Part shown: positions 1-49,213 of the stretch, piece after piece | Layout of the letters: every line of letters starts with the position of its first letter | Numbering within the stretch: the first letter of the stretch is position 1 | Origin: an uncultured Bacteroidaceae bacterium | Lineage (GTDB): Bacteria; Bacteroidota; Bacteroidia; Bacteroidales; GCA-2748055 | NCBI GenBank assembly: GCA_964595055.1 | Contig: CAZQOV010000003.1 | Coordinates: 1-49,213 of the forward strand | Length of the DNA: 49,213 nt | Reading direction: 5' to 3' | The notes under the pieces: model-generated | Database searches by the model: none | Told to the model about the DNA's origin: nothing | The model's input: only the letters and a program-made list of their open reading frames with translations | Program-made: the position numbers and the translations under genes

Positions 1-1247
1 GAGATAATCTCATCATAGGATAATCCAAGGGCTAAATCATTATCTCCTTCATAATAAACTATTGCAGAGGGGTTGTATGGCAATACGATCTGATCCATAT
101 ATTGTAATGCATCTGCACTTGTTGAACCTCCAAATCCCCGAGGAATGATATGAATACCCGCAAAATCTTCCTTCAGAGTATTCCATCTCCTAATGCTGGA
201 ACTCCCAACAAAAAGCACTCCTCCCGCTTCAGGCATATTTACTTTGTCCCTTTGCTTAAAAAGTCTTATTTCCCGGTCAAATCGGTTGGGCTCGGTTTTA
301 ATACTTCTTCGGGAGGAAAGAAAAAGGTCATGCAGAAAAATGAATTCTTCATTTATAAAGACTATGGCAGTATCTTGTTCGGGATCAAATCCGGAAAGTT
401 TAATTTTTTGAGGGATCTGAGGGTCTGTGGAAGAAGACGTAAATTCAAAATGCTTGTTATCACGGGATTTCACGGTAATCTTATCTCCCATTTTACTGCC
501 GAATACATATAAATCAATTAATTCATTATCGGTAACTACAACTCTGGAGGTTCCAATTCGAAAGGAGTTCTCTGATTCTGTCAACTCAAGAATAAAGTTG
601 GCAAATGAATTAATATAACTGTGCCCCAGAGGATGCCAGGTTAACTGGTTGTTTGAATTATCTTTCTCATTATCCACATCGTTTACGTATAGCTGGAAAC
701 AAACTCTTTGAGGATATTCGGTTTCTCCGAAAAGCTGATAATTAAATTCCAGTTCAAGATTCACTTTATTTTTACTTCCGGTAATTATTCCTCGAAGAGA
801 AGGATTACCAGCGTTTTCCAGTTGCTTTCTGAGATCTCTGATTTTGTAATGCAATTCATTATTATTCATCGCGAGGGCAACCGAATACTGTACAATGTTT
901 TCCGATCCTTGAAAATCAGTTAAAAATAATTCAATCCCATCTCCGCGCCAGGGCTTAGAATAGTTGGTAACCCGGCAATCATCTTCAATTTCTACAAATA
1001 ACAGGAGGTTATTTCTTTTCCAGGCTAATTTAAAACTCGCTTTCAAATCCTCTTTTCCAGGGAAATTTCCAAAGGGATCAGCATACAGTTGCCTGGAAGG
1101 AATATCCTTCCACTCCGCAGGGTTTCCATCCAAAGTGAAATCGTTAAGCTCTTGTATTTTAATGTAATCGGGAGTAACTGAGGTACGAGAACAGGATGGA
1201 CATAGAATAAGGGTCAAAATCAGAATAGAAACGGTAATATTCCACAT
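1..1247 (-). CDS. Putative lipoprotein: N-terminal CBM9/DOMON-like sugar-binding domain plus SGNH/GDSL hydrolase domain (runs off the left edge; absent from the ORF track)
   Basis: Manual translation from ATG at 1247 is open to the edge: MWNITVSILILTLILCPSC signal/lipobox-like start; LDGNPAEWKD..FKLAW..DGIELF..FQLYVNDVD (CBM9-like); VLFVGSSSIRRW..RGFGGS..IVYYEGDND (SGNH blocks I-III). Confidence 0.85.
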   Translation of the reverse strand, partial: MWNITVSILILTLILCPSCSRTSVTPDYIKIQELNDFTLDGNPAEWKDIPSRQLYADPFGNFPGKEDLKASFKLAWKRNNLLLFVEIEDDCRVTNYSKPWRGDGIELFLTDFQGSENIVQYSVALAMNNNELHYKIRDLRKQLENAGNPSLRGIITGSKNKVNLELEFNYQLFGETEYPQRVCFQLYVNDVDNEKDNSNNQLTWHPLGHSYINSFANFILELTESENSFRIGTSRVVVTDNELIDLYVFGSKMGDKITVKSRDNKHFEFTSSSTDPQIPQKIKLSGFDPEQDTAIVFINEEFIFLHDLFLSSRRSIKTEPNRFDREIRLFKQRDKVNMPEAGGVLFVGSSSIRRWNTLKEDFAGIHIIPRGFGGSTSADALQYMDQIVLPYNPSAIVYYEGDNDLALGLSYDEII

Positions 1248-1396
1248 AAGGGTTTATGTTTTTTTTCACTAATGGTTAAAATCCGATACTAAAATAATAA
1301 ATTTTCCATCCGTTTTTTCCAGTTGAAGCGTTTCATCAATTCACCTGGTTCCGCTTCTCTTTCGTTTGTTTCTTTTCCCGTTTTTAACATTTTCTT

Positions 1397-1404
1397 TATT
1401 TTTG
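1397..1404 (+). promoter_or_regulatory. Bacteroidota sigma-A -7 element (TAnnTTTG) just upstream of selU; near-leaderless transcript likely
   Basis: TATTTTTG ends 7 nt before ATG 1412. Confidence 0.55.
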
Positions 1405-1411
1405 TATCATT

Positions 1412-2428
1412 ATGGCCTTGAAGCTCAACATAAAAGAATTTTTAAAAGAAGCCCTAAACTCAACATTAATAGATGTACGTTCCCCTTCGGAGTTTCAGCA
1501 TGGACATATTCCGGGAGCAAAAAACCTCCCCCTTTTTTCTGACGCCGAGAGAAAAATTATAGGTACTCTGTATACAAAAAAAGGGAAAGAAATTTCCATA
1601 CAAAAGGGATTTGAGATCTTGGCAGGGAAGTATAGCCAGCTCATTGAAAAAATCCATTCCTTATCATCAGATGGGGTTTCCTATCTCTATTGCTGGAGGG
1701 GAGGAATGCGCAGTGGGGCAATGTCATGGCTTTTTGAAAGGTTGGATATAAAAACTTATTTACTGGATGATGGATATAAGTCCTATCGTCGGTTAATCAG
1801 AACCTATTTTTCATCTCCTTTACATTTAATTATTGTGGGAGGAATGACCGGTACAGGCAAAACCGAAATATTGGAAGAATTGCAATCCAGGGGGTTCCAG
1901 GTCATTAATTTAGAAAAAATTGCCGGCCACAAAGGTTCGGCATTTGGTTCCCTTGGAGAGAAACAACAACCTACAACTGAACAATTTGAAAATAACCTTT
2001 TAGTTGAGTTTTTAAAATACGATAAGGCACAGCCCATTTTTTTGGAAAATGAAAGCCAAAGCATTGGCAGAGTTTTTATTCCCCCGGAACTATACCAGCA
2101 GATGAAGGAAGCAAAGCTTTTTAATCTTGAGATACCAATTGATGAAAGAATTGACAGGCTTGTCAAGGCCTATAGTTGTTATGAGGATGCACAACTAATG
2201 GATTGCCTGCATAAGATTGAAAAAAAGATTGGAGGACAAAATTTCAAGGAAGCGGCATTTGCCTTGAAAAAAAAAGATTATCAAAAATTTGCCAGAATAG
2301 CATTACAGTACTATGATAAGTCATATCGGTTCGGATTGGAAAAAAAGCCCAGGAATAATCTTATCCCTATTCATTCGGATACCGGCAATGCGAAAATAAA
2401 TGCAGATCTCATAAAAAAGTTTCTGTAA
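1412..2428 (+). CDS. mnmH: tRNA 2-selenouridine(34) synthase SelU/MnmH
   Basis: Rhodanese domain (IDVRSPSEF..GHIPGA..YCWRGGMRS), then P-loop GGMTGTGKT, HKGSAFG and ENESQSIG motifs. Confidence 0.93.
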   Translation: MALKLNIKEFLKEALNSTLIDVRSPSEFQHGHIPGAKNLPLFSDAERKIIGTLYTKKGKEISIQKGFEILAGKYSQLIEKIHSLSSDGVSYLYCWRGGMRSGAMSWLFERLDIKTYLLDDGYKSYRRLIRTYFSSPLHLIIVGGMTGTGKTEILEELQSRGFQVINLEKIAGHKGSAFGSLGEKQQPTTEQFENNLLVEFLKYDKAQPIFLENESQSIGRVFIPPELYQQMKEAKLFNLEIPIDERIDRLVKAYSCYEDAQLMDCLHKIEKKIGGQNFKEAAFALKKKDYQKFARIALQYYDKSYRFGLEKKPRNNLIPIHSDTGNAKINADLIKKFL

Positions 2429-2537
2429 TGATTTTCCTGATAGTATTGAACTTATTCCTTTCTTTCGGGTTATTATTCAGGTAAAGAGTGCCTCTGATAA
2501 TCATTTTTTGTTCTATCCCATAGAAAAACCCCTTGAA

Positions 2538-3251
2538 ATGGAAAATACTATGCGCATTCAAACCATCGGTGGAATTACAAAAGAAGAAATTCTATTTACC
2601 TTGACCACAAATGTAATGCCCAATACTTTTGTAGTTGAGAATGATGAACCTTATCCTGGTTATCATGGTAAAAACCTTCCAGGGGGTACCAATCCTTTTT
2701 CCGTTTTTTTCATGACAAGGGAGAGACATTCTACAGAGAATGTTCTGAGGCTTAATCAAAAAATTAAAAAGTATTTTGATTATCCTTTTGATGCCGTCAC
2801 AGGAATAATCTGTCTGAATAATGAAAATCTGCCCTGCATAAGGGTTCGGGGAATGGATACCTATGATTATATCGGAGAACTTCAAAGGTGTTTTTTTTCA
2901 GAAGGTGTAAAATTTCTTAAAAAAAGGAATATTAAACAGCAGGCCGTCATAACACTAAAAAAGATTTTCGATATTGAACCGATTGATAACCGGATTTTCA
3001 AGGATCATGATGAACCTTCTACCTTTTATATTCAAATAGCAAAACAGCTTTCTTTTGAACAATTTAGAAAACTCACCATAAATGTCAGAGCAAATGTAGA
3101 TAAAGATAAAGCAAATTTCGATGCTGCTCTTGCTGCAATATATGCAAAAGATGTTATTGACGCCATAAGGATCTTTGCAAAAGATATAGATATGGATAAG
3201 CTTAAGCTAATCCTTTCTGCTTATGAGGAAGAATTAAAAAAAATGGAATAA
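2538..3251 (+). CDS. Hypothetical protein (~237 aa), no recognised domain
   Basis: Long ORF with protein-like composition filling the space between selU and the U32 gene; ATG 2538 preferred over TTG 2508. Confidence 0.75.
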   Translation: MENTMRIQTIGGITKEEILFTLTTNVMPNTFVVENDEPYPGYHGKNLPGGTNPFSVFFMTRERHSTENVLRLNQKIKKYFDYPFDAVTGIICLNNENLPCIRVRGMDTYDYIGELQRCFFSEGVKFLKKRNIKQQAVITLKKIFDIEPIDNRIFKDHDEPSTFYIQIAKQLSFEQFRKLTINVRANVDKDKANFDAALAAIYAKDVIDAIRIFAKDIDMDKLKLILSAYEEELKKME

Positions 3252-3259
3252 AATATTCA

Positions 3260-4516
3260 TTATCCCTTAAGAGGAGTATCTACCCATCGGTAAATTTTAT
3301 CAGATCTTCTTACAAGGTTATCGATAGGGATGGAGCACTTTTGTCCTTTAAGGGCCTTTTCTGCAGATTTTTTTTCCACTCTTAATTCTGTTACGGATGT
3401 TTCAATTATTCCCGTAGTGGGTCCAATGATCAAAATATCATCACCAGCATTCAATTCTCCGGCTTCTACCAGAATTTCAGCAACCCCTATCCGATCATAA
3501 TAATTGGTGCATTTTCCGGTATAAATCTTTTTCTTTGTGGCCTGAGAGCCATATACATGACTCCACTCTCCCAATCTTTGTCCCAGGTAATAGCCATCCC
3601 AGAAACCACGATTAAATACCTTACGAAGTTCTTTCTCCCAAGCCTTAATCTTTTGATCATTATATGTACCCTCAATGACAGCATTTAGGGCTTCGTTATA
3701 AGTTTCAACAACAGTCTTTACATATTCAGGAGAACGGGCACGACCTTCTATTTTCAATACCCTGACACCTGAATCGAGAATTTTATTCAAAAAATGAATT
3801 GTGCACAAGTCTTTGGGAGACATGATGTAATCATTATCCACTCCGAGCTTATTACCCCTTTCTCTGTCCTTCACTTCATAGGATCGCCGGCATACCTGAC
3901 AACAATCTCCCCGGTTAGCCGAATGATTATGCTCATGAAGACTCAGGTCACACTTGCCCGAAATAGCCATGCACAGCGCTCCATGGACAAACATTTCAAT
4001 CCCCATGCGATTACCTCCTGGTCCTCTGATGTCCTCGATTTCTATTCCTTCGTATATTTTTCTTACCTGATCAAGGGTTAATTCTCTTGCCAGGACAGCT
4101 ACATCAGCAAATCGAGAATAAAATTTTAAAGATTCTATATTGCTAATATTAAGTTGGGTAGACAAATGTACATGAACATTTTGTTGAATAGCATAAATCA
4201 TTACCGCAGGATCAGAAGCTATAATGGCATCTACCTGGTGTTTTTTCGCCAGATCAACGAGTTCTCTCAGGATTCCAAGTTCATGATCATAAATAATCGT
4301 ATTAATGGTTAAATAAGCATTAAGGTTATTCTGACGAGCGATTCTTAGGATTTCTCCCAAATTCTCCCGGGTAAAATTACTGGCAGAACGAGCCCTCATA
4401 TTTAGTTGTTCGATCCCGAAATAAACAGAATCGGCTCCACCCTGTATAGCGGCCTGGAGGGATTCAAATGAACCCACAGGAGCTAAAATTTCTATCTCTT
4501 CTCTTCTGAATTTCAT
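3260..4516 (-). CDS. Peptidase U32 family protein (TrhP-like Fe-S tRNA hydroxylation protein)
   Basis: EILAPVGS..GADSVYFG, FVHGALCMAISGKC, NRGDCCQVCR, MSPKDLC, KIEGRARS, C-terminal beta-barrel domain. Confidence 0.9.
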   Translation of the reverse strand: MKFRREEIEILAPVGSFESLQAAIQGGADSVYFGIEQLNMRARSASNFTRENLGEILRIARQNNLNAYLTINTIIYDHELGILRELVDLAKKHQVDAIIASDPAVMIYAIQQNVHVHLSTQLNISNIESLKFYSRFADVAVLARELTLDQVRKIYEGIEIEDIRGPGGNRMGIEMFVHGALCMAISGKCDLSLHEHNHSANRGDCCQVCRRSYEVKDRERGNKLGVDNDYIMSPKDLCTIHFLNKILDSGVRVLKIEGRARSPEYVKTVVETYNEALNAVIEGTYNDQKIKAWEKELRKVFNRGFWDGYYLGQRLGEWSHVYGSQATKKKIYTGKCTNYYDRIGVAEILVEAGELNAGDDILIIGPTTGIIETSVTELRVEKKSAEKALKGQKCSIPIDNLVRRSDKIYRWVDTPLKG

Positions 4517-4520
4517 GGAA

Positions 4521-4528
4521 CAAAGATA
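4521..4528 (-). promoter_or_regulatory. Bacteroidota -7 promoter element for the U32 gene
   Basis: TATCTTTG on minus strand, 4 nt before the ATG. Confidence 0.55.
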
Positions 4529-4570
4529 GCCAAAAACAGTAAGATTAAGAATTACAGAGGATCAGTCTCA

Positions 4571-5722
4571 TTACTTTCTCAGCACAATTCTGAGGGTCGT
4601 TCCTGTCTCAACTTCGGAGTTCAGGACGAATATTTTCCCTTCATGATAGGTTTCAACAATCCGTTTAGAAAGCGATAGCCCAAGTCCCCATCCCCGCTTT
4701 TTTGTAGTATATCCCGGTTTAAAAATGGTTTTATGGCGGGATTTGGGAATTCCTCTCCCGGTATCTATTACATCTATATAAACAATCTGGGTATGATCTT
4801 GCACTTTTATTTTAATCTTTCCTTTCCCCTCCATCGCATCCATTGCATTTTTGCATACATTCTCTATCACCCATTCAAAAAGGGCCACATTAAGTGGGAC
4901 ATGGATATCAGGGTCATCAATATCCAGGTCGAAAGAAATTTTATTTGAACTTCGGCTAAGCAGATAATCGATGGAAGTTTCCAGAATTTCTTTTAATCTT
5001 GTAGGTACCAATACAGGCTTAGATCCGATTTTAGAAAACCGTTCCGTAATTTTTTCCAAACGTTTCACATCATTTTCCAGCTCCCGAACGATGGATGATG
5101 CAGGCAGTTCCTGCCTGAGTAATTCTACCCAGGCATTAAGCGAAGAAGCAGGGGTTCCGAGTTGATGTGCGGTTTCTTTTGAAAGTCCTACCCATACTTT
5201 ATTTTGTTCCGCTTTTCTGGATGAACTAAACGCGAAATAAGATACCAGGATAAACAAAACGATCACACCCAGTTGAACATAGGGAAAATACTGAAGCTGT
5301 CTGAGAAATGTAGAATCCCTGTAATACAAATAATTTTTATCCCCGTCACCCAGGTCGATGACCATACTATCATTTTCAGATTTCATGATTTCAAGTTGGT
5401 CATACAGATAGTCGGGATTATTGGCAATCTTGGTTGAATCAAGGTTTCTATGGGTTATGATCCTTCCTGCGCTATCGGTTTGTATGACAGGCACGCTATT
5501 ATTATTCTGAATTACAAGGAGTTGAAAGCTAAGGTCATAATTCTCATAATCTGCGCTGATCAACTGCTGGGTTGCCTCAGCCCATAATTCTACCTTTTGT
5601 CTTTCCTCCTGGGAAAGATCTTTAACTAATTTATTTGTATAGGTAAGGGATCCAATGCCTATGACAATGGCACCAAGGAAAAGAAATAACTTCCAGCGTT
5701 GTTTTTTTTCGTAAATATTCAA
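4571..5722 (-). CDS. Membrane sensor histidine kinase (no adjacent response regulator)
   Basis: Two TM segments, H-box KETAHQLGTP, N-box ENVCKNAMDA, G1 DTGRGI, G2 GWGLGL; start set at TTG 5722 (track starts at 5752). Confidence 0.9.
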   Translation of the reverse strand: MNIYEKKQRWKLFLFLGAIVIGIGSLTYTNKLVKDLSQEERQKVELWAEATQQLISADYENYDLSFQLLVIQNNNSVPVIQTDSAGRIITHRNLDSTKIANNPDYLYDQLEIMKSENDSMVIDLGDGDKNYLYYRDSTFLRQLQYFPYVQLGVIVLFILVSYFAFSSSRKAEQNKVWVGLSKETAHQLGTPASSLNAWVELLRQELPASSIVRELENDVKRLEKITERFSKIGSKPVLVPTRLKEILETSIDYLLSRSSNKISFDLDIDDPDIHVPLNVALFEWVIENVCKNAMDAMEGKGKIKIKVQDHTQIVYIDVIDTGRGIPKSRHKTIFKPGYTTKKRGWGLGLSLSKRIVETYHEGKIFVLNSEVETGTTLRIVLRK

Positions 5723-5800
5723 ACCAATTTTTTTAAAAATTAAACAAAACACATATTATTTAGTATCAGGACTCATCTTTAAAGCAATCCGTTGCTTTGC

Positions 5801-8455
5801 TCATCCGTCATCTTCTTCCCACTCCAGCTTAAAGATTTCATCCTCTTGTTTTTTTGCGTTTCTCTCTCTCTTTCTTTTGGGTCTATTGCCCTCATTATCC
5901 GCCTCATTGACAACAGTATCGCCAGGCCATTCCAGTATAAACACGGGTTCCTCCCCGGTTGTAATTCCGGATTTTTCATCCTTTCCAAACCATCCGAACT
6001 CTTCATTTAAAATCGTCTTTAATCGGGTCTTTTCATCTTTCAAATCCTCTTTAATGGAGCTTAAAGCTTCCTGTCTATCATATTTTATCGTGTAATCATC
6101 AGCAACCCCTGAAATGGTTAGATACAGGCTTGCCCGGCGCTCATCTTCCATGATAAAAAATTCTTCATTTTTGACTTTTGCACGACCTGTAAGGATTTCG
6201 GAAAGTAAAATTTTCAATTTATAATCAAAATACCCGGTAAAATTATGGATCCCGGATAACTTTATGTTAAAGGCATTGGAGTTAATATCCATCTCCGGAA
6301 TTGTCATCTTATTATTTTTTATAAGAACAGTATTTTTTAAGGTTGAAAATCTGATATTATTCAACTCTTTTATTCCTATAAACCCGGAGAGTTTTTCTGC
6401 AGGTTTGAAATGATTTAATTCCCCTTCTCTGATAATGAGGTCGGCCTCTGTAATGATTTTTTCTTTTTTTATTTTCAGGGTGCTGTCAAAAACAGCATTA
6501 AAATCTATTTTCCCGGTAATTAATCCCTCAAGGTTATCTGACTGAAGATTATCCTGGCCAAAGTTATTGAAGTCTTTAAATAACTTACTAATTTCGATAT
6601 TGTTGAGATTATTGAGACTTTTCAGGTAATAGTCTCCCGATTCGTTCTGAACTATTGTTGCACTGCTTTCTACCTTTCCATCCATATACTGGAATGAAAG
6701 ATATGGGAAATCAAGCCTTTTTTTTCCGTAAGCGATGCTCCCCGAAACTTTCTGTCCATGAAAACTGCGGGTTATTAATTCTTCAAATGAAAAATCTATT
6801 TTCCCGGCAATACGGTCCGGAAAATACAGTGCATCTCTTTCCTGTTGATTTTTTTTGACTTCATCCGGTTGAAGAGAATTAAGATCCAGCCGCTCTCCAG
6901 ATATCTCGCCACTCATTAGTAACTCCTGGTTTTTATTGATTAAAAACTTCAGCAGATAATCTAACCTTCCCTTAAGGGTAAGCTTGTCTTCATTAGATTT
7001 AAATGTTATTTCAGGAAACCAGCTGTCACCATCCATCTGAATATTCCCATTTATATTTTTGAGGGAAGGTCTACCGGGAAGAAGCAGGTTTATTTCGGAT
7101 AGTTCCAGATTGCCAGATATTTCAGCCATCGTAAACTTTTCTGCATTAATCTCCTGAAAAGAGCCGGCTTCGATTTTTAATGCAATATTTGGATACAGTG
7201 TACCCCCCAAGTTAAGATCCTGATTTTTAATTAAAAGATCTGAAAGTTTTTGAGCATCCAGCTCTCCTTCCATACCCAGAGTAATATCCGGATGAACAAG
7301 ATTTTTAATAGAAAAATAGCCTTCAAAATCTGAATTAAAATCACGTATCCGGTATTTTTCAATATTTATTTCGGTAGTTGATGGTCTTTGGTAAATTCCA
7401 TTGGTATATTTACCTTTCATTCTGACATTTCTGATCTCCTCCCCTCTGAACTGAACCTGATTTAAATTTAACACATATACCGCCTCAATTTCGGGCACCT
7501 TTGTCGATGTGATAGGTCCTTCTACCTTAACCGCCAGATCACCCCTGCCGGCAGCCTTAAACGGTATTTTTTCGCTCCACTCCAAAGGAAAAGAGCTCAT
7601 AAGGGTGGCGATATTAATATTACGGCCACCCAGCATAAGGTCCAAAGAGGGATTTTCTCCCATATTAAGGGTACCATGGGTAGCAAGCTGCATGGTATTT
7701 AATGAAAGTTCTCCTTTTTCAATAGTTGCAAGCTCATCTGAAACCTGCATAATCAAACGCAAAGAAACCCTATAATCATTTGCATAACGGAAGCCATTTC
7801 TTGTGAAATCTTTTAAGGTAAAGCTGCTATGTGTACCGATTGAAAAATTATTCCTGGAAAACTTTCCCTTTAACAGCAAATTATCCAGTTTAGTAAATGA
7901 ATAGGTATTCTTGGATAAGTTTTTAAAGCTTAAATCAAATTCAGAAATTCTAAGTGCCTCTAATTCAAATACTTTTATTTTTTCATTTTCTCTTTGTTTT
8001 CGCAGTTCCGGCTTCAGCACTTCGGCATTGGTTTTTCCTTCAGAATCGATCAGAAAATTCGTACTACCATTTACGGCATAGATTCTTCTAATGCGGATAT
8101 TGGAACGGATCAAATCAAGAGCATTAAACTTTAGAAAAACCTTCTCTGCGGAAAACAGGCGCTCCGGATCAATATTTCTAAATTCATTTTTATTAAAATT
8201 GGAAGAAGACCAGATGGTTACTTCATGAAATACAACGGAAAGATAAGGAAAGGTTTGAAAGAAAGAAACATCAACTTCATCCACTGAGATTTTTGTTTGT
8301 ACTACCTGGTTAATTCTTTGAATACTCAGTTCCTTGATTTCTTCTTCATATTTACCCACAAGAATTATTCCTGTGGTAATAAATATGACGATTAACACAA
8401 GTGCAACCCATAAAATAAGGTTAAGGATCTTACGAACTTTATTATTATCCCTCAT
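5801..8455 (-). CDS. AsmA-like family protein (N-terminal anchor, repeated beta-groove, AsmA-like C-terminus)
   Basis: N-terminal TM followed by VSFFQTFPYLSV; beta-rich body; C-terminal IPEMDINSNAFNIKLSGIHNF..DYKLK typical of Bacteroidota AsmA-like proteins. Confidence 0.8.
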   Translation of the reverse strand: MRDNNKVRKILNLILWVALVLIVIFITTGIILVGKYEEEIKELSIQRINQVVQTKISVDEVDVSFFQTFPYLSVVFHEVTIWSSSNFNKNEFRNIDPERLFSAEKVFLKFNALDLIRSNIRIRRIYAVNGSTNFLIDSEGKTNAEVLKPELRKQRENEKIKVFELEALRISEFDLSFKNLSKNTYSFTKLDNLLLKGKFSRNNFSIGTHSSFTLKDFTRNGFRYANDYRVSLRLIMQVSDELATIEKGELSLNTMQLATHGTLNMGENPSLDLMLGGRNINIATLMSSFPLEWSEKIPFKAAGRGDLAVKVEGPITSTKVPEIEAVYVLNLNQVQFRGEEIRNVRMKGKYTNGIYQRPSTTEINIEKYRIRDFNSDFEGYFSIKNLVHPDITLGMEGELDAQKLSDLLIKNQDLNLGGTLYPNIALKIEAGSFQEINAEKFTMAEISGNLELSEINLLLPGRPSLKNINGNIQMDGDSWFPEITFKSNEDKLTLKGRLDYLLKFLINKNQELLMSGEISGERLDLNSLQPDEVKKNQQERDALYFPDRIAGKIDFSFEELITRSFHGQKVSGSIAYGKKRLDFPYLSFQYMDGKVESSATIVQNESGDYYLKSLNNLNNIEISKLFKDFNNFGQDNLQSDNLEGLITGKIDFNAVFDSTLKIKKEKIITEADLIIREGELNHFKPAEKLSGFIGIKELNNIRFSTLKNTVLIKNNKMTIPEMDINSNAFNIKLSGIHNFTGYFDYKLKILLSEILTGRAKVKNEEFFIMEDERRASLYLTISGVADDYTIKYDRQEALSSIKEDLKDEKTRLKTILNEEFGWFGKDEKSGITTGEEPVFILEWPGDTVVNEADNEGNRPKRKRERNAKKQEDEIFKLEWEEDDG

Positions 8456-8488
8456 CTGGTTACAATAACCACAAAATCTACCCTAATA

Positions 8489-9199
8489 TTATGTATTCAT
8501 CAAAAAATCGAAATCATCTTTTACACCTAATTCCACCGGTTCATTGCCCTGATAAAACAACCGGGCATTCCTGCTTCCTTCCAGCCGTAATTTGCCATTT
8601 TCAAGAATCAACATGGTCCCTTCCCGAAGCCCCACAACATAGGTGTTTTTATTGACTTCAAGAAATTCTTCAATCCTGGCTTCACGGGTTTCACCTGCAT
8701 GACCTTCAGGATTAGCATCCAGGTAATGAGGATTAATCTGAAAAGGAATCAGGTTAAAGGCATTAAAACTATCGGGTTCAACGATCGGCATATCATTTGT
8801 AGTCTTTATAGTTGGACATGCCATATTGGAACCGGCACTCCACCCAATATAGGGTTTACCGTTTCTTACTTCCTCTGCTACCGGTTCGAGTAAGCCATTA
8901 TCCTGAATCATTTTCAACAGATGCCAGGTATTCCCACCTCCCACAACAATTGCGTCGCTCTTCCGAATCAATTCAACCGGATCCTGAGTTTCATGCACGG
9001 AAATGATATTATGCCCAGCTTCTTTGAATCGTTTGCGAACCCTGACAATATAATCATCGAATGAAAGTGAAACTCCGGCATAGGGTATAAAAGCACAGTT
9101 AAGACCATCTTCTCCCAGGAACTTTTTTATATAAGGAACCGGGTATTCAAGATATTCTTCTCCGGCATTAGTAGAATTGCTTATTAACAATAATCTCAT
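8489..9199 (-). CDS. pepE: Dipeptidase E (peptidase S51)
   Basis: LLLISNST, VGGGNT, YIGWSAG, FQINPHY, GHAGETRE, GLREG. Confidence 0.95.
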   Translation of the reverse strand: MRLLLISNSTNAGEEYLEYPVPYIKKFLGEDGLNCAFIPYAGVSLSFDDYIVRVRKRFKEAGHNIISVHETQDPVELIRKSDAIVVGGGNTWHLLKMIQDNGLLEPVAEEVRNGKPYIGWSAGSNMACPTIKTTNDMPIVEPDSFNAFNLIPFQINPHYLDANPEGHAGETREARIEEFLEVNKNTYVVGLREGTMLILENGKLRLEGSRNARLFYQGNEPVELGVKDDFDFLMNT

Positions 9200-9314
9200 A
9201 ATTAAATCTTTTTTCTGTTACAAAATTAATATTCCTTCACATGGCATATTACAAAATGACAAAAAACAATATAACGCGAGTAAAACAAAGGATCAATCTG
9301 AGATGAAAAAACCA

Positions 9315-10076
9315 TTAATAGCTTCGTTTCAATTCCTTTATTTCTCTGTTTTGTTCAACCAGTGGAAATTCAATTCGTTCGGTTTTGTTCGATAAAAAAT
9401 CAAAAAGAAGGACTTTGCCACACAGTACTTCACCCACTCCCGTAAGGATTTTTATCGCCTCATTCGCCTGGAAGGATCCGATAATGCCGGGCACCACCCC
9501 AAAAAGCCCGGAAGTTGAAGGGTCTGTGATATTATGTTTATCCCGGATGTTATGATATAGGCAATGCAGCGTATGGCCCTGATCATAATTAAAAACCGAC
9601 ACTTGCCCTTCAAATTTGTATACAGCCCCAAAAATCCAGGGTTTATTCAGAATCAGACAGGCATCATTAATTAAGTACCGTGTTGAAAAGTTATCTGTGG
9701 CATCAACTACCAGATCAAAGTTTTCAAGGATCTTAAGAGCATTTGAAACGGTGAGTCGTATATTCATAAGTTCAAATTCAACCAGGGGATTAAGCAACTT
9801 AAGTTTATCTCTGGCAATAATGGTTTTTAATTTTCCCAGATCATGTCCCCCATAAAGAATTTGACGATGAAGATTATCTTCATTCACTACATCATCATCC
9901 ATAATTCCAATCTTACCGACTCCCGCAGCACTTAGGTATTGCAACACCGGGGCTCCAAGTCCTCCTGCTCCGACAACCAGAACTTTCGCATTTTTCAGTT
10001 TTTCCTGTCCCTCTTCACCAATATATTCCAACATAATATGTCGGTTATATCTTCTTTTTTCAGCACTGGTCAGCAT
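9315..10076 (-). CDS. HesA/MoeB/ThiF family sulfur-carrier adenylyltransferase
   Basis: RYNRHI..GQEKL, VLVVGAGGLG, NLHRQ, DATDNF..RYLIND, QANEAIK. Confidence 0.9.
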   Translation of the reverse strand: MLTSAEKRRYNRHIMLEYIGEEGQEKLKNAKVLVVGAGGLGAPVLQYLSAAGVGKIGIMDDDVVNEDNLHRQILYGGHDLGKLKTIIARDKLKLLNPLVEFELMNIRLTVSNALKILENFDLVVDATDNFSTRYLINDACLILNKPWIFGAVYKFEGQVSVFNYDQGHTLHCLYHNIRDKHNITDPSTSGLFGVVPGIIGSFQANEAIKILTGVGEVLCGKVLLFDFLSNKTERIEFPLVEQNREIKELKRSY

Positions 10077-10158
10077 AGTAGTAGTATCTGTTATTTATAA
10101 ACACAAATATATGGAATGGAGATGGATTGAAATATTGTTTTCAAAATAAGTTATCTAC

Positions 10159-10190
10159 AAAAAAAACCGCTTCAGCAATTGAAGCGGCTT
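10159..10190 (-). terminator. Rho-independent terminator of the beta-barrel gene
   Basis: CCGCTTCA/TGAAGCGG 8-bp stem, 5-nt loop, followed by T8 on the minus strand. Confidence 0.85.
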
Positions 10191-10211
10191 CTAAAGTAAT
10201 AAGACATATAT

Positions 10212-11153
10212 TTAGAAAGATAAAAGGGTAAGTCCCAGGGAGAATGGATAAAGCTCAGGCCCTTTTTCCTTCTCAAACAAAGATGTGGGATAATAATTAG
10301 CAAAAAGTTTAAGATTTCGATATCCTATTCTTGCTGTAAAACCATATTTCAATGGGCTTATGTTAAAATCATCTTTCACTTTATCCTTTTGCTTGTGACC
10401 GTTCACCGTATATACCATTTTGGTTTTCGATCCAAGTTTTACGCCTCCGATAACACCCCCGGAAATAAACATTCTTTTTCTTCCCAGCGGAATTTGAAAT
10501 TCCATTAATAGCGGAGCGGTAAGATAGGTCGTTTGAAGTTTAGCTTTTTGAACGCTTGCATTTTCCTCCATCAGTGTTTTTTCAACAATTCTGCCGTCAT
10601 CGTTTTTCATAATCACATTACCGTGATCGAAATGGTAGTTGCTCCATTCCAACCCGAGTCCGGTAACCAGCCCTACCTTATCGGACCCAAGACCTATACC
10701 ATATTCCATAAAATTAAGATTAAAATTCCAGGAATGACTGGTATTAAGGTCCATGAAAGAATTTTCGGGAGCCAGATCCATAGCAAAATCCTTATTCACA
10801 TAATTGTTTATTCCTACTTCGAAACCTGCCCAGTGGGGCTTGAATTTATCTCTTTTCTTTTGATCGTCTTCCTTTTCTGTGATCTCTCCTTTTGAACTCT
10901 TATCATCAAGATCATCCCAATCTATGCTGGTCCCTTTTTCATCTTCAATAATGGTAACTCCTCTATTTCCAAATTTAATTTTGGTAGTATCCCTGCCTTC
11001 TTCTATGGTAACGACCCCGTCATCACCGATCTTAACAACCGTTTTTTCTGCATCTTCAACTACGGTTACTTTCCCTGCATCCGTTGTTTGCTGAGCCAGG
11101 ATTCCGAACCCTATCAGGAGTGACAGCAGGGTGGTTGTAAATACTTTTTTCAT
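10212..11153 (-). CDS. Outer-membrane beta-barrel protein (PorT/OMP_b-brl_2-like) with N-terminal extension
   Basis: Sec signal peptide, PHWAGFEVG, amphipathic strands, YLTAPLLMEFQ, terminal Phe (LTLLSF). Confidence 0.8.
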   Translation of the reverse strand: MKKVFTTTLLSLLIGFGILAQQTTDAGKVTVVEDAEKTVVKIGDDGVVTIEEGRDTTKIKFGNRGVTIIEDEKGTSIDWDDLDDKSSKGEITEKEDDQKKRDKFKPHWAGFEVGINNYVNKDFAMDLAPENSFMDLNTSHSWNFNLNFMEYGIGLGSDKVGLVTGLGLEWSNYHFDHGNVIMKNDDGRIVEKTLMEENASVQKAKLQTTYLTAPLLMEFQIPLGRKRMFISGGVIGGVKLGSKTKMVYTVNGHKQKDKVKDDFNISPLKYGFTARIGYRNLKLFANYYPTSLFEKEKGPELYPFSLGLTLLSF

Positions 11154-11202
11154 GATTTCCTATTTTAATGTTTACGAATTAATTTTATTTCTGCAGTTTC
11201 TA

Positions 11203-11236
11203 TTTGTGTGACGGCTGGGGGTAAGGAAATGTTACA
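11203..11236 (-). promoter_or_regulatory. Predicted ECF-sigma promoter of the beta-barrel gene (TGTAAC-N17-CGTCA-cacaaa)
   Basis: AAC/CGT bipartite ECF-type motif, repeated upstream of the ECF gene itself. Confidence 0.7.
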
Positions 11237-11466
11237 GGTCCTTTTGAAGTTTATCTTTTGTCGTAGGAATCTGGATAAGAAAAGAACCTCCTTAAGCGTT
11301 CAATATACCGACAAAAAGCCGGAAAACAGGGTTAGCCGGAACAACATTAAATCCTGCGGTATAATAGAAAAAAATGGATTGTCTTTTTCTTTGCTCCGAT
11401 GGAGGAGGAATAATATCTGCCTGGAGGTATAAGTTCAGTTTCAGATGCACAGTCGTTATCGGCAAA

Positions 11467-12621
11467 TTAATCCTCCCGGTTGATTGGAGTAGAAAATGAG
11501 ATGATCCCCGAATGAAAGCTGAGTACTTTTTTATTTGAACCTTCTTTTGCAGAAGCTTCAAATTTCATATTGGTTCCGGCAACTTCATTAAGTTTTTCAA
11601 TTCCCAGACTGGCAAGATTCACAGCATTTAGTTCTTTCTCATCTTCCCTGAAAATAAGGTCCGAGAGTTTTTGAACAGCAAATTCCTGTAGGCTAAGGTA
11701 TTCATCCTGATCAGGACGGCTAAGGGTTGAATTTGGTTTATATGGGTTTTTTATGTGAATCGGGTCATTTTCCAGCTTGCTTATAGCAGAATTGTTGCGG
11801 AAATGTCCGGACTCAATCGTGACATTATTTAAAATATCTTCCCGATTCAGTTCTATCGGTTTCTCATCAACATTTTCTGGTAAAGGAGATTCAAGGGACG
11901 CGATGGGAATACTGGTTTTAATGGTAATAGTTCTGGCAGCTTTCTTAATGGCTTTTTTTGCTTTTTCCGGTACATCTTTTGAATTGAATTCTTTATTCCC
12001 GGCTTTATTATTTAAGCTTTCTTTTGGAGGTTTTTGTGATGAAGTGGTATCCGTTTTTGAAGATTCAACCGATTTTTCTTCGGAAGAAGCCAGAGTATTC
12101 ATTTCCGGATTTTGATTAAGAAAGAGATTAAATACCGATAAAAAGATAGCAATGCCAGCGGCGGCGGCAGCTGCAGTAAAGAGTTCTTTCCGATATATGA
12201 CAAAAACCGGTTTCTTTACTAATCTTTTATGGGGATAAGGATTAATTTCATTTGTATTCAGCCGGGCTTTGACAAAAGCCTGATAATCTTCTCTCTTTTC
12301 TGGTTTATGGTTTAAATACTCATTCAGTGAATGTTTTTGTTTTTCATTTAGATCACCTTCTGTGTCTGCGATGCAGAAAAAATCAAAATTATTATCGTTT
12401 ACAGGCAGTGTCAGATCAATCTGCTTAAGATTTTCCTTTTCTCTGTAGTTTAATTTTTCAGGATGAACAAAGGCTTTTTCCATGCCCTCAAGCTCTTCCT
12501 TCAGTTCCGGATGCGTAAGAAGAAAATCCTCCAGTGCCTGAATGTCATCATCATTAAGATTACCATCAAGATAATCGATGAAAAATTCTTCGTAGTTATA
12601 TATATTTATTTGGTTTTTCAT
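11467..12621 (-). CDS. Putative membrane-anchored anti-sigma factor
   Basis: Directly follows the ECF gene; N-terminal NYEEFFIDYLDGNL..LEDFL..HPELKEEL (ASD-like, partly duplicated), single TM (AAAAAAGIAIFL), low-complexity periplasmic linker; ATG 12621 preferred. Confidence 0.7.
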   Translation of the reverse strand: MKNQINIYNYEEFFIDYLDGNLNDDDIQALEDFLLTHPELKEELEGMEKAFVHPEKLNYREKENLKQIDLTLPVNDNNFDFFCIADTEGDLNEKQKHSLNEYLNHKPEKREDYQAFVKARLNTNEINPYPHKRLVKKPVFVIYRKELFTAAAAAAGIAIFLSVFNLFLNQNPEMNTLASSEEKSVESSKTDTTSSQKPPKESLNNKAGNKEFNSKDVPEKAKKAIKKAARTITIKTSIPIASLESPLPENVDEKPIELNREDILNNVTIESGHFRNNSAISKLENDPIHIKNPYKPNSTLSRPDQDEYLSLQEFAVQKLSDLIFREDEKELNAVNLASLGIEKLNEVAGTNMKFEASAKEGSNKKVLSFHSGIISFSTPINRED

Positions 12622-12625
12622 CTCT

Positions 12626-13111
12626 TTAAATAACTCTCTCGGGGTTGCCAATGAATTTTTTTAAGAACAGACGCCCCCTGTAAATGTACACTTTAACCTG
12701 GGACTCAGATAACCCGGTGATCTCTGAGATTTCATGGTAAGAATAGCCTTCATAATCCCTCAACATGATCACAGAACGCTGATCGCCAGGAAGTTTTCCC
12801 AATGCCTGATGGAGAACCTCATTAAGATCAGAATATTGTTCTGAATGAGAATACTTTTCCAAAGCAACTTCTTGAAAATCGGTACTTCGGCTTTCCTTAC
12901 GAATAATATCAATCATGGTGTGATACGCTGTGGAAAATAAATACGACTTCACTTTTTTCCCATCCACATCCGACCGTTTTGACCACAATTTCTCAAAAGT
13001 ATCCTGCACAATATCTTTAGCACGTTCTTCATCGCGTAAATTTTTCAGAATAAACCTGAAAATTCCGTCTGAATAACTCTCTACAGCCTGGTTATAATCC
13101 TTTACGGTCAT
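12626..13111 (-). CDS. ECF RNA polymerase sigma factor
   Basis: Region 2 AKDIVQDTFEKLW..KSYLF; region 4 LRDYEGYSYHEISEITG..QVKVYIYRGR. Confidence 0.95.
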   Translation of the reverse strand: MTVKDYNQAVESYSDGIFRFILKNLRDEERAKDIVQDTFEKLWSKRSDVDGKKVKSYLFSTAYHTMIDIIRKESRSTDFQEVALEKYSHSEQYSDLNEVLHQALGKLPGDQRSVIMLRDYEGYSYHEISEITGLSESQVKVYIYRGRLFLKKFIGNPERVI

Positions 13112-13130
13112 TCCTTTATTTCCAATTTCA

Positions 13131-13163
13131 TTTGTATGACGAACAAGAAAGGTAAAAGTTACA
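13131..13163 (-). promoter_or_regulatory. Predicted autoregulatory ECF promoter (TGTAAC-N16-CGTCA-tacaaa)
   Basis: Same bipartite motif as at 11203-11236, about 20 nt upstream of the sigma start codon. Confidence 0.7.
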
Positions 13164-13267
13164 AAAAAAAATCACCCAATTCCATAACGCACAGGAAAAA
13201 ACTAAACCTATATAATCTTATCTGTGAGAAACAAAATTTTCCAAATTGGATCAGCACGCCCGCAAGT

Positions 13268-13452
13268 GCCCAAACCCTGGTGTGGAATCCTAATGATGTA
13301 TTTAATGTTCAAAATTATTTTGATTTCGATTCCCCTGAAAAACCAGGAAGTGATGCAATACGAATGCAGTATTATCCTTCATTTACTTCCACTGCAGAGA
13401 TCGCACCGGGTTTAGAATATAATAACGCATTAACACTCGCAGGATATTATCG
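13268..13452 (+). pseudogene. Internal fragment of a conserved Bacteroidota outer-membrane protein gene
   Basis: QTLVWNPNDVFNVQNYFDFDSPEKPGSDAIRMQYYPSFTSTAEIA resembles the (GRQRINWG)..WNPND.F....FD..E.PG.DA.R motif of porin-like proteins; flanks are non-protein-like and there is no signal peptide. Confidence 0.55.
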
Positions 13453-13951
13453 ACATTACATCTCTTCCAATGCTTTCAATATACAATTCGAAAGGGACAA
13501 AGTATCAAATCGAAGGTAAAGTTTTTTATGAAAGAATTTTATATAGATTAGCTAATATTTTTATAATTCGCATATTAAATGATTATATTTGAACCATCGG
13601 AATAATAAGACTAGTAATTATAAATGTCTTAATGCAAAGGTCCGGATGTATAAAAACGATAAAGCCTTAGTCAGGTCCGAAAAGCCAGTTATCCTTACCT
13701 TTTCTGCAAAGAAAAGGGCCAGCGCTTCGACCTTCAGTGGCAGGAGTTATAGAATTTTGTCAGGAGCTTTTTTCTCCGATTCGGGAAGCAGCGGCGACAG
13801 GTTTTCAGCGCAAGGGCCTGGAAGCGTCATTTTAACTGGTGGCAGACAACTCAAGGTAAGAAAATGCAAATCAATGAAAAACACGATTTTTTTACATTTT
13901 GCAGACACCCGTTTATAGCAGATAATCAGGAAATAACGATCAAACAAGAAC

Positions 13952-14341
13952 GTGAATATCCCTATTTTTAAAAACAAAAGCATACTTGTGGCCGAGGATG
14001 AAGAAATAAATTTTCTTTTCATCGAAACGCTATTAGAGCCTACAGGAGTAAGAATAATACATGCCTGGAACGGACAACAAGCGATTGATGAAATAAAAAA
14101 AAACCCTGACATTGACCTCATTCTCATGGATATAAAAATGCCCATCGTAGATGGTTATGAGGCGACCCGCACAATAAAAAAACTCCATCCCAAACTTCCA
14201 ATAATAGCTCAGACGGCCTATGCTCTGGGCGATGATAAGCATCTATGTTTTGAGGCAGGTTGTGATGAATATCTCAGCAAACCCATTCGAAAGAGTAAAC
14301 TTTATTCATTACTTACCGATCTGCTTTCAAATGCCCAGTAA
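13952..14341 (+). CDS. Single-domain (CheY-like) response regulator
   Basis: ILVAEDE, LILMDIKMP..DGYEAT, PIIAQTAYA, YLSKPI; GTG start. Confidence 0.92.
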   Translation: MNIPIFKNKSILVAEDEEINFLFIETLLEPTGVRIIHAWNGQQAIDEIKKNPDIDLILMDIKMPIVDGYEATRTIKKLHPKLPIIAQTAYALGDDKHLCFEAGCDEYLSKPIRKSKLYSLLTDLLSNAQ

Positions 14342-14490
14342 ATCGTTTTTTAATTAAATTTCTGTCATTCGGGTTTATTCATGTAAAAATATTGATACTT
14401 TTGATACTGCTTTTTACATACCTCCGTTATTTATTGTGAAACGAAGTGATGTTGGGTTTATAAATCTTTAATCAAGAAAGAATTAAAAAG

Positions 14491-16143
14491 ATGAAATTTC
14501 TTAAAAAAAAGCCGTTGGCTATCCTAATCTCAATAAGCATAATCCTTTCATTAGGGTTTTCCAGGCTGAGTGATCGTGATTTTGAGATTGTGAAAAATCT
14601 GGATATTTTTTATTCTTTATTCAGAGAACTGAATCTTTTTTACGTAGACCAAACAAATCCTGAAGATTTGATTGAGACGGGAATTGACGCTATGCTTAAT
14701 TCTCTGGATCCTTACACTACTTTCATATCAGAGTCTGAAATGGATGACTTTAATTTCATGACAACAGGACAATATGGAGGGATAGGTTCTGTTATCCGGA
14801 AAAGTGGTGAAAATGTTATCATTGCCGAACCCTATGAAGGGTCTCCGGCAGCCAGGGCAGGATTGAGGGCTGGTGACATAATTATTTCTGTTGATGGTAT
14901 GAATACCCGGGGAAAAGAGCTTTCGGTAATAAGTGAAAAACTGAAAGGAATTCCGGGTACGGAGGTAAAACTGGTCCTTAAGAAACCTGGTGAAGAAAAA
15001 AATACACCGGTAAAAATTACCAGAGAACAGATACAAATTGACAATGTGAGTTATGCCGGACTTCTTGAAAACAATACCGGATATATACGGCTGTCTAACT
15101 TTACACTTGGCACCGGAAATGAAGTAAAAAAGGCATTTTTAGAACTCAAAGAAGAAGGGATAGAAAAACTCGTTCTTGATGTGAGAGGGAATCCAGGAGG
15201 ATTATTAATTGAGGCGGTTCGTGTGTGTAATATTTTTCTTGAAAAAGACCAGCTCATCGTCAGTACCAAAGGAAAAGTGAAGCAATGGGATAAGGATCAT
15301 TATACAACACTTGAACCTGTAGATACCGAAATGCCCCTTGTGGTATTGATCAATCGGGGCTCAGCTTCTGCCTCTGAAATTGTTGCCGGCGCTTTTCAGG
15401 ATCTTGACCGGGCTGTAATCATTGGTCAGCGGACCTTTGGAAAAGGACTGGTACAAACCACTCGCTCATTAAAATACAATACCCAGTTAAAAGTAACGAC
15501 TGCCAAATATTATATCCCAAGCGGAAGGTGTATACAGGCATTGAATTATTCCAACAGGAATGAAGATGGAAGTGTTGGACACATTCCTGATTCTTTGATC
15601 ACAGCCTATAAAACAGCCGGAGGCAGAACCGTATATGATGGAGGAGGGATACGTCCGGATATTGCAGACACCATGAAGTCTGTTAACCAATTGGCCCTGG
15701 AGCTTTATGCACAGGGTATCCTTTTTGATTTTGCCACAGATTATGTCGTAAAGCATCCAGACAGTCCCAAAATTAAAGGATTCAGCATAGGAGAAGAAGG
15801 GTATGAGGATTTTATAGAATATGTAAAAGAAAGAAGTTTCAGTTATGAGACACAGAGTGAAAAAGCCTTAAAATCATTAATGGAAACGGCAAAATCTGAA
15901 AAATACTATGAGATTGCAGAAAAGGAATTTACTCAGCTTTCGAAGAAAATGAAACATGATAATGAAACAGACCTTCGGAGATTCAAAGATGAAGTTATCG
16001 AGCTTATCAATGAAGAAATTATCAGCAGGTATCATTTTCAGGCCGGAAGAATACAACTTTCCATTGAAAAGGACCCACAAGTTTTCACTGCATGGGAAGT
16101 TGTTAATGATAAAAAACGGATACAAAAAATATTGGGTAAATAG
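14491..16143 (+). CDS. S41A carboxy-terminal processing protease (CtpA/Prc family) with PDZ domain
   Basis: LDPYT, GGIG PDZ motif, DVRGNPGGLL, GSASASEIVAG, TFGKGLVQ, TTAKYYIPSGR. Confidence 0.93.
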   Translation: MKFLKKKPLAILISISIILSLGFSRLSDRDFEIVKNLDIFYSLFRELNLFYVDQTNPEDLIETGIDAMLNSLDPYTTFISESEMDDFNFMTTGQYGGIGSVIRKSGENVIIAEPYEGSPAARAGLRAGDIIISVDGMNTRGKELSVISEKLKGIPGTEVKLVLKKPGEEKNTPVKITREQIQIDNVSYAGLLENNTGYIRLSNFTLGTGNEVKKAFLELKEEGIEKLVLDVRGNPGGLLIEAVRVCNIFLEKDQLIVSTKGKVKQWDKDHYTTLEPVDTEMPLVVLINRGSASASEIVAGAFQDLDRAVIIGQRTFGKGLVQTTRSLKYNTQLKVTTAKYYIPSGRCIQALNYSNRNEDGSVGHIPDSLITAYKTAGGRTVYDGGGIRPDIADTMKSVNQLALELYAQGILFDFATDYVVKHPDSPKIKGFSIGEEGYEDFIEYVKERSFSYETQSEKALKSLMETAKSEKYYEIAEKEFTQLSKKMKHDNETDLRRFKDEVIELINEEIISRYHFQAGRIQLSIEKDPQVFTAWEVVNDKKRIQKILGK

Positions 16144-16156
16144 TTAAATTTGTTGT

Positions 16157-16387
16157 ATGAAAATTATTTTAACCGGTATTTCTGCAGAATTATTTAAAAC
16201 GGCAGAAGTGAAAATTACCAAGGAGGTTTCCAGCGTATCAGAATTAAGAAATCACCTTTTTTCATTGGAACCAAAACTTTCAGATCATCATACAGCCTTT
16301 GCGGTTAATTCTGTATTGGCAAAAGATTCAGACAGATTAAAAAAAGAAGACAGGATTATGGTATTTCATCCATTTTCCGGGGGTTAA
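16157..16387 (+). CDS. MoaD/ThiS family sulfur-carrier protein
   Basis: 76 aa, FAVN motif, C-terminal PFSGG diglycine; own TAAATTTG -7 box at 16145-16152. Confidence 0.85.
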   Translation: MKIILTGISAELFKTAEVKITKEVSSVSELRNHLFSLEPKLSDHHTAFAVNSVLAKDSDRLKKEDRIMVFHPFSGG

Positions 16388-19152
16388 TGAGCTTCAAACC
16401 AATTTTTTCCTTTACCTGTCTCAACAATTAGAGGGACTTTTAATTTCCAGGCATTCTCCATTTCTTCTTTGATTATACGGGTCATGATTTCTACTTCTTT
16501 TTTAAAGACATCGAATATCAATTCATCATGTACCTGTAAAATCATTTTTGACTTAAGTTCTTCTTTTTTAAGACGATGGTGGATTTTTACCATGGCAATT
16601 TTAATTATATCAGCAGCGGAGCCCTGTATAGGGGCATTGATAGCATTCCTTTCTGCTATTCCTCTAACCATTGAATTCCTTGAATGAATATCAGGCAAAT
16701 ATCTTTTTCGTCCCATCAGGGTATATACACACGAATCTTCACGAGCGCTGGCGATGCTCTGATCCATATATTTTTTAACTCCCGGGAAAGATTTGAAATA
16801 CCCCTCTATTAAGCTTTTTGCCTCTGTTCTCTTGATTTTTAACCGCTGAGCAAGGCCAAAGGCTGAAATACCATAAATAATTCCAAAATTAGCGGTTTTT
16901 GCCTCATTCCTCATTTCCCGGGTAACCTGTTCTTCGGGAATATTATATATTCTGGCAGCAGTTGCAGTATGTATATCTTCATTATTCCTAAAAGCAGTGA
17001 TCATATTTTCATCTCCGCTAAGATGAGCCATTAAACGAAGCTCAATTTGAGAATAATCTGCAGCTATGAATAGCCTCTCCTGGTCTCCGGCAACGAAAGA
17101 TTTTCGGATCTCTCTTCCTCTTTCCTCTCTGATCGGGATGTTCTGAAGATTAGGATTATTTGAACTCAGACGTCCGGTTGCCACAAGTGTCTGATTAAAG
17201 GAAGTATGTACCCTTCCGGTTATAGGATTAATCAATTTGGGCAAGGCTTCTACATAAGTTGACAGGAGTTTTTTAACCGATCTGTATTCCAGTACAGCCG
17301 GCACAATATCATGTTTTTCCACAAGTGAGGCAAGAACATCCTCACTTGTCGAATATTGTTTGGTCTTAGTTCTTTTTGCATCAGCGGAAATTTTAAGACG
17401 ATCAAATAATACCTCACCCAGTTGTCGGGGTGAAGAAATATTGAATTCCACTTCAGCTAAATCATAGATTTTTTGTTCGATCTCCTTAAGTTCCTTATTC
17501 AAAATCAGGGCATATTCCTTAAGGGCATGTGTATCCAGTTTTACCCCATTGTGCTCCATTTCAGCAAGCACATAAACCAGCGGCATTTCAACTTCATAAG
17601 CCAGTTTTGAGAGATTATTTTCTTTAAGCTCCTTCACAAAAATCTCATAAAGTTGAAACGTAATGTCAGCATCTTCACAGGCGTAATATACCAGCTCTTC
17701 AAGGGCTACATCATTCATTGTTTTCTGCTTCTTACCTTTTGGTCCGATGAGAGCCTCAATTTTAACCGGACTATACTTAAGATAATGTTCGGAAAGCATA
17801 TTCAGGTTGTGTCTCTGTTCTGGTTGTAGCAGATAATGAGCAACCATGGTATCGAACAATTTCCCCTGGCAATAAATATCATAACGTTTCAATACCCGAA
17901 TATCATACTTAAGGTTCTGTCCGATTTTTAATACATTTGGATCTTCAATTATATCTTTAATAGCTAAAAATAAGTTATTATTACTCTGCCCCTTATGATA
18001 ATAAAAATATGCCTTGTCCTTTTCACAGGATAAAGCGATTCCGACAAGTTCAGAGAGATACGGGTCCAGACCGGTTGTTTCCGTATCAAAGCAAAGCCAT
18101 TTCTTCATATAAATCTGTTCCCTTAATTCATCCAACTGCTCCATTTCTTGCAGAAGAATATAATTTTTCTTTTGTTTATTATGGGAGTCTAAAACCGGCA
18201 CCGCTTCATCATTTTTCTCTTCAAAACCTTCAAAAAGATTTCCCTGCTTACCCGAAACAACTTTGTCTTTTGTTTCTTCCATGCCCAATATCCGGGTTTT
18301 TAGGGTTTTAAATTCCAATTCATCAAAAAGGGAGGCCAGTTTTTCTTTGTCGAAATCCTTTCTTTCATAGTTTTCAGGTTCATAATTGACAGGTGCATCC
18401 AGTTTAATGGTAACCAGTTTTTTGGAAAGAATGGCCTGATCGCGATAATTTGAAATATTTTCTTTTTGTTTTCCCTTAAATTGATTCACATTTTGCAAAA
18501 CAGATTCCAGGCTTTTATACCGGGAAATTAATTTCTTTGACGTTTTTTCACCAATACCCGGGATACCTGGAACATTATCGGAACTATCCCCCCATAACGC
18601 CAGAATATCAATCACCTGTAGAGGATCATCAACTCCAAAACGTTGCTTTATTTCCTCAACACCCAGAATTTCCGCTTCAATTCCTGAACGTTTTGGCTTA
18701 TACATAAAAACATTATCTGAAACCAACTGAGCAAAATCCTTATCAGGCGTCATTAGAAAGACGGTAAAACCTTCATCTTCAGCTTTTTTTGCAAGGGTTC
18801 CAATTACATCATCGGCTTCGTATCCCGGAGATTCAATAATAGGTATATTATAGGCTTCAATAATTCTCTTCACCCAGGGAAGCGATGCTTGGATGTCTTC
18901 AGGGGTTTCCTCCCGGTTCGCTTTATAATCCGGATATAATTCATTTCGGAAGGTAGGGCCTGAAGGATCAAAAACGACCGCGATATGGGAAGGATTCTCT
19001 TTTCTCAACACTTCATCAAGGGTATTGATAAACCCGAAAACTGTAGAAGTATTAAATCCTTTTGAATTTTTTATCGGATTGGTAATAAAAGCATAATATG
19101 CTCTGAATATCAAAGCATAAGCATCGAGTAAAAAGAGTTTTTTTTGAGCCAT
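16384..19152 (-). CDS. polA: DNA polymerase I
   Basis: 5'-3' exo (LLDAYALIFRAYYA, GYEADDVIGT), 3'-5' exo (FDTETTG), polymerase motifs ADYSQIELR, KTANFGIIYG, LQVHDEL. Confidence 0.98.
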   Translation of the reverse strand: MAQKKLFLLDAYALIFRAYYAFITNPIKNSKGFNTSTVFGFINTLDEVLRKENPSHIAVVFDPSGPTFRNELYPDYKANREETPEDIQASLPWVKRIIEAYNIPIIESPGYEADDVIGTLAKKAEDEGFTVFLMTPDKDFAQLVSDNVFMYKPKRSGIEAEILGVEEIKQRFGVDDPLQVIDILALWGDSSDNVPGIPGIGEKTSKKLISRYKSLESVLQNVNQFKGKQKENISNYRDQAILSKKLVTIKLDAPVNYEPENYERKDFDKEKLASLFDELEFKTLKTRILGMEETKDKVVSGKQGNLFEGFEEKNDEAVPVLDSHNKQKKNYILLQEMEQLDELREQIYMKKWLCFDTETTGLDPYLSELVGIALSCEKDKAYFYYHKGQSNNNLFLAIKDIIEDPNVLKIGQNLKYDIRVLKRYDIYCQGKLFDTMVAHYLLQPEQRHNLNMLSEHYLKYSPVKIEALIGPKGKKQKTMNDVALEELVYYACEDADITFQLYEIFVKELKENNLSKLAYEVEMPLVYVLAEMEHNGVKLDTHALKEYALILNKELKEIEQKIYDLAEVEFNISSPRQLGEVLFDRLKISADAKRTKTKQYSTSEDVLASLVEKHDIVPAVLEYRSVKKLLSTYVEALPKLINPITGRVHTSFNQTLVATGRLSSNNPNLQNIPIREERGREIRKSFVAGDQERLFIAADYSQIELRLMAHLSGDENMITAFRNNEDIHTATAARIYNIPEEQVTREMRNEAKTANFGIIYGISAFGLAQRLKIKRTEAKSLIEGYFKSFPGVKKYMDQSIASAREDSCVYTLMGRKRYLPDIHSRNSMVRGIAERNAINAPIQGSAADIIKIAMVKIHHRLKKEELKSKMILQVHDELIFDVFKKEVEIMTRIIKEEMENAWKLKVPLIVETGKGKNWFEAH

Positions 19153-19158
19153 AAAAAA

Positions 19159-19608
19159 TTAAGCATTATCGTCTGCATACCATTCTGCCCAGGAAGAAGC
19201 CGTTTCCTGAAGTTTAAGGGAGTGCAGGTGAATATTTTCGGGTAATTGTTCTTTAATAATTTCAGCGATATAGATAAGTAAATTTTCACAGGTAGGTTGA
19301 AAATTCACCATTCTTAACCGGCTGAACATCTGCATGGAGGCATTTATTTCTGATGTATCAGCTTGATTTGATATTAACAAGGAATGATCAAATTCATCAA
19401 CGATCCGATTTTTCACCCATTTTTTTATTTCCCCAAAATCTACCACCATCCCGTACTTTGGATTGTTTGCATCTTGAATAGGTTCTCCGATAAGGGTCAC
19501 AGCCAATACATACGAATGTCCATGGATATTCCGGCAAGGACCATCATAGTTCCAAAGAGCATGGGCCATCTCAAAGTTGAATACTTTTGTCAATCTAATT
19601 TTCGTCAT
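19159..19608 (-). CDS. queD: 6-carboxytetrahydropterin synthase (QueD / PTPS family)
   Basis: FEMAHAL..CRNIHGHSY, GMVVDF, FDH, PTCEN, LQET; ATG 19608 chosen over the track's GTG 19746. Confidence 0.88.
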   Translation of the reverse strand: MTKIRLTKVFNFEMAHALWNYDGPCRNIHGHSYVLAVTLIGEPIQDANNPKYGMVVDFGEIKKWVKNRIVDEFDHSLLISNQADTSEINASMQMFSRLRMVNFQPTCENLLIYIAEIIKEQLPENIHLHSLKLQETASSWAEWYADDNA

Positions 19609-19722
19609 CTCTAAAAAAGCATTTACATTTGGATTTAAAATTACGATTACTTTATTAACAAATGAAATACATGTCTGATTATTCAGCAATTGCAATTTTA
19701 CTTCATCACAATTCAGGCAATG

Positions 19723-19748
19723 AAAAAGGGTGTTTCTGAAAAACACCC
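19723..19748 (-). terminator. Rho-independent terminator after the ArsR gene
   Basis: GGGTGTTT/AAACACCC 8-bp stem, 5-nt loop, T5 tail on minus strand. Confidence 0.7.
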
Positions 19749-19779
19749 CATTTTCCCCATACGATAAAACATCATAAGA

Positions 19780-20079
19780 TCAATTACAAGCGCATTTGCT
19801 AATACAATCCACAATATTACTCAAATTATCATGCTTTAAAAAGTAGTAAGTATTTTTTCCCTCTCTCTGGGAAGCAAGAACACCTTTATCCTTCAGTATA
19901 CCAAGATGATGAGAAGTGGTTGATTGTTCAATGTTAAGAAGTTCATGGATCTCTGTTACCGTTAACTTTTTGCCTTCTTCCAGGTGGTTAAGTATCGCGA
20001 TTCTCATTGGATGGGCAATAGCCTTAAGCATATTAGCCGCTTTATCCAATTGCTCAGGTGTTAATTCTGTGATTTTCAT
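19780..20079 (-). CDS. ArsR/SmtB family transcriptional regulator with Cys-rich C-terminus
   Basis: LKAIAHPMRIAIL, LTVTEI..QSTTSHHL..L..GVL..REGK..YY; ends CISKCACN; ATG 20079. Confidence 0.9.
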   Translation of the reverse strand: MKITELTPEQLDKAANMLKAIAHPMRIAILNHLEEGKKLTVTEIHELLNIEQSTTSHHLGILKDKGVLASQREGKNTYYFLKHDNLSNIVDCISKCACN

Positions 20080-20246
20080 CTTATTTAAAATCAATAGATT
20101 GGAGCTATGTTTAATTACCAATAGACAAATGCAAATATATAAATATATTATTAGTATTTTATGACATAAGTCAATTTTTTAAAATTTTATCTTATTTCTA
20201 TTCAGAAGTATAGTAAAAAACAAAACTAAAATTTGAAAAGGAATAT

Positions 20247-20254
20247 TACCTTTG
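20247..20254 (+). promoter_or_regulatory. Bacteroidota -7 promoter element for the polyprenyl synthetase gene
   Basis: TACCTTTG 28 nt upstream of ATG 20283. Confidence 0.55.
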
Positions 20255-20282
20255 CCACAACATTTCTACAAATTAATTTTCA

Positions 20283-21257
20283 ATGAGTGAGTTAAACCAG
20301 ATTCGTAAACCTATTGAAAAGGAACTGATCATTTTTGAGAAGCATTTTAAGGAATCGATGAAAAGCAATGTCCCTCTTCTTGGGATTATTACCCAATATA
20401 TTCTCAGAAGAAAGGGAAAGCAAATGCGGCCTACCTTCGTTTTACTCACCTCCGGAATGCTGGGAAATATTACCGATTCCACCTATACTGCAGCTACACT
20501 CATTGAATTGCTTCATACGGCTTCCCTGATTCACGATGATGTGGTTGATGAAAGTTATGAACGACGGGGATTTTTTTCCTTAAATGCTTTATGGCGGTCG
20601 AAAATTGCGGTTCTTGTAGGAGACTTTCTTTTATCCAAAGGCTTGTTGTTATCGGTTGAAAAAAAGGAATATGCTCTTCTGGAAATCGTGTCAGAAGCCG
20701 TTAAACAAATGAGTGAAGGGGAATTGCTACAAATAAGGAAAGCAAGAAAGCTGGATATTACAATGGATGAGTATTTCGATATAATTGAAAAAAAGACGGC
20801 TGCACTTATTGCAGCCTGTACAGCTTCTGGAGCAAAGGCGGCAGGGCAGTCCGACGAAATAGTAAAAAAATTACATGAATTTGGCAAGAATGTGGGAATA
20901 GCCTTTCAAATAAAAGATGATATGTTTGATTATCAGAGATATAGTATGATCGGAAAACCGGTGGCAAATGATATTAAAGAAAAAAAACTGACTCTTCCTC
21001 TTATATATGCACTCAAAAAAGCAGATAAATCAGAATCACGGAAAGTAATTAGAATGATTCGTAAGAAAAGTCGTTTATCTTCAAGTGCAGATAGAATAAT
21101 TGACTTTGTGGTCGGCCATGGTGGATTAGATTACGCAAAACAAAAAATGGATGAATACAAAAACAAAGCCATTGAGGTTCTCCATGAATTTCCCGCAAAT
21201 GAATCTAAAAATGCTCTTATCAATCTGGTCAATTTTACGGTAACCCGAAATAAATAA
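20283..21257 (+). CDS. ispB: Polyprenyl (octaprenyl-type) diphosphate synthase
   Basis: GKQMRP, first Asp-rich motif ASLIHDDVVD..RRG, second motif FQIKDDMFD, KTA. Confidence 0.85.
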   Translation: MSELNQIRKPIEKELIIFEKHFKESMKSNVPLLGIITQYILRRKGKQMRPTFVLLTSGMLGNITDSTYTAATLIELLHTASLIHDDVVDESYERRGFFSLNALWRSKIAVLVGDFLLSKGLLLSVEKKEYALLEIVSEAVKQMSEGELLQIRKARKLDITMDEYFDIIEKKTAALIAACTASGAKAAGQSDEIVKKLHEFGKNVGIAFQIKDDMFDYQRYSMIGKPVANDIKEKKLTLPLIYALKKADKSESRKVIRMIRKKSRLSSSADRIIDFVVGHGGLDYAKQKMDEYKNKAIEVLHEFPANESKNALINLVNFTVTRNK

Positions 21258-21393
21258 TTAATCTGGCATTTCTAGTTTCGTATATCTATTCCCGCCTGTC
21301 CTTGAATTTTTGAATACGAAAACCTCAGGAAGTTAATTTGGAAATTTATTGCCGTTAATACACTATTTTTCAATACCTTAATTCATTTCAATT

Positions 21394-23196
21394 CTATAAT
21401 CGATTAAAATGTTTCTTAATTAATTCTGCCCGGTTTTTCCCTACAATCTTAGCGATTTCCTCTTTTGAGACAAATTTGAGGTTATCCACAGATTTGAAAT
21501 GCACCATCAGGTCTCTTATGGTTTTATCTCCAATACCTTTAATTTTTTTAAGAGAAGTATCGAGCATTTGATCGGACCTTTTCTTACGGTGAAAAGCAAT
21601 GCCAAAGCGATGAGCTTCATTTCTCAATTGTTGTATTATTTTCAGAGATTCAGAATTCTTATCAATATAGATAGGAACAGGGTCATCCGGAAAATAGATT
21701 TCTTCCAGTCGTTTGGCAATCCCAATAATTGCAATTTTTCCTCTTAGTCCAAGGCTTTCGAGGCTTGAGACGGCAGCATTGAGTTGACCCTTTCCTCCAT
21801 CAATAATAATCAACTGTGGCAGTGCCTTATGTTCATTTAATAAGCGAGAATATCGGCGAAAGACAACTTCTTTCATCGAGGCATAATCATCAGGTCCGGT
21901 TACGGTTTTGATATTATAATGTCTATATTCCTTTTTTGAGGGGCGGGCATTACGGAAAACAACACAAGCGGAAACGGGATTTGAGCCTTGAATGTTACTA
22001 TTATCGAAGCATTCTATATGCACCGGTAATTTACTCATCCGAAGATCTCTTTTTAAGGTGTTTAGCATTCTATCCGCAGGTTTAAGCATTGAGCTTTCAG
22101 ATCTTCGCTTAATTTTATCCATCATATAATACTTCGCATTGCGAGTAGAGAGATCAAGTAATTTTTTCTTATCTCCTCTTTGAGGAATCGTTTGTTTCAG
22201 GTTTTCCGGAAAGTTTTTCAATCTGAAAGGGAGGATAATTTCATTTGAATTGCTGAAAAGTCTCTCCCTTAAATCCAAAATAGCATATTCCATTAATTCT
22301 TCCTGTGTCTCTTCCAGTTTTTTCTTAATTTCTACGGTATAAGCCTGTATAATAGCGCCGTTATTTACCTTCAGAAAGTTAATGTATGCATTTTTTTCCT
22401 CTTCCATGAGGGAATAAACTTCAACATTATGAATCGATGGATTCACCACCGTAGATTTCATCTGAAATTTTTCCAGTGATCCGATTTTGTTTTTAATGCT
22501 TTCTGCCTCTTCAAATTTATAGGCATTTGCATACTTTTTCATTAACTTTTTTAAATAATCTGTCACATCGCTCAAATTTCCCTTCAATATATTATGCACC
22601 TGATTAATCGTTTCATTATAGTCTGATTCATCTTGCAAACCTTCACAGGGACCTTTGCAGTTTTTTAAATGATATTCCAGACAAACTTTGAATTTCCCTT
22701 TCTCAATATTTTCCTGACTCAAATTGTAATTACAGTTCCGTAACTGGTATAGTTCCCGTATTAATGAAAGCAAAGTTCGCACGGTTTGAGCTGAAGTATA
22801 TGGTCCATAATATTTTGAGCCATCCTTAACAAGGGTTCGTGTTGAAAACACTCTCGGAAATCTTTCATTCTTTATACAGAGCCAGGGGAAGGTTTTATCG
22901 TCCTTAAGGCTAACATTATATTTTGGCTGGTATTTTTTTATTAAATTATTTTCAAGCAATAGTGCATCCGATTCAGATTCAACCAGGATATGTTCGACGC
23001 GAGCAATTTTTCTTACCATTATCCGTAATTTTGCACTTTCATTTTGTCGTGCAGAGAAGTAAGAGGAAACTCTCTTTTTTAAAGATTTAGCCTTGCCTAT
23101 GTACAATAATTTATCATCCCGGTCATAAAACTGATAGACTCCGGGAGAATCTGGTAATAGCTTTAGCGTCCTTCTTATATTATCAGTATAATTCAT
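21394..23196 (-). CDS. uvrC: Excinuclease ABC subunit C
   Basis: GIY-YIG (PGVYQF..YIGKAK.LKKRV), ECFDNS, IDGGKGQ, RNEAHRF, C-terminal HhH. Confidence 0.97.
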   Translation of the reverse strand: MNYTDNIRRTLKLLPDSPGVYQFYDRDDKLLYIGKAKSLKKRVSSYFSARQNESAKLRIMVRKIARVEHILVESESDALLLENNLIKKYQPKYNVSLKDDKTFPWLCIKNERFPRVFSTRTLVKDGSKYYGPYTSAQTVRTLLSLIRELYQLRNCNYNLSQENIEKGKFKVCLEYHLKNCKGPCEGLQDESDYNETINQVHNILKGNLSDVTDYLKKLMKKYANAYKFEEAESIKNKIGSLEKFQMKSTVVNPSIHNVEVYSLMEEEKNAYINFLKVNNGAIIQAYTVEIKKKLEETQEELMEYAILDLRERLFSNSNEIILPFRLKNFPENLKQTIPQRGDKKKLLDLSTRNAKYYMMDKIKRRSESSMLKPADRMLNTLKRDLRMSKLPVHIECFDNSNIQGSNPVSACVVFRNARPSKKEYRHYNIKTVTGPDDYASMKEVVFRRYSRLLNEHKALPQLIIIDGGKGQLNAAVSSLESLGLRGKIAIIGIAKRLEEIYFPDDPVPIYIDKNSESLKIIQQLRNEAHRFGIAFHRKKRSDQMLDTSLKKIKGIGDKTIRDLMVHFKSVDNLKFVSKEEIAKIVGKNRAELIKKHFNRL

Positions 23197-23198
23197 GC

Positions 23199-24842
23199 TT
23201 AATTTTCAACATAAATGTCAGTAAAATTAAATGTATTCACATCAAATAGACCTTTATTTCCCAATTTTAATTCAGGTATTACCAGAAGCGACATGAAAGA
23301 GAGGGTCATAAAAGGGGAACTCAATTCAGATCCTGCTCTCTTTACCAGCTTATCCAATTCCAGATACTTGCCGGCAACAATTTCCGCATGTTCATCTGTC
23401 ATTATCCCTGCAACGGGTAAAGGAAGTCCAGTAATATTTTTACCATCAGAAAAAGCAATCCCTCCTTTATGAATATTAATCCAATTCAGCAGTTCCAGGA
23501 TGATTTCATCCTCTGTGCCGGTACAGATAATATTATGGCTATCGTGAGCAATTGTACTAATCATACCCCCTTTTTTGATTCCAAAGTTCTTTATGAATCC
23601 TATTGAAGGTTTCTCCTTTTTATAACGGTTTAGTACTACCAGCTTTAAAATATCTTTATCCGTATCTGATACCAGGTTTCCCCCTTTAACCTTCGGTTTG
23701 TCTATATCCATTTTAGTTATTAATTCTCCATCTAAAGCAGCGATAATTTTAAGATTTCTACCTATATCCCTGACCAAAATATCTTCTTTTTCCACCCGGT
23801 TTTCGAAAAAGATATTGGGTTTATGTGCTAATCCGGGAAGTTTAATCTTTTCCGGCACATTATTCTCAAAGACTATTGATCCCTCTATCCAGGTCTCCAG
23901 GATCTTAAAATCATCATAATTATTCACCTTTATAAAATCAGCAGGATCGCCAGGTTGAAGCAATCCCACATTGAGTCCATAAAAAGTAATGGGATTATAA
24001 GTAGCTGCCCGCAAAACATTAAACAAATCATAATTTTTCTTAAGGCTCTTTTTAATGAGAATGTTTATATGTCCATTTAACAGTTCATCAGGATGCATAT
24101 CATCCAGACAAAACATAACTTTTTCCGGATACCATTCAAGAAGTTTGTGTAAGGCGTCAAAATTTTTGGCAGCACTTCCTTCTCTAATTTGGATGAACAT
24201 GCCCGATTCAATTTTCTCGACCGCTTCATCCAGGGTAAAACATTCGTGATCCGTTTTTATCCCGGCAGCTGCATATTTTTTCAACAGTTCTCCTCTTAAC
24301 CCTGGAGCATGACCATCAACAGGCTTTCCCACCTGATGCGCATATTGAATTTTTTTCATCACCTCTTCCTCCTGATAAATAACCCCGGGATAATTCATCA
24401 TCTCCGATAAAAACCTGATTTCTTCCTTTTCCAGTAAATCCTTCACATTTTCAGAATCAATTATGGCCCCCGAAGACTCATACTTTGTAGCAGGAACACA
24501 ACTGGGTGCGCCAAAATATATTTTTAACGGGCTTCTTTTTGCATCGTTAATCATAAAATTCACACCCTCCACCCCCAGCACATTAGCAATTTCATGGGGA
24601 TCTGAAACAGTGGCCACTGTGCCGTGCCTGAACACAGACTGAGAAAATACGGAAGGAATAAGCATTGAACTTTCAATATGAACATGAGCATCGACCAATC
24701 CGGGCATGATAAAATCCAGACTTGAGTCAATGCCCTCCATGGTTTTCTTAATTGATTTTATTCTTTTACCTTCAATGATTAATTCACCTGAGAAAACATT
24801 TCGCGTAATTACATCTACTATATTCGCTTTAATTTTTTTCAT
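23199..24842 (-). CDS. ade: Adenine deaminase
   Basis: PGLVDAHVHIESSM, SDPHEIANV, EMMNYPG, DGHAP, TDHEC, REGSAAKN, AHDSHN. Confidence 0.95.
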   Translation of the reverse strand: MKKIKANIVDVITRNVFSGELIIEGKRIKSIKKTMEGIDSSLDFIMPGLVDAHVHIESSMLIPSVFSQSVFRHGTVATVSDPHEIANVLGVEGVNFMINDAKRSPLKIYFGAPSCVPATKYESSGAIIDSENVKDLLEKEEIRFLSEMMNYPGVIYQEEEVMKKIQYAHQVGKPVDGHAPGLRGELLKKYAAAGIKTDHECFTLDEAVEKIESGMFIQIREGSAAKNFDALHKLLEWYPEKVMFCLDDMHPDELLNGHINILIKKSLKKNYDLFNVLRAATYNPITFYGLNVGLLQPGDPADFIKVNNYDDFKILETWIEGSIVFENNVPEKIKLPGLAHKPNIFFENRVEKEDILVRDIGRNLKIIAALDGELITKMDIDKPKVKGGNLVSDTDKDILKLVVLNRYKKEKPSIGFIKNFGIKKGGMISTIAHDSHNIICTGTEDEIILELLNWINIHKGGIAFSDGKNITGLPLPVAGIMTDEHAEIVAGKYLELDKLVKRAGSELSSPFMTLSFMSLLVIPELKLGNKGLFDVNTFNFTDIYVEN

Positions 24843-24965
24843 AATAATAAGCTAACATGGAAAAATTTAATGGTCTTTTTAAATAAATCCCTTAAAATAT
24901 AAAATTCTTTTTCAAAATTTGAATTCATAAATTAATATTATCAAAAAACAGAAAACAAAAAGAAT

Positions 24966-24981
24966 TGTTCCACGTGGAACA
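24966..24981. promoter_or_regulatory. parS centromere site 1
   Basis: Perfect 16-bp palindrome TGTTCCACGTGGAACA matching the ParB/Spo0J parS consensus. Confidence 0.9.
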
Positions 24982-25198
24982 TTGGATTTCTGAGTGAGTT
25001 TAAAGCCAGCCGACCCCTCGCCTAAGCTTAGCGATCAGGGGAACCAAATCAAGAAAATGGATGGTAAATAAATGACCCGCCAATACCGTTCAAAATCTCT
25101 GAGCATATACGAGAGGGCCGGAGTGTCATAAGCGAATACAAAAATCAAAATGACCATACTCGTTCAGCCCATTTTGTAAATGGGGATTTTACGTCATT

Positions 25199-25214
25199 TG
25201 TTCCACGTGGAACA
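25199..25214. promoter_or_regulatory. parS centromere site 2
   Basis: TGTTCCACGTGGAACA. Confidence 0.9.
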
Positions 25215-25432
25215 TTGGATTTCGGAATGGGTTTAAAGCCAGCCGGCCCCCTCACCTACGCTTAGCAACCACGGAAACTTAATCAAGAAAATGGATAGTA
25301 AATAAATGACCCGCCAATACCGTTCAAAATCTCTGAGCATATACGAGAGGGCCGGAGTGTCATAAGCGAATACAAAAATCAAAATGACCATACTCGTTCA
25401 GCCCATTTTGTAGATATGAATTTTATGTCATT

Positions 25433-25448
25433 TGTTCCACGTGGAACA
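25433..25448. promoter_or_regulatory. parS centromere site 3
   Basis: TGTTCCACGTGGAACA. Confidence 0.9.
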
Positions 25449-25633
25449 TTAGATACCGGTTAGGGGTTTAAGACGAGCCTGCTCTTACACTACGCTCAGT
25501 GACCAGCAAAGCAACTGCTGTGAAAAAGGGTAACTCAAGGTCCTTGAGGGCAACCAAAGACCCGGTGTGAAAAAAAAACGTTTGCGGAAATTGGCAGTAG
25601 CTCCGAAAGAAAAAACCAGCAGACTTTAGCTCA

Positions 25634-27508
25634 TCATCTTCCCATATACAATAATAAAACACTTACATCAGCAGGAGAAACTCCGCTGATTCTTGAGGCT
25701 TCACCTATAGTACGAGGGTGGTGCGAATTTAATTTTTGTCGGGCTTCGGTAGAAAGTGACTTTAATGAATTATAATTAATCTTATCATAGATCCTGATGT
25801 TCTCCAATCTTTTTAATTTATCGGCTAAAGCTCTTTCTCTTTCGATATAACCGGCATATTTAATTTGTATTTCAACAGAATCGAGTATTTCCTGTTTCCT
25901 ATTCGTCACCTTTTCTGTTAGCATATCAATCTCCGGAATAACATCGATTAAATCCTTAATATTTATCTGTGGTCGTTTCAAAAGTTCAATGGCTTTCACT
26001 TTCTGTTTAATCGTTGAAGTGCCTTTTGCCTCAAGAACGGAATTGATAAATTCAGGATCGACACTTTTCTCTTTTAAGAAATCAATGAGAGCAGACTTCT
26101 GGGAAATTTTCCGAACCAACAAATCCAGCCTATCCCGGCTAGCCAGTCCAACATCATAACTTAGCCTGGTCAATCTTTCATCAGCATCGTCTTGTCTAAG
26201 TAATAATCTATACTCAGCTCTGGAGGTAAACATTCTGTAAGGTTCATCAACACCTTTTGTAATCAAATCATCGATCAATACACCAATATAAGCCTGATCT
26301 CTCCCCAGTATAAACTCTCCCATACCCTTATTTTTCATAGCTGCGTTAATGCCTGCAATAATTCCCTGCGCTCCGGCTTCTTCGTATCCGGTTGTGCCGT
26401 TTATTTGTCCGGCAAAATACAGATTCCTGATTTTTCTGGTTTCAAGAGTGTGGTATAATTGTGTTGGGGGGTAATAATCATATTCAATTGCATAACCCGG
26501 TCTGAAAATTTTGGCTTTTTCTAATCCGGGAATTTTGATCAGGGCAGAATACTGAATTTCCATAGGAAGACTTGAAGAAAATCCATTCAAATAATATTCA
26601 AAAGTGTTTAGTCCTTCAGGCTCCAAAAAAAGCTGATGTTTATCCTTACCGGCAAAAGTGTGAATTTTATCTTCTATACTGGGACAATACCTTGGCCCAA
26701 TGCTTTCGATAGTTCCATTATACATGGGTGAATCGGCTAACCCCCTGGTTAATTCCTTATGGACATCAGGATTAGTATGGGTAATCCAACAACTCAAATG
26801 AGAACTATAATCCAAATCATAATCTAAAAAAGAAAATTTTCTTCCTTCCGAATCCCCTTTCTGTTCTTCTAATTTATTAAAGTCGATAGACCGTCCGTCA
26901 ATTCTAACCGGGGTCCCGGTTTTCATTCTCCCTACAGTAAAACCATACTGCTTTAACTGTTCACTTAATCCCTCAGACGAGGGTTCCGCTGACCGTCCTC
27001 CCACTATTTTAGTCCGTCCAATATGCATTAATCCATTTTGAAAAGTTCCATTGGTAAGGATAACAGAATAAGCATGTATGTCAAGACCCAATTTCGTTCT
27101 AACCCCAATAACTGTATCTTTTTCGATTAACAGTCCGGTAACGAGATCCTGCCAAAAATCGAGATTTTGTGTATTTTCCAACATCTCTCTCCACTTCAGA
27201 CTAAATTGCATCCGATCATTTTGAGAACGCGGGCTCCATAAGGCAGGACCTTTGGATCGATTCAACATTCGAAACTGAATCATGCTTTTATCTGAAACAA
27301 TTCCGCTATAACCACCCAGAGCGTCAATTTCCCGCAGAATCTGACCTTTTGCAATTCCACCCATGGCAGGATTACAGCTCATTTGGGCAATCTTTGTCAT
27401 ATCCATTGTAATCAAAAGCGTATTACATCCCATATTGGCAGCAGCAGCAGCAGCTTCACTACCAGCATGGCCTGCACCCACAACAATTACATCATACTTT
27501 GGCAACAT
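25634..27508 (-). CDS. mnmG: tRNA uridine-5-carboxymethylaminomethyl(34) synthesis enzyme MnmG (GidA)
   Basis: YDVIVVGAGHAG, MSCNPAMGG, GPRYCPSIEDK, AGQINGTTGYEEA, EPYRMFTSRAEYR; ATG 27508; TAACTTTG -7 box at 27527-27534. Confidence 0.98.
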   Translation of the reverse strand: MLPKYDVIVVGAGHAGSEAAAAAANMGCNTLLITMDMTKIAQMSCNPAMGGIAKGQILREIDALGGYSGIVSDKSMIQFRMLNRSKGPALWSPRSQNDRMQFSLKWREMLENTQNLDFWQDLVTGLLIEKDTVIGVRTKLGLDIHAYSVILTNGTFQNGLMHIGRTKIVGGRSAEPSSEGLSEQLKQYGFTVGRMKTGTPVRIDGRSIDFNKLEEQKGDSEGRKFSFLDYDLDYSSHLSCWITHTNPDVHKELTRGLADSPMYNGTIESIGPRYCPSIEDKIHTFAGKDKHQLFLEPEGLNTFEYYLNGFSSSLPMEIQYSALIKIPGLEKAKIFRPGYAIEYDYYPPTQLYHTLETRKIRNLYFAGQINGTTGYEEAGAQGIIAGINAAMKNKGMGEFILGRDQAYIGVLIDDLITKGVDEPYRMFTSRAEYRLLLRQDDADERLTRLSYDVGLASRDRLDLLVRKISQKSALIDFLKEKSVDPEFINSVLEAKGTSTIKQKVKAIELLKRPQINIKDLIDVIPEIDMLTEKVTNRKQEILDSVEIQIKYAGYIERERALADKLKRLENIRIYDKINYNSLKSLSTEARQKLNSHHPRTIGEASRISGVSPADVSVLLLYMGR

Positions 27509-27562
27509 TCGTTCTAAAATTTTGCGCAAAGTTAATGAAATTTCATAAAAAGAATTTCTGGA

Positions 27563-27994
27563 TTAAACGATTAGGAGATCTTTAACACCCTCTAATGAAA
27601 TATTTTCCTGATAACGCATTTTAGTTTTCTCTTCATCAGTCTTGTCCTTGAATCCAAGAAAATGCAAAATGCCATGTGCGATGACACGTTTTAATTCTTC
27701 ATTAAAGCCTTCTTTGTAAGTGTAAGCGTTTTCCCGGACCCTTTCGACAGATATAAAAATATCGCCGGAAATTATATGGTCGTGGCTATAATCAAAGCTG
27801 ATTATATCTGTTAAGGTGGTGCTCTTTAAATACTCCTTATTCATATTTAAAAGCGTTGAGTCCGAAACGAAAATGTAGTTAATCTCTCCCGGGCAGGATT
27901 TGAACTCTTTGATTATCGAAGTGACCCAATGTTTCAGGGCCCTTTTATTCTTAATTTTAAAAGGTTTAATTTCGCTGGTAAACCAAATAGGCAT
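27563..27994 (-). CDS. ybeY: rRNA maturation RNase YbeY
   Basis: TDIISF, GDIFIS, HGILHFLGFKD metal motif. Confidence 0.92.
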   Translation of the reverse strand: MPIWFTSEIKPFKIKNKRALKHWVTSIIKEFKSCPGEINYIFVSDSTLLNMNKEYLKSTTLTDIISFDYSHDHIISGDIFISVERVRENAYTYKEGFNEELKRVIAHGILHFLGFKDKTDEEKTKMRYQENISLEGVKDLLIV

Positions 27995-28392
27995 TAATCT
28001 GCGTTAAACGTTAGTTGTACTTTAGCACCATTTCTTTCAAACTCCAATTTGTCGGATAATTTATCCATCAAAAATATACCTCTCCCATTGATTTTTTCAA
28101 TATTCTCAGGAGCTGTAGGATCAGGGACTTGTTTATAATTGAATCCAGGACCCTGATCTTCGATTATCATATGTAAACCTTCTTCATCCTTTCTTGAATT
28201 TATAATGACATCGAGATCACGCTTCTGTTTATTTCCATGAATGATTGCATTATTAACAGCTTCCAGTGTAGCTATTAATACATTACCATAGATTTCATCA
28301 CTTAATTTAAGCTCCGCTGATAATTCATCTACAAATTTTTCAACGAGCCGCAAGTTTTCAATTTCTGATTTTATGACAATCGACATTTTCAT
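27994..28392 (-). CDS. HATPase_c_2 (RsbW-like Ser/Thr kinase / anti-sigma) ATP-binding protein
   Basis: EAVNNAIIHGN, DQGPGF, GRGIFLM; TAATG overlap with ybeY. Confidence 0.85.
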   Translation of the reverse strand: MKMSIVIKSEIENLRLVEKFVDELSAELKLSDEIYGNVLIATLEAVNNAIIHGNKQKRDLDVIINSRKDEEGLHMIIEDQGPGFNYKQVPDPTAPENIEKINGRGIFLMDKLSDKLEFERNGAKVQLTFNAD

Positions 28393-28462
28393 TTATTTAC
28401 AACTAGGATAATAACACTTCATTATACTAAAATGAAAATAAAAAGTTTCCTTTTTACTACAA

Positions 28463-29659
28463 TTATTTACTTAACCAAATCTCTGGATCTACAACATCCA
28501 TACCTTTCCAAAGCTCAAAATGCAATTTGGTTTCCTTATCCATATTTGTACCCACCACGCCTATAATTTGTTTTGTTTCAACCTTATCCCCTCTTTTCAC
28601 CTGAACATCTACAAGATTCTGATATACCGTCCTATAGTCCCCATGCTTTATAATAACAGTGTAATTGGCTCCTAAAATAGCACTCACCACCGTAACCTCA
28701 CCTTTAAACACAGCTCTTACCTCAGTATTTTCAACGGTACTTAAATCAATGCCATTCGACCTAATCTTAATTCCGGGAATAACGGGATGAGAATGCTCTC
28801 CATATTTCCCTGTAACAATACCTTGTAAAGCAGGCCAGGGAAGACCACCTTTGTTTTTAGAAAAGTCATCGGAAATCAATTTTTCCTCCGGGGTCAATGC
28901 ATATATCTCATTTGCTTCCCTTGCCTTTCGGGCTTCTTCCTCTATTATTCTACGGATTTCATTTTCAATATTTCTCTGAGTTTTTTCTCTTTCTTTTATT
29001 TCAGCTAAAAGCTCTTTTTCCTGTATCCGCAAACTGTTGACAGTCTTGTTTTTTAATCTTCTATCCTTATATAAATTATCCTTTTCTGTCTGTAAAGATT
29101 TGATGGATTGAGTCTTTTCAAAACGAAGACTATCGAGGCTATATTGAAGGATATACAAGGAATCCGTCTTATCCTGAATATCATCAAATAAATTCTTCCT
29201 ATAATCGTTCAAATATTTAATATACCGTATTCTCTCATAACTTTGGTTAAAATCCTCCGAGGAAAGAATATACATTAAAGCATATTCATCGTCAATATTT
29301 TTATAACTATTCCGAATAATTCTGGCATACTGTTCCCTCAATTTTTTCAACATTTGTTCATTCTCCCTGGCTTTTTCCCTTGCTTTTTCCCATTGATTTG
29401 AAATCCATGCAATTTCCTGTTCATATAGCAATATTAACTCTTCCCTTTTTTCTATTTGTTTTTCGAGCAGATTAACCTGGTATAAACTATAACTTCGCTT
29501 CTCCCTGGTTTTTTCTAAAATCTTCCGGGTTACTTCAATTTCCTTGAGATTAGTCTTTCGTCGGGTCTCTAATTCACTCCGCGTCTGACTAAAACATTTC
29601 GTTTGGAATAAAATGAAAAATAAGGAAAAACAAATGCTAAAGTATATTCCGTATTTCAT
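28463..29659 (-). CDS. EnvC-like murein hydrolase activator (coiled coil plus degenerate M23 domain)
   Basis: Signal peptide, long coiled coil, KGGLPWP, SNGIDL (no HxxxD), IIKHG.YRTVYQNL, LHFELW. Confidence 0.88.
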   Translation of the reverse strand: MKYGIYFSICFSLFFILFQTKCFSQTRSELETRRKTNLKEIEVTRKILEKTREKRSYSLYQVNLLEKQIEKREELILLYEQEIAWISNQWEKAREKARENEQMLKKLREQYARIIRNSYKNIDDEYALMYILSSEDFNQSYERIRYIKYLNDYRKNLFDDIQDKTDSLYILQYSLDSLRFEKTQSIKSLQTEKDNLYKDRRLKNKTVNSLRIQEKELLAEIKEREKTQRNIENEIRRIIEEEARKAREANEIYALTPEEKLISDDFSKNKGGLPWPALQGIVTGKYGEHSHPVIPGIKIRSNGIDLSTVENTEVRAVFKGEVTVVSAILGANYTVIIKHGDYRTVYQNLVDVQVKRGDKVETKQIIGVVGTNMDKETKLHFELWKGMDVVDPEIWLSK

Positions 29660-30407
29660 TATAATTCTGACCTAAATTAAATTGAACATTTGAATAAGAT
29701 TTTTGCTCAATATGATTCGCATCGAATTCAAATTTAATTTCATAATTATTACGGTAATATGATCCGGTAATTTCATTTAACTCCCCATCTTCCCGGTGCA
29801 AATTCATATCTAAATACATAGCATCGGGATGATTGGAGAACAGAATGGTATTTAAAAATGCAGCCAAATCATATTCCATTTCTATTTTAACCCCCTGCTC
29901 CAAAAATTCGGTATAGGTAATCTCGTTCACTTTTGGCGTAAAATTTCTTTCAACATAGGACCGATTAGAGTTATCATCCATCAAAAAACCCGAATACATA
30001 AGATTCTGAATATCATTTAATCTCAAGGTTCTTAACATTCCGTTATTAATATCTTTTTTTGCCCCGAAATAATAATTTCGTTGCGCACGATTAATAAACT
30101 TAACAGAATCGTTCGTTAATTTAAATCGAAAAATTTCGAACCCTAAGAGACGTCCACTAACAAAAACAAACTCATCTTTTTTATTATAAATGGTTAATCG
30201 GATAGTTGTTGAATTTTCATCCACTACTTTTAAGCTAGCGTTTGGTATAAGCAGATGTTCGGGTCGCTCTGCGTTTCGATACTTTAATAAAACAACCTCC
30301 GGGTATGCAAGTTCTCCTCGGTCTTCTATATCATTAATTTTTAGGGTCTTACATGATGTAAAACCCATAATTAAGATTAAAAATAGATATTTTATACACA
30401 GTCTCAT
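29637..30407 (-). CDS. DUF4292-like lipoprotein
   Basis: Lipobox FTSC; LGFEIFR..LT.DSV.FINR motif; position between TPR and EnvC genes. Confidence 0.7.
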   Translation of the reverse strand: MRLCIKYLFLILIMGFTSCKTLKINDIEDRGELAYPEVVLLKYRNAERPEHLLIPNASLKVVDENSTTIRLTIYNKKDEFVFVSGRLLGFEIFRFKLTNDSVKFINRAQRNYYFGAKKDINNGMLRTLRLNDIQNLMYSGFLMDDNSNRSYVERNFTPKVNEITYTEFLEQGVKIEMEYDLAAFLNTILFSNHPDAMYLDMNLHREDGELNEITGSYYRNNYEIKFEFDANHIEQKSYSNVQFNLGQNYNEIRNIL

Positions 30408-32083
30408 TCTTTACAACAATTTAGTCCTTTTTCAATCTTTTTATCATCGTTATACCCTAAATCGCGTGCTTTTTTAAAATACTGTCCAGCTAATTCGTTT
30501 TCCCCATTCTGACATAGAATCCATGCATAATGGAAGTAAATATCTGGATCTTCCACTTCTTTACTGATAGCTTTTTTAATGAAATCATAGGCTTCTTCAT
30601 ATCTTTTCAATTTAAATAACACCCAGGCATAGGTGTCAAGGTATGTAGGATTCTCCGGATTTGCCATAATGGTTTTCAAGGAAAGTTCTTCTGCCCTTTC
30701 CAGTGTACTCCCTTCAAGAGCCATATAATAACTATAATTATTCATTGCCAGATGATTATCTGGTTCCAGTAATAACAATTCTTCAAAATAATAAAAAGCC
30801 TTTTGAACCTTTCCAAGCTTATAGGCACTTTCCGCAAGGAAGGTTAAATATTGGATTTGTTCACCCGGCTCATATCCATTTTCATAGCCCTCTAAGAGCA
30901 ATTTATAAGAATCCTGATATTTCTCCTTTTGAAAATACGCAATTCCAGAAAACAATTTCAACTGACCCTTATTAGGAAAAATAGTTATCGCCTCTTCTCC
31001 AAGCATAATCATATCATCATATTTTTCCAATAAGCTGGCTGTATATATAGCCTGTTGCCATAAAAGATAATTATCCTTTTTATTTTCCAGTAATGTCTTT
31101 ATAACTCCATAAGCCCTTTCATAATCCTCGATTTCCATATAAAAATCATAGGCTATGGCTGCAATTTCAAAATTCTCAGAATAGAGATTCAACAAGGTAT
31201 TAAGAATGTCTTTAAATCTTTCTTTGTGCTCATGCAAAAGCTCCTTCCTGGAGAGAAAAAAGACAAGGGAACTCATCTTCTTTTCAAGTTTTACCTCTTC
31301 AAGCGTAAAAGCTCTGTTTATATAATACAATGCTTGATTCATCTCCCCTTTTTCAGTATAATAATCAGCTAAATTAGTAATCGCATATAAATTCATACTA
31401 TCCAGCTGATAAGCTTTCTGATAAAAGTCGATGGCCTTTTGAATTTGACCGGTCTCTTCGAGAAATTCAGCCATAATAATGTGATATTCCGGGGCTTCAG
31501 GAAATAAATCCAATAATTTCCCGATCTCATCTTCTCCTTTCAAAAACTTATTCTGTTTTTTAAGTATCTCAACTTTTTTAAGTAGAACCTGTTCAGAAAC
31601 ACCGTAGTCTCTTTCCATTTTTTCCAGGATCCTCAGAGCTTTCCGCTCTTTACCCAGTTTATGAAAGGTATTGGCCAGGGTGTAGGTAATTTTAAGGTTA
31701 TTATCTACCTCTAGATAATCTTTTAAAACTTTTAATAGCTCGTTATATTCTTTTTGATAGTCCAGTATTTGACTATACGCCAGAACATACCAGTAATTGG
31801 AATTTTCCAACTCATAAGCTTTCAATAAAAATTTCTCGGAAATATCGGGTTGATTCAATGCAATGTAAATGGAACCCAATTCATAATAAACCACAGCAGA
31901 TTCTGGATTCTCAGCCAGACACTTTTGATAGAGTTTAATCGATTCATTAATGTTTCCAATTGTTTTTTGTCGGGCGGCTTCAATCAAAGCAAATTCGTAA
32001 TTGAAATCATCAGTTGACTGAGAGAAACCATTCGCGAGAAACGCTATCGTTAAGATCAGTATTAATTTAAATTTTGTTTTCAT
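30404..32083 (-). CDS. Exported tetratricopeptide-repeat protein
   Basis: Signal peptide from ATG 32083, many TPR helices, C-terminal NNYSYY..YLDTYAWVLF. Confidence 0.88.
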   Translation of the reverse strand: MKTKFKLILILTIAFLANGFSQSTDDFNYEFALIEAARQKTIGNINESIKLYQKCLAENPESAVVYYELGSIYIALNQPDISEKFLLKAYELENSNYWYVLAYSQILDYQKEYNELLKVLKDYLEVDNNLKITYTLANTFHKLGKERKALRILEKMERDYGVSEQVLLKKVEILKKQNKFLKGEDEIGKLLDLFPEAPEYHIIMAEFLEETGQIQKAIDFYQKAYQLDSMNLYAITNLADYYTEKGEMNQALYYINRAFTLEEVKLEKKMSSLVFFLSRKELLHEHKERFKDILNTLLNLYSENFEIAAIAYDFYMEIEDYERAYGVIKTLLENKKDNYLLWQQAIYTASLLEKYDDMIMLGEEAITIFPNKGQLKLFSGIAYFQKEKYQDSYKLLLEGYENGYEPGEQIQYLTFLAESAYKLGKVQKAFYYFEELLLLEPDNHLAMNNYSYYMALEGSTLERAEELSLKTIMANPENPTYLDTYAWVLFKLKRYEEAYDFIKKAISKEVEDPDIYFHYAWILCQNGENELAGQYFKKARDLGYNDDKKIEKGLNCCKE

Positions 32084-32084
32084 G

Positions 32085-32522
32085 TTAACTTTTTCCTGTA
32101 TGACCAAATCCTCCCTGGCCTCTTCTTGATTCATTCAATGTCCTAACCTCTTCCCATTTTATATGCTCATGCTTGCTTATTACCATTTGGCAAATTCTTT
32201 CACCATCTGAAATTTTATATTCATCATTAGACAGATTTACTAGAATTATTCCGATTTCTCCACGATAATCACTATCGATGGTACCTGGAGAATTTAAGAC
32301 ACTAATGCCGTGTTTTAAAGCCAATCCACTCCTGGGCCGAATTTGAGCCTCATAACCTGCAGGCAGTTCAATGAATAATCCCGTTGGAATTAACGTTCTC
32401 TCCAGGGGTTTAAGTATAATCTCTTCATTAAGATTTGCCCTTAAGTCCATACCTGCTGAATGTGCAGTGGAGTATTCAGGCATTGAATGTTTTGATTTAT
32501 TTATGATTTTAACCTTCATCAT
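32085..32522 (-). CDS. dut: dUTP diphosphatase
   Basis: [35 protein letters not shown]. Confidence 0.98.
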
Positions 32523-32544
32523 GATTTTTATATAATTCTACTAT

Positions 32545-34005
32545 TTAATAAAACCTGGCCATTATCTTTTCCCTAAATAAGAAAAACAGTATAAACAAAG
32601 CCAAAAATACGATTTTTAACACAGAAAAAAGGATGTCATTCTCTAAGTCTAATTTTTGAAATATGGCATATATTATAATACCAAGCCCTATATATATAAG
32701 AATATTCTTAAGATCATAATTAATTTTATAAAAGCGTCTTCCTAAAAAATAGCTGAGTAGAATCATAACAAAATAGCTGATAAAATGTCCCCAGGCACTA
32801 GCTGTGTAACCAAAATACGGTATTAGAAAATAATTTATAAGAAAAGTAATGAGGGCTCCAATGAATACAAGGTAAGCCCCAAATTTAGTCTTATTGGTAA
32901 GTTTATACCAAATTGATAAATTATAAAAAACGCCCATAAAAAGATTCGCCATTAAGACAACCGGAACAATATCCAAACCAGTACGAAAATCCTCGCCAAT
33001 AAAAAATTTAAAAACATCAATGAATAAGGTAACAACAAGAAATATCAGCATGCAAAAAAAGACAAAATATTTCATTACCTCGGCATAGATGATTTTTGCA
33101 TTACTTTCGTTCTTCCTCTCGAAGAAAAAAGGTTCCGCTGCATACCGAAACATTTGAATAAACAGGGTCATTAAAACAGCAAGCTTAAAATTGGCACCAT
33201 ATATCCCCAACTGTTCGAGTGGTTGGACATCAGAAGGCAGTCTATATTTCAAAAGAATTCTATCAAGGGCTTCATTTACAGTACCAGCCAATCCTGCAAG
33301 TAAGAGAGGAAAACTATACCTATACAAATTTTTGAGAATTCTAAGACTAAAGGTTCCCCTTGCATGAAAAATCTCTTTGTATAACAACAGAGTCTTTACT
33401 GAGCTAGCCAAAAGATTACTGATTAACACATATCCAACTTTAAATTCGGGATTGTAGATCTTCCTTATAAGGCCGGAACTTTCATAATTCCGATCGCAAT
33501 AATAGATAAAAAACCAATTAGCCACGATATTAATGATAACCTCAACAACTCGGATTTTCGCATACTTTCCGGCCTTATTTTCGAATCTAATTTTAGCAAA
33601 AGGAATACTAGTAAATGCATCAAGAGCCACAATAATGCCTAACAACAAAATAAACTGATCATTTTCTTCGTATTGCAGCCAGATGGAAATATTACTTTTA
33701 AAAATGGTAATAATAAGCACAAATAATACGGAGGTGGCAAATAGACTAAATAATGCTGTTTTATATACATTTGCAGCTTTCCTTCTATCTTCAGCAAACC
33801 GGAAAAACCCGGTTTCCATCCCATAGGTAAGTATAACGATAAGAAAAACAACATAAGCGTATAATTCCGTTATAATCCCATACTCTGCTTTACTGAATTG
33901 CCGGGTATAAAAAGGAGTTAATAAAAGATAATTCAATAATCTTGGCAGGACGATTCCCATTCCGTATACAGCTGTCTGCCCGGCAAGTTTTTTTATATAA
34001 TTCAA
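32545..34005 (-). CDS. Polysaccharide/oligosaccharide flippase (MOP superfamily, Wzx-like)
   Basis: KKLAGQTAVYG, TYGMETGFFRF, GIYGANFK, FRYAAEPFFF; many TM helices; TTG start. Confidence 0.85.
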   Translation of the reverse strand: MNYIKKLAGQTAVYGMGIVLPRLLNYLLLTPFYTRQFSKAEYGIITELYAYVVFLIVILTYGMETGFFRFAEDRRKAANVYKTALFSLFATSVLFVLIITIFKSNISIWLQYEENDQFILLLGIIVALDAFTSIPFAKIRFENKAGKYAKIRVVEVIINIVANWFFIYYCDRNYESSGLIRKIYNPEFKVGYVLISNLLASSVKTLLLYKEIFHARGTFSLRILKNLYRYSFPLLLAGLAGTVNEALDRILLKYRLPSDVQPLEQLGIYGANFKLAVLMTLFIQMFRYAAEPFFFERKNESNAKIIYAEVMKYFVFFCMLIFLVVTLFIDVFKFFIGEDFRTGLDIVPVVLMANLFMGVFYNLSIWYKLTNKTKFGAYLVFIGALITFLINYFLIPYFGYTASAWGHFISYFVMILLSYFLGRRFYKINYDLKNILIYIGLGIIIYAIFQKLDLENDILFSVLKIVFLALFILFFLFREKIMARFY

Positions 34006-34859
34006 TTATCTTCCAGTTTATTAATGCAGGATTCGATATTATCAGCTTCGAAGTTAAAATTATTTTTTAACAATACACCAGGCCTTACTATATGACCATT
34101 GAGAAGCATTTGGCTGGCCTCCCCGGCCATAAGCCGTAAAATTCCCGGAGGCAGGGACCAAATAACAAAAGCCTTTAATTTTCTTTTCATATGTTTCATG
34201 AGTTCCTTATAATCAGTGGTTTCAGGGGCTACAATGTTAATAATACCCGTGATTTCCTCATGTATGATTAAATCGATAGCGCGAATAAGATCACCCATAT
34301 ATATAAAAGAAAGGGATTGATCACCTTTACCAAAGTAAGCACCAAAATTAAATTTGGTAATTGTACGTAAAATCTTATACGCTCCTCCCTCTTTTCCCAA
34401 GACTATTCCAAACCGGGTAATGCAAACTTTCGTGGAAGACTCCTTTAAGGGTTCAAGACAATTTTCCCAATCTTTCACCACTTGAGCTAAGAAATTATCA
34501 TTATGTATATCACTGTTTTCATCCACTTCCACCTCGGGCTCATAAACATCAATTCCAGATGCATTTATTAATAGCCTGGGCTGGTTTTCCATAAGTAGAA
34601 TAGCTGCCACCAGTTTTCGGGTGGTAACAATCCGACTTTCATAAATTTTCTTCTTCACTTTCGGTGTCCATAAATTAAATAGGGATTTCCCGGCAAGGTT
34701 GATAATAATATCTTTCCCCTGAAAATCCTTTGCCATTTCTGCAGGTGATTTTCCGTAGATGGATCTTCCTTTATAAAAATGTATTTCAGCATTTTTTAGA
34801 CCTTTATAAAGTGCATGGCCAATAAAACTGCTGGATCCTATGATTAATATTTTAGTCAT
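34002..34859 (-). CDS. YfcH/TIGR01777-like NAD-dependent epimerase family protein
   Basis: ILIIGSSSFIG, IINLAG, ESRIVTT, FLAQVVKDWE, RFGIVLG. Confidence 0.85.
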   Translation of the reverse strand: MTKILIIGSSSFIGHALYKGLKNAEIHFYKGRSIYGKSPAEMAKDFQGKDIIINLAGKSLFNLWTPKVKKKIYESRIVTTRKLVAAILLMENQPRLLINASGIDVYEPEVEVDENSDIHNDNFLAQVVKDWENCLEPLKESSTKVCITRFGIVLGKEGGAYKILRTITKFNFGAYFGKGDQSLSFIYMGDLIRAIDLIIHEEITGIINIVAPETTDYKELMKHMKRKLKAFVIWSLPPGILRLMAGEASQMLLNGHIVRPGVLLKNNFNFEADNIESCINKLEDN

Positions 34860-35137
34860 ACTTATTATTAATAGTTGTATTTAATTATCCAGGCCCAATC
34901 CTCAGGAAAGTACATTTATTAACCCTTACCAAAAAATCTGACAATAGCAATTTCTTTATGTATAACCGACAATACCCTCCTTACCAAAAGTATTTGTGAG
35001 ATCACAGATTTTATCCTCTTTAAAAATGAAAAGTACCAACCTCCATCCGATTTTTTATACTAACAAACAAGCTGATAGTAAGTTAGAAAAATTAACTTTT
35101 ATTTTTACTTTTGTAGTCAAATTAAAAAGATTTCGAT

Positions 35138-35800
35138 ATGAAAACCAAAGTGTTAATCACGTTTTTTTTAGCATTAGCAGGCGCACTTTCAAATGCCTGG
35201 TCACAGGAAAACAGCCTGGTACAAATAAAAACCTCATATGGTGATATGGTGGTTAAGCTTTATAATGAGACACCAAAACACCGGGATAATTTCTTAAAAT
35301 TGGTGGAAGAAGGTTTTTATGAAAATCAGCTCTTTCATCGTGTGATTAAAGATTTTATGATACAGACAGGAGATCCCAATTCCATAAATGCCGATAAAGG
35401 TGAATTATTAGGTATGGGAGGTCCTGGATATACGATTCCAGCTGAAATTGTAACAGGCCTTTACCATAAAAAAGGGGCGCTAGCAGCGGCAAGAAAGGGA
35501 GATGCGGTGAACCCGGAAAAAAGATCATCAGGTTCACAGTTTTATATTGTTCAGGGGAAACCGCTAAATGAATATGAACTTAATGCATTTGTTGCATCGG
35601 GTCGTCATGAACAATTTTCATCCGAAGAGATTAACGTTTATACAACCATTGGAGGTACACCTCATCTGGATGGAGAATATACGGTTTTTGGAGAAGTTGT
35701 TCAAGGCATAGAGGTTATTGATAAAATCGCAGCAGCTTCTGTAGATAATTATAACAGACCTGTTGAAGATATAAAGATTTCGATGAAAATAATTGAATAA
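35138..35800 (+). CDS. Exported cyclophilin-type peptidyl-prolyl cis-trans isomerase
   Basis: Signal peptide, FHRVIKDFMIQTGDP, GALAAAR, SSGSQFYIV, HLDGEYTVFGEV; TACTTTTG -7 box at 35106-35113. Confidence 0.93.
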   Translation: MKTKVLITFFLALAGALSNAWSQENSLVQIKTSYGDMVVKLYNETPKHRDNFLKLVEEGFYENQLFHRVIKDFMIQTGDPNSINADKGELLGMGGPGYTIPAEIVTGLYHKKGALAAARKGDAVNPEKRSSGSQFYIVQGKPLNEYELNAFVASGRHEQFSSEEINVYTTIGGTPHLDGEYTVFGEVVQGIEVIDKIAAASVDNYNRPVEDIKISMKIIE

Positions 35801-35871
35801 CACTAATTATTGGTGTACCTGACAATTGCCTCTATTTACAAACATAAAATATTATAGGAAAGGAGTTGTAT

Positions 35872-36894
35872 ATGCTAGAAAAAATTGACGTGATTTTAAA
35901 AGAAATTGAAAAATTCCAGGCTAATGATTTAAAAGAATTAGAGGATTTCCGTATCAAATATTTAAGCAAAAAAGGAATCGTATCAGGTTTATTTGAGGAT
36001 TTCAGAAAGGTTTCCCCGGAGGAAAAGCGCGAAATCGGAAAATCCTTAAACATCCTGAAAAACAAACTCGCCTCTATAATTGAAAATGAGCGTAATCGAT
36101 TATCAAAAAACCAGGTAAAAGATACCAAGTTCGATTTGAGTTTGCCAGGTTATTCAATCCAGCCCGGCTCTCGTCATCCTATTTCACTTGTCAGAAAAGA
36201 AATTCTTGATATTTTTTCCAGATTAGGATTCAGTGTTTCCGAAGGTCCGGAGATAGAAGATGATTGGCATGTTTTTTCTGCATTGAATTTCCCTCCGGAA
36301 CATCCGGCCAGAGATATGCAGGATACTTTTTTTGTCGAAAAAGATCCTGATATTTTACTTCGCACGCACACTTCATCTATACAAGTGAGAGTCATGGAAA
36401 ACACGAAACCTCCCATACGTACAGTATCTCCAGGACGTGTTTTCAGAAATGAAGCGATTTCTGCCCGCGCTCATTGTATATTTCATCAAGTGGAAGGTTT
36501 ATATATTGCTGAAAAAGTTTCATTTGCAGATCTAAAACAAACTTTACTATTCTTTGCTAAAGAAATGTTTGGCGAATCTACCCATATTCGATTAAGGCCT
36601 TCGTATTTTCCATTTACCGAACCCTCAGCTGAAATGGATGTATCTTGCAATTTATGCAAGGGGGAAGGATGTAATGTGTGCAAATATACAGGATGGTTAG
36701 AGGTTTTGGGTTGTGGCATGGTGGATCCTAATGTTCTGGAATACAATAATATTGACAGTAAAAAATATACCGGTTTTGCTTTTGGGATGGGTATCGAGCG
36801 GATTGCTATGCTAAAATTTCAGATAAGAGACCTGCGATTATATTTTGAAAACGATATTCGTTTTCTCAAACAATTCAGCGACACCATTTTATGA
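35872..36894 (+). CDS. pheS: Phenylalanine--tRNA ligase alpha subunit
   Basis: HPARDMQDTF, LRTHTS, FHQVEG, SYFPFTEPS, GFAFGMGIER. Confidence 0.98.
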   Translation: MLEKIDVILKEIEKFQANDLKELEDFRIKYLSKKGIVSGLFEDFRKVSPEEKREIGKSLNILKNKLASIIENERNRLSKNQVKDTKFDLSLPGYSIQPGSRHPISLVRKEILDIFSRLGFSVSEGPEIEDDWHVFSALNFPPEHPARDMQDTFFVEKDPDILLRTHTSSIQVRVMENTKPPIRTVSPGRVFRNEAISARAHCIFHQVEGLYIAEKVSFADLKQTLLFFAKEMFGESTHIRLRPSYFPFTEPSAEMDVSCNLCKGEGCNVCKYTGWLEVLGCGMVDPNVLEYNNIDSKKYTGFAFGMGIERIAMLKFQIRDLRLYFENDIRFLKQFSDTIL

Positions 36895-36961
36895 CAACCT
36901 GGACTTTATTATCGCTGTCTTCTCCGGTTAATATTTCTAAACCCATAATAAAAATAATTAT

Positions 36962-36995
36962 TCCGGGTAAAGCTAAATCTTTACCCGGATTTTTT
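36962..36995 (+). terminator. Rho-independent terminator between convergent pheS and the OsmC-like gene
   Basis: TCCGGGTAAAG/CTTTACCCGGA 11-bp stem, 6-nt loop, T6 tail. Confidence 0.85.
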
Positions 36996-37003
36996 AACTT
37001 TTA

Positions 37004-37426
37004 TTATTCATTTATTCTTATTTCAAAATCAAGTTTCATGGCTTTCCGGTAATTTTCACTGACCCCACAATATTTATCCTGGGAAAGATTAACAGCTTTT
37101 TCAATTTTTGACCTGTTTAGATTTTCCCCTCTAAATGTATAAATAATTTTCATTGAGGTATAAGGTTTTGGAAACTCATCATCGAGATCTGCTTCAATGG
37201 AGATATTGAATTCCTTTACTTCCACTTTCATCTTCTTCAGGATTGACACAACATCCATTCCGGTGCATCCGGCCAGAGCGACCATCATTAGTGGTTTTGG
37301 TCGTGGTCCTCTGTCTTTACCCCCCACTTTTTCATCAGCATCCAGATAAAGTTTATGACCATTAACTTCGGTTTCAAAAACCATATCTTCAAGCCAATTC
37401 ATGCTAAGTTCTTGTTTCATAATCAT
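37004..37426 (-). CDS. OsmC/YhfA family protein
   Basis: GPRPKPL..LAGCTGMDVVSILKKM, LSQDKYCGV. Confidence 0.9.
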   Translation of the reverse strand: MIMKQELSMNWLEDMVFETEVNGHKLYLDADEKVGGKDRGPRPKPLMMVALAGCTGMDVVSILKKMKVEVKEFNISIEADLDDEFPKPYTSMKIIYTFRGENLNRSKIEKAVNLSQDKYCGVSENYRKAMKLDFEIRINE

Positions 37427-37535
37427 TTAAATTTTTTATATCTTTAGGTATTTATATATTTAACTTTTTTTGTACAAATTTAGTTATTAATTATATTTTC
37501 AACTAATTTTGGATTCATTTAGAAAATTTTTAGAA

Positions 37536-38240
37536 ATGAAGCATTTTCAATATACAAATTGCAGCGAAACTTGTTTAGCAAAGAACCACAATTTATTTCG
37601 TCATTTATCAAAAGAAGAGCTTACAAAAATAAATGAAGTCAAAAACGCCGAATTCCACAAAAGAGGAACGGTTTTATATCATGAGGGCAATCGAATTAAT
37701 GGATTTTATTGCATTCAAAGTGGCATTTTGAAAATATATAAAACCGGTATAGATGGGAAAGAACAGATCATTCGTTTCGCAAAACAAGGAGATCTTATTG
37801 GTTTCCGTTCCATTATGAGTAATGAAACTGCCTGTACTTCTGCTGAAGTAATTGAAGATACTACGTGTTGTTATATTCCCGGGGATACTCTGATTGAACT
37901 GGTAAAAAGTAACGGAAATTTTTCCCTTGAACTTATGCAGATCACCTGTAAAGAATTGGGAGAGGCAAATTCTTACTTAACAGATATTGCTCAAAAAACA
38001 GTTCGTGAACGGCTTGCAGAAGTATTAATAAACTTAAAAAATGAATTTGGTTTGGAGGATAACAATACCTTAAAAATTAATCTTACAAGGGAAGAATTAG
38101 CCAATATTGTCGGAACTGCAACTGAATCTGTAATTCGCTTGTTATCTGAGTTTAAACAAGATGATTTGATTGAATTAAATGGGAGAAAAATCAAGTTATT
38201 AGATACCAGTCGTATCCAAAGAATTGCCAACGTTTTTTAA
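37536..38240 (+). CDS. Crp/Fnr family transcriptional regulator with N-terminal cysteines (Fnr-like)
   Basis: NCSETC N-terminus, cNMP-binding fold (GKEQIIRF..GDLIG), HTH LTREELANIVGTATESVIRLL; ATG 37536. Confidence 0.9.
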   Translation: MKHFQYTNCSETCLAKNHNLFRHLSKEELTKINEVKNAEFHKRGTVLYHEGNRINGFYCIQSGILKIYKTGIDGKEQIIRFAKQGDLIGFRSIMSNETACTSAEVIEDTTCCYIPGDTLIELVKSNGNFSLELMQITCKELGEANSYLTDIAQKTVRERLAEVLINLKNEFGLEDNNTLKINLTREELANIVGTATESVIRLLSEFKQDDLIELNGRKIKLLDTSRIQRIANVF

Positions 38241-38259
38241 GTAGCGGTTAAATTAAAGG

Positions 38260-39282
38260 CTAAAATAATGAATTATGAGAATCCTGAACAATACCCAGAT
38301 GCTTGTAGGCTCTCTCGGTAACTTCCCTGCCTCTGGGAGTTCGTTTCATAAATCCTTCTTTGATTAAAAAAGGTTCATAAACTTCTTCAATGGTACCACT
38401 ATCTTCGGAGACAGCAGTAGCTATGGTACTAAGTCCTACCGGACCGCCTTTAAACTTCTCAATAATGGTTTTTAAAATTTTATTATCCATTTCGTCCAGT
38501 CCGGCCTTATCAATGTTAAGGGCTTCAAGCGCAAATTTTGTAATTTCTATATCGATAATGCCATTGCCTTTCACCTGGGCAAAATCTCTTACCCTTCTAA
38601 GCAGGGCATTTGCGATCCTGGGAGTCCCTCTGCTTCTGAAAGATATTTCTTTGGCTGCGTTCTCTTTTATTTGAACATTTAATATACCGGCAGATCTTTT
38701 GACAATTTTCGTCAAAACTTCCTGGTCATAATACTCGAGCAAAGAATTTATGCTAAATCTTGCCCTGAGCGGACTGGTGAGTAGTCCGGAACGTGTTGTG
38801 GCCCCAATAAGAGTAAAGGGATTTAATTTTAACTGCACAGATCGCGCGCTTGGACCTCTATCGATCATAATATCGATTGCATAATCTTCCATAGCGGAAT
38901 AAAGATACTCTTCCACCACAGGAGATAATCGATGTATTTCATCGATAAACAATACATCAAACTCCTCCAACCCTGTCAGCAAACCAGCCAGATCACCAGG
39001 TTTATCAAGAACAGGTCCTGATGTCACTTTAATATTCACATTAAGTTCATTGGCGATTATATTTGCCAGGGTAGTTTTTCCCAAACCCGGGGGACCATGA
39101 AGAAGAACATGGTCCAGGGCCTCATTTCGTTGTTTAGCTGCCTGTACAAAAATTTCCAGATTATTTATTATTTTTTTCTGTCCGGAAAAATCTACAAATG
39201 CCAGTGGACGAAGTTTAATATCCAGATCCTTATCTTTATCAGTAAGATGTTGATTTTTGATATCAAAATTGTTTTCTTCCAT
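38260..39282 (-). CDS. ruvB: Holliday junction branch migration helicase RuvB
   Basis: [47 protein letters not shown]. Confidence 0.98.
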
Positions 39283-39287
39283 GTCAT

Positions 39288-40844
39288 TTATTTAATGATC
39301 CGGGTAGAAGGTTTGGGCAGGTTTATTTTTTGTCCATTTATTCTATATTCCAAATCGTTACGGTATGTTATGGTCATTTCAAGGTTCCCTACCAGATCAT
39401 ACTTCTTCCAGTTTCGTTCCCGTATCCCCATTTCGTAGAATCTTTCTTCTTTCAGATCTCCATCCGGATAATAATATTTATGCTTCCCGTTTTCCATACC
39501 CTGAATGAATTCCCCTTCAAATTTTAGAACATCATCAGGATAATATGCATACCAGACCCCGGTTTTAAGACCTGTTTGATAACTTCCTTTCTCAGTGTTA
39601 TCACCAACTTTATAAAACCATTCTCCTTCTTTTTCACCATTAAGGTAGTTCCCTTTAGATATAACATTTCCCTGCATATCATATTCAACATATTCCCCAT
39701 CTTCCCTGCCATTAAAATAACTTTCTTCTCTAAGAACATTCCCATTTTTATAATACCATATCCAGTTACCATCGGGCAGGCCATTCAAATAATTTCCCTC
39801 CTGTTCTTTACTTCCATCCTCATAATAAAAAACCCATTTTCCTACCCTCCTGTTGTTTAGGTATCTGCCAACAGCTCTCAATTCACCACTGATATAATAA
39901 TCTTTCCAGTCCCCTTTTCTGTTTCCCGATTCATCAACGATGCCCTCAGAAGCTTTGCTTCCATTTTCATTGTAAACAATAGCATTAATAACTTCTCCAT
40001 TTTCATTATAACACCGATGGATTCCTAATGGCTGCTCTTATTTAAAGCTTCCCTGGAAAATAAGATTTCCATTATCATCGAATTCTCTCTTCACATCCAA
40101 TTCCTCCTGCGTCAGAATATCCTGCTCATCTTCTATAATTTTTCCTTTATCGTATTTTAACATCAGGGCAATATTTCCATTCCTGTCGTATTCTTTATAA
40201 ATTCCATGTAATTCATTGTCTCTATAGAACATTTCCTTGTGCAATGTTCCCTCATTATAAAATAATTTCCATGTTCCCTGTTTTAACCCTTCCGCATCTG
40301 TTCTGTTTACTCTTTCCCGGCTAATAAGATAATCCTTTCTATACTCAAGGATAGAAATTAATTTACCTTCAGGATCATAAACTCTGGCGGGTCCTTCTTT
40401 TTTATTGTTAACAAAGTTTACTTCTTCCTTCAACTGACCATTTTCATGATAATAATGAGCTTTACCCTCTTTTTTATCATTCACATATAATTCTTTACTT
40501 ATAAGAATACCATCCGGATATTTATCATAAGAATAACGGTAACTATAGCCATTTTTCTTACCATATTTATAATTAATTCTCTGTATAATTTCGCCTGACT
40601 GATTATAAAAGGTCCAGGTACTATCAAGAAAAAAATTGGTTCTTAATCCTTCCGATTTTAAAACACCTGTGCTATAATAAGTTTTCCAATATCCATCCGG
40701 CTTTCCATCGCGCATTAATCCTTCGCTCGAAACCTGACCGTTAGGATACAAAAATTGTGTATATCCATCTTCAATTTCTTCCTGTCCCTTACCTTGGCTA
40801 CAAAAAAGAAATATAAGGAATCCTATGTAAACAATTTTTTTCAT
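39288..40844 (-). pseudogene. Exported MORN-variant (YwqK-like) repeat protein, 519 codons, interrupted by one in-frame TAA at 40038-40040
   Basis: Track ORFs 40038..40844 and 39288..39881 are in the same frame; the interval translates to intact repeats (*EQPLGIHRCYNENG..GNRKGDWKDYY.SGEL). Confidence 0.8.
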
Positions 40845-41848
40845 TTTAAACCTAATCTTTCAGATATCTCCAACATTCTGGTTATTGATCCCCTGGCTTT
40901 GTTCATGATTTCTTTTTCGACAACGATTTCAGGCATTTCATATTTTAATGTATTGTATAACTTTTTGAGGGTAATCATCTTCATGAACTTACAATCATTA
41001 CATGCACAGGTTGAATCTTTCGGAGGAGCAGGAATAAATATTTTATCCGGACTGGCTTTTTGCATTTGATGTAGTATTCCGGATTCAGTAGCTACGATAT
41101 ATTTAAATCCATCATCTTCCATTGTAAAATTCAGCAACGATGAAGTAGATCCTATATGATCGGCAATAATCTGTATATGTTTTTCACATTCCGGATGTGC
41201 TATTAATTTAGCATCTCTGTTCTCCCTTTTTAGTTCCAAAATCTTTTCCAATGAAAACTCTTCATGAACATGACATGCTCCCTCCCAGATAATCATATTC
41301 TCTCTTCCCGTAATACTTTTAATATAATTGCCCAAATTTCGGTCTGGTGCAAATATAATTTTTTCATTTTTCGGTAAACTATTGACAATGGCAAGGGCAT
41401 TAGTAGAAGTACATGCAATATCAGTCATAGCCTTTATCTCTGCAGTAGTATTAACATAAGAAATAACGGTATGATCCGGGTACTTCTTTAGAAATTCACG
41501 GAATTCATTAGCAGGAGCAGATTCAGCAAGAGAACATCCGGCATTCAGGTCAGGTAAAAGAACTTTCTTTTCCGGAGATAAAATTTTCGCTGTTTCTGCC
41601 ATAAAATGCACTCCAGCAAGAACAATTATATCAGCTTTTGTCTCTGCAGCTTTTTGAGCAAGTACCAAACTATCTCCGATAATATCAGCAATATCTTGTA
41701 TTTCTGATTCCTGATAATAATGAGCAAGAATTACGGCATTTTTTTCTTTTCGTAATTTATTAATTCCGTCAACAAGATTAATATTTTCATCTATATCAAC
41801 ATCAACATAACCATTACTCAATAGTTTTCCTTTTTCAACAACATTCAT
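40841..41848 (-). CDS. nadA: Quinolinate synthase
   Basis: ILAHYYQ, GVHFMAETAKIL, AGCSLA, SYVN, GACHVH, AHPEC, C..MK. Confidence 0.97.
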   Translation of the reverse strand: MNVVEKGKLLSNGYVDVDIDENINLVDGINKLRKEKNAVILAHYYQESEIQDIADIIGDSLVLAQKAAETKADIIVLAGVHFMAETAKILSPEKKVLLPDLNAGCSLAESAPANEFREFLKKYPDHTVISYVNTTAEIKAMTDIACTSTNALAIVNSLPKNEKIIFAPDRNLGNYIKSITGRENMIIWEGACHVHEEFSLEKILELKRENRDAKLIAHPECEKHIQIIADHIGSTSSLLNFTMEDDGFKYIVATESGILHQMQKASPDKIFIPAPPKDSTCACNDCKFMKMITLKKLYNTLKYEMPEIVVEKEIMNKARGSITRMLEISERLGLK

Positions 41849-42309
41849 TACCCTATTATATTATTATTATTATTATTTTAAACTATATATGATGATGTAT
41901 ATATTCTGTTAATTCTGTTATTATTTATCTTAAAAAAGAGTTGTATATTTTGATATTTACAGATTAACAACACAAAATTAACAGATATTCATTATGTTTT
42001 ACATTGTAAATCATTAATCTGCAAATTTATTAACAGCTTGTTAGTTAATTATTATTTTAATAAAAACCCTATAACATAAGTACTCTTAATGTGTTAAAAT
42101 ATTGTTTGTTTTTTTGAAATACAAAATGAAAAATAAATTTTGTTTTCTTTTGATTTTTTATAATTGATTCTGGTGAGGAAAAAAAAGCCTTTTTTTTAAA
42201 AAACTATTGCAAAATACTCAACATACAATTAACAAAAAATGTGCAAAAATTTCGTACTTTCAGATATGAAATTATTATATTAAATTTAAATTTTTAATTA
42301 TAGAAAGAG
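41849..42309. other. Candidate chromosomal replication origin (oriC)
   Basis: Very AT-rich 461-bp divergent gap; (ATT)6 at 41860-41877; repeated TTAACA/TGTTA 9-mers including TTATTAACA 42027-42035; gene polarity flips here; parS cluster and mnmG nearby. Confidence 0.65.
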
Positions 42310-42750
42310 ATGATAACGGATAAAATTGTTCTGGCCGCTGATCACGCCGGTTATGAGTTAAAGGAAATAATCAAAAATCACCTTAAGAAAAAAGGTTTGA
42401 AAGTAAAGGACATGGGAACAGATAGTTCGGAAGCAGTAGATTATCCTGTTTTTGGTCATGCACTTGCAAAAGAAATAGAGAGTGGTAATTATGATTATGG
42501 TATTTCAATATGCGGAAGTGCTAATGGGATTAATATGACTACGAATAAGCATCAGGGAATACGATCGGCAATTTGTTGGAGTGAAGAAATTGCCCGGCTT
42601 GCCAGATTACATAATAATGCTAACATCTGTTCATTACCGGCTCGTTTTATTGAAGATAAGCTGGCTCTTAAGATGGTTGATATTTTTTTCAACACAGAAT
42701 TTGAAGGGGGCAGACACAAAAGAAGGATTGAAAAAATACCTTGTACATAA
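42310..42750 (+). CDS. rpiB: Ribose-5-phosphate isomerase B
   Basis: ADHAGYELK, DYP, CGSANG, ARLHNNAN, FEGGRHKRR. Confidence 0.95.
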   Translation: MITDKIVLAADHAGYELKEIIKNHLKKKGLKVKDMGTDSSEAVDYPVFGHALAKEIESGNYDYGISICGSANGINMTTNKHQGIRSAICWSEEIARLARLHNNANICSLPARFIEDKLALKMVDIFFNTEFEGGRHKRRIEKIPCT

Positions 42751-42763
42751 AAATTAAAACATT

Positions 42764-43198
42764 ATGTTATCCCATACCAGCAAATATGCTTTAAGGGCTG
42801 TGATATACCTTGCTATTCATACCCGCGAAGGCCAGAGAATTGGTATTAAAAGGATATCTTCTGATCTTGATGTTCCTTCACCTTTCCTTGGTAAAATATT
42901 ACAATCTCTGGCCAAACACAAATTATTAACATCCACAAAGGGGCCTAATGGTGGTTTTGCTTTAGGAAGACCAGCCAGTAAAATCTTTTTAATGGATATT
43001 GTTGAGATAATTGATGGTCAGGATAATTTTCATAAATGTGCTATTGGAGTTAAATATTGCAGTGACCAGGAATATCCCTGTGCATTGCATTCAAGATATG
43101 CAAAATTAAGGGATGAAATGAAAGAACTTTTTCAGTCCGAAACAGTTGAGGAAATAGCAAAGGATGCAGAAGCAAATCTTGATAAAATAATTATTTAG
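42764..43198 (+). CDS. Rrf2 family transcriptional regulator (three-Cys Fe-S type)
   Basis: YALRAVIYLA, FLGKILQ.L, STKGPNGGF.L, CAIG..C...PCALH. Confidence 0.92.
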   Translation: MLSHTSKYALRAVIYLAIHTREGQRIGIKRISSDLDVPSPFLGKILQSLAKHKLLTSTKGPNGGFALGRPASKIFLMDIVEIIDGQDNFHKCAIGVKYCSDQEYPCALHSRYAKLRDEMKELFQSETVEEIAKDAEANLDKIII

Positions 43199-43356
43199 GT
43201 TTTGCAGGAGAACGAAAAATTTTATGTTTCTTTTCTTTGTTGAATCCTTTGTATTCGTAAATAAATTTTTCTGAATTCATACCGTTTGGTGGCTTCTGTA
43301 TAAGTAAGGGGAAAGCCTTTGTTGTGAACAAGGAAAAAAATATTTTTTACGGTATA

Positions 43357-43728
43357 CTATTTAATTTTTCTGAATATATAATAGACAGGAATGGCAAATA
43401 AACTTCCGGTAAAATTTGCCAGCATATCTAATAAATCTCCGGATCTGTGGGGATGCAGAGCCTGAATAAATTCAATTAAACCTCCCAGAAAGAGACATAT
43501 TAAAACAATATAAAGATAATTTTGTGCATTCATCTTACCGGGTCTTTCAATAAAAATTATAAATGTAAGGGAAGCATATAAAAGAAAATGAACCACTTTA
43601 TCAACATGGGGAAAATCCAGGAAATGCTGTTTGGAATTGTTTTCAAAAGGAAAGAGACTTAAAAAAATGATTAGTATTGCGAATAGGATGCTTTTATAAT
43701 GGGCGTGTAAATATCTGTAAAACAACAT
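43357..43728 (-). CDS. VanZ family membrane protein
   Basis: DKVVHFLLY, IEFIQ..P.RSGD..DMLAN..G. Confidence 0.88.
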   Translation of the reverse strand: MLFYRYLHAHYKSILFAILIIFLSLFPFENNSKQHFLDFPHVDKVVHFLLYASLTFIIFIERPGKMNAQNYLYIVLICLFLGGLIEFIQALHPHRSGDLLDMLANFTGSLFAIPVYYIFRKIK

Positions 43729-43798
43729 AATATATTATTTAAGGACTTTTGGAAAAATATCTTAAATTTAAACAGAATAATCAGGTTTTAACCAACTT

Positions 43799-46700
43799 AT
43801 GAAAGATAATTTATCCATAAATAATTTAATGGCGTTATTGCGGGCAGAAAATATTAAAACCTGGTTCGATCTCGGCTTATTTCTGGATAGAATTAAGGAA
43901 AACGGAATTGTAGATTCTGTGGATTCTTCTTCTAATCGTATTGATAATTACAGAATATTTGAAAATAAGGGAATTGCTTTTATTACTTATCATTTTTCTA
44001 TAGATGGTGTAAGTGTAGAAGTAAAGAAATATGCCGAATTAATAAAAAGGGATATTCCCAATGCGAATATTCATTATATATCAGGGATTTTTAAATCAGA
44101 AGCTGAAAAACTTATACCCGGGTTTGTTGAAAGAAAGGAAATACCAGAAATCCAGGGATTTGATGACTGGACTTTGTATGAGAAATTTTATTTTACTCAA
44201 TTTGAAAGAGGGAGTGCCAGGTATAATTCCCTTATTACGGAATTCTGGGAAGAAACACTAGGAATAATACAGAAAATAGGGGATTATATCATAGAAAATA
44301 ATATCCGTTTATTCTATTTAATAAATGTGGCCTCCAACCCGGGAAATGTTTCTCTTACTCTTGCCACCGTTTTATTATCTGAATATTTTAGAATTCCGGT
44401 TATTAATAACAATCACGATTTTTATTGGGAAGGGGGAAGCAGAGCCGGGTATCTTAATCCGAAGAAAAATAAGAGAGGACCCAGGGATTTCTTTTTTGCC
44501 AATGCCCATCTGGGAGAATTTTTCAGCATTATAGAACTTTTATTTCCATGGGAATCCAAACGTTGGATACATGTTAACATCAATCGCAGTCAGTCGGAAT
44601 ACCTCATTAGAAAACGAGGGTTAAATCCGGCGAACGTTATGGAGATAGGGACAGCGGTTGATACTTCAATTTATGTCAATATTGATAAAAGAAAAAAGAT
44701 TAATGCCTTCCTTCAACTTGAAAAAATACTTAGCCGGTATAAGGATCAATTGATCGTTTATTCAGTGGAGGATGTTATAAGTACCCACCTCGTTGATCCG
44801 GAAAATACAATGCCTATTCTCATCGGCAATAAAACGCGACCCATTAATAAATTCATGGCTGAGAATATTATTTTTTTGCAGCCCACGCGCATTATTTCAA
44901 GAAAAAGAATTGAAACAGGTTTTCGATTATTAATAAAAATCCTCGAAAATAAAGGGTTTAGTGAAAGGTTAAATAAGACTAAAAATCTCAAGTTAACCAT
45001 TCTGGTTACCGGTCCGATTGCTTCAGGACAATATTTGTATTTTACCAAATTAATGAAGCGATTTCAGTGTTTACTCGAAAATATCGAAGAAAAGATAAGG
45101 GATAAAATCTATCTTGCTTTTTTGTTTAGTGAGTTGGATAAGGAAAGTTTTAAAAAACGTTTTCCATATTCTGTTGGTATTCCTGAGTTGTATAATATTG
45201 CCTCCCTGGTTTTATTGCCCAGTAAAACAGAGGGAAGGGGATTACCCATAATTGAATCAACGGCCTGTGGAACACCTATTTTTGTGAGAAAATATGCTCC
45301 AAGAGATGTTTACGAGGAAGTGATTGGGTATCATCTTGAAGAAAAGAATCGACTTAAAGTGATTGAATATGATGGGAAAAATATAAAAAAGAAATATGCC
45401 AATGCTATTATTGACAGGGTATTATTTCCACATAAATATACAGAAGAAATTAATCATAACCGGAAAGCCGTGGTTCGGCGGTTCTCCCTGGAAGTCTTGA
45501 ATAATAATTTACTGGAGATCTTAAACCGGCTTATTTTCCAAATAAACTCCGGTAAGAAAGAAAAAGATATTGTAATACAATCCCTCAGCAAATACCGGGA
45601 TAGTTTTAATCCGAATGATCCTGATCTAACGTCCATAATGAATTCGAAACATCGTCAATACCTGGCCGGATATGGCAAATTATCTTTCATGATTTATTTA
45701 AAATCCCTGATTGATCCGAGTTTTTTTCGCATCGAACAGATGGAGTTTAAAGGACGGGTATTTCAGTTTGCTCTTGAGATCATGAAAAAAGACCCTGAAG
45801 AATTTCACATTACCCTTGCAAAAAAGTTGTCATTCTTAAATACCATTGAGGAGTTATTTAATTACAGGGAAGGAGAACATACGATCAGGCACGATCATAG
45901 TATGTCTTACAGGCACAGAAATAAATATTATTATCCTTACCAGGAATATACCATGCAGGAATTAACCGGACTGGTAAATATTTTTTATTTTGATATAATA
46001 GACCCCACTATTATTACACAGGTAAGGGAAACACCACATTTCTTTACCGATTGGAATCTTGCCTTATTGCAATTAACAGGAAGTACTTATCTGTCAATTG
46101 ATAATCGAAAAGAACTTATTAAAAAACTGAAGGAGAACATTCCGATTGCTTATTTTCCGGGAGAATATCTTATGCATGAATTGGAATTATTCATTCTTCA
46201 GCCGGTTCGATCAAGATTGGATATGAAAATAGAAGAAGTTCTGACGAAACAAAAACTGTTGGATAATTTGGATAATTTGGCTGGAATATATGTGTTTACT
46301 CAGGAGAAGAATCTTGGGAACCAATTAAACCGGGAGGAAACTGCGGAATACATTTTAAATGGGAGTAATGAAGAACTGAAGCTATTGTACGAATTTGGAA
46401 TTTTATCTTTAATACCAACTGAACAATGGACTGTAGGTATACATTTTGTTCAGCTTGGGAATAAGGCCCTGAAAGTATTGAAAAGAATTAAAGATGAAAA
46501 CGGATTTTTAATTACGAACAGAAGAAATGCCGTTCTGATGACCGATATTATAGATCTGGATAGATTTCATATTGGGAAGGCCCGAACAGAACTGGATGCA
46601 AATATGCTTGGAATTCCAAGGGAATCCGGTTATATTCAGTATGCACCAGCAGGTATAAGGACGGTTCTTTCTTATCCGGTCCCTGTGCAAACAGCCAAAG

Positions 46701-47980
46701 ATTTCGACCGCATCTTTCACAGTAAATTATTTACTGGGGTTAAAAAAGAGATAGGAGAGAAGAAGTTTTTTTATGAAATGAAAAGAGATGCTGAATTACA
46801 TGGATCTCCATTGAAGTTTTTCCTGGAAAACCAGATAAAGAACATAAACGGAGACAATAACGAAAAAGCGGTAAATTATCATTTTATCAGTGGTATTTAC
46901 GATGACGGTCAGCCATATAACGGAATTATGGCTCATATTAATATACAAAAAAGGAAATGGGAATTCCTGGTGGTTTCTGCGGATGAAAAACCCTTAAAAG
47001 TAACCTCTTTTGTCAGGAAATTTGAAAAAATTCTTAATCAAAAAATCGCTATTGGGTGGAATGGGGGATATATTCTTAATCCTGAATTAGTTGGTAAGTT
47101 AGGGCTTAAAGAATCTTTTATTGGTTCGCCATTGGGCTTAATAATTTCTTATGGCAAAATATTATCTCCTCCATTATTCAATAAGGGAGCTTTGCTGATT
47201 TATAAGGATGGTCATCTGGATATTAAACGGGTTTCTGTTAAAAATGGGCTTACACTAAGAATTGGGAATCATATATGGTCACTGGACAAAAATCGGTATA
47301 ATTTATCTAATCCCTCCGGGGAGGTGTGTTATTATGATCTTATGTTTAGTGAAAATTATGTTTTGAATGACAGGAGAATTGCGGTAAGACTTGCGGGAAA
47401 TGTGGTTAAGGATATTGTTATAGGATTTGAAAAATCAAAACTTGAAAGCATTCCGGTGGGATTAACAATATCTTTCAGGGAAGATTGTTTTCCTCAGGAT
47501 CTGCAGGTAGGAGATGAAATCGAAATACGAATGCACGAATTTGAAGAAGTACAACATGCAGTTGAAGCAGGACCTATGTTGCTGGAAAACGGATACAATT
47601 GTCTGAACATGGATCTGGAGGGATGGACACATCGGAATTCTATTCGTACCCAGGCAGCACGATTGGATTACACAGATATGAGAGGACCCAAAATTGCCGC
47701 AGGGATAGATAATGACGGAAATCTGTCTGTTCTTGCTGTAAATGGACGAATAAGGGAGTCTGTAGGGGCTACACATCATAACATGGCAGAAATCTTACAG
47801 GAAAAGGGAATTCTTAAAGCCATGGGCTTTGACCCGGGGGGTAGCAGTACCCTGGTTGTTGAGGGGGAAGAAAGAAATATTTCTCCCTATAACCAAAAAT
47901 ATGAACAAAATATATATGCACTGTCTCCGGAACCAAGAGCAGTTTCCAATGCCGTATTGGGTTATTTAAAGGAGGAATGA
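43799..47980 (+). CDS. 1393-aa fusion: GT-B (GT4, MggS-like) glycosyltransferase + central unknown region + phosphodiester glycosidase (NAGPA/DUF2233) domain
   Basis: IDGVSVEV.KY, NHDFYWE, LQPTRIISRKRIE, LPSKTEGRGLPIIE (EX7E); C-terminal WNGGY, GPMLLENG, VNGR..SVGAT, AMGFDPGGSSTL, RAVSNAV. Confidence 0.8.
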   Translation: MKDNLSINNLMALLRAENIKTWFDLGLFLDRIKENGIVDSVDSSSNRIDNYRIFENKGIAFITYHFSIDGVSVEVKKYAELIKRDIPNANIHYISGIFKSEAEKLIPGFVERKEIPEIQGFDDWTLYEKFYFTQFERGSARYNSLITEFWEETLGIIQKIGDYIIENNIRLFYLINVASNPGNVSLTLATVLLSEYFRIPVINNNHDFYWEGGSRAGYLNPKKNKRGPRDFFFANAHLGEFFSIIELLFPWESKRWIHVNINRSQSEYLIRKRGLNPANVMEIGTAVDTSIYVNIDKRKKINAFLQLEKILSRYKDQLIVYSVEDVISTHLVDPENTMPILIGNKTRPINKFMAENIIFLQPTRIISRKRIETGFRLLIKILENKGFSERLNKTKNLKLTILVTGPIASGQYLYFTKLMKRFQCLLENIEEKIRDKIYLAFLFSELDKESFKKRFPYSVGIPELYNIASLVLLPSKTEGRGLPIIESTACGTPIFVRKYAPRDVYEEVIGYHLEEKNRLKVIEYDGKNIKKKYANAIIDRVLFPHKYTEEINHNRKAVVRRFSLEVLNNNLLEILNRLIFQINSGKKEKDIVIQSLSKYRDSFNPNDPDLTSIMNSKHRQYLAGYGKLSFMIYLKSLIDPSFFRIEQMEFKGRVFQFALEIMKKDPEEFHITLAKKLSFLNTIEELFNYREGEHTIRHDHSMSYRHRNKYYYPYQEYTMQELTGLVNIFYFDIIDPTIITQVRETPHFFTDWNLALLQLTGSTYLSIDNRKELIKKLKENIPIAYFPGEYLMHELELFILQPVRSRLDMKIEEVLTKQKLLDNLDNLAGIYVFTQEKNLGNQLNREETAEYILNGSNEELKLLYEFGILSLIPTEQWTVGIHFVQLGNKALKVLKRIKDENGFLITNRRNAVLMTDIIDLDRFHIGKARTELDANMLGIPRESGYIQYAPAGIRTVLSYPVPVQTAKDFDRIFHSKLFTGVKKEIGEKKFFYEMKRDAELHGSPLKFFLENQIKNINGDNNEKAVNYHFISGIYDDGQPYNGIMAHINIQKRKWEFLVVSADEKPLKVTSFVRKFEKILNQKIAIGWNGGYILNPELVGKLGLKESFIGSPLGLIISYGKILSPPLFNKGALLIYKDGHLDIKRVSVKNGLTLRIGNHIWSLDKNRYNLSNPSGEVCYYDLMFSENYVLNDRRIAVRLAGNVVKDIVIGFEKSKLESIPVGLTISFREDCFPQDLQVGDEIEIRMHEFEEVQHAVEAGPMLLENGYNCLNMDLEGWTHRNSIRTQAARLDYTDMRGPKIAAGIDNDGNLSVLAVNGRIRESVGATHHNMAEILQEKGILKAMGFDPGGSSTLVVEGEERNISPYNQKYEQNIYALSPEPRAVSNAVLGYLKEE

Positions 47981-49128
47981 AATTGGCTGGCTTATACATA
48001 CATATCCCATTCTGCAGACAGGCTTGCCGGTATTGTGACTTTCATTTTTCTGTTTCTCTTCATTTTAAAGAGAAAATGTTGAAAGCAATGGAGAGTGAAA
48101 TGCTTCAAAAAGCCAGGTATTTTAAGGACATTGAACTAAAAACCCTTTACTTTGGTGGTGGAACTCCTTCTGTTTTGAGTAATGAGGAAATAGTACGATT
48201 AATACTTGCAGTTAAGAATAATTTCCAAGTTTCACCTGATCTGGAAATCACCTTTGAAGCTAATCCTGATGATCTTACAATTCCTTACCTGGAAGCCTTG
48301 AAAAGGAGTGGAATTGCACGCTTAAGCATAGGAGTTCAATCTTTTCGGGATAAAGATCTTGAGTTGATGCGTCGCAGTCATAATGCTATTCAGGCCATAG
48401 AGGCAGTAAAAAATGCTAAGCAAATAGGATTTGACAACATTAACTGCGATCTTATATATGGAATACCGGGAATGAATTCCGAAGACTGGAAAGAAAACTT
48501 ACATATGCTGTTCGAATTAAGAATCCGGCATATTTCGGCCTACCATTTAACCTTCGAACCCGGAACTGTTTTTGAGCATTGGAGAAAAAAACAAAGAATT
48601 TTCCCGGTTGAAGAAGCAGAAAGTGTAAAACAATTTAAGGTATTAAAGTCTGAAACTACAAAATCAGGATTTATTCATTATGAGATTTCCAATTTTGCAC
48701 GTCCGGGTTTTTTCTCCCAACATAATTTGATTTACTGGACCAACAAAACCTATGTAGGTATAGGACCCTCGGCGCATTCATTTGATGGGAAAAGAAGATT
48801 TTGGAATATTTCCTCCAATAAAAAGTATATACAATTTTTGTTATCTGGAGGGAATAATTATACAGAGGGTGAGGATCTTAGTAAGGTTGATTTGTATAAC
48901 GAGTATATACTTACTTCTTTACGAACCATGTGGGGGATAGATTTGAATGAAATACATAAAAGATTCGAAGATAATTATGTTAAATACCTTAAAAAATCAT
49001 CTAAAAGATTTTTAGAAAGCGGAGACTTAATCCATCATGATAATAAGATACGCTTATCTGATAAGGGAGTATTAAAAGCCGATTATGTGATTCGCGAATT
49101 TTTCCTTTCAAAAAATCATTCGATTTAA
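47977..49128 (+). CDS. hemW: Radical SAM heme chaperone HemW (HemN-like)
   Basis: YIHIPFCRQACRYCDF (CxxxCxxC), GGGTPS, YEISNF..HNLIYW, GPSAHS. Confidence 0.9.
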   Translation: MKLAGLYIHIPFCRQACRYCDFHFSVSLHFKEKMLKAMESEMLQKARYFKDIELKTLYFGGGTPSVLSNEEIVRLILAVKNNFQVSPDLEITFEANPDDLTIPYLEALKRSGIARLSIGVQSFRDKDLELMRRSHNAIQAIEAVKNAKQIGFDNINCDLIYGIPGMNSEDWKENLHMLFELRIRHISAYHLTFEPGTVFEHWRKKQRIFPVEEAESVKQFKVLKSETTKSGFIHYEISNFARPGFFSQHNLIYWTNKTYVGIGPSAHSFDGKRRFWNISSNKKYIQFLLSGGNNYTEGEDLSKVDLYNEYILTSLRTMWGIDLNEIHKRFEDNYVKYLKKSSKRFLESGDLIHHDNKIRLSDKGVLKADYVIREFFLSKNHSI

Positions 49129-49213
49129 TTGATGGATTAAAATTATTAAATTTTTTTCCTTATGTCCTATTTCGAAAGTACATATAGATCGATCCTTATC
49201 AATGCATTGTCGG

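Follow-up and report, generated by a model that had tools for sequence, protein, structure and literature searches.

A predicted chromosomal parS cluster carried on a tandem repeat beside mnmG in an uncultured Bacteroidaceae bacterium

Three copies of one perfect 16-bp palindrome, TGTTCCACGTGGAACA, stand in the gap between ade and mnmG of an uncultured Bacteroidaceae bacterium; the locus raises the question of whether they are the parS sites of this chromosome, and of how a binding site came to be multiplied together with the DNA that flanks it. In chromosome partition, a ParB dimer recognises the parS palindrome, binds CTP and closes into a clamp, which slides onto the flanking DNA; ParA then moves the resulting complex, to which SMC is usually recruited. 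Origin-proximal clusters of chromosomal parS sites are present in B. subtilis and Caulobacter, and perfect-palindrome sites occur in Pseudomonas aeruginosa.

Palindromes and repeat units in the ade-mnmG gap

The window, i.e. the whole stretch of DNA that was analysed (49,213 nucleotides), is an entire contig (C3) of a 3.16-Mb MAG, which consists of 272 contigs and is 84% complete; extra parS sites could sit in unassembled DNA. In the 49-kb window the 16-mer occurs exactly three times, with start-to-start spacings of 233 and 234 bp; a fourth TGTTCCACGTGGAACA-like site is absent from the window with up to two mismatches allowed, and shuffled controls gave 0 matches (n=100). The gap is 791 bp long and mostly occupied by the array, and both bordering genes are on the minus strand; the next genes are uvrC at one end and, at the other end, ybeY followed by genes for an anti-sigma-type kinase and an M23 peptidase. 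The sites and the flanking genes are the following:

23199..24842, minus strand: adenine deaminase gene (ade), flanking the array on the downstream side with respect to transcription
24966..24981, no strand: predicted parS site 1, perfect 16-bp palindrome, exact match, 124 bp upstream of the ade start codon
25199..25214, no strand: predicted parS site 2, exact match
25433..25448, no strand: predicted parS site 3, exact match, 185 bp from the mnmG stop codon
25634..27529, minus strand: mnmG (gidA), flanking gene; the array is downstream of its stop codon

Tandem Repeats Finder reports a period of 234 bp in 2.1 copies with 92% matches (24965-25454), while BLAST of the gap against itself carries the homology as far as 25505 (309 nt, 88%), leading to about 2.3 units at 24965-25505. 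Exact matches and the two programs thus confirm what an earlier note, made from the letters of this DNA, had described, namely three perfect palindromes at 233/234-bp spacing, each of them heading a repeat unit; the term “satellite-like”, which the same note applied to the array, is too strong for 2.3 units. The units are organised as follows:

24965..25197, plus strand: repeat unit 1, 233 bp, made of parS, segment X1 (24991-25063, diverged), the identical core (25064-25178) and a short end segment
25198..25431, plus strand: repeat unit 2, 234 bp, made of parS, segment X2, the identical core (25298-25412) and an end segment
25432..25505, plus strand: unit 3, partial, made of parS and a diverged segment X3 of about 60-75 nt; homology to units 1 and 2 stops at its end
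25064..25178 = 25298..25412, plus strand: identical 115-nt block (core), where unequal recombination or the loss of one unit by deletion would likely take place

Units 1 and 2 have two identical runs in common, one of 26 nt at the palindrome and the other corresponding to the 115-nt core. The X segment lies between these runs and is identical at 60 of 74 positions, i.e. 14/74 positions differ versus 0/115 in the core; the end segments (last 19 nt) differ at five positions. What unit 3 shares with the other two is the palindrome, with one base on its 5' side and two bases on its 3' side, followed by 60 nt of which 37-40 are identical; the unit can be aligned for about 60-75 nt past the palindrome and is unrelated beyond approximately 25505. 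Across the units the palindromes are invariant, and their flanks are 62-81% identical. The unit alignments therefore agree with the earlier description of an identical central block in units 1 and 2, of a third unit that is truncated and more diverged, and of unvarying palindromes. Of the informative columns in the X-segment alignment, 19 group units 1 and 2 to the exclusion of unit 3, seven group units 2 and 3 to the exclusion of unit 1, and two group units 1 and 3 to the exclusion of unit 2.

Identity of the sites and their place on the chromosome

The three window sites are the only parS-like sites in the 3.16-Mb MAG at up to two mismatches; at three mismatches, four further sites are found in the same MAG versus three for a reversed control pattern, which corresponds to chance level. 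In PMC10197239, the parS consensus used is one from which TGTTCCACGTGGAACA departs at 2/16 positions. The genome has a single ParB_N match, a 290-aa ORF on contig C35 comprising the Pfam domains ParB_N, HTH_ParB and ParB_C; the window itself contains no parAB, as had been noticed before. The C35 ParB scores 189.2 bits against TIGR00180 (ParB/Spo0J), for which the cut-off is 58.45, and 258.8 against the Noc model, which is under the cut-off of 315. Alignment to the Noc structure 7nfu revealed that it carries a GERRFRA box, and that it reads R, Y, K and G at the specificity positions, the corresponding Noc residues being Q, K, K and R; R173 and G201 (Caulobacter numbering) are parS-type specificity residues according to Jalal et al. 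(PMC7383237). Directly upstream of parB, a 266-aa ORF codes for a ParA-type ATPase with the Pfam domains AAA_31 and CbiA, which matches ParA-family NCBIfam models with scores under the equivalog cut-offs, and a DUF5683 gene is located downstream of parB. Thus, the lack of parB, which had been regarded as fatal to a parS reading, is not observed: one complete ParA-ParB pair is present. Since the three sites are the sole ones in the genome, and since this pair has parS-type specificity residues, the view that the TGTTCCACGTGGAACA sites behave as chromosomal parS is supported, their binding by ParB being predicted.

Comparison with related genomes provides a second line of evidence. One to three sites at up to one mismatch are found in 34 of 41 genomes of the family and order (own genome included), and the window sites are identical to, or at most one mismatch away from, the sites of 33 relatives. 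In the family alone (91 genomes, own included), 26 genomes have no site, many of them being incomplete assemblies, 37 have one, 25 have two and three have three. The other two genomes with three sites have a 25-bp pair and one distant site, with a mismatched core and on a separate contig; because these are not clustered, the window's genome is the only one of 91 with three clustered perfect sites. Pairs in the family usually abut (16 bp from start to start) or are 24-30 bp apart, with a few at 157-934 bp. Abutting pairs right after the mnmG stop codon were observed at loci L016, L019 and L022 (also L017 and L023), and in genomes G041, G092, G094 and G095; so close an arrangement of two ParB dimer sites recurs in the family and would merit structural study.

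The position next to mnmG, as claimed earlier for gidA, is conserved at all the levels considered. The gene lies beside parS in 27 of 29 relatives' loci, mostly with the site a few bases from its stop codon, and a parS-like site occurs within 300 bp downstream, mostly at 2-40 bp, in 74 of 80 mnmG loci of wider named Bacteroidota (L039-L118), comprising Bacteroidales, Marinilabiliales-type, Prolixibacteraceae, Marinilabiliaceae and similar bacteria, whose MnmG proteins are 58-67% identical to that of the window. On this conservation, the slot just downstream of mnmG is taken to be the ancestral parS position in Bacteroidota. The usual arrangement of the family and order and that of the window thus have the parS sequence, the mnmG-ade slot and the ParB family in common; they differ in that the former consists of one site, or of a close pair (16 or 24-30 bp), directly past the mnmG stop, whereas the window has three sites at 233/234 bp, at 124 and 185 bp from the flanking genes, in a lineage-specific spacer. 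Tandem Repeats Finder, applied to 105 parS-bearing loci, found parS within a tandem unit longer than 16 bp at the window locus only.

The same data bear on the possibility that the palindromes are operators of a transcription factor acting on ade (purine salvage) or on mnmG, rather than ParB sites. They do lie within the 791-bp region upstream of ade and in the path of read-through from mnmG, and each of them also scores as a weak hairpin; however, the same 16-mer follows mnmG whether the next gene is ade (20 relatives' loci) or uvrC (6 loci), it recurs in the distant Bacteroidota loci and is found nowhere else in the window's genome, and it matches the parS consensus in a genome whose ParB has the corresponding specificity residues. 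An operator function is, as a consequence, hardly credible, and the sites are here considered as parS.

The distance of the sites from the replication origin can be estimated from the window itself. GC skew changes sign at about 42 kb, approximately 17 kb from the array, and gene strand switches at the same point, as the minus strand carries 23 of 30 long ORFs to the left, and the plus strand both of those to the right. The intergenic stretch located there is

41849..42309, no strand: candidate replication origin, 461 bp, 18% G+C, between the divergent genes nadA and rpiB

In another genome of the family, G013, cumulative skew, followed over 322 kb, is lowest in the syntenic nadA|rpiB gap, at a distance of 16 kb from the parS pair of that genome; this gap is 456 bp long with 23% G+C, and has conserved blocks in common with that of the window. 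A search for the E. coli-type DnaA-box 9-mer found 22 matches in the window at up to one mismatch, versus 17.9 expected, with no cluster, and four in the AT-rich gap at up to two mismatches, with no enrichment. Skew and synteny together suggest that the nadA|rpiB gap is likely the replication origin, at about 17 kb from the parS array. In the window's genome parAB and dnaA are on contigs other than that of the array; likewise, parB is on a contig other than the parS contig in 5/5 relatives checked, and dnaA in 4/4.

Spacer DNA and number of units

The 0/115 differences in the core versus 14/74 in the neighbouring X segment may suggest that selection maintains the core for a function of its own, for instance as a small RNA, as the promoter or leader of ade, or as the place where a second protein acts, the unit being then a module of two parts; in addition, both cores contain sigma-70-like hexamer pairs on the minus strand. 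The analyses of the spacer DNA, however, argue against it. Rfam gave no match in the whole window at the gathering score and just four in the gap at E up to 10, all with E of at least 5 and taken as chance; folding of unit 2 on either strand is not better than that of shuffled sequences (z = -1.10 and -1.48); and the promoter/terminator scan is near chance, with 5 promoter-like matches versus 3.5 expected, the “terminators” scored being the palindromes themselves (weak hairpins) and one hairpin of unit 1. Moreover, the core has no homologue in the relatives' gaps, and in one public run, X4 (see below), it carries a substitution, 25353 C>A. A functional core is therefore regarded as very improbable.

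The hairpin of unit 1 is a local feature:

25168..25184, plus strand: perfect hairpin with a 7-bp stem, in unit 1 only, resulting from four clustered differences from unit 2 (25179, 25182, 25183 and 25185)

Its counterpart in unit 2 (25402-25418) is an imperfect inverted repeat, which the four differences make perfect in unit 1. A contig of run X1 that starts at 25162 has four differences from the window, the number expected if unit-2-like letters had been retained. The differences at 25168-25184 look like a hairpin-templated multi-base change, which may be polymorphic.

The unit could also be, or derive from, a small mobile or REP-like element carrying parS, so that the array would reflect the activity of the element and not selection on the centromere. 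A genome of the same genus, G001, has in its mnmG-ade gap (L012 1-337, G001:C34) a different tandem repeat, of 179 bp in 1.9 copies with 96% matches, located at a contig end and with no parS in its units; the ends of this repeat are inverted repeats of about 27 nt, dispersed at at least 15 places in the G001 genome, which gives it a REP-like look. These ends resemble the X segments of the window, weakly (70-76% over 34-37 nt, with E between 4e-4 and 0.011 for a very small search space); a further point in favour is an internal inverted repeat of the window's unit, through which X and the core pair in the predicted fold. However, the similarity is short and weak, and the non-parS part of the unit is confined to a single locus of its own genome and has no copy in the parS loci of 29 relatives (L005-L033). 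Sensitive BLAST against the gaps of G001, G002 and G013 returned just parS and short weak matches, and the spacers between parS pairs in other lineages have nothing in common with the 234-bp unit. A mobile origin of the unit thus appears very unlikely. A dispersed REP/MITE-like repeat was considered as a candidate and rejected, as no multiple copies were found: BLAST of the whole gap against its own genome matches this locus alone, and the G001 repeat has 0 matches there.

Another genome of the same genus, G002, has a 918-bp non-coding insert between two perfect parS sites (L011 1501-2450, G002:C8), of which one follows the mnmG stop at 4 bp and the second precedes the ade start by 7 bp; this insert has nothing in common with the window's unit. 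In the genus of the window's genome, the mnmG-ade gap seems prone to repeat insertion and duplication, judging from these loci. The earlier suggestion to compare this gap among relatives, with regard to the number of units, is thus answered in part: parS next to mnmG is conserved, but the 234-bp unit has no homologue in those gaps.

A tandem repeat in a short-read MAG, with a 115-nt identical block in both units, may also be an artefact of assembly, i.e. strain variants of one parS unit could have been mis-joined, or the repeat wrongly resolved, with a true number of sites lower or higher than three. Six public runs, labelled microbial-mat metagenomes and deriving from two studies, hold the stretch, all of them as k=31 contigs. 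Run X1, with 0.95 of the sampled words, probably represents the sample from which the MAG was made, hence it is not independent support. In this run, a contig comprising ade, parS1, segment X1 and core has depth 4.9 and 0 differences from the window; a 166-nt contig, extending from the core end through parS2 and segment X2 to the core start, has depth 5.52 and 4 differences; a contig from the core end through parS3 to mnmG has depth 5.58; and the core is a single record of 128 nt with depth 8.75. The 166-nt contig requires two cores in tandem on one molecule, and the stretch from the end of unit 1 to the start of segment X2 is about 40 nt, so this junction lies within an ordinary read span. 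The depth of the middle contig equals that of the flanks and the core is deeper, therefore the depths fit two cores, contig depths being weak measures.

Other runs point to a form one unit shorter, which also counts on the side of an artefact. In run X4, belonging to the other study, one 1136-nt contig joins 25063 straight to 25298, giving parS1-X1-core-parS3; the joint skips 234 bp and falls within the 115-nt core. Runs X2 and X3, apparently the same data deposited twice, have a 297-nt record at 25255-25549 with eight differences, including 25297 A>G; this record matches the two-site form because exactly eight differences, including 25297 A>G, are expected with the tail of segment X1. Segment X2 is uncovered by contigs of the organism in runs X2, X3 and X4, at a depth of 3-4x, at which graph cleaning could clip the middle loop. 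The read-depth check suggested earlier for artefacts or collapsed copies is therefore divided, with the run X1 contigs backing the three-site form and contigs of other runs joining across one unit. Taking the tandem cores of run X1 into account, an artefact in the window is improbable in a high degree.

A real polymorphism of three versus two sites between populations is probable to a fair extent on these contigs; the earlier statement that the copy number may vary finds in them a suggestion of a two-site form, which at such low depth is not proven. Since segment X2 and the end of unit 1 have diverged from their counterparts, the two-site form is more simply derived from the three-site form, and we infer that recombination in the core led from the long to the short form, rather than the reverse. 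Searches of metagenome contigs with an exact 31-nt core word gave 0 matches, and those with the ade protein yielded two distant loci alone, with 42% identity over 56 residues, and no further gap alleles.

Proposed history and significance of the array

The locus is very probably a canonical chromosomal parS cluster, origin-proximal by skew, which lies in the ancestral slot and has been expanded by a lineage-specific local duplication; ParB binding is predicted. In this lineage, the usual one or two sites after mnmG would have become separated by non-coding DNA. An older duplication would then have generated two copies of parS with about 75 nt of flank, one corresponding to unit 3 and the other to the ancestor of units 1 and 2; later, the whole 234-bp unit would have been duplicated by unequal recombination, or by slippage between direct repeats, to form units 1 and 2. 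The pattern of the X columns (19/7/2) is the reason to consider unit 3 as older, and units 1 and 2 as the younger pair. Selection for ParB binding would keep the palindromes invariant, while the identity of the 115-nt core may reflect the recent step or gene conversion; the core would now permit gain or loss of one unit via homologous recombination.

Repeat anatomy and unit alignments are thus in line with the earlier idea that the array grew by duplication of a parS-bearing unit. The accompanying idea of selection on parS only, instead, falls short, as it leaves the identical core of units 1 and 2 unexplained; differences in the X segment and none in the core mean that a single simple duplication is insufficient, and a recent duplication or gene conversion, in at least two steps, would be needed.

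The single ParB, encoded with ParA on another contig, is predicted to load at the three sites. The extra site is probably redundant, or at most would add some robustness to ParB loading, because in Corynebacterium glutamicum one of ten parS sites suffices (PMC7083940). That the extra site is functionally neutral is inferred, as is the sequence of the two duplications.

A more dynamic picture may be drawn, in which the array represents a small centromere repeat under active evolution: the number of units would differ among near-identical natural populations (three sites in one microbial-mat run versus two in others) through recombination in the core, and local mutation, associated with DNA structure or with ParB, would act beside the loading sites, with only the 16-mer kept by selection. 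The differences between units do cluster right beside the invariant palindromes, and several of the clustered changes make local hairpins perfect, as at 25168-25184 in unit 1 and at the CTAAGCTTAG palindrome of segment X1. This picture is considered unlikely, and the preferred reading is that of a canonical cluster enlarged by local duplication.

In comparison with the chromosomal ParABS clusters known from other bacteria, such as the ten origin-proximal sites of C. glutamicum (PMC7083940), the window locus has the same 16-bp palindrome of parS-consensus type in a few clustered copies near the likely origin and gidA/mnmG. The ParB of its genome has three domains, with a CTP-binding box, and is accompanied by ParA, and the sites are presumably redundant. 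Unlike those clusters, in which independent sites are scattered over kilobases, the copies are here paralogous units of one 234-bp tandem repeat; in addition, parAB is not beside mnmG, and the sites are three in all. A closer similarity in architecture is offered by sopC of plasmid F, in which a 43-bp direct repeat occurs 12 times and each copy contains a 16-bp inverted repeat to which SopB binds (PMC3177203). Both arrays are made of head-to-tail repeats with one 16-bp inverted-repeat binding site per unit (predicted for the window). However, the window array is chromosomal, has 2.3 diverged units of 234 bp versus 12 x 43 bp, and contains the canonical chromosomal parS sequence; it is also embedded in a housekeeping context (uvrC, ade, mnmG and ybeY), with the partition operon on another contig. 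Literature searches on tandem duplication or copy-number variation of chromosomal parS, and on parS with Bacteroidetes or mnmG, found no tandemly duplicated chromosomal parS, which is not proof of absence.

Judged from its sequence, the window locus is a chromosomal parS cluster of the ordinary kind, enlarged by one copy through local duplication, and with predicted ParB binding. Its value is mainly for annotation: the centromere of an uncultured Bacteroidota lineage is located, and skew and synteny give the region where its origin probably lies; in Bacteroidota, parS keeps a fixed position right behind mnmG, with parAB in other places. The functional consequence of having three sites is probably small. 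The tandem unit is a natural example of how the number of parS sites may rise and fall by unequal recombination, possibly a route to multi-site centromeres; if the polymorphism of three versus two sites is true, it would provide a convenient natural test of parS dosage, as well as a strain marker.
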